Source: an uncultured virus (IMG/VR IMGVR_UViG_3300035187_003505) (lineage: Duplodnaviria > Heunggongvirae > Uroviricota > Caudoviricetes). From it: DNA of 20,000 nucleotides. The translations under genes and the position numbers were made by a program. Shown piece by piece: positions 1 through 20,000 of the stretch. The stretch lies in IMG/VR virus record IMGVR_UViG_3300035187_003505; one strand, written 5' to 3'. Below the pieces are notes generated by a model. It had not been told where the DNA came from and searched no databases. It was given only the letters and a program-made list of their open reading frames with translations. Within the stretch, counting starts at the first letter, position 1. Each line of letters begins with the position of its first letter.

Positions 1-1239
1 AGTCTACTGGTAGGTAGAACTGGACTATCGCTTACTTACACTAACGACAGCTCTCTAAATAGCAGAAATCTTGTAATACCAAGAAATCCTTCTGATGGGT
101 TAATAGTCTCAAGAGCATACCCACTAAGCTCCAGAGTGCTTACTCTAGAAAGAATCGCACACATAGGGCGATTTACAAGTAAAACCCAAAAACATACTTC
201 TCGTGACCTTGTTATAGATAGAGTCGTACTCGGGGGGACCTTGTCCGGGACTTTACTCTACCCTTCTGCGATTCCCACACAAGTACAGTTCAAACCACCT
301 AAATACCCTGTAACTGAACACCCAACGCAGTCAGGTGAGGTAGAAGTACAGTTATGGTCAGATTCAAATACTAATGCTACGCTAACTCTTGACTATACAA
401 ATTTATCAGACACAGTAGCTGAACAGATTTTAGCTCTATGGGATGCTTTATATGGTACATATAAATCGCTGCGTATTCCTATAGCTACGTTAGCTGGAGT
501 AAACCAGCAGCTAGCTGTATATATGTTAACTGGAGGTAAAAATTCACAATGGTTCTTTGCTGAAGTCCCTAAGTGGGTAGGTAAGATTAAAGGGTACGGT
601 GATCTTAACGTTATACTGGTCTCACAGCCTGTTATGCTAGCTAGCGCTGTAGGAGGTAATTTTCCATTTATACCTATAACCTCTATAGACGGCGACTTAA
701 CATCAGATTACATAAGTTGCGATCATACAGAACAATCACCGGATTTAACCGATTTCACCTACGTTCGGTGGGCGGGAACGCAGTGGTCGGAGCGGGGCCG
801 TGGCTTCTCAGGTGGGGCGCAGCTAAACCCGCGCCCAGATCCTAACGGCCCACCGAACATCGTATCGGGTTGGCTGCCGTTGCGTAACACGGAAGGCCAG
901 CTAATTACATATGGTATTGGAGGGATTGAGTTACAGGGATGGTATAACGCTGTAGGCTACCTGGGCTCTTGGTATTCAAATATAGACGTTTATATACCTT
1001 CGTACCCCACTGCAGGCAGCGCCGTTGGCGGAGATTTGGGTGTGTTCAATCTTTACAGAACACTATCAACGTCGACGCAACCTTTTCAGTCCAACGAGAC
1101 CAATGGTGGATATGGTTTTTCACGATACGCTCCCGACACATCAAACTTCGCCGAGTCCAGAGGCCGATGGGAATTTGCCGACAGCAACTATAGTATATTA
1201 TCGACATGGGAGGGCTACTCCAAATTGCGCCCAGTGTAG
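1..1239 (+). CDS. Phage tail/virion structural protein, 5'-truncated by the window edge; contains a distal-tail-like domain plus a C-terminal variable domain
   Basis: Frame 1 is open from base 1 through the ORF-track start at 136, so the gene begins upstream. The segment from about nt 241 (LYPSAIPT...TLTLDYTNLSD...ILALWDALYGTY...WFFAEVPK) is paralogous to the N-terminus of the next gene. It lies in a structural gene cluster. Confidence 0.7.
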   Translation, partial: SLLVGRTGLSLTYTNDSSLNSRNLVIPRNPSDGLIVSRAYPLSSRVLTLERIAHIGRFTSKTQKHTSRDLVIDRVVLGGTLSGTLLYPSAIPTQVQFKPPKYPVTEHPTQSGEVEVQLWSDSNTNATLTLDYTNLSDTVAEQILALWDALYGTYKSLRIPIATLAGVNQQLAVYMLTGGKNSQWFFAEVPKWVGKIKGYGDLNVILVSQPVMLASAVGGNFPFIPITSIDGDLTSDYISCDHTEQSPDLTDFTYVRWAGTQWSERGRGFSGGAQLNPRPDPNGPPNIVSGWLPLRNTEGQLITYGIGGIELQGWYNAVGYLGSWYSNIDVYIPSYPTAGSAVGGDLGVFNLYRTLSTSTQPFQSNETNGGYGFSRYAPDTSNFAESRGRWEFADSNYSILSTWEGYSKLRPV

Positions 1240-1294
1240 TGTGTCCACCTATCTATATTACCTAAACTCCCACACCACCACCTAATTAAATAAT

Positions 1295-2425
1295 ATGACA
1301 ATCGAATTTCCAGCATTAAAACCATCAAGTTATAGCTTTACCCCAGCCGTTTACAATGTTACTGCCCCTAAATTCCTTAATTCCACCTTCTCCCCTCGCT
1401 TAAATTCGTCTAAACCTAATGCTGCTGTTTTGACATTAAACTACACAAACATATCAGCCGCCAAAATACTGTCTATCTTCTCCGCCTGGGACTCTTCATA
1501 CTCTGGATTCTTTCCCCTGGCACTGCCCCCCGAGATCGTAGCTGGCATTAAATCTACGGATTTTGCAGGGCGGATAGTTGGACCTAAATCAACAGGTTGG
1601 CGTTTTTTAGCAGAACCTAAATTAAATAATTTAATAGCTGGAGTAGGTAGCATATCAGTAGAATTAGAAGGAGAATTTTACCAAATAAACAACAGCAGCA
1701 CAGCTTTATTAAATACACCCGCATTACTTACTTCGCGCTCCCTTGCACTAGCTAGAATATCCCATGAAGGCGTATTTGTAGATAATCCCACACCGAACAC
1801 AATGGTGTTTACGTCTAATAATCCTAATTTAAGGTATGTACCAGTGCCTAACAGCAGCGCTAACACAAGAGCTATACAATTAAACAATACTGGATCGGCA
1901 ATGAATACCGGAGGGACACCTAACTTAAGAAATTGTATCTACACCGGATTAGTGTGTGATGCCCCTTTGGTATCCTGGCAGCCAGTAGGGCAAGAAGTAG
2001 TTGGAAATATAAATGAAAGTGCTTTTAATGACAACAATCCAATTGCGACTAACGCTATAAATTCTCAACGATTTGATTATTATTTCGGTACTGGTAATTC
2101 TGCAGGGGCTAATACTATAATATGGACAAACACACTCAATTTAATATTTGGTGCTTTCTATCTTGTAGGTCCTTACCCTATCTGCGGATCAGCCAACACT
2201 GTTAATTTACTTAGTGTCAATAACACCGCTTCCGCGCAATCAATAAGTACATCACCCTCGGGCCTAGCAGGTAGCCAAAACTCTATAAATAGTTCTACAT
2301 ATAATATAGTATTTGGGGCTTCAGGTATAACCGGTACACTACAATTCTACGCTTCTACAATTACCCAACAATCTCCTTATTACAGTCTAAATAGTGGGAC
2401 TATTACTATAACAGTTAATATATAG
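1295..2425 (+). CDS. Phage tail protein (N-terminal distal-tail-like domain, Asn/Thr/Ser-rich beta-type C-terminal domain, possibly receptor binding)
   Basis: 376-aa ORF. N-terminal FPALKPSS...LTLNYTNISAA...WDSSYSGF...WRFLAEPK resembles a cyanosiphovirus minor tail family as recalled. The C-terminus is N/T/S/G-rich. Confidence 0.7.
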   Translation: MTIEFPALKPSSYSFTPAVYNVTAPKFLNSTFSPRLNSSKPNAAVLTLNYTNISAAKILSIFSAWDSSYSGFFPLALPPEIVAGIKSTDFAGRIVGPKSTGWRFLAEPKLNNLIAGVGSISVELEGEFYQINNSSTALLNTPALLTSRSLALARISHEGVFVDNPTPNTMVFTSNNPNLRYVPVPNSSANTRAIQLNNTGSAMNTGGTPNLRNCIYTGLVCDAPLVSWQPVGQEVVGNINESAFNDNNPIATNAINSQRFDYYFGTGNSAGANTIIWTNTLNLIFGAFYLVGPYPICGSANTVNLLSVNNTASAQSISTSPSGLAGSQNSINSSTYNIVFGASGITGTLQFYASTITQQSPYYSLNSGTITITVNI

Positions 2426-2484
2426 TATTATTTAAGCCTCTACGCTATGCTATCACTACACCAGTCCATCGTGCATCCACTATT

Positions 2485-2913
2485 ATGACAACCGCTCCCC
2501 AGTATTTCTTCAATTCCTACATAGCCGATCTTCACAATGGTGTTCATAACATCGGCTCTAATACACTAAAACTGGCCCTCTCCAACACGCTCCCTGTTGC
2601 TACAATAACCGACCTCGGGGGGATCACTCAGATAACTGCCGGGGGAGGCTACACTTTAGGAGGGTTTACCCTTACAGTAGCCTCCTCGACACAGAGTTCT
2701 GGTGTCTATAAAGCCCTGATCAACGATCTTACATTCTCCCCAACTGGCACCGTCAATACTTTCCAATATCCTGTCCTATACAACTCTTCAGTAGGCAACA
2801 AAGTCATCTGCTGGTGGGATTACGGCGTAGCCCAAAATCTAGTCTCCGGGGACACCTTCCTATTTGACTTCGACGGTACACTTGGTGGGCTTAGGGCCAG
2901 TTTCGCCGCATGA
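2485..2913 (+). CDS. Virion structural/minor tail protein
   Basis: 142 aa. The motifs TLKLALSN, GGGYTLGG, VLYNSS...VICWWDYG...GDTF match a widespread small phage structural family. ATGA overlap with the next gene. Confidence 0.7.
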   Translation: MTTAPQYFFNSYIADLHNGVHNIGSNTLKLALSNTLPVATITDLGGITQITAGGGYTLGGFTLTVASSTQSSGVYKALINDLTFSPTGTVNTFQYPVLYNSSVGNKVICWWDYGVAQNLVSGDTFLFDFDGTLGGLRASFAA

Positions 2914-3308
2914 TTCTTACTAGCACCACCGCAGGTCTATACTTTAATAACGTGCGGGTCGGCAGAGTCAAAAATATCGACTTAGATATAAGTCGAGAAG
3001 CCATGCGTACAACTACTATTGATCTTTTTGATCATACATATATTGCTGGGTTACGTGATACTAAGGCTTCAGCTTTATTATTTTACGATCCTCAAGATCC
3101 TACAGTAGTCAGCATCCTTGACACTATATATACAGATACCCCAGAAATTTTACCAAACTTCAAATTTGTATGGGACACCAACACGAATAGATCATTAACA
3201 TCATATGCAGTTATCACTAATATTGGATTGTCAGCTACTTATGGGGAAGCTCAAGTGTGTAAACTCTCAGTTCAATTATCTGGTAAACCTACTGCTAAAT
3301 CATTCTAA
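2910..3308 (+). CDS. Tail-tube-fold protein
   Basis: 132 aa with the pattern VKNIDLDISRE..TT.....TYIAGLRD...S..LFYD...IT.IGLSAT.GE...KLSVQLSG, typical of siphovirus tail tube-like proteins. Translationally coupled on both sides. Confidence 0.65.
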   Translation: MILTSTTAGLYFNNVRVGRVKNIDLDISREAMRTTTIDLFDHTYIAGLRDTKASALLFYDPQDPTVVSILDTIYTDTPEILPNFKFVWDTNTNRSLTSYAVITNIGLSATYGEAQVCKLSVQLSGKPTAKSF

Positions 3309-4168
3309 TGTCACTTATCGGCAAAGACGGTATTATTCAACTAGCCCGAGCCTACCCAGATCCCATAGTGCTCCCCCCGAGTGCGCTAGACATTGCTAAT
3401 AGCCAATTTACTATTAACTCTACAGCATTTTGGCCTGGAGATGAAGTTATACTTATACACTCTGGCGGTACTAAAACTGGATTTGTTTGGCGAGACGCTC
3501 TGGACAGAATAACAATCCATACTACGGCAGTAGGGGCTCAAGACAATAGCCCCTCTACTAAAATTAGTTTATCTACTGTACCATCTGCAATTACTATCCT
3601 GTGCTTAAAAGGTAGCACTGATGCTACTGCAATTCTAACTTCATTCTACACTACACTAACTACAATAATTACAGAGACTTCACTATTAGCATATCCAGCA
3701 GTTAATAGCAACTATACGGTAGCTAATTCAGGATCCCCTCTATGGGCTATTCAAGGACACATAAAAAAGTGGAATCTCAAGCTCGGGGGGAACACTACTG
3801 ATACTGGATCCTTAGGAGAGCGTTTTGGAGATTCCATAAAAACCACAATATCTGGCTCCGGTACTTTCGATTTTATGGTAGATTTTCTAGAAAATTCTAA
3901 TGGCACAAACGACATAGACATTATACTCCGTATGGCTTTAATGGTGGAGAACGAGGCTAAAGCTCAGACTAAACTATATCTAAAAAAACGTACAGAAGCA
4001 CGAGTTAGATCTGTAGACGGTAATAACATAGTGTACTTACCAGGATCTGTGTATTACCAAAGCTCTATACTTCTTATAGACACAAGCCTAGATACCAACC
4101 CAGATGACTTTATCACCGGTTCCGCTAGTTTTGTCACAACTGGGCCGGTTAGGTTGTTCAGAGATTAG
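3308..4168 (+). CDS. Tail-tube-fold structural protein with an inserted domain
   Basis: 286 aa. N-terminal GKDGIIQLAR and C-terminal IKKWNLKLGG..TDTGSLGERF...ISGSGTFDF...FITGSASFVTTGPVRL resemble the tube fold. TAATG coupling. Confidence 0.6.
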   Translation: MSLIGKDGIIQLARAYPDPIVLPPSALDIANSQFTINSTAFWPGDEVILIHSGGTKTGFVWRDALDRITIHTTAVGAQDNSPSTKISLSTVPSAITILCLKGSTDATAILTSFYTTLTTIITETSLLAYPAVNSNYTVANSGSPLWAIQGHIKKWNLKLGGNTTDTGSLGERFGDSIKTTISGSGTFDFMVDFLENSNGTNDIDIILRMALMVENEAKAQTKLYLKKRTEARVRSVDGNNIVYLPGSVYYQSSILLIDTSLDTNPDDFITGSASFVTTGPVRLFRD

Positions 4169-4222
4169 CCCCTTATGCGGCCTCCCTCGCTCAGTTAATC
4201 TGTATAGTGGACCCGATGCCTC

Positions 4223-4618
4223 ATGCCCGTGATCGAAATAGCCGTGGCCACCATTGGCGGAATTTTCCTGTTACTGGGTAAACGTGTAGATAATCACATG
4301 AAACGTAGAGAAAAAATAGCGGACGCAGATAGTAAAGCAAAAGCTATTGAACGCAGAGAAGAACAGACCTTTAGACGAACCATCGAGGTAAAACACACAA
4401 GGCTATTTGAAGCATTTATTGAAGAACAGAGAAAAGCTGCTGCGGCTTTTGAGGGCATTCATAGCAGTGTCTCGCGTATAGGTGACGAGATTAAAGAAAT
4501 GAAAGATGAAAATAGAGACTATAGGAACAATATATTTAGTAGAATAGAAGATTTAGAGAAAAAAACTTCTTTGCACGATGGGTTACTAGCTAAAGGTTCC
4601 TACAAGAGTGATCAATAA
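4223..4618 (+). CDS. Single N-terminal TM plus coiled-coil protein (holin-like/lysis-associated candidate)
   Basis: Hydrophobic N-terminus VIEIAVATIGGIFLLLG followed by a charged heptad-like region. Last gene of the tail cluster. Confidence 0.5.
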   Translation: MPVIEIAVATIGGIFLLLGKRVDNHMKRREKIADADSKAKAIERREEQTFRRTIEVKHTRLFEAFIEEQRKAAAAFEGIHSSVSRIGDEIKEMKDENRDYRNNIFSRIEDLEKKTSLHDGLLAKGSYKSDQ

Positions 4619-5331
4619 ACCCCTTCCTTTGAAGGAGTGCGCCCAGCACCGGGCACGAAGTGACCACCAGTCAGAATTGACAAACCGATGAATCCTGCTG
4701 TAGGCCCAGCACCGAGTTCGCCAGTCCATCTGGTACGAATCCAGTGGTAAAACTCATAAAAGCCGGCACCATTTGTAGGATACATGTCTATCCTACTAGG
4801 ATGCACCAAGCTTACACCAATAGATCCACCCCAAGCAGCTCTTATGGTTTCGTAAAGATTCACCATCCGCATAATTGCGCCCTCTTCCCAAGAGCCGTTT
4901 ATTGGCCTTTCTTCTGTATTCCATTGTACTACCTCCCCTACTGTTAGATTAGGAGACACTCTGCACATAAAGTTAGTCCAGTCGATAGTAATACCTGGCT
5001 CAAACGGTAATGCTCCTGGAAAAGTCCGCCTCCAGGCTGAAGATCTGATCACGCGACTACCCCCGTACCCCCCGAGTACGACATTCTGTTCTCCGTGCTT
5101 CACGACATTGCCTACTTTAACCACATCATAACACTCTCCCGTTTCTACTAATGCAGTTTTATCCGTAAGCCCTTCCTCCTCAGGATCCGCCATCTCCATC
5201 AACAATGTTGGATGCAGCGCAATTATAGTAAACAGCACCGCAGGCTTAACAGTTTCTTGCACCACAGGTACTTTCTTATCCATCTTTTGTACAGCCTTGT
5301 CTCCAGGAGTCGAAGCGTTCTGGGCAGCCAT
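4612..5331 (-). CDS. Peptidase M15A-like (endolysin-like) protein, apparently lacking catalytic residues
   Basis: The C-terminal half (IDWTNFMCRVSPNLTVGEV...YETIRAAWGGSIGV...IDMYP...FYHWI..RWTGELGAG...GFIGLSI) follows the cyanobacterial M15A pattern. The SWYR...SxH segment and the FVHxD His are absent. Confidence 0.6.
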   Translation of the reverse strand: MAAQNASTPGDKAVQKMDKKVPVVQETVKPAVLFTIIALHPTLLMEMADPEEEGLTDKTALVETGECYDVVKVGNVVKHGEQNVVLGGYGGSRVIRSSAWRRTFPGALPFEPGITIDWTNFMCRVSPNLTVGEVVQWNTEERPINGSWEEGAIMRMVNLYETIRAAWGGSIGVSLVHPSRIDMYPTNGAGFYEFYHWIRTRWTGELGAGPTAGFIGLSILTGGHFVPGAGRTPSKEGVY

Positions 5332-5357
5332 AGTAAACCGTTGATGTGACTTACACT

Positions 5358-5387
5358 ATTCTATCTTATCTCGCGTGCATCTGTCAA
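5358..5387 (-). promoter_or_regulatory. Sigma-70-type promoter for the M15-like gene
   Basis: Minus strand reads TTGACA-18 nt-TAGAAT, ending about 27 nt upstream of the ATG at 5331. Confidence 0.7.
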
Positions 5388-5392
5388 CAGAC

Positions 5393-5427
5393 AAAAAAAA
5401 AGCCTAGGGCTTTTACGTCCCTAGGCT
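5393..5427 (-). terminator. Rho-independent terminator (second of two after the AbrB-like gene)
   Basis: Stem AGCCTAGGG (5401-5409)/CCCTAGGCT (5419-5427) followed on the minus strand by a T8 run. Confidence 0.8.
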
Positions 5428-5437
5428 CATCACTTAG

Positions 5438-5462
5438 AAAAAAGGGCAGCTCACGACTGCCC
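5438..5462 (-). terminator. Rho-independent terminator (first after the AbrB-like gene)
   Basis: Stem GGGCAG (5444-5449)/CTGCCC (5457-5462) followed on the minus strand by T6. Confidence 0.65.
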
Positions 5463-5474
5463 GATATTACCGAA

Positions 5475-5939
5475 TTAGATTTCGGCGGCTTCCCCTCCAG
5501 CCGCCTCAGTAGCCTCAGTAGCCTCCGGCGCTTCGGCAACAGCCTTCGGCTTCTTCTCGTACACCTTGAACGGCAACGGACTGCCCTCCACCCGCTGTGC
5601 CACATCAAGGACAAGCTGCCCAGAAGCGGGATCGACAGTAATACTCAGAGTGTCGCCAGGGCCGATACCGGCCTGTTTGGAGTAGATCGCACCAATCAGC
5701 ACCGAGCCATTTTTATGGACAGTTGTCTCATTGGCAGCAGCACGACCTCGGGTCTCAGAATCGAACTTCACACCTTTGGCTTCAAGCACAGCGTCGGTGA
5801 ACCGACCAAGATCAGCGACAATATCGCCTTTACGGGTCTTGCGTTCGTAACCGGCCATGCGAGCCAGCACCGAGCGGTTCTTGATGTCAGGGTTGTCCTT
5901 GACCAGGGCCAGGAGGTCACGGCCAGTAAGAAGAGTCAC
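5475..5939 (-). CDS. Cyanobacterial-type AbrB-like transcriptional regulator
   Basis: LTGRDLLALVK...LARMAGY...FTDAVLEAKGV...RGR....TTVHKNGSVLIGAIYSKQAGIGPGD matches the picocyanobacterial/cyanophage AbrB-like family. Ala/Glu-rich tail. Confidence 0.85.
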   Translation of the reverse strand: MTLLTGRDLLALVKDNPDIKNRSVLARMAGYERKTRKGDIVADLGRFTDAVLEAKGVKFDSETRGRAAANETTVHKNGSVLIGAIYSKQAGIGPGDTLSITVDPASGQLVLDVAQRVEGSPLPFKVYEKKPKAVAEAPEATEATEAAGGEAAEI

Positions 5940-5965
5940 AGAGTTGAATTGGTTCAGACCTTAGT

Positions 5966-5994
5966 ATTGTACGCCCTGGTGGGCCTTAACACAA
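5966..5994 (-). promoter_or_regulatory. Sigma-70-type promoter for the AbrB-like gene
   Basis: Minus strand reads ggggTTGTGT-17 nt-TACAAT, about 27 nt upstream of the GTG start. Confidence 0.6.
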
Positions 5995-6013
5995 CCCCTG
6001 GAAGACGCAAAAC

Positions 6014-6226
6014 TCAACTTGCTGTCAGCAGATCCTGGATGAACTGGTCACCAGCGACCGCAACCCCGTCAGCAGCGAAGAGCGTAATGTGCTGCAGCCG
6101 GCGCCTCAAGCTCTGTTTAGTGACCTCCAGCGCGATACCCGCCTCCACCCAGGAGCTTTCTGACTGAGCTTCCCCGAGGGCGCAAGCTATTTCACGACGT
6201 AGCTGAGAGTTTTGGCTGGAGGCCAC
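6014..6226 (-). CDS. Hypothetical protein (70 aa)
   Basis: Fills the gap between the polymerase and AbrB-like genes on the same strand. A candidate promoter lies directly upstream. Confidence 0.5.
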   Translation of the reverse strand: MASSQNSQLRREIACALGEAQSESSWVEAGIALEVTKQSLRRRLQHITLFAADGVAVAGDQFIQDLLTAS

Positions 6227-6247
6227 TGCAGTAGTGCGGCTATTACC

Positions 6248-6277
6248 ACTCTATCACCAATTACCACACTTTGTCAC
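6248..6277 (-). promoter_or_regulatory. Candidate sigma-70 promoter with extended -10
   Basis: Minus strand reads GTGACA-18 nt-TAGAGT with TGn. It overlaps a direct repeat ATTACCAC (6242-6249, 6260-6267). Confidence 0.4.
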
Positions 6278-8241
6278 TATTTGGCATCCGCCCATGTGCT
6301 TCCGACTCCAACCTCAGCCAAGATTGGGACACGCTTACAAACGACAGCTCCGGCAGCCTCCATGGTGGATTTCAGCCTGTGCCGCCACTCATCGACCAGT
6401 TCATCCCTCACCTCCATAATCAATTCGTCATGGACTTGACTGAGTAAGCGAGCGTCTAAGTCAGAGGTTATTGCTAAAGTCTCCCAAAGCATAGCCATAG
6501 AGATCTTGCAGATGTCGCCAGCAGTGCCTTGAACAGGAGTATTCACTCTAGTTGTGTATTTGTCGTTAAAACCTATAAGAACACGCCTGCGGCCATACCT
6601 AGTAAATACGGCTTTTGAAGTACCTTGACCTTGCTCTTGCTGCCACTCATACAATCTGGGATAAGCTCTACGGAAACCAGTCACAATCTCTTCACATTCC
6701 GTCATAGCATATAAGATGCCATATTGTGCTAACGCTTGGCGCTGGAAAGTCTTAGCTCCAGCTCCATACAACAACCCAAAATTAGCAATTTTAGCTGAAG
6801 TCCTCATCTCTTTAGTGACATCCTCTAAAGCCACCTGTGCTATTAGAGAAGCAGTCTCAGTATGTAAATCTCTACCATCGGCATACGCCTGTAACATGCG
6901 TTCGTCACCACTAAGCTCCGCTGCTACCCGCAGTTCTATCTGACTAAAATCTGCGCATATCAGTTGATACCCAGGTTCTGCGATAAACAGCGCACGGAAC
7001 GTTTTTTCTTTAGGCACTTGCTGTAAGTTAGGCTCACTAGCACTTAACCTCCCAGTATTAGTACCCATCTGCAAATATCTGCAATGTATTCGATCCCCAT
7101 GAATTTTGGCAGCTTTTAGCAAAGTCTCTACACAAGAAACACGAGTATTAGCCGTGCTCCATGTCATGTATTGATCAATCAGCGGATACTCACTACGAAG
7201 GAAAGCTAAAAGAGTCTGATCTAGAGATACTTTTCCAGGCACCGAAGGTTTACCCACTACCGGTTTAGGCGGAGGCAAAATAATCCCAGCATCTGTAAAT
7301 GCTCTAGCCATCTGTTGAGTGCTTCCAGGATTAAACCCAGCAAGCATTTTATTTGCACCTCTACCAACATTAGTTTTGCGCAAGTTCAAAGATCCGTCAG
7401 GATCCCTAGGTAGCCATTTGGACTCGTCCTCGGGGTGCCGCTGTTTTAGTTCCTCATCCAAAGCGGTCAAAAAAGTAGCTTTTAGTTCATCGGCTTTTAC
7501 TTCAAGATCTGCTTTAAGTCTTGACGCTTGGGCCTTATCAAACTTAAACCCATACCATTGCATATACGCTATGGGCCGTAAAGCCTGCATTTCTAGCGTA
7601 AACACGTCAAACAGAGATGTAGATGACGAATTTAGAATTTTGCTTTCTTGTAGTTTGCTGGTTAGAGGTTCTACTAACAGTGGCAGAGCCCTAGCATCTT
7701 TAGCTGCATAACTCAACATCTCTGTTGTAATACCACCACCCCAGTCAGCTTTCTGTAACTCTTTAGGCATGTGTACTTTTAAGTAGCGAGCTACTATAGA
7801 ACCTAAGTCGTTTTTATGGTCAGTACCGTTAGTAATTATTTTAGACGCTATCATAGTATCAAATATAGGACTCTTGATCAACACAGACTCTGCCCTTAAA
7901 AAATTCAAATCAAACGCGGCGTTCTGTAAAACCTTAGGTTGCCCCGCTTCTAACAGCACCTTCAGCTCTCTAAGTCCCGGCCTTCCCCAAGGGACTGCCC
8001 TAATTAAATTCCCATCAGGGTCTCTGGAACGCCAACCATCAAGATCTACAATAATACAATCTCCAGGGGAACCTAATTGAATAAGTCTAACTCGATCTTT
8101 AAATGGGTTCAATCCGGTGGTTTCTGTATCCACCCCTACCGCCCCGTTGTAAAGGGAAAAATCCCATAGACAGTCAGCTAACTGTTTACCTTGACTTGGT
8201 GAATTGAAAAAAGAGTGACTGTCAGAAAGTCTGCTAATCAT
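6277..8241 (-). CDS. polA: DNA polymerase family A with 3'-5' exonuclease domain (no 5'-3' exonuclease)
   Basis: Exo motifs DTETTG, QNAAFD, YAAKD; TGRLSASEPNLQQVP; motif A ADFSQIELR; motif B RTSAKIANFGLLYG; motif C QVHDE. Confidence 0.95.
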   Translation of the reverse strand: MISRLSDSHSFFNSPSQGKQLADCLWDFSLYNGAVGVDTETTGLNPFKDRVRLIQLGSPGDCIIVDLDGWRSRDPDGNLIRAVPWGRPGLRELKVLLEAGQPKVLQNAAFDLNFLRAESVLIKSPIFDTMIASKIITNGTDHKNDLGSIVARYLKVHMPKELQKADWGGGITTEMLSYAAKDARALPLLVEPLTSKLQESKILNSSSTSLFDVFTLEMQALRPIAYMQWYGFKFDKAQASRLKADLEVKADELKATFLTALDEELKQRHPEDESKWLPRDPDGSLNLRKTNVGRGANKMLAGFNPGSTQQMARAFTDAGIILPPPKPVVGKPSVPGKVSLDQTLLAFLRSEYPLIDQYMTWSTANTRVSCVETLLKAAKIHGDRIHCRYLQMGTNTGRLSASEPNLQQVPKEKTFRALFIAEPGYQLICADFSQIELRVAAELSGDERMLQAYADGRDLHTETASLIAQVALEDVTKEMRTSAKIANFGLLYGAGAKTFQRQALAQYGILYAMTECEEIVTGFRRAYPRLYEWQQEQGQGTSKAVFTRYGRRRVLIGFNDKYTTRVNTPVQGTAGDICKISMAMLWETLAITSDLDARLLSQVHDELIMEVRDELVDEWRHRLKSTMEAAGAVVCKRVPILAEVGVGSTWADAK

Positions 8242-8261
8242 GGAATTAGAGTAGTTGGGGT

Positions 8262-8447
8262 CTACAAAGGGCGATAGTGATCTGCTGAATAAAGCAGAGT
8301 CAAATTTCTAGGATATGGAACTATTTCTCGGAGTTCTCTCTCAGCAGCCTCCCCCGAGACCGCTTGGATAGAAGCAATTTCAATCTTACCGACAATGCTG
8401 GAGTACCTAAAAGTAAACCAGCGCAAATTACTATCAGACATGGTCAA
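8262..8447 (-). CDS. Hypothetical protein (61 aa)
   Basis: Tightly packed between the helicase and polymerase genes on the same strand. Confidence 0.55.
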   Translation of the reverse strand: MTMSDSNLRWFTFRYSSIVGKIEIASIQAVSGEAAERELREIVPYPRNLTLLYSADHYRPL

Positions 8448-8450
8448 ACC

Positions 8451-9824
8451 TCAAGAAACAGTAGTGTCTACGTGATGAACTTCCCGTGAAGCTCTCGTCA
8501 CAGCAACATACATCAACTGCTTCTGTTGATCCCGTGCTTTACGATAGTCACTGTTAACGTACACGTATCTAAACGTACTGCCTTGTGATTTATGGACAGT
8601 CAACGAATAGCGAAAATCAAGATCAGCAAAGCTCGCCTTTAACGGGAAATATTGTGAAGCCCATCTGCGCTTGACTGCGCGTGAGTCATGGTGAGTACCA
8701 GATTTAGCGGCTTTGCCTTCTTTGGCAATTTCCATGCCTAAAGCCTTAAGATACTTAGCGTATTTATCAATGGCTTCCTGGTCTGCTAATACATAGAGTA
8801 GTGCTCCTTTATCAGATCTTATCTGCCAAGCAGCACAAGTGAAATCTAAAGTATCCACAGGAGTGTAATCTTCTATTAGCACAGGAGGTGCTATAATATG
8901 AACATCCTCATTATTGCTATAAATTAACTTTTCCTCTTGAATTATAGGTGATAGTGCTAACAACACATCACCCTCAATGAACCTAGGGGCATCAGCTCCC
9001 ATTAAAACAACCCGTGCCTGTCTATTAAATTCTCTACGATGCTTGTTCATATAAGTGAGCATCACAGTAGAATCATTTCCCTTGTCACTATCCAATAAAG
9101 AATTTAACCACGCTGCTACCAAAGCATCATCATTTTTGTACACGATCACATCAGTACCGCCGCCTGAAGCTGCAGCGACTTGAGGTAGATAAGGCAGAGT
9201 TCGAATCTTAGTAGCCAAATTCAATATCGCACCATCATGACGAAGTATCTCCGTTAACTTGTACTTAGTAGGAGTCTTAAATGTTGTTGACAGGCTCTTC
9301 TCATTAACAGGCATTAACTGAGCCGGATCCCCAGCATACAGAATAGGAATACCTTGCTCGACAATACCTGCTTGTATGTGCGTAGTCAAGTCAGCACCTA
9401 CCATTGAGCACTCATCGACAATGACAAAATCAACAGCGTCTAGCTCTGGTGCTCTTGTCTGAGTAAATGTCTCAGGCTTACCATATTCTGCTCGCGCAGG
9501 TTTCAAATTTAATAAGCTGTGCAGTGTAAGCGGAACAATATTATGCCTCAAATGCTGCTCTAGAGTCTGCATGTGTGTAGCAATAACTGAACAAGCTTTG
9601 TGAGTAAAGCTAGTGACTACGACATTATACTTCATCACGTCTAAAGCAATGATCAATCCCACTAATAGCATTGTCTTCCCAGTGCCTGCTGGTCCTTTAA
9701 GACTCGCTTCTAGAGGTTTACCCTCTTCATTAACTTTAACAATAATATCAGTGATAATCTTAACTTGATCTGCAGTCAGCGATGGATACCCAGCACTAGC
9801 TAAGATACTAGCAACTCGTTCCAT
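8451..9824 (-). CDS. SF1B DNA helicase (Dda/RecD-like)
   Basis: GPAGTGKT, VIVDECSM, GDPAQL, ILRH, TVHKSQGST and YVAVTRA motifs. The ORF extends to 9911; ATG 9824 (or 9848) is preferred because 9824 avoids overlap with the upstream gene. Confidence 0.92.
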   Translation of the reverse strand: MERVASILASAGYPSLTADQVKIITDIIVKVNEEGKPLEASLKGPAGTGKTMLLVGLIIALDVMKYNVVVTSFTHKACSVIATHMQTLEQHLRHNIVPLTLHSLLNLKPARAEYGKPETFTQTRAPELDAVDFVIVDECSMVGADLTTHIQAGIVEQGIPILYAGDPAQLMPVNEKSLSTTFKTPTKYKLTEILRHDGAILNLATKIRTLPYLPQVAAASGGGTDVIVYKNDDALVAAWLNSLLDSDKGNDSTVMLTYMNKHRREFNRQARVVLMGADAPRFIEGDVLLALSPIIQEEKLIYSNNEDVHIIAPPVLIEDYTPVDTLDFTCAAWQIRSDKGALLYVLADQEAIDKYAKYLKALGMEIAKEGKAAKSGTHHDSRAVKRRWASQYFPLKASFADLDFRYSLTVHKSQGSTFRYVYVNSDYRKARDQQKQLMYVAVTRASREVHHVDTTVS

Positions 9825-9828
9825 AGTC

Positions 9829-10137
9829 CTAGTCAATGCTAGATCCATTGTTGTGTCCCTGATTTGAGTGGCAGTCACTGGTGTAAGAATCGGTTGTTGA
9901 TGAAGTTGCACATTCAGCAGCTATCTGGTTAAACAAAGCTACTGAACGAGCCTGTGCCTCTTGGTGATTGTCAATCATTGCCCTAACAACGTCACTCATA
10001 GAATAAATGCGGCCATTACTTAATGACTCCACATAATCCTTCTGATCTTGACGAACATACACTGTCATCGGCACTACCTTGGAATTAGCACTCATTACAG
10101 GCATGGTTAGGGGAATGCTGAAATCACTAATCAGCAT
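9829..10137 (-). CDS. Ribbon-helix-helix-like DNA-binding protein
   Basis: VPMTVYVRQDQKDYVESLS....SMSDVVRAMID fits a beta-helix-helix RHH/CopG pattern. Confidence 0.6.
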   Translation of the reverse strand: MLISDFSIPLTMPVMSANSKVVPMTVYVRQDQKDYVESLSNGRIYSMSDVVRAMIDNHQEAQARSVALFNQIAAECATSSTTDSYTSDCHSNQGHNNGSSID

Positions 10138-10143
10138 ACCCCC

Positions 10144-10173
10144 ATCCTAACCACATTACGTCGATATGCGCAA
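10144..10173 (-). promoter_or_regulatory. Candidate sigma-70 promoter for the RHH-helicase-polA operon
   Basis: Minus strand reads ggggTTGCGC-18 nt-TAGGAT. The ATG at 10137 lies 7 nt downstream. Confidence 0.5.
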
Positions 10174-10177
10174 CCCC

Positions 10178-12937
10178 CTAAGGCTCCGAACCAGTCACCT
10201 GACCACCAAACGCATCCAACCAATCAGATAGGCCCTCGCGGGGGTGGGCCGAAGGAGGTGGTTGCAAAGTCCCTGACAGGGGCAAATCGCCCTCGGGGGC
10301 AGGGTTTGATTTTGCAACCACCTCCTCTATTTCGCCTTCTGCAGCCCCTCCGGTTGCAAAATCAGGGCTTCCTTCCAGGTCACCCTCTTCGGCCTCGGGG
10401 GGAAGCTCTGATTTTGCAACCACACCCCCCTTTAACCCCCTTGGTTGCAAAATAGTTGCAAATTTCAAAAACCCCTCACACCAAGTGTTTTGGTCATCTA
10501 CATCGAATTTCGCACCCCCCTCTTTCGATCTCTCCCCGCGAGGCACTCTGAAGAGGAGAGTGGGCCTCCCTCTCCCCTCCACCGCGACCATCCCAACCTT
10601 CTCCACCATCCCAGCCTTCTCCCAGGCCGCCAGGTGCTTCCCGATGGCCTGGCGGGACGGGAACACCTCCTGGCCGGCCCCCTCCATCCGGTGGAGCACA
10701 AATTCCCGGATGGCCTTGGGAGTGGCCCCCTCTTCCCCCGAGTCCGTCACAGCGGCCAGCACAAGGCTCCTGGGGCTGATGTCTCCGCTCCGCATCACCC
10801 CCTCCCGCTCAAGTAGGGGAGTGAGATCCTCAATGCTGTAATTAAGTTCTACATCTCTTTTTATCAGCATTCGATCCCCACTACGATCAAAGCGAGACTT
10901 ACCGATACATAAGAATCTGGAGTTAACACCAAAAGTAACTTCTTGTTCAACAGATAAATTCTGTAACTCCCATGTCTCATCGACCGCATTGTTAATACGG
11001 TCTGTTCCTCTAAACTTCGTCCCATCTTTGGTGTTATGGTGAATCCATAACAGAGAACAAGCGGGGAACCCAAACTCAGAACTCATATCACCGTTATTAA
11101 CAGACAAGGCGTACAAAGGAGCTGCGTACTCAGCTTCATTCTCTTTAACCCCCGTTTCATCTTGCGATGAAGCGAGAGAGTCAATGACAACAATGACCGG
11201 CTCTACCTTTCTGATAATATCCGCTAATTCACGCGGAAGGTCAGTTTTCCAGTTTTCTACAAAGTGGAACCAGTCTGAATTAGCCTCTGTAATGTCTTGG
11301 GCGCTTAGCTGAGCATCTAGCCGAGACTTATTCTGGTCACTAGAGATCCACAAAACATTACCCTGCCGACACTGTACGTCGATCCCTCTAATCTTAATAC
11401 ACGCTCCAGTACCAATAGCTTTGGCTAGAGCTATAGCAGTTTCAGTCTTCCCAACACCGCCCCGAGCATGTAGAAGTATCTGTGACGGGCGCCGGATCAA
11501 ACCCGGTATAATGTGTTCTTCTGGCGCAACGTCCTTTCTCCAGTCTTTATCCCGTAACAAACCTATCTCTGCATTCTTAGTAAATTGCTTATGCCGAGTA
11601 ACCAACTCCTTTAATTTTGTAGGAGTTAAGCGCATACGCCCTGTGTTCTCCGCTAAATCGGTTAAAGCAATAAACTGCTCTGAAGGATCCCTAACCTCTT
11701 TAATGATTTTCTCAGCCCTAACCAATAGTTCTATCCCTGATATAACTTCTCTAGGTACATCAGTAGTCTTCTGCACTACCAGCAAATCTTCTGGGTATCT
11801 GTATCCAAGTGCCTCTGCAATAGGTTTTATGTATCGCTCCAATTCAGAACCAACAGGACGCGGTGCGTACATATCATTAGTCTCTATCTTATGGATAAAG
11901 TCCAAAGGATCTCCATATACCTTACAGCTCTTACAATCCCAACAGCCGTTCTCTTCATTAACTTGAAACGACGTGCCACTACTGCTGTCGTGCCAAGGAC
12001 AACCATTCATCAACTGCGGTTTACTACCTCCTCTTGTCTCCCAACCATACTGGTCAAATACTGAATGTCTAAACACTAATTCAGTCAACCTAGGCTGTAA
12101 CTTTTTCTGAACTTCCTCCTTAAAGAACCAACCTCTTAATTGCCTCGGAGGTACTTGAGTGCGACCTACTTCCGATTGCAGTTCACGAATATCGTCTTCA
12201 GCTAACCATTCACTAGGCTTAACCCGCCCTTTCAGTATTTCTAACACCCATGTAGGAGCATCCTCTGGCACACCATTATTGTATTGCAGAAACCTAAATC
12301 GCCTCTTAGTATCGGGATGAGGGCTACCGGGCAACACTGACATGCACTTATTGAATCTCAGCACCAACTCTTCTTTAGGAGCACGATTCATAGTGTCGTC
12401 TTCATTAGGACGACCTTTACCGCTCCACCACACGCCATCATCCAGTAGGATCAATGATATAACATGATTCAGTTGGGAAATCATTGCCTCTGGCACTCTC
12501 CACAGCAACTGCCTACGGCCTGGTTTACCTGATGTCCACGCCATAGTGGTTTCACCCCCGAATGGCTGGTACTCCTCCCCCGAGACCGCTTTGTACCTAG
12601 CATCCGCTTCGTGCCCATCAATATCTAAAGCAATCAATCCGCCGGATAGCGCACCAGTTACTACACCAATACCTCGGTATCGAGAGTCCGACACCAATGC
12701 GGACAACATGTCCTTATGTTCTATTTTCTTACTAGCCCAACCTCTATGGAACGTATCTTTCCCCGCAACTGGGATCAACGCCCAATCATCAGGAAATACT
12801 TTTTTATCAAACATCTCACGGGCAGTACCTTTAGGTGTGCCAGATACAGCTTTCGGCGCTGAAGCACCGATTGGATCAACCGTCATGGTGTAAAATCGTG
12901 AGTGGGCTAGTTCCCAGTGGTCATCATCAAGGCTCAC
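10178..12937 (-). CDS. Multidomain primase-helicase: Prim-Pol (AEP) + Zn finger + AAA_25/RepA-like helicase + winged helix + low-complexity tail
   Basis: GIGVVTG..SGGLIALDIDG and SVLPGSPHPDT (Prim-Pol); CPWH...CWDCKSC (Zn); HARGGVGKT Walker A, VVIDS Walker B, IHHNTK; C-terminal wHTH-like SRQAIGKHLAAWEKAGMV...GRGRP. Alternative start ATG at 12886. Confidence 0.9.
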   Translation of the reverse strand: MSLDDDHWELAHSRFYTMTVDPIGASAPKAVSGTPKGTAREMFDKKVFPDDWALIPVAGKDTFHRGWASKKIEHKDMLSALVSDSRYRGIGVVTGALSGGLIALDIDGHEADARYKAVSGEEYQPFGGETTMAWTSGKPGRRQLLWRVPEAMISQLNHVISLILLDDGVWWSGKGRPNEDDTMNRAPKEELVLRFNKCMSVLPGSPHPDTKRRFRFLQYNNGVPEDAPTWVLEILKGRVKPSEWLAEDDIRELQSEVGRTQVPPRQLRGWFFKEEVQKKLQPRLTELVFRHSVFDQYGWETRGGSKPQLMNGCPWHDSSSGTSFQVNEENGCWDCKSCKVYGDPLDFIHKIETNDMYAPRPVGSELERYIKPIAEALGYRYPEDLLVVQKTTDVPREVISGIELLVRAEKIIKEVRDPSEQFIALTDLAENTGRMRLTPTKLKELVTRHKQFTKNAEIGLLRDKDWRKDVAPEEHIIPGLIRRPSQILLHARGGVGKTETAIALAKAIGTGACIKIRGIDVQCRQGNVLWISSDQNKSRLDAQLSAQDITEANSDWFHFVENWKTDLPRELADIIRKVEPVIVVIDSLASSQDETGVKENEAEYAAPLYALSVNNGDMSSEFGFPACSLLWIHHNTKDGTKFRGTDRINNAVDETWELQNLSVEQEVTFGVNSRFLCIGKSRFDRSGDRMLIKRDVELNYSIEDLTPLLEREGVMRSGDISPRSLVLAAVTDSGEEGATPKAIREFVLHRMEGAGQEVFPSRQAIGKHLAAWEKAGMVEKVGMVAVEGRGRPTLLFRVPRGERSKEGGAKFDVDDQNTWCEGFLKFATILQPRGLKGGVVAKSELPPEAEEGDLEGSPDFATGGAAEGEIEEVVAKSNPAPEGDLPLSGTLQPPPSAHPREGLSDWLDAFGGQVTGSEP
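10260..10516. repeat. Iteron-like GGTTGCAAAATC repeats in alternating orientation (candidate replication origin)
   Basis: Copies at 10260 (+), 10308-10319 (-), 10352 (+), 10408-10421 (-), 10443 (+), 10454 (+, degenerate) and 10505-10516 (-, degenerate). Confidence 0.75.
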
Positions 12938-13068
12938 TCCGGGAAGGGTGGGCCTTTTTACTGGCGCTGGGCCGCCGCCCCCAGTTTACGGCATACCTGC
13001 CTGACCTAGGCATTTTGTGGACATCCGCCTCCCACGTCCCGGCCTCCACCCCTGCGATAGGTTGACCT

Positions 13069-13302
13069 ATGTCCCTCCATGCCTTACCATTGAGCGAATC
13101 GACAGAGCCTGCAGGCGGACCCGCCAAAACCAACTACCGGCGATACGGCGTCCCCAAAAGGAAACGCCATCTGTATCTGACGGACGCGGCGCATGGTCAC
13201 CTAGCATCCCTGGCTAGTCTCCGTAATTCCTCCCCCTCGGAGGTGGCGGAGCAGATCATCCGGGCCCACCAGCAGGCTGTCTCGATCCCCACCGCCCCTT
13301 AA
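13069..13302 (+). CDS. Small RHH/CopG-like DNA-binding protein
   Basis: KRKRHLYLTDAAHGHLASLA....SPSEVAEQIIR fits an RHH pattern. First gene of the divergent rightward operon. Confidence 0.6.
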   Translation: MSLHALPLSESTEPAGGPAKTNYRRYGVPKRKRHLYLTDAAHGHLASLASLRNSSPSEVAEQIIRAHQQAVSIPTAP

Positions 13303-13349
13303 GGGGCAATTCCCGTTACCAGCTCCTTTCCCTCTTTCCTTTCAATACC

Positions 13350-14066
13350 ATGCCCGCTACCAAAGCCGCTGCTACGACTAAAGCCAAGCGCCCAACTTCT
13401 GCCTTTCTCACGGATGAACAGATCGAAGAAGTAGCTAAAGATACTCAAGGGAACGATAGTTTTGTCGGCTTGTCCAAGTTAGATGAAGGTAAACCTCATC
13501 GTTTTCGTTATCTCGGTCCAGCAGTTACTGGCTATAGTACCTGGCTCGATGTTGACGGTAAATCACGCCCTATTCGTTGGGCACGGAAACCAGTGGGTGA
13601 GGACATCCCAAGTAATATTCAGATTAACAAGGATTCTGGCAGACCTACGGAGATCAAAAGATTTATAGCTGGTTTCGTCTGGGATTACTTTAAGGAGCGT
13701 ATCCGCGTACTAAACATTGACCAGTCTACTATCCTCAGCCAGCTTCATGCTTTCATCGCTGATGAGGAAGACTACGGAGATCCGCAAGGATACGACATTA
13801 AGATCACACGGAAGGTGGAGAAAGGCTTCACCAAATACTCTCTAACCGCTTCGCCGCCCAAGGATGTATCCGCAGAAATTGACGCGGCATTTAAAGCCCT
13901 TATGAAAGGTGGTGCAGATCTAACCGTTCTATTTGAGAACGGCGACCCCTTTAACCCCGAAGCGTCTAAAGAAGAGGACGCGGGCGATGAAAAGGAGACC
14001 GCAGAAGAAGAAGAAGAAGAAGAAGAAGAAGAAGAAGAAGAAGAAGAAGAAGAAGAAGATCTCTGA
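13350..14066 (+). CDS. Single-stranded DNA-binding protein (phage OB-fold type) with acidic tail
   Basis: FRYLGPAVTGY..W...RPIRW...FIAGFVWDY..ERIRVLNIDQSTI...DYGDPQGYDIKITR...TKYSL resembles a phage SSB-like family. Extremely acidic C-terminus. Confidence 0.7.
   Translation: MPATKAAATTKAKRPTSAFLTDEQIEEVAKDTQGNDSFVGLSKLDEGKPHRFRYLGPAVTGYSTWLDVDGKSRPIRWARKPVGEDIPSNIQINKDSGRPTEIKRFIAGFVWDYFKERIRVLNIDQSTILSQLHAFIADEEDYGDPQGYDIKITRKVEKGFTKYSLTASPPKDVSAEIDAAFKALMKGGADLTVLFENGDPFNPEASKEEDAGDEKETAEEEEEEEEEEEEEEEEEEDL
14004..14057 (+). repeat. (GAA)18 perfect trinucleotide repeat encoding poly-Glu
   Basis: 18 uninterrupted GAA codons read directly from the sequence. Confidence 0.95.
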
Positions 14067-14095
14067 TTCCAACGATTACTCTCGCAATAACGACC

Positions 14096-14121
14096 GGGGC
14101 AGGCCCTTCCTGCCCCTTTTT
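14096..14121 (+). terminator. Rho-independent terminator after the SSB-like gene
   Basis: GGGGCAGG-ccctt-CCTGCCCC followed by TTTTT. Confidence 0.8.
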
Positions 14122-14153
14122 CATGTAAGCTATCTTCGACGACGCCGTTTCAG

Positions 14154-14399
14154 ATGGATCACCCGACCGCCGATCAGATCCTCCGAGTTTTCGGGCGAAA
14201 CGTTGAATTTCTGGCCGCCCGTAAGGGCATCACCCTCAAAGCCCTTGCAGCAGATCTTCAAATAACAGGCGGTGCGTTATCTCGCGCTCGTAAGGCTACT
14301 AGGTTCATCGACGTGGAGTTGCTCCTAGGTTGTGCTCGTGTTTTAGATTCTACCGCTGACGAGCTGCTACATCGTATAGAGGGGGTTACATACTTATGA
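14154..14399 (+). CDS. XRE/Cro-family HTH transcriptional regulator
   Basis: FGRNVEFLAARKGITLKALAADLQITGGALSR...LLGCARVLDSTADELL is a typical HTH_XRE pattern. Confidence 0.85.
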   Translation: MDHPTADQILRVFGRNVEFLAARKGITLKALAADLQITGGALSRARKATRFIDVELLLGCARVLDSTADELLHRIEGVTYL

Positions 14400-15085
14400 G
14401 CTTCCTAACACTCCCTAAACACACACTGGAACGCGAGGATAACCATCCACTAGGGGGACGCCACTATAATACAGAGCTTGGGTGGGCCGGAAGTGTTACA
14501 AATAAAATAGGACAGTCTAAAGACATGACTGGTATCAATGAATGGAGGGAATGGAAAGGTAAAGAAAAAGCTGATGGGATTCTAAAAGTAGCCGGATTTA
14601 GGGGAACAGGCACACACAATAACGTAGAGCAGTTTCTATTAACAGGCGGGGAACCTAAGTTCTGCATGCTACGGACTCCGTACTGGAACAGCATTAAAGA
14701 GTTCTTAGTCAAGATTGAGCATACTGCTCTAATGGAAGGCGCAGTCTGGCACCCTGATGGGTTTGCTGGATCTTTAGATCATCTAGGTTACATAATAGAA
14801 GATCGAGGAGAGATAAGCTTAAGTGACTGGAAGTCAGCCGAGAAATACATTGATGAAAGCAAAGTAGCAGGGCAGCAGAAACTCTACGATTACAAACTAC
14901 AAGTAGCCGCGTACAAAGCTGCAGCGGAGTATGTTTATAGGGATTACGGACTATACATCCCCCGAGCCCGCATCGTCCTAGCCATCCCCGACGCTGCTCC
15001 CCAGGTCTTTAAGCTAGAGGCGGACGAGCTTAAACAACTCTTTATTCACTTCCAAGCCCGCAACCGTTACGCAAACTCAAAGTAA
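14396..15085 (+). CDS. PD-(D/E)XK exonuclease (phage exonuclease family)
   Basis: SVT....SK....INEWR, RGTGTH, E......GFAGSLD, DWKS and YKLQVAAY motifs. Confidence 0.85.
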   Translation: MSFLTLPKHTLEREDNHPLGGRHYNTELGWAGSVTNKIGQSKDMTGINEWREWKGKEKADGILKVAGFRGTGTHNNVEQFLLTGGEPKFCMLRTPYWNSIKEFLVKIEHTALMEGAVWHPDGFAGSLDHLGYIIEDRGEISLSDWKSAEKYIDESKVAGQQKLYDYKLQVAAYKAAAEYVYRDYGLYIPRARIVLAIPDAAPQVFKLEADELKQLFIHFQARNRYANSK

Positions 15086-15705
15086 TGACAATGCCTACTC
15101 TTTCCCCTGTGAACACCGAATACAGGAAGCCTAAGTTGCTGATCATCGGTCACGCTCGTCATGGCAAAGACACCCTTGCTGAGAAAATAAGAGACAAAAT
15201 GGGCCTCGCGTTTATGTCCTCTTCAGTTTTTGTCGGACAGGAATGTATTTGGCATCAATGGGGCCGAAGACGTGTTTGGCATAAATGGTTCCGAAGACGC
15301 TACTCTAATTTTGATGACATGTTTGCGGATAGAGTTAATAATCGCGAAACATGGGCAAACTTGATCTCTGCCTATAATACTCCCGACAAAACACGAACGG
15401 CAAAAACTATGCTTGATCGTGGTTTTGATATGTATGTAGGTATGCGACGGTTAGACGAATTGGTGGCCTGTAGGAACGCTAGGTTATTTGATCATGTTAT
15501 CTGGGTTGATGCTATTAAGCGCCTGCCACCAGAAAGTAAAAGCTCCATGGAGCTAACTCCAAGTTGCGCAGATCTTAAATGCGACAATAACGGGCCAGAG
15601 GCGGACATGGACATATGGGTAAATAACCTACAAAGGTTTTTGCACAACTGCCGCTACGATGTTAAACTCACAGACTCTTCTGCAGTTCTAAAATATGACC
15701 GTTAG
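15085..15705 (+). CDS. P-loop kinase, deoxynucleoside monophosphate kinase-like
   Basis: LLIIGHARHGKDT P-loop; YVGMR..DE; VIWVDA..RLPPE..SSM; DNNG motifs. Confidence 0.8.
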   Translation: MTMPTLSPVNTEYRKPKLLIIGHARHGKDTLAEKIRDKMGLAFMSSSVFVGQECIWHQWGRRRVWHKWFRRRYSNFDDMFADRVNNRETWANLISAYNTPDKTRTAKTMLDRGFDMYVGMRRLDELVACRNARLFDHVIWVDAIKRLPPESKSSMELTPSCADLKCDNNGPEADMDIWVNNLQRFLHNCRYDVKLTDSSAVLKYDR

Positions 15706-15994
15706 TATCTGGCAACCAGACCCTGCCGGCTTCTTACGGGGACATCGTGTCCGATTTGCCGGCGGGCCGGTGATGACGGTCATGGATTACGAGAAAAATG
15801 GATATGAAGATGGAAGCTCGGCTATTACCTGCGGATGGTGGGTAGCTGAAGAGCTTAGAGTCGCAGATTTCCATCCTGGTGTTTTAATACACGCGCAGAT
15901 TGACACAATATGCTCAGAACCTGAGGATACCTCTGGGGAAGTGGTCGTATATCATGAGTTCTATTCTGAACCCGATCAACTAGAGCAACCATAA
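15695..15994 (+). CDS. YodC/DUF2158-like small protein
   Basis: G.RVRFAGGPVMTV....ITCGWW......DFHPGVL matches the YodC (GGP.MTV...C.W) pattern. Confidence 0.65.
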   Translation: MTVSIWQPDPAGFLRGHRVRFAGGPVMTVMDYEKNGYEDGSSAITCGWWVAEELRVADFHPGVLIHAQIDTICSEPEDTSGEVVVYHEFYSEPDQLEQP

Positions 15995-16890
15995 TGGCTA
16001 GTAACTCTGAACTTCAAGGCTATATGCAAGATGTGGGTAGACACATAGTCTTAAGTGAAGAAGCTCAAATACGCCATTGCCGTAATATCGCACTATGGCA
16101 GGCGGCTAAAGCCGATAACAGTGATTTACCAGAATCATATATATCAAAAATAAAGCGGCGCGGGCAGCATTCTATGAAGATAATGGTCGAATCGAACTTG
16201 CGCATGGTGATCACCATTGCAAAAATATATCGGGGCCGAGGATTGGAATTTCCAGATCTTATACAAGAAGGCAACATGGGCTTAATAAGAGGGTTAGAAA
16301 AATACGACCCATCTAGAGGTTACAGACTATCGACTTACTGCTATAACTGGATTAAACAATCTATCACGCGAGCACTCCACAATCAAGGGCGTGCCGTGCG
16401 CGTACCGCTAAACTACCACGAAATACTGTGTAAAGTGCAGCGCGAAAGCATGCGAGTAGAAGCAACTACTGGAGTAAAACCTTCTATTGAATACTTAGCA
16501 CTGTTCGCAAAGGTAACAGTAGAGAGACTTAAACTAATCATGGAGGATTACTCAATCACCACAGTTAGAAGCCTCTCTTGCCCAGCAGTAGAAGGTGGCA
16601 GCGAACTCATCGAGTTACTGGTGGCGGACACTCCCCCCGAGGACGACCCCTCTCCCTCCCCTTTCCCCCAGCTAGCCCTCCCCTCCAGCGAGCATCGCCA
16701 GGTCATGGCCGCGCTGCGAAGCTTACCTTCCAGAGAACACTATGTGATAGAACAGGTGGTGATCCATGGTAAGTCTTTGCAGGAAGTTGCAGATGATATA
16801 TACTTAAGTAAGTCTAGGATCGCACAGTTACTCAAGTCGGGAAAGTCTAAACTGCTCGCTAAGATGAATGAATTATCGGAGAAAGAGTAA
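15994..16890 (+). CDS. Phage-encoded RNA polymerase sigma-70 factor (RpoD/group 2-like)
   Basis: Region 1.2 YMQDVGRH.VLSEE; region 2 NLRMVITIAK.Y..RGLEFPDLIQEGNMGLIRGLEKYDPSRGYRLSTY..WIKQSITRAL; region 4 HTH SLQEVADDIYLSKSRIAQL. Confidence 0.95.
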   Translation: MASNSELQGYMQDVGRHIVLSEEAQIRHCRNIALWQAAKADNSDLPESYISKIKRRGQHSMKIMVESNLRMVITIAKIYRGRGLEFPDLIQEGNMGLIRGLEKYDPSRGYRLSTYCYNWIKQSITRALHNQGRAVRVPLNYHEILCKVQRESMRVEATTGVKPSIEYLALFAKVTVERLKLIMEDYSITTVRSLSCPAVEGGSELIELLVADTPPEDDPSPSPFPQLALPSSEHRQVMAALRSLPSREHYVIEQVVIHGKSLQEVADDIYLSKSRIAQLLKSGKSKLLAKMNELSEKE

Positions 16891-16992
16891 CTTCTTACAC
16901 AATACATATATATATACATTTTTATATAGCATGTATGTGTGATATAGCATACATGTCAATCTCACTCTTAGACTCAGTGAGACTCCAAGGGG

Positions 16993-17021
16993 TTGACACT
17001 GGGGCCGATTGGTGCTAGACT
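16993..17021 (+). promoter_or_regulatory. Early promoter P1 (sigma-70 type)
   Basis: TTGACA-17 nt-TAGACT with extended TGn. Confidence 0.75.
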
Positions 17022-17092
17022 GACGATGGTTCCCGCGCACGCGCGCGTTTCATCTTACTGCGCCGATGTTGCGGGACCTTAGGCGGGACCGC

Positions 17093-17122
17093 TTGACAAC
17101 CTGCCGACCTAGGGGTTATGTT
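17093..17122 (+). promoter_or_regulatory. Early promoter P2 (sigma-70 type)
   Basis: TTGACA-18 nt-TATGTT. Confidence 0.65.
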
Positions 17123-17206
17123 GGATCCAAGCAAGGAGAACCGGCACCCGTCGCGGTCCGTTCTTTCTTTCTTGCTAGTGATCCCCTTGGGGGTCGCGCC
17201 GGGGGG

Positions 17207-17235
17207 TTGACAGACCGCCCAAAACCGACTAAGTT
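17207..17235 (+). promoter_or_regulatory. Early promoter P3 (sigma-70 type), directly upstream of the large structured RNA
   Basis: TTGACA-17 nt-TAAGTT. Predicted start site near 17241-17243. Confidence 0.7.
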
Positions 17236-17240
17236 AATTC

Positions 17241-17745
17241 CACAACCGCCAGAGACCCTATGTAATTCCCCTTCCATAACGCAGACAGTGAAGCGTGTCT
17301 CGCCTGTGAATACAGGAGTTATAGCTGTGAGCTACGGACCTTTGATGGGCTGTAGTGGCGCACATTCAAATCCCGGCGGCTAGGTATCGACCTAAGCAAG
17401 CGCGGCGAACGGGCCAATAATCCCTACCGACTTTCATGTCGGCTAACAGGGGTGAGGTTTCAAGTAGCACCGGAGTACCGGAGGGGGCAGTAGTGTGCGT
17501 TAGATGGGGAGGCCGGTGAGAGCCAGATCCCATCGTGAGCAAGCAGGATCCTCGTGCAGAGAGATCGGGCTCACAGTGCAAGCAGGTTATGCGGTATGTT
17601 ACCGGGGGTTGTCAGGCCCTACACATACTTCTCAGGGGGGTTGGGCCTCCTGCTGCTTAGATAAGGGGTGCTCTTACAGGGCCCCAATCCCGCAAGGGTT
17701 CCCTACCGTCAGGGTTATGCGACGGCTGTAAGCAGGTCTCTTTTA
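17241..17745 (+). ncRNA. Candidate large (~490-500 nt) highly structured non-coding RNA
   Basis: Closing stem AGAGACC (17251-57)/GGTCTCT (17735-41) encloses more than 12 nested helices, e.g. GCGCACATT/AGTGTGCGT, GATGGG/CCCATC, GTGAGC/GCTCAC, AGCAGG/CCTGCT, AGGCCC/GGGCCT, CTTACAG/CTGTAAG and CCC-GCAA-GGG. No convincing ORF; promoter immediately upstream. Confidence 0.65.
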
Positions 17746-17781
17746 TGTAGTCCTGGGCCAATTAACATAAAACAACTTTTC

Positions 17782-17880
17782 TACAACATACCTAGTGCAA
17801 GCTAGGCAAGGCGCGATTCGCCCATCCTGTTCTCGCAGGATGGGCCTTTCGTATGGGGGTTCAAATCCCCCTATGTTGTA
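17782..17880 (+). ncRNA. tRNA-like element (T-arm plus acceptor-like stem, no canonical anticodon arm)
   Basis: TACAACATA/TATGTTGTA 9-bp stem; GGGGG-TTCAAAT-CCCCC T-arm directly adjoining the 3' strand; GCAA-capped hairpin; 10-bp GCCCATCCTG/CAGGATGGGC arm. Confidence 0.65.
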
Positions 17881-17912
17881 TCGCTCCTACGGGAGCACCA
17901 TCTTAGGATACC

Positions 17913-18059
17913 ATGTTGTTCTTTCGTCCAGCACCAAAGATCCGCGTTTTCCCTCTTCCAGACGCTACCACTGCGCCTGGCCGCCGTGCGGCTAAATTAG
18001 CCGCTAAACAGCAGCGTAAGCTGAAAGCTGCTGGTACTTTCGTCCGTATTGAAAAATGA
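17913..18059 (+). CDS. Small basic hypothetical protein (48 aa; not in ORF track)
   Basis: MLFFRPAPKIRVFPLPDATTAPGRRAAKLAAKQQRKLKAAGTFVRIEK; AGGA upstream; ATGA overlap with the next ORF. Confidence 0.6.
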   Translation: MLFFRPAPKIRVFPLPDATTAPGRRAAKLAAKQQRKLKAAGTFVRIEK

Positions 18060-18229
18060 GTAAAGTTTATTTAATCCTTAAAACTAAGGTAATACTTGAC
18101 CTTAGTTGCTCACTGGATGTTCTTAAGGAGGTTGTAGAAGATATGGATTACAGTATTACACCTGATGTTGAGTATGCCACTCTTGTAGATAGTGAAATAC
18201 TAGATTTTGAAGTCACAGATATTAAGTAA
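18056..18229 (+). CDS. Small acidic hypothetical protein (57 aa; not in ORF track)
   Basis: MSKVYLILKTKVILDLSCSLDVLKEVVEDMDYSITPDVEYATLVDSEILDFEVTDIK; coupled to the upstream ORF by ATGA. Confidence 0.65.
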   Translation: MSKVYLILKTKVILDLSCSLDVLKEVVEDMDYSITPDVEYATLVDSEILDFEVTDIK

Positions 18230-18272
18230 TCGTTAGGCTTTCTACTCCAATCCCTATTTCCACAACCACCCC

Positions 18273-18500
18273 ATGGCCTTTACTCAGGAACAAATTTTAA
18301 CTGCTGTCGAGAATGCTGTAACCGGGCAATTTACGTCAGACTGGAATGTTGAAGGGGGATGGTCACATGAGAGTAGTACCGTAGTTCTCTCACAACCTCG
18401 CGACTATTTGTTCTTTACTACTGACGGATGGCGCACCGATAAAGAGAGAATAAAGGTGATAAAGAATATGCGAGGCATGGCAATTGTTTGCTTGATTTAA
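18273..18500 (+). CDS. Hypothetical early protein (75 aa)
   Basis: ATG preceded by a C/A-rich leader (TTCCACAACCACCC); same strand as its neighbours. Confidence 0.65.
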   Translation: MAFTQEQILTAVENAVTGQFTSDWNVEGGWSHESSTVVLSQPRDYLFFTTDGWRTDKERIKVIKNMRGMAIVCLI

Positions 18501-18507
18501 TCACATC

Positions 18508-18568
18508 ATCCCCTCCTCAAGAGTTTCCCCTAAGCGCACTGCGTCTAGGGGTACTTTTGATGAGGGAT
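18508..18568 (+). other. Long imperfect intergenic hairpin (candidate RNase III processing site)
   Basis: About 25 bp of interrupted stem, ATCCCCTCCTCAAGAGTTTCCCCTAAGCGC-act-GCGTCTAGGGGTACTTTTGATGAGGGAT; no U-tract directly after the stem. Confidence 0.55.
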
Positions 18569-18613
18569 TGTCCCTCTTTCCTCTACCCCGGCTCTTTAGC
18601 CGTCTGACTTCCT

Positions 18614-18925
18614 ATGTCAGTTACAACCGTTATCCATCCGGCTAAGGCCGCGATGGATCTTTGGCGTACAACTACGCTGCGCCCAATTCTTGATGTTGTT
18701 CTAACCGAGCGACGCCGGGACACTAACGGTAATACTGTTTTCATAGCTCGCACGGGGCTCGCTATTTATCGAGAACAGCGCGACTACACTCTCACTGAGT
18801 GTGAGAACCATGTAGCAGTGGCTCTAGAGGCCCTGAAGGAGTACTCCGTTAAAACTATGCACAAGTTGGCGGATATACGAATAACTGATGGCCATGGTGT
18901 CATTGTCTTTGAGAGGCTACCATGA
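18614..18925 (+). CDS. Hypothetical early protein (103 aa)
   Basis: ORF in a chain of ATGA-coupled small genes. Confidence 0.65.
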   Translation: MSVTTVIHPAKAAMDLWRTTTLRPILDVVLTERRRDTNGNTVFIARTGLAIYREQRDYTLTECENHVAVALEALKEYSVKTMHKLADIRITDGHGVIVFERLP

Positions 18926-19128
18926 TCGCAGAACACGCGACAGCAGAAGACTTCGCCAAATGGCGGCGCCATGCAGAAACTCTCGATCTTGGTGCTTTGC
19001 GCCATGTTGTCAGAGATTGCCGTCAGGCAGAATCTGCCATGCGTGGCTGGAACCCCACCAGAGAGGGGTACTATGCCGATCAGGCGTTCACTTATGGCGA
19101 TGAATATCGCCGGAGGCTTTCAAGATGA
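18922..19128 (+). CDS. Hypothetical early protein (68 aa)
   Basis: ATGA coupling on both sides. The DCRQA..AM..WNP.REGYY.DQ..TY.DE.RRR motif resembles small cyanophage proteins as recalled. Confidence 0.7.
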   Translation: MIAEHATAEDFAKWRRHAETLDLGALRHVVRDCRQAESAMRGWNPTREGYYADQAFTYGDEYRRRLSR

Positions 19129-19406
19129 CTAAGCCTACTAAACCTGTCACACTTCACTTCACATCTGACCCCAGCCATGGCTGGCTCCATGTCAATCGTG
19201 ACGTGGCAAAGATGATCATGGGCGATGACTACAGCCGCATATCGCAATGCTCTTATCAGCGAGGGGCGACTATCTATCTAGAAGAGGATAGTGATGCAAA
19301 GCTGTTTAAAAAAGCTTGTGAGGCAAGAGGTGTAGACCTTGATATAAAAGTCACATACTACGAACGTACTGCCCCAATCTGTTCCTACGCCACTTTCTAC
19401 CCATGA
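19125..19406 (+). CDS. Conserved phage hypothetical protein (DPxHGWLxV...YLEEDxDA family)
   Basis: FTSDPSHGWLHV...ISQCSYQRG..IYLEEDSDAKLF is a motif set seen in many phage early proteins. ATGA coupled. Confidence 0.75.
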   Translation: MTKPTKPVTLHFTSDPSHGWLHVNRDVAKMIMGDDYSRISQCSYQRGATIYLEEDSDAKLFKKACEARGVDLDIKVTYYERTAPICSYATFYP

Positions 19407-19816
19407 CGGCCATTCTCCAAGTAGTACCGACCCCCCACCTTTGGGAGGTCCATCATCCCTACTACTGCGAACTATCTAATTACTACGCCACCGGCAGGGA
19501 CAAAGGTTATCGAGAGTATGGCAGCTTTGCCGACTTCCTAACCGAAGAAGGCGATGCTGACATGGATTACAACCTTGTATTCCGATGGGATTGGAAAGAA
19601 GGCGATCCAGACGATAATGACGGTGAAATGCCCTTGCCCTACACAGGTGACGACAACTACCGCAACGGCAAGCTCTACCTTTTCATTATGCAGCAACGTA
19701 AAGGGCTGTACGAATGGATTGAAGTCGAAGTCTGTAGGGCCGATGAACCTGCTGTTCTTGCTTACCTTGCTCCTAGGTGGGACCACATGAAAAAACTATG
19801 GAGTCCTGTTCTATGA
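19403..19816 (+). CDS. Conserved phage hypothetical protein (HPYYC...DxDYNLVFRWDW family)
   Basis: 137 aa with HLWEVHHPYYC and DMDYNLVFRWDW motifs. ATGA coupled. Confidence 0.75.
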   Translation: MTAILQVVPTPHLWEVHHPYYCELSNYYATGRDKGYREYGSFADFLTEEGDADMDYNLVFRWDWKEGDPDDNDGEMPLPYTGDDNYRNGKLYLFIMQQRKGLYEWIEVEVCRADEPAVLAYLAPRWDHMKKLWSPVL

Positions 19817-20000
19817 AAAACCTGCTGGGTCACCTGTTGGAGCTGGAATCTTCAGAACTAGAAGACTTCAGTGGTAAAACATTCAATGATTTCCCACCAT
19901 CTATCACTGAAACTGTCATTGAGGAATACCGAGACTTCCGTGAGAAAGCTGATCAAATCCTCCTAGATCTAGGTCTAGGAGACAACTCCCTAGAGGATTA
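19813..20000 (+). CDS. Hypothetical acidic protein, 3'-truncated by the window edge
   Basis: ATG at 19813 overlaps the previous stop (ATGA). The frame is open to the window end (MKNLLGHLLELESSELEDFSGK...). Confidence 0.6.
   Translation, partial: MKNLLGHLLELESSELEDFSGKTFNDFPPSITETVIEEYRDFREKADQILLDLGLGDNSLED

Follow-up and report, generated by a model that had tools for sequence, protein, structure and literature searches.

The window analysed here, a stretch of 20,000 nt assigned to an uncultured virus of the Caudoviricetes (IMG/VR IMGVR_UViG_3300035187_003505), encodes PolA, a helicase, a primase, an AbrB-like regulator and a sigma-70 factor, as identified by Pfam matches. The isolates matched by the sigma gene include Synechococcus phages S-CBS3, S-CBS1 and KBS-S-2A, and a 68-aa gene at 18922 matches S-SRM01 and S-2L. 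From these matches and from the boxA match of relatives described below, the host is presumably a picocyanobacterium, an assignment from which two short contigs carrying the 68-aa marker in MAG bins with non-cyanobacterial labels were left out. Among cultured phages there is no match to the window's cassette or to that of the related loci L016 and L089. The AbrB-like regulator (PF14250; 5475–5939, minus strand) is a cyanobacterial-type transcription factor carried by a phage, and the SSB-like protein (13929–14066) has a long acidic terminal run of glutamates encoded by a GAA repeat. The related contigs L011, L012, L018, L024, L027, L035 and L049 start 1.2–1.6 kb upstream of the exonuclease gene, equivalent to about 12900–13200 of the window near the divergent primase/SSB junction, and this shared start is possibly a genome terminus, an origin or a repeat. 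Long GCT-type triplet repeats lie downstream of the small genes in L001 (about 12500–12800) and L003 (about 11880–12180), where they cause Rfam matches to isrG that were rejected as spurious.

Between the stop codon of the sigma gene (16890) and the start of a 48-aa ORF (17913), the ORFs of at least 40 aa measure 105, 75, 45 and 41 aa on the plus strand and 71, 53 and 55 aa on the minus strand. The 105-aa ORF has no PHROG match, is only 47 aa long in L001 and was not found in L002 or L011, and the 75-aa ORF is intact in just two relatives, L001 and L002, which share the window's core without a difference. Positions 16891–17912 are thus without a conserved ORF, in agreement with the original prediction of about 1 kb lacking credible protein genes, and the cassette that it placed there exists, with host-type promoters, a hairpin RNA of about 50 nt, a structured RNA of about 490 nt and a tRNA-like element (Table 1). 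The 48-aa ORF shows four synonymous changes to one non-synonymous change against L003 and is probably a real but accessory gene, unlinked to the RNA; its product has no family match and no usable ESM Atlas match. It had been proposed as a partner of the RNA, a role that does not fit its absence from L001 and L002, which have an identical RNA core, and its presence in L003, which has an unrelated RNA.

Table 1. Features of the RNA cassette and its neighbours in the window.
Feature	Position	Strand	Evidence or remark
Phage sigma-70-family gene	15994–16890	+	Pfam Sigma70_r2/r4; constant upstream neighbour of the cassette, also in relatives
AT-rich motif, then inverted GAGACTC-type motifs	16896–16988	.	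Conserved in the family
Promoter P1, extended -10	16993–17021	+	Strict pattern; equivalents in L011, L013 and others
Short GC hairpin and U run directly after P1; terminator-like, weak	17034–17056	+	Similar motif in relatives
Promoter P2	17093–17122	+	Strict pattern; RNA contig X1 starts at 17137
Small hairpin RNA (about 50 nt), conserved CGUCG loop	17130–17177	+	Folding z
Promoter P3, predicted start near 17242	17207–17235	+	Strict pattern; RNA contigs start at 17254 and 17262
Start-stop mini-ORF (Met-stop), first ATG after P3	17260–17265	+	Recurrence in relatives
Two short interlocked leader helices	17279–17299	+	Each with one two-sided change against L001
Large structured RNA body, class A	17313–17741	+	Conservation, covariation, RNA contigs; P3 transcript about 490–500 nt
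Conserved core arm, class A: GAA/AGUA motif (loop-E-like), second internal loop, apical hairpin	17400–17470	+	
3' pseudoknot: loop 17673–17679 pairs with 17726–17732	17665–17732	+	
tRNA-like element	17784–17879	+	Acceptor covariation; U discriminator, no encoded CCA
Trailer hairpin ("microhelix"); ACCA at 17897–17900	17883–17896	+	Hairpin fold conserved, covaries
48-aa basic ORF	17913–18059	+	In the window and one other contig only
Long bulged hairpin, putatively RNase III-site-like	18510–18568	+	z -6.0; in most relatives directly behind the large RNA

Relatives were collected by a search with the sigma protein, which gave three close phages, and by alignments of the exonuclease and the 68-aa protein, which gave 34, 17 and 79 loci. 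The 79 loci anchored on the 68-aa protein represent 55 distinct ones, and loci without a sigma gene in range were left unclassified. From the loci spanning the whole slot a set of 36 was picked by hand; as these loci are related to each other, the counts given below are not counts of independent events. Throughout this phage family the sigma gene is followed by the promoters, the small hairpin RNA, a large structured RNA and a 3' module together, as the original prediction required of a genuine cassette, although the fixed set of RNAs that it envisaged gave way to a large RNA and a 3' module that are interchangeable between relatives. The AT-rich stretch directly behind the sigma gene has equivalents in L068, L094, L126 and L137, in each of which between one and six inverted motifs of the GAGACTC type come after an AT-rich motif. 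It is perhaps a DNA signal, for which a phage-sigma promoter, a terminus, a packaging signal, an injection stop or a protein binding site can be guessed.

The three predicted promoters were borne out by a strict pattern (TTGACR-N16-18-TAnnnT), which has four matches on both strands of the 20 kb, three of them in the cassette (at 16993, 17093 and 17207); none of 300 shuffles of the region reached three or more matches, the maximum being one. A looser promoter scanner finds the first two sites, misses the third and performs at chance over the window (28 sites against 28.8). Judging from the consensus, P1–P3 are probably transcribed by the host RNA polymerase, hence early. The structures predicted along the cassette fared unequally, with strong support for the tRNA-like element, modest support for the P2 hairpin and none from folding energy for the P1 hairpin (z +0.8). 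The stem of the small P2 RNA differs in sequence in L011, L013 and L116 with its fold retained, and its folding z is -2.2 in the window (17127–17200), -3.0 in L013, -1.3 in L011 and +0.4 in L116. The loop of this RNA (17145–17154) could pair with the final hairpin of the large RNA (17719–17728), also in L011 by eye; this complementarity was not used as evidence, as it appears by eye to be absent from classes B and C.

The large RNA is more conserved than the protein genes. Not one of 445 positions (17301–17745) is substituted in L001 or L002, compared with 1–3.5% in three protein genes, and L011 retains 88% DNA identity over 548 nt though its sigma protein is only 52% identical. Folding energy is weak for the 666-nt block as a whole (z -1.7), and the support for the large RNA comes from covariation and from RNA contigs, both of which uphold the earlier claim that it exists. 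In the comparison with the distant relative L083 (L083 and L011 being one contig), pairing survives 14 of the 15 stem substitutions, and the 109 modelled pairs comprise 99 unchanged, four with one-sided changes, five with two-sided changes and one broken, in a nested structure partly derived by folding the two sequences on which it was counted. The 3' pseudoknot was identified from the window alone and keeps all seven pairs in L083, with two two-sided changes. In L089, a more distant relative, 27 of 53 pairs are the same, eight have one-sided and five two-sided changes, and 13 are broken, partly by shifts of the alignment. In the 71-nt core arm, compared among 13 class A sequences, 12 of 16 pairs have two-sided changes, and paired cells make up 70.6%, whereas shuffles reach 59.5% and sliding the structure gives no more than 52.9%; relatedness inflates such controls. 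A model of this arm, searched in 66 sources, gave 17 strong matches and one at E 0.99, all in class A and none in B, C or D loci. Covariation thus shows that the RNA of about 490 nt folds into a multi-junction, pseudoknotted structure. Rfam has no match in the window or in relatives of classes A, B, C and D, even at E 10. RNase P RNA, the HDV and pistol ribozymes and group II introns were each considered and rejected, as their motifs presumably come in another order and they gave no Rfam match.

Five freshwater metatranscriptome runs from two studies contain 35–39% of the words of 16900–18100; the runs were selected using this stretch and are represented by assembled contigs, which give only hints of ends, strand and level. 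When the 5.5 kb from 14500 to 20000 were compared with four runs, all four had contigs only within 17137–17812 (17137–17812; 17254–17735; 17159–17415 with 17388–17726; 17262–17736; with variants of the L001 type). The starts of these contigs fit P2 and P3. Their 3' ends differ by study (17726–17736 versus 17812), those of three runs lying 48–58 nt before the predicted cut at 17783/17784 and that of one 28 nt past it, although assembled contigs cannot show true ends. No contig of the four runs covers the flanking genes of 14500–20000 or spans the tRNA mimic, an absence that does not amount to silence, but the bare flanks argue against carry-over of DNA. It is weakly shown that the large RNA accumulates above the flanking mRNAs. 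The large RNA is thus a real, expressed and uncatalogued RNA within a modular phage cassette.

Clustering of the bodies in the 36 loci gave four classes, with 14 (A, that of the window), 13 (B), 5 (C) and 2 (D) members, and two singletons. No fewer than four RNA bodies of about 500 bases (450–700 nt) that cannot be aligned with one another occupy the slot in different phages. In L003, whose sigma protein is 97% identical, 17296–17780 are replaced between the same flanks by an unalignable sequence of about 585 nt. Different bodies are carried by six pairs of phages with sigma proteins 96–100% identical (in two of these pairs both bodies are class A subtypes), and one body is shared by phages whose sigma proteins are only 40–51% identical. 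The body of L003 was considered as a distant homologue of the window's and rejected, as the A-versus-B alignment scores 110.8 against 106.7 ± 9.7 for shuffles and the class A core model matches no B, C or D locus. Further class B bodies are found in L094, L126, L137, L162 and L024, beside that of L003 (7301–7884); class D is found in L112 and L143, and L087 has another uncatalogued body. The clean replacement in L003 and the elaborate fold could suggest selfish mobile or catalytic RNAs, such as intron-like ribozymes, lodged in a safe site. This reading is very unlikely, as no group I or II intron is matched in Rfam, the RNA contigs include no joint or spliced form, none of the 36 loci has an empty slot and no reverse transcriptase or endonuclease gene is adjacent.

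Each large RNA begins with one of two kinds of start module in most loci. The first ATG after P3 opens a Met-stop or Met-X-stop reading frame in 25 of the 36 loci, compared with nine of 152 background ATGs; the second codon is any of eight different codons or is missing, and the stops are TAA (18), TGA (5) and TAG (2). A boxA-like site occurs in six loci, none of which has the mini-ORF, and is absent from the window. Five of the six sites match 15–19 of the 20 positions of the picocyanobacterial rRNA boxA published in PMC9769826, and the call in L082 was made with a shorter pattern only. By the first-ATG test five loci have neither module, although one of them, L132, has a mini-ORF at its second ATG. 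Class C RNAs adjoin or sit between boxA-like sites, as in L055 (9600–9830), L019 (6420–6640), L017/L086, L013/L081, L103, L109, L111 and L129, and that of L055 is closed by a long stem which by eye resembles the processing stalk of pre-rRNA. The class C boxA may be the phage's copy of a host signal for rRNA transcription; the function of boxA is described in PMC10931766. In the precursor made from P3, which would begin with the mini-ORF, a ribosome at that site probably protects the 5' end or links translation with folding, and in class C relatives the host rRNA boxA signal would take the place of the mini-ORF. The minigenes of the lambda bar loci likewise consist of a start codon, at most one sense codon and a stop; unlike them, the mini-ORF here heads a structured RNA and its second codon is freely variable or absent.

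The start modules also bear on whether the RNA is a cis-acting leader that governs the small early genes through elongation, stability or translation, with the contigs as its stable by-product. Models for such a leader are the nut/N leader of lambda, put of HK022 and the left end of T7. In every case small genes on the same strand follow the RNA, and boxA-like sites matching up to 19 of 20 positions in class C, the mini-ORF and RNase III-like hairpins are all of a kind with leaders. However, unrelated bodies of 450–700 nt interchange before similar genes, identical bodies precede different genes and a processing module separates body from genes, which makes control in cis unlikely.

This putative processing module takes two forms. 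The tRNA-like element of the window consists of a 7-bp acceptor stem, a hairpin in the position of the D arm, a long arm at the anticodon position, which ends in a variable loop of 4–6 nt and has no anticodon loop, and a T arm; together with its trailer it has a folding z of -8.3. In six distinct sequences all 42 cells of the acceptor stem are paired, with two-sided changes at six of the seven positions, and the two helices that follow also show two-sided changes. A further two-sided T-stem change is found in L156 and L162, the acceptor of L156 pairing at only five of seven positions. In 11 of 12 rows a fully paired acceptor is stacked on a T arm of 5 bp that carries a UUCRA loop, two rows having inserts in the T stem; these inserts are structured and measure 23 nt in L083 (about 4582–4604) and 53 nt in L094 (about 4523–4575). 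The first three acceptor pairs, which are identity bases, vary among members, so that there is no constant set of identities for aminoacylation, and this variability is more in keeping with a signal read by its shape than with a charged tRNA. With ARAGORN, no tRNA or tmRNA was detected in the window or in any of 51 loci. Compared with a tRNA, the element lacks the 7-nt anticodon loop, replaced by a long hairpin, and the canonical D arm, which is also replaced; compared with tmRNA, it lacks an Ala-type acceptor, a CCA end and a tag reading frame. A pattern for the mimic has 13 matches in viral contigs and none in 185,579 prokaryote genomes. Pattern matches in L007, L061 and L076 were dropped as chance hits in a real tRNA region or coding DNA. 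The original prediction had also listed a microhelix; the trailer hairpin covaries, but ACCA follows it in only five of 12 rows (four near-identical strains and L162), and its reading as a CCA-ended RNA is not supported.

The mimic occurs in eight of the 36 loci, behind bodies of both class A and class B, and an RNase III-like hairpin is the end module in 27 of the other 28 loci, never together with the mimic. This mutual exclusivity is the main argument for a role in processing. In 17 loci the RNase III-like hairpin is preceded by a small pseudoknot, which likewise never accompanies the mimic. An H-type pseudoknot of about 65 nt with an inserted hairpin ends many bodies (L024, 7283–7350; L016, about 6765–6830; and 15 other loci), has no Rfam match and is a candidate exonuclease block or small ribozyme. 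RNase P requires less than the full set of arms of the mimic, and the retention of three extra arms, the very strong conservation of the stacked acceptor and T arm and a stretch behind the first hairpin that does not vary could mean that the effector is the mimic, which after excision and CCA addition would serve as a decoy for defence toxins or nucleases that target tRNAs. That it is found in so few of the loci and is replaced elsewhere by modules unlike tRNA, that it has neither an anticodon loop nor a fixed identity set, and that no RNA contig spans it render this role improbable. The host RNase P probably cuts at the mimic (17783/17784), as RNase P does at mascRNA behind MALAT1, although the missing CCA and the T-stem inserts of two members could hinder such cutting. 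The cut would free the 3' end of the large RNA and leave the trailer hairpin heading the mRNA of the small genes, and in relatives without the mimic the RNase III-like hairpin would serve at the same place.

On balance, the slot is probably a payload site for a large, stable, processed and trans-acting phage RNA. As unrelated bodies are swapped among near-identical phages, the RNA most likely acts in conflict, a role for which this pattern of swapping is the basis; it might be a decoy or binder of host translation or defence proteins, or be directed against competing phages. More tentatively, the locus may be an "RNA moron", in which ornate RNAs are swapped as counter-defence or host-takeover effectors within a fixed chassis for expression and processing; such a chassis, a possibility of the same tentative standing, would be formed by host promoters, a loading signal for ribosomes or Nus factors and a release signal for RNase P or RNase III. 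If so, the locus would be the RNA equivalent of variable anti-defence protein cassettes, with four or more new classes of large RNA. Large structured RNAs of bacteria and phages are rare, and here one family of lake cyanophages supplies several uncatalogued classes, which are new targets for cryo-EM and ribozyme screens. The family also offers natural swap experiments, in phages that are near-identical apart from the body and in bodies joined to different end modules, so that the function can be tested by comparing them and by expressing the RNA in a laboratory cyanobacterium.

The arrangement shares parts with several known systems. The left end of T7 and the nut/boxA leaders of lambda have host-polymerase promoters, RNase III hairpins and boxA before small early genes, and the cassette resembles them in its three tandem host-polymerase promoters, RNase III-like hairpins and boxA; unlike it, those leaders hold neither a conserved pseudoknotted RNA of about 500 nt nor a tRNA mimic. 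The tRNA-like domain of tmRNA has an acceptor and a T arm with a long helix in place of the anticodon loop, as has the mimic, which differs in having no fixed Ala identity, no CCA and no tag frame, in being closed by a hairpin and in being negative by ARAGORN and Rfam. The mascRNA of MALAT1, as outlined in PMC8457004, is a tRNA-like fold behind a longer RNA that acts as a signal for RNase P, and RNase P also cuts phage RNAs that are not tRNAs, such as M3 RNA and C4 antisense RNA, according to PMC11143913. The mimic resembles all three as a tRNA-like fold behind a longer RNA and a putative RNase P signal. Unlike mascRNA, it stands in a bacterial and phage context, has an extra hairpin and a long arm, and can be replaced by an RNase III-like hairpin, an interchange that would make it a bacterial parallel of MALAT1 processing.

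The nearest likeness is to the large ornate RNAs GOLLD, of about 800 nt, and ROOL, averaging 581 nt, as portrayed in bioRxiv 10.1101/2024.12.08.627333, PMC5737381 and PMC9241854: abundant phage RNAs of unknown function that are large, multi-junction and pseudoknotted and often lie next to tRNAs. The cassette differs from them in having no Rfam match, several unrelated bodies per slot, a tRNA mimic rather than a true tRNA neighbour, and a start formed by a mini-ORF or boxA. Its RNA might nevertheless be of their kind, a protein-free RNA that assembles itself into a multimer or cage, which would be compatible with a payload site. The similar size, phage origin, pseudoknots, apparent abundance and tRNA-like neighbour favour this, and the interlocked leader helices, which have no linker, might pair between molecules; against it, Rfam is silent even at the loosest threshold used, the bodies are exchangeable and shorter than GOLLD, and no kissing loop was shown to covary between copies. 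Such an assembly is rather unlikely, and so to the same degree is the corollary that the tRNA mimic substitutes for the tRNA genes neighbouring those RNAs. No description of such a cyanophage RNA was found in the literature, although the supplementary alignments of PMC10690425, which reports 10,006 viral candidate RNAs, and of PMC5737381 may hold short pieces of it. Within the portions of that literature covered, the cassette RNA is a kind of large ornate phage RNA with an architecture not found described, and although the Rfam model and the tRNA neighbourhood exclude it from membership, it may work most like GOLLD and ROOL.

Follow-up and report, generated by a model that had tools for sequence, protein, structure and literature searches.

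Genes and features at the locus

We analyzed a window of 20,000 nucleotides from an uncultured virus of the Caudoviricetes (positions below are those of the whole window). A gene for a phage sigma-70 family factor (15994–16890, + strand; phrog_351, E = 1.9e-50) lies directly 5' of the slot that we describe here, and homologues of this factor contain PF04542 and PF04545. Between the gene and a series of putative promoters is an AT-rich tract (16892–16960; GC content 0.40), which includes a 15-nt direct repeat (ATATAGCATGTATGT / ATATAGCATACATGT) and adjoins the replication genes (primase, helicase, polymerase, and exonuclease).

The promoters are sigma-70-like and on the + strand. P1 (16993–17021; TTGACA-17-TAGACT, with an extended TG) and P2 (17093–17122; TTGACA-18-TATGTT) each scored 10/12 in a consensus scan. 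P1 is invariant in the relatives L005 and L006, and P2 has a predicted start at about 17129. P3 (17207–17235) is the promoter that was proposed in the initial annotation. Its TTGACA (17207–17212), 17-nt spacer, and TAAGTT (17230–17235) are indeed present and are conserved in L005, L006, and G001, but the -10 element matches at just 3 of 6 positions, and the consensus scan did not list it. The predicted start for P3 is at about 17242. The scan found nothing further between 17235 and 17913.

Downstream of the promoters, the initial annotation had placed one structured RNA of about 500 nt, at 17241–17745. We found that the conserved unit is 17315–17732 plus 17782–17896 instead. The variable 5' leader (17242–17314, + strand) carries outer helix arms from the initial annotation that are not conserved, and it is replaced by other sequence in L324, a more distant phage. 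One leader hairpin (AGACA/TGTCT) has a single compensatory change. The first small early ORF (17913–18059, + strand; 48 aa) has AGGA 7 nt upstream and an in-frame codon score of +0.344, and we found no family for it in PHROG or Pfam.

The second part of the conserved unit begins with a tRNA-like multi-hairpin element (17782–17880, + strand), in which several hairpins lie within an acceptor-like helix of 9 bp (TACAACATA/TATGTTGTA). The acceptor helix is stacked on a T-arm look-alike with a TPsiC-type loop (GGGGG-TTCAAAT-CCCCC). Six of the element's 40 pairs have changed on both sides, and there are compensatory changes at 17785/17877 of the acceptor and, in the relative L238, in the T stem; in L324 an insertion of 23 nt interrupts the T stem. 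We considered a tRNA or tmRNA gene at 17782–17880 and rejected it: ARAGORN reported no tRNA or tmRNA genes in the window or in three relatives, there is no CCA, and the best Rfam match, of the copy in G001, was to tRNA-Sec at 15.4 bits (E = 5.7), compared to a gathering score of 47.

Within this element is a terminator-like hairpin (17820–17852, + strand; GCCCATCCTG-TTCTCG-CAGGATGGGC, then CTTTCGT), which a scan scored as 11 pairs, including 7 GC pairs. In L324 the stem shows covariation (at 17825/17840 and 17828/17837). In L238 the stem is wholly different and the T-rich tail (TTTC) is kept, and the terminator of the GC-rich relatives is strong (CCCCCTGG...CCGGGGG-TCTTTT). By its sequence, with a GC stem that varies and a T-rich tail that is kept, 17820–17852 is a putative intrinsic terminator. 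A small hairpin before the first ORF (GCTCC-TACG-GGAGC; 17883–17896, + strand) has one compensatory change (17885/17894), and its match in L324 is followed by a run of T. The initial annotation did not include this covarying tRNA-like and terminator-like element 3' of the core.

A non-coding RNA with covarying secondary structure

The stretch from 17301 to 17776 does not look like coding sequence: its codon log-odds are negative in all six frames (-0.135 to -0.324), with 4–11 stops in each frame. Of the small early ORFs downstream, 7/7 were positive in frame. Three ORFs of 71–105 aa overlap the RNA (17066–17383, 17504–17731, and 17366–17581, the last on the - strand). Their codon scores are 0.050, -0.177, and -0.009, and they do not belong to any PHROG or Pfam family. 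A TTG-initiated ORF of 160 aa over the unrelated cassette of G001 (type A, discussed below) scores 0.002. Frame-breaking indels of 1–2 nt are found inside conserved blocks of type A, as well as between the window and L324 (column 292), and the substitutions between these two track base pairs instead of codons. The non-coding character of the RNA in the initial annotation is borne out.

The core (17315–17732, + strand), which we call type B, is 93% identical to L324 (388/417); the sigma factors of the two phages are 55% identical, and their flanking DNA is ~66% identical. There are 30 differences in 418 core columns, and 14 of these are in helices. Of those 14 substitutions, 13 keep a standard pair, with 5 double compensatory changes and 3 wobble changes. 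Our revised model has 124 pairs, 99.6% of which are paired across the window and L324, and 9 have changed on both sides. This number of double changes was reached by just 1 of 500 shuffles, and slid controls gave 0–1, with the caveat that related sequences may exceed shuffle controls without any structure. The type B sample consists of one close homologue (L324, which equals L326) and four distant subgroups, for an effective number of 2.5 in the model. Many of the pairs are G-U, such as GGG/UUU at 17411–17413/17458–17460. Because these would be A-C mismatches if read on the other strand, an RNA from the + strand is favored.

At the center of the core is a three-helix domain of 65 nt (17404–17468, + strand), which covaries across five sequence subgroups. 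Its order is CGAA, H3, a loop, H2, a bulge, H1 (with the loop UUUCAU), H2', UGA, H3', and AGUAG. In an alignment of 7 sequences, 93.9% of the cells are paired, compared to 78.2 ± 2.7% after shuffling (0/500 shuffles reached it); the covariation score is 0.463 versus 0.181, and 6 of 14 pairs have changed on both sides. A model of this domain retrieved two subgroups that were not in its seed, those of L292 (37.3 bits, E = 7e-8) and L096 (18.9 bits, E = 0.023). In the alignment with these added (ten distinct rows), 8 of 14 pairs have changed on both sides and there are 17 extra pair types, although these counts are biased because the rows were fitted to the model. Compensatory changes among homologues, which the initial annotation had listed as a check, are thus found both in the core and in its central domain.

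We also considered the complement of the conserved loop (ATGAAAG) as a target and rejected it: it occurs at 6 sites, compared to 3.3 expected, 23 of 200 shuffles reached this number, and none of the sites are at early start codons.

Folding energy does not set the RNA apart. The minimum free energy of the + strand is -188.9, compared to a mean of -185.3 for the shuffles (z = -0.55; 30/100 shuffles fold as well), and the - strand is similar (z = -1.09), so on this check of the initial annotation the RNA is indistinguishable from shuffles.

How do the individual helices from the initial annotation fare? All 19 of 19 helix arms are present where they were described, as are the GGTCTCT-TTTT tail and the two copies of GGTTATGCG, the first of which has a 1-nt deletion in L324. 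Taken together, these helices comprise 120 pairs, of which 99.2% are paired across the window and L324 and 7 have changed on both sides (3/500 shuffles reach this; slid controls 0–1). Comparison with homologues supports TAGGT/ACCTA, CTTACAG/CTGTAAG, CCGAC/GTCGG, and TCCCT/AGGGG. For GCGCACATT/AGTGTGCGT and GATGGG/CCCATC, pairing is kept, with wobble changes only. The outer helices do worse. In the proposed closing helix (AGAGACC/GGTCTCT), 2 of 7 pairs are broken in both L005 and L006; in ATAAC/GTTAT, 1 of 5 pairs is broken; and the 5' arm of CCCCTT/AAGGGG is missing from the different left flank of L324. Also, GTGAGC (17535)/GCTCAC is broken in L324, and CGGTA/TACCG loses out to GGTATGT (17593)/ACATACT (17623), a competing helix with two double compensatory changes. 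We saw no informative variation in the proposed pseudoknot arms (GGGTTAT/ATAATCC and GGCCCC/GGGGTT); for GGGGT/GCCCC there is a single change, of the wobble type. Overall, the idea of a multi-domain structured RNA survives for its inner helices and its strand, and not for its ends, its closing helices, or several of the individual helices.

Exchange of cassettes, related sequences, and RNA libraries

A stretch of 477 nt (17299–17775) has no differences among the window, L005, and L006, while its flanks differ by 3–7%; this zero divergence is not unique, as pairwise identical runs of 600–753 nt are also found in coding DNA. In G001, which is the nearest record to the window (its sigma factor is 97% identical), the core is replaced by 584 nt of unrelated sequence, between 17295 and 17781 of the window. 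The boundaries of the swaps are sharp, both in G001 (17295/17781) and in L324 (17314/17733).

The cassette of G001 belongs to a family, type A, whose members are 61–67% identical among phages whose sigma factors are 35–43% identical. To collect this family, we used the motif GCCCTRACCGACCYGG, which gave at least 119 matches, mostly by chance; a profile filter left about a dozen true members. Type A covaries as well (25/53 pairs), and it is a second and better-sampled family at the same slot. When we searched type A cassettes with the model of the central domain of type B, the sole match was on the wrong strand (E = 0.24), so the two types are not demonstrated to be related.

More broadly, we sorted the 30 loci with the shared 3' anchor into 9 cassette groups, which is a minimum for the wider clade. 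Among the relatives that we examined, none has an empty slot: each carries some cassette, which fits a required function with alternative alleles. That one slot holds an exchangeable cassette with unrelated alternatives was not part of the initial annotation. A bolder reading, which we consider less likely than not, is that this widespread clade of freshwater phages has a dedicated RNA slot at the head of the early region, whose interchangeable alleles are large ornate RNAs of two or more, possibly nine or more, unrelated families, exchanged horizontally between distant phages. If so, this would be an RNA-based hypervariable locus, akin to the protein counter-defence islands, and its members would be new classes of large structured RNA with host-directed functions.

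We compared the window to 4,227 Rfam models and found no families at the gathering score. Within 17241–17745 there was no match to any family even at E ≤ 10, and searches with the relatives and all of the other cassette types gave no match at the gathering score. These models presumably include GOLLD and ROOL; neither was matched in the window at the gathering score or, within 17241–17745, at E ≤ 10, which speaks against the affinity to GOLLD or ROOL that the initial annotation had proposed. Models for group I and group II introns did not match at the gathering score or at E ≤ 10, either. Together with the ARAGORN results, these searches agree with the initial annotation that the RNA is not RNase P, tmRNA, or an intron, and that it is novel with respect to Rfam.

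Other searches identified no relatives. A blastn search with 16900–17950 found no match in 50,697 GenBank phage records; a scan of metagenomes with the sigma-factor alignment found only cellular sigma factors (L013–L092, 29–39% identity) and no relative of the locus; and a scan of genome contigs for the type B core motif gave 0 matches. A published survey presents over 10,000 candidate phage RNAs (PMC10690425), and ours may be one of these; in three of its six supplement files, two strings from the core and four contig numbers had 0 occurrences. We found no description of such an exchangeable RNA slot in the literature.

RNA libraries contain the stretch as well: three metatranscriptome runs, from two studies of lakes, gave contigs that together cover 17137–17812. 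In one study (P14), the whole of a 675-nt contig corresponds to 17137–17812. In the other (P17), the whole of a 483-nt contig corresponds to 17254–17735, and a second run gave contigs of 259 and 341 nt on the same stretch. The two longer contigs begin at 17137 and 17254, compared to the predicted starts of P2 (~17129) and P3 (~17242), and the 3' ends (17726, 17735, and 17812) differ between the studies; these contigs are assembled and unstranded, their ends are not transcript ends, and carry-over of DNA is possible. Contigs from the RNA runs do not cover the genes at 15500–17100 or 17912–19500, and a DNA run (X7) covers both; we give this difference no weight.

Possible functions and comparison to known systems

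Our best explanation is that the locus probably encodes an early, structured non-coding RNA that is made by the host's polymerase, that represents a new family, and that occupies an exchangeable slot independently of the kinship of the phage backbones. The RNA would be about 0.5–0.7 kb, would include the core at 17315–17732, and would lie in a fixed slot between the sigma-factor gene and the first small early ORFs. Rightward transcription is predicted from the tandem host-type (sigma-70-like) promoters, and the transcript would run into the tRNA-like element with its terminator-like stem. The data directly support the lack of coding, the conserved structure with compensatory changes, the strand, the exchange of modules, and the presence of the stretch in RNA libraries. 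From the type and position of the promoters, we infer that the host RNA polymerase makes the RNA at the start of infection, and a discrete and stable RNA presumably accumulates. Unrelated folded RNAs (type A and others) take each other's place between the conserved flanks, regardless of how related the backbones are, probably by recombination in those flanks.

Polymorphism of this kind is known from counter-defence loci of phages. Within our best explanation, we would give a sizeable minority share to action in trans on a host factor, either for counter-defence or as a decoy during takeover. We speculate that the RNA is directed at the host or its defences.

Alternatively, the RNA might act only in cis, as the leader of the early operon, with no free RNA that acts in trans: it would control read-through of the terminator, by put-like antitermination or by attenuation, or it would affect the processing or stability of the mRNA. 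The RNA does separate the early ORFs from the sole visible promoters, given that the scan found none from 17235 to 17913. And because the terminator-like hairpin, whose counterpart in GC-rich relatives is a strong terminator, follows the RNA and precedes the ORFs, the early genes should need read-through. The put antiterminator RNAs of HK022 occupy the same position: they are ~70 nt long, with two hairpins just 3' of the early promoters, and act on RNA polymerase in cis. Only this position is shared, however, as put RNA differs in size and in type polymorphism. At 500–600 nt, the RNA is far above the size of known antiterminator RNAs, and unrelated types in phages that are 97% related would be unexpected if the target were the conserved host polymerase. 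Also, the contigs from RNA libraries comprise the RNA stretch only, though contigs cannot show transcript ends. We consider a leader of this kind to be rather unlikely.

Could the cassette be a selfish or mobile RNA that persists by movement, such as an intron without an ORF, a ribozyme-like insertion, or a site-specific or homing cassette? The sharp swap boundaries in G001 and L324, the 477 nt that three genomes share without a difference despite flanks that diverge by 3–7%, and a core that is 93% identical between phages with 55% identical sigma factors would all fit. We think that this is improbable. Besides the lack of a match to the Rfam intron models even at E ≤ 10, both flanks of the cassette are non-coding, so no gene is interrupted, and ARAGORN found no split tRNA. 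The cassette does not contain an endonuclease, an integrase, or any other ORF, and no slot is empty among the relatives examined.

Even less probable is an element that acts as DNA, for example in packaging or as an origin of replication, with hairpins in single-stranded DNA and activation by transcription from the tandem promoters. The AT-rich repeat tract (16892–16960) adjoins the replication genes, which would fit, but it is 5' of the promoters and not 3'. Furthermore, the conserved helices contain many G-U pairs that exist only in + strand RNA, the stretch is found in RNA libraries, and one type of module replaces another between flanks that are themselves retained. The initial proposal, a highly diverged GOLLD or ROOL RNA, would share only general traits with our RNA (large, ornate, and phage-borne, from lakes, and with a tRNA-like neighbor), and given that none of the 4,227 Rfam models matched the window at the gathering score, nor 17241–17745 at E ≤ 10, and that the relatives and the other cassette types had no match either, we give it little credence. 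Finally, the idea that one of the overlapping ORFs is a small protein gene whose codon usage is atypical can be practically dismissed: there are ORFs of 71–105 aa here and of 160 aa (with a TTG start) in the cassette of G001, but their codon scores are near zero or negative, they match no family, they are broken by indels, and the substitutions follow the pairs.

A structured non-coding RNA of a new family, which is our preferred reading, would be of interest because, apart from the ribosome, RNase P, and introns, large structured RNAs are rare, and new biochemistry has followed from every class that was added. This family combines support from covariation with presence in RNA libraries from lakes. 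The locus also offers a natural experiment, as near-identical phages differ in the RNA that they carry and distant phages share one RNA. Scoring cassette swaps for host range or escape from defence would make the purpose of big phage RNAs directly testable. Loci of this type are missed entirely by gene-centred annotation of phages.

Several known systems resemble parts of this locus. In the PeSL (promoter-early stem-loop) cassettes of T4-type phages, early promoters and hairpins flank small modules that are shuffled among phages. Those modules are small protein genes, whereas at our locus it is a large structured RNA, with conserved families of its own, that is exchanged. tRNA-like 3' elements define the ends of other RNAs, including the mascRNA of MALAT1, stable RNAs of T4 that are made with tRNAs, and the CI RNA of P4, which is cut by RNase P. 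As in those cases, our element directly follows a large RNA and combines an acceptor-like helix with a stacked T-arm look-alike, and it could be a signal for RNase P or for stability. Unlike those cases, no tRNA was detected, CCA is lacking, L324 has a split T stem, and there is a terminator-like hairpin inside.

Lake metagenomes were the first source of GOLLD, which often adjoins tRNAs. Type B RNA shares its phage context, but adjoins a tRNA-like element instead of real tRNA genes. GOLLD and ROOL have been described as multi-domain, non-coding RNAs of several hundred nt from phages and bacteria (PMC7567579, PMC12286853). Type B RNA fits this description, but differs in that it matches no Rfam model, its core is smaller (~420 nt), and it lies in a fixed slot downstream of early promoters, where unrelated RNAs can take its place.

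The lytic phage ICP1 has a space of ~1 kb without ORFs that gives rise to its most abundant transcript, a non-coding RNA of ~800 nt, according to the relevant part of PMC7567579. We liken the two by description. That account does not describe cassette polymorphism for the ICP1 RNA, in contrast to the swapped cassettes here, and it places the ICP1 RNA beside the lysis cluster, whereas type B RNA is at the head of the early region.

A gene-poor stretch behind the sigma-factor gene

The window belongs to a tailed, uncultured lake-water phage. By family search, it encodes tail genes, a family A DNA polymerase (at most ~28% identical to its nearest cultured relatives), a Dda-like helicase, a primase, an exonuclease, and a sigma-70 family factor (15994–16890). 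The ~1 kb that follows the sigma gene (16891–17912) contains no convincing genes and holds the RNA locus; small ORFs with good codon signal run on downstream. Our results fit a genuine gene for a structured, non-coding RNA from outside the Rfam families, with promoters of its own and an end that resembles a terminator; the RNA that fills this slot varies between phages.

We scored codon usage by log-odds, with 16 of the window's long genes as the training set. The initial annotation had placed a non-coding RNA at 17241–17745 (+ strand); all six frames of 17301–17776 were negative (−0.135 to −0.324 per codon, with 4–11 stops). The seven small early ORFs downstream, which were outside the training set, were all positive in frame (+0.14 to +0.34). 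The overlapping ORFs at 17066–17383, 17504–17731, and 17366–17581 (− strand) scored 0.050, −0.177, and −0.009, and none belongs to a PHROG or Pfam family. Elsewhere in the window, a 273-aa ORF (5346–6167) scored −0.019 in frame (GC3 of 0.62) and has no PHROG match, while every other long ORF has codon signal; it is either a foreign gene or no gene.

All 19 helix arms that had been proposed for the RNA are present at the positions given, as is the GGTCTCT-TTTT tail. The proposed promoter, TTGACA-17-TAAGTT, is present as well (P3, 17207–17235), but the promoter scan did not report it because its −10 box matches at just 3 of 6 positions. Two promoter-like sites upstream are stronger, with 10/12 consensus matches each (P1, 16993–17021; P2, 17093–17122). 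A sequence in the RNA core, GGGGGTTGTCAGGCC (17604–17618), matches the −35 region of P3, GGGGGTTGACAGACC (17202–17216), at 87% identity; it may be what is left of a promoter, or a start site inside the RNA.

Folding energy did not set the RNA apart: the + strand gave −188.9 kcal/mol versus −185.3 ± 6.5 for shuffles (z = −0.55, equalled by 30 of 100 shuffles), and the − strand gave z = −1.09. No Rfam family reached its gathering score anywhere in the window. At E ≤ 10 there were six weak matches in 16700–18200, none of them inside 17241–17745. ARAGORN found no tRNA or tmRNA.

Parts of 17100–18100 are found in 24 public runs, all labelled lake or freshwater, including five metatranscriptomes with 41–46% of the sampled words. 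We mapped three of these five, as contigs, onto 15500–19500. Run X14 (study P14) gave a 675-nt contig at 17137–17812; X17 (study P17) gave 483 nt at 17254–17735; and X19 (also P17) gave 259 and 341 nt at 17159–17415 and 17388–17726. The entire assembled contigs fall on the non-coding stretch, and in the left flank they carry the variants of L005, a close relative. These contigs show presence in the RNA libraries of two studies and no more: they are unstranded, might include DNA, and their ends are not transcript ends. The X14 and X17 contigs start 8–12 nt downstream of the starts expected from P2 (~17129) and P3 (~17242), which is compatible with these promoters, short of proof.

Conservation and covariation of the RNA

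Three relatives in IMG/VR (L005, L006, and G001, also L007) have sigma factors that are 97–99% identical to the window's. In L005 and L006, 17299–17775 (477 nt) shows zero differences, and the flanks on both sides diverge by several percent. This is the longest three-way identity in 11973–17914 (the runner-up is 223 nt), although pairwise identical runs of 600–753 nt occur in coding DNA. In G001, the flanks are 93–96% identical and 17296–17780 is exchanged for 584 non-aligning nt. We refer to the window's cassette (core 17315–17732) as type B and to that of G001 as type A.

The outer helices of the initial annotation did not hold up. In L005 and L006 alike, two of the seven pairs of the closing helix (AGAGACC/GGTCTCT) and one of the five pairs of ATAAC/GTTAT are broken. 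Pooled, the five outer helices were 90.5% paired versus 88.9% when shuffled, and 174 of 500 shuffles did as well. The disruptions coincide with the left-flank differences of these relatives.

Nine contigs of IMG/VR contain the type B core motif, CTTTCATG-N2-GG-N8-GGTGAGG-N5-AGTAG, and genome_contigs has no record with it. One of the nine is L324 (identical to L326), from a 71.7-kb phage, rated complete; compared with the window, its sigma factor is 55% identical and its flanking DNA ~66%. Its RNA core is 93% identical to 17315–17732 (388 of 417 aligned bases, 30 differing columns). Of the 30 differences, 14 lie in helices of our revised model, and 13 of these 14 leave a standard pair in place. 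Five double compensatory changes account for ten of the 13 (17381/17394, 17596/17626, 17599/17623, 17674/17731, and 17679/17726), and the remaining three are wobble-type; the single broken pair is 17385/17390. In the original helices, 7 of 120 pairs differ in both bases (a count reached by 3 of 500 shuffles), as do 9 of 124 in the revised model (reached by 1 of 500). With partners slid by 1–3 columns, 0–1 pairs did so.

The revised model departs from the original in several places. GTGAGC (17535)/GCTCAC is broken in L324 and gives way to a long-range helix, GCTGTGAGCT (17324)/GGGCTCACAGT (17568); the local hairpin GCTACG/TGTAGT, whose 5' arm overlaps this helix, was dropped. GGTATGT (17593)/ACATACT (17623) and two local hairpins stand in for CGGTA/TACCG and AGGCCC/GGGCCT. 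AGCAGG/CCTGCT is retained, but moved by one register (AAGCAG/CTGCTT). The complete architecture, as modelled, is provisional.

Six other sequences give a gap-free alignment with the central domain (17404–17468). The domain has three stacked helices with conserved loops between them, in the order CGAA, H3, 5–6 nt, H2, bulge, H1, H2', UGA, H3', AGUAG. In the alignment, 93.9% of cells are paired versus 78.2 ± 2.7% when shuffled (reached by 0 of 500), and in 6 of 14 pairs the seven sequences vary at both positions. Covariation scored 0.463, versus 0.181 for shuffles and 0.282 for the best slid control. A covariance model of this domain, run against 75 sources, recovered every seed member and, outside the seed, matched the L292 group (37.3 bits, E = 7e-8) and the L096 group (18.9 bits, E = 0.023) of other cassettes; the one match in type A loci had E = 0.24 and was on the wrong strand. 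Across the ten distinct rows obtained with this model, two-sided changes affect 8 of 14 pairs, and 17 extra pair types occur (reached by 2 of 500 shuffles, in a model-fitted alignment). As the initial annotation had argued, many pairs are G-U, such as GGG/UUU in the window's H3; the − strand could not form them, which makes the + strand the folded one.

Downstream, an acceptor-like 9-bp helix (17782–17880) encloses a 5-bp hairpin, a long hairpin (17820–17845, terminator-like by scan), and a T-arm look-alike, GGGGG-TTCAAAT-CCCCC; beyond the helix lies a small hairpin (17883–17896). Across five sequences, 6 of 40 pairs of this 3' element changed on both sides. Further changes between the window and L324 are at 17785/17877, 17825/17840, and 17828/17837, and at 17885/17894 in the small hairpin. 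A 23-nt insertion interrupts the T stem in L324, and the long hairpin of L238 has a different stem sequence with a conserved T-rich tail. We rejected the element as a tRNA (not detected by ARAGORN) and as tRNA-Sec (15.4 bits for the G001 copy versus a gathering score of 47).

A T-loop-like decamer, TTCAAATCCC, occurs twice in the window, in the RNA core (17365–17374) and in the tRNA-like element (17860–17869); L324 retains both copies, the second reading TTCAATTCCC. Also, CCCTATGT flanks the RNA: one copy is in the 5' leader (17256–17263), the other in the 3' arm of the acceptor-like helix (17870–17877). The leaders of G001, L324, and L095 contain CCTATGT, and that of L325 lacks it. The flanking copies could be coincidental, or could be a signal for processing or recombination.

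Exchange of RNA cassettes at the slot

An IMG/VR scan that used aligned phage sigma factors as its query yielded 80 loci, whose sigma factors are 29–52% identical to the window's except for L005 and L007. Many have the same order of elements: TTGAC(A/G) promoters in tandem, then 500–600 nt that are GC-rich and free of genes, then a conserved 3' element whose terminator is strong (CCCCCTGG...CCGGGGG-TCTTTT), and finally small ORFs.

The type A cassette of G001 is 61–67% identical, over 245–530 nt, to eight of these loci, and a profile search found ~8 further members. Type A (L007:5300–5885, L094–L101, L106, L107, L112, L230, L237, L238, L250, L258, and L269) occupies ~550–600 nt at the window's slot and is better sampled than type B. 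Its invariant blocks are GAGGGACAAG, CCCTRACCGACC, a GCAACCC-hairpin, and CTAATAATGCGA, and frame-breaking indels of 1–2 nt occur within conserved blocks. With RNAalifold, nine sequences (one wrongly cut) gave 53 pairs, 25 of them changed on both sides. With type A, the slot has a second RNA family that is not catalogued.

The 3' anchor is common to 30 loci, whose cassettes sort into nine groups with no alignment between groups; 20 loci covering every group had no Rfam matches. The further groups, ~600 nt upstream of the anchor (L292, L294/L096, L302/L113, L308/L102, L291, L298, and L310), align at full length with neither type A nor type B; the three-helix domain is retained in the L292 and L096 groups and not in the others. 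None of the relatives examined has an empty slot.

RNA type is decoupled from the phage backbone in both directions: sigma factors that are 97% identical accompany unrelated RNAs, and sigma factors that are 55% identical accompany RNAs that are 93% identical. The RNA is therefore an exchanged module, most simply by recombination within the conserved flanks. A full-text search, in which PMC7567579 and PMC12286853 were among the literature compared and the supplements of PMC10690425 were covered in part, found no account of such an RNA slot. Because of the position, the strong host-type promoters, and the allelic diversity, we give modest odds to an early RNA that would act in trans on a host factor, as a decoy or in counter-defence. 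The main rival is a cis-acting leader that would govern terminator read-through into the early genes.

Other variation among the close relatives

The early region is a mosaic of exchanged modules. Instead of the small early ORFs at 17915–18506, L005 and L006 have ~620 nt of other sequence, and G001 shares this block only up to 18064. The ORF at 19403–19816 (137 aa, phrog_7880, function not assigned) is present in the window, and 19407–19812 is cleanly missing from L005, L006, and L007; this is an indel of one entire small early-region gene. Among the window, L005, and L006, 13973–14222 is a divergence hot spot, with 48 variable columns in 250 nt versus 1–26 per 250 nt elsewhere; it spans the end of the ORF at 13350–14066 and the start of a small regulator ORF.
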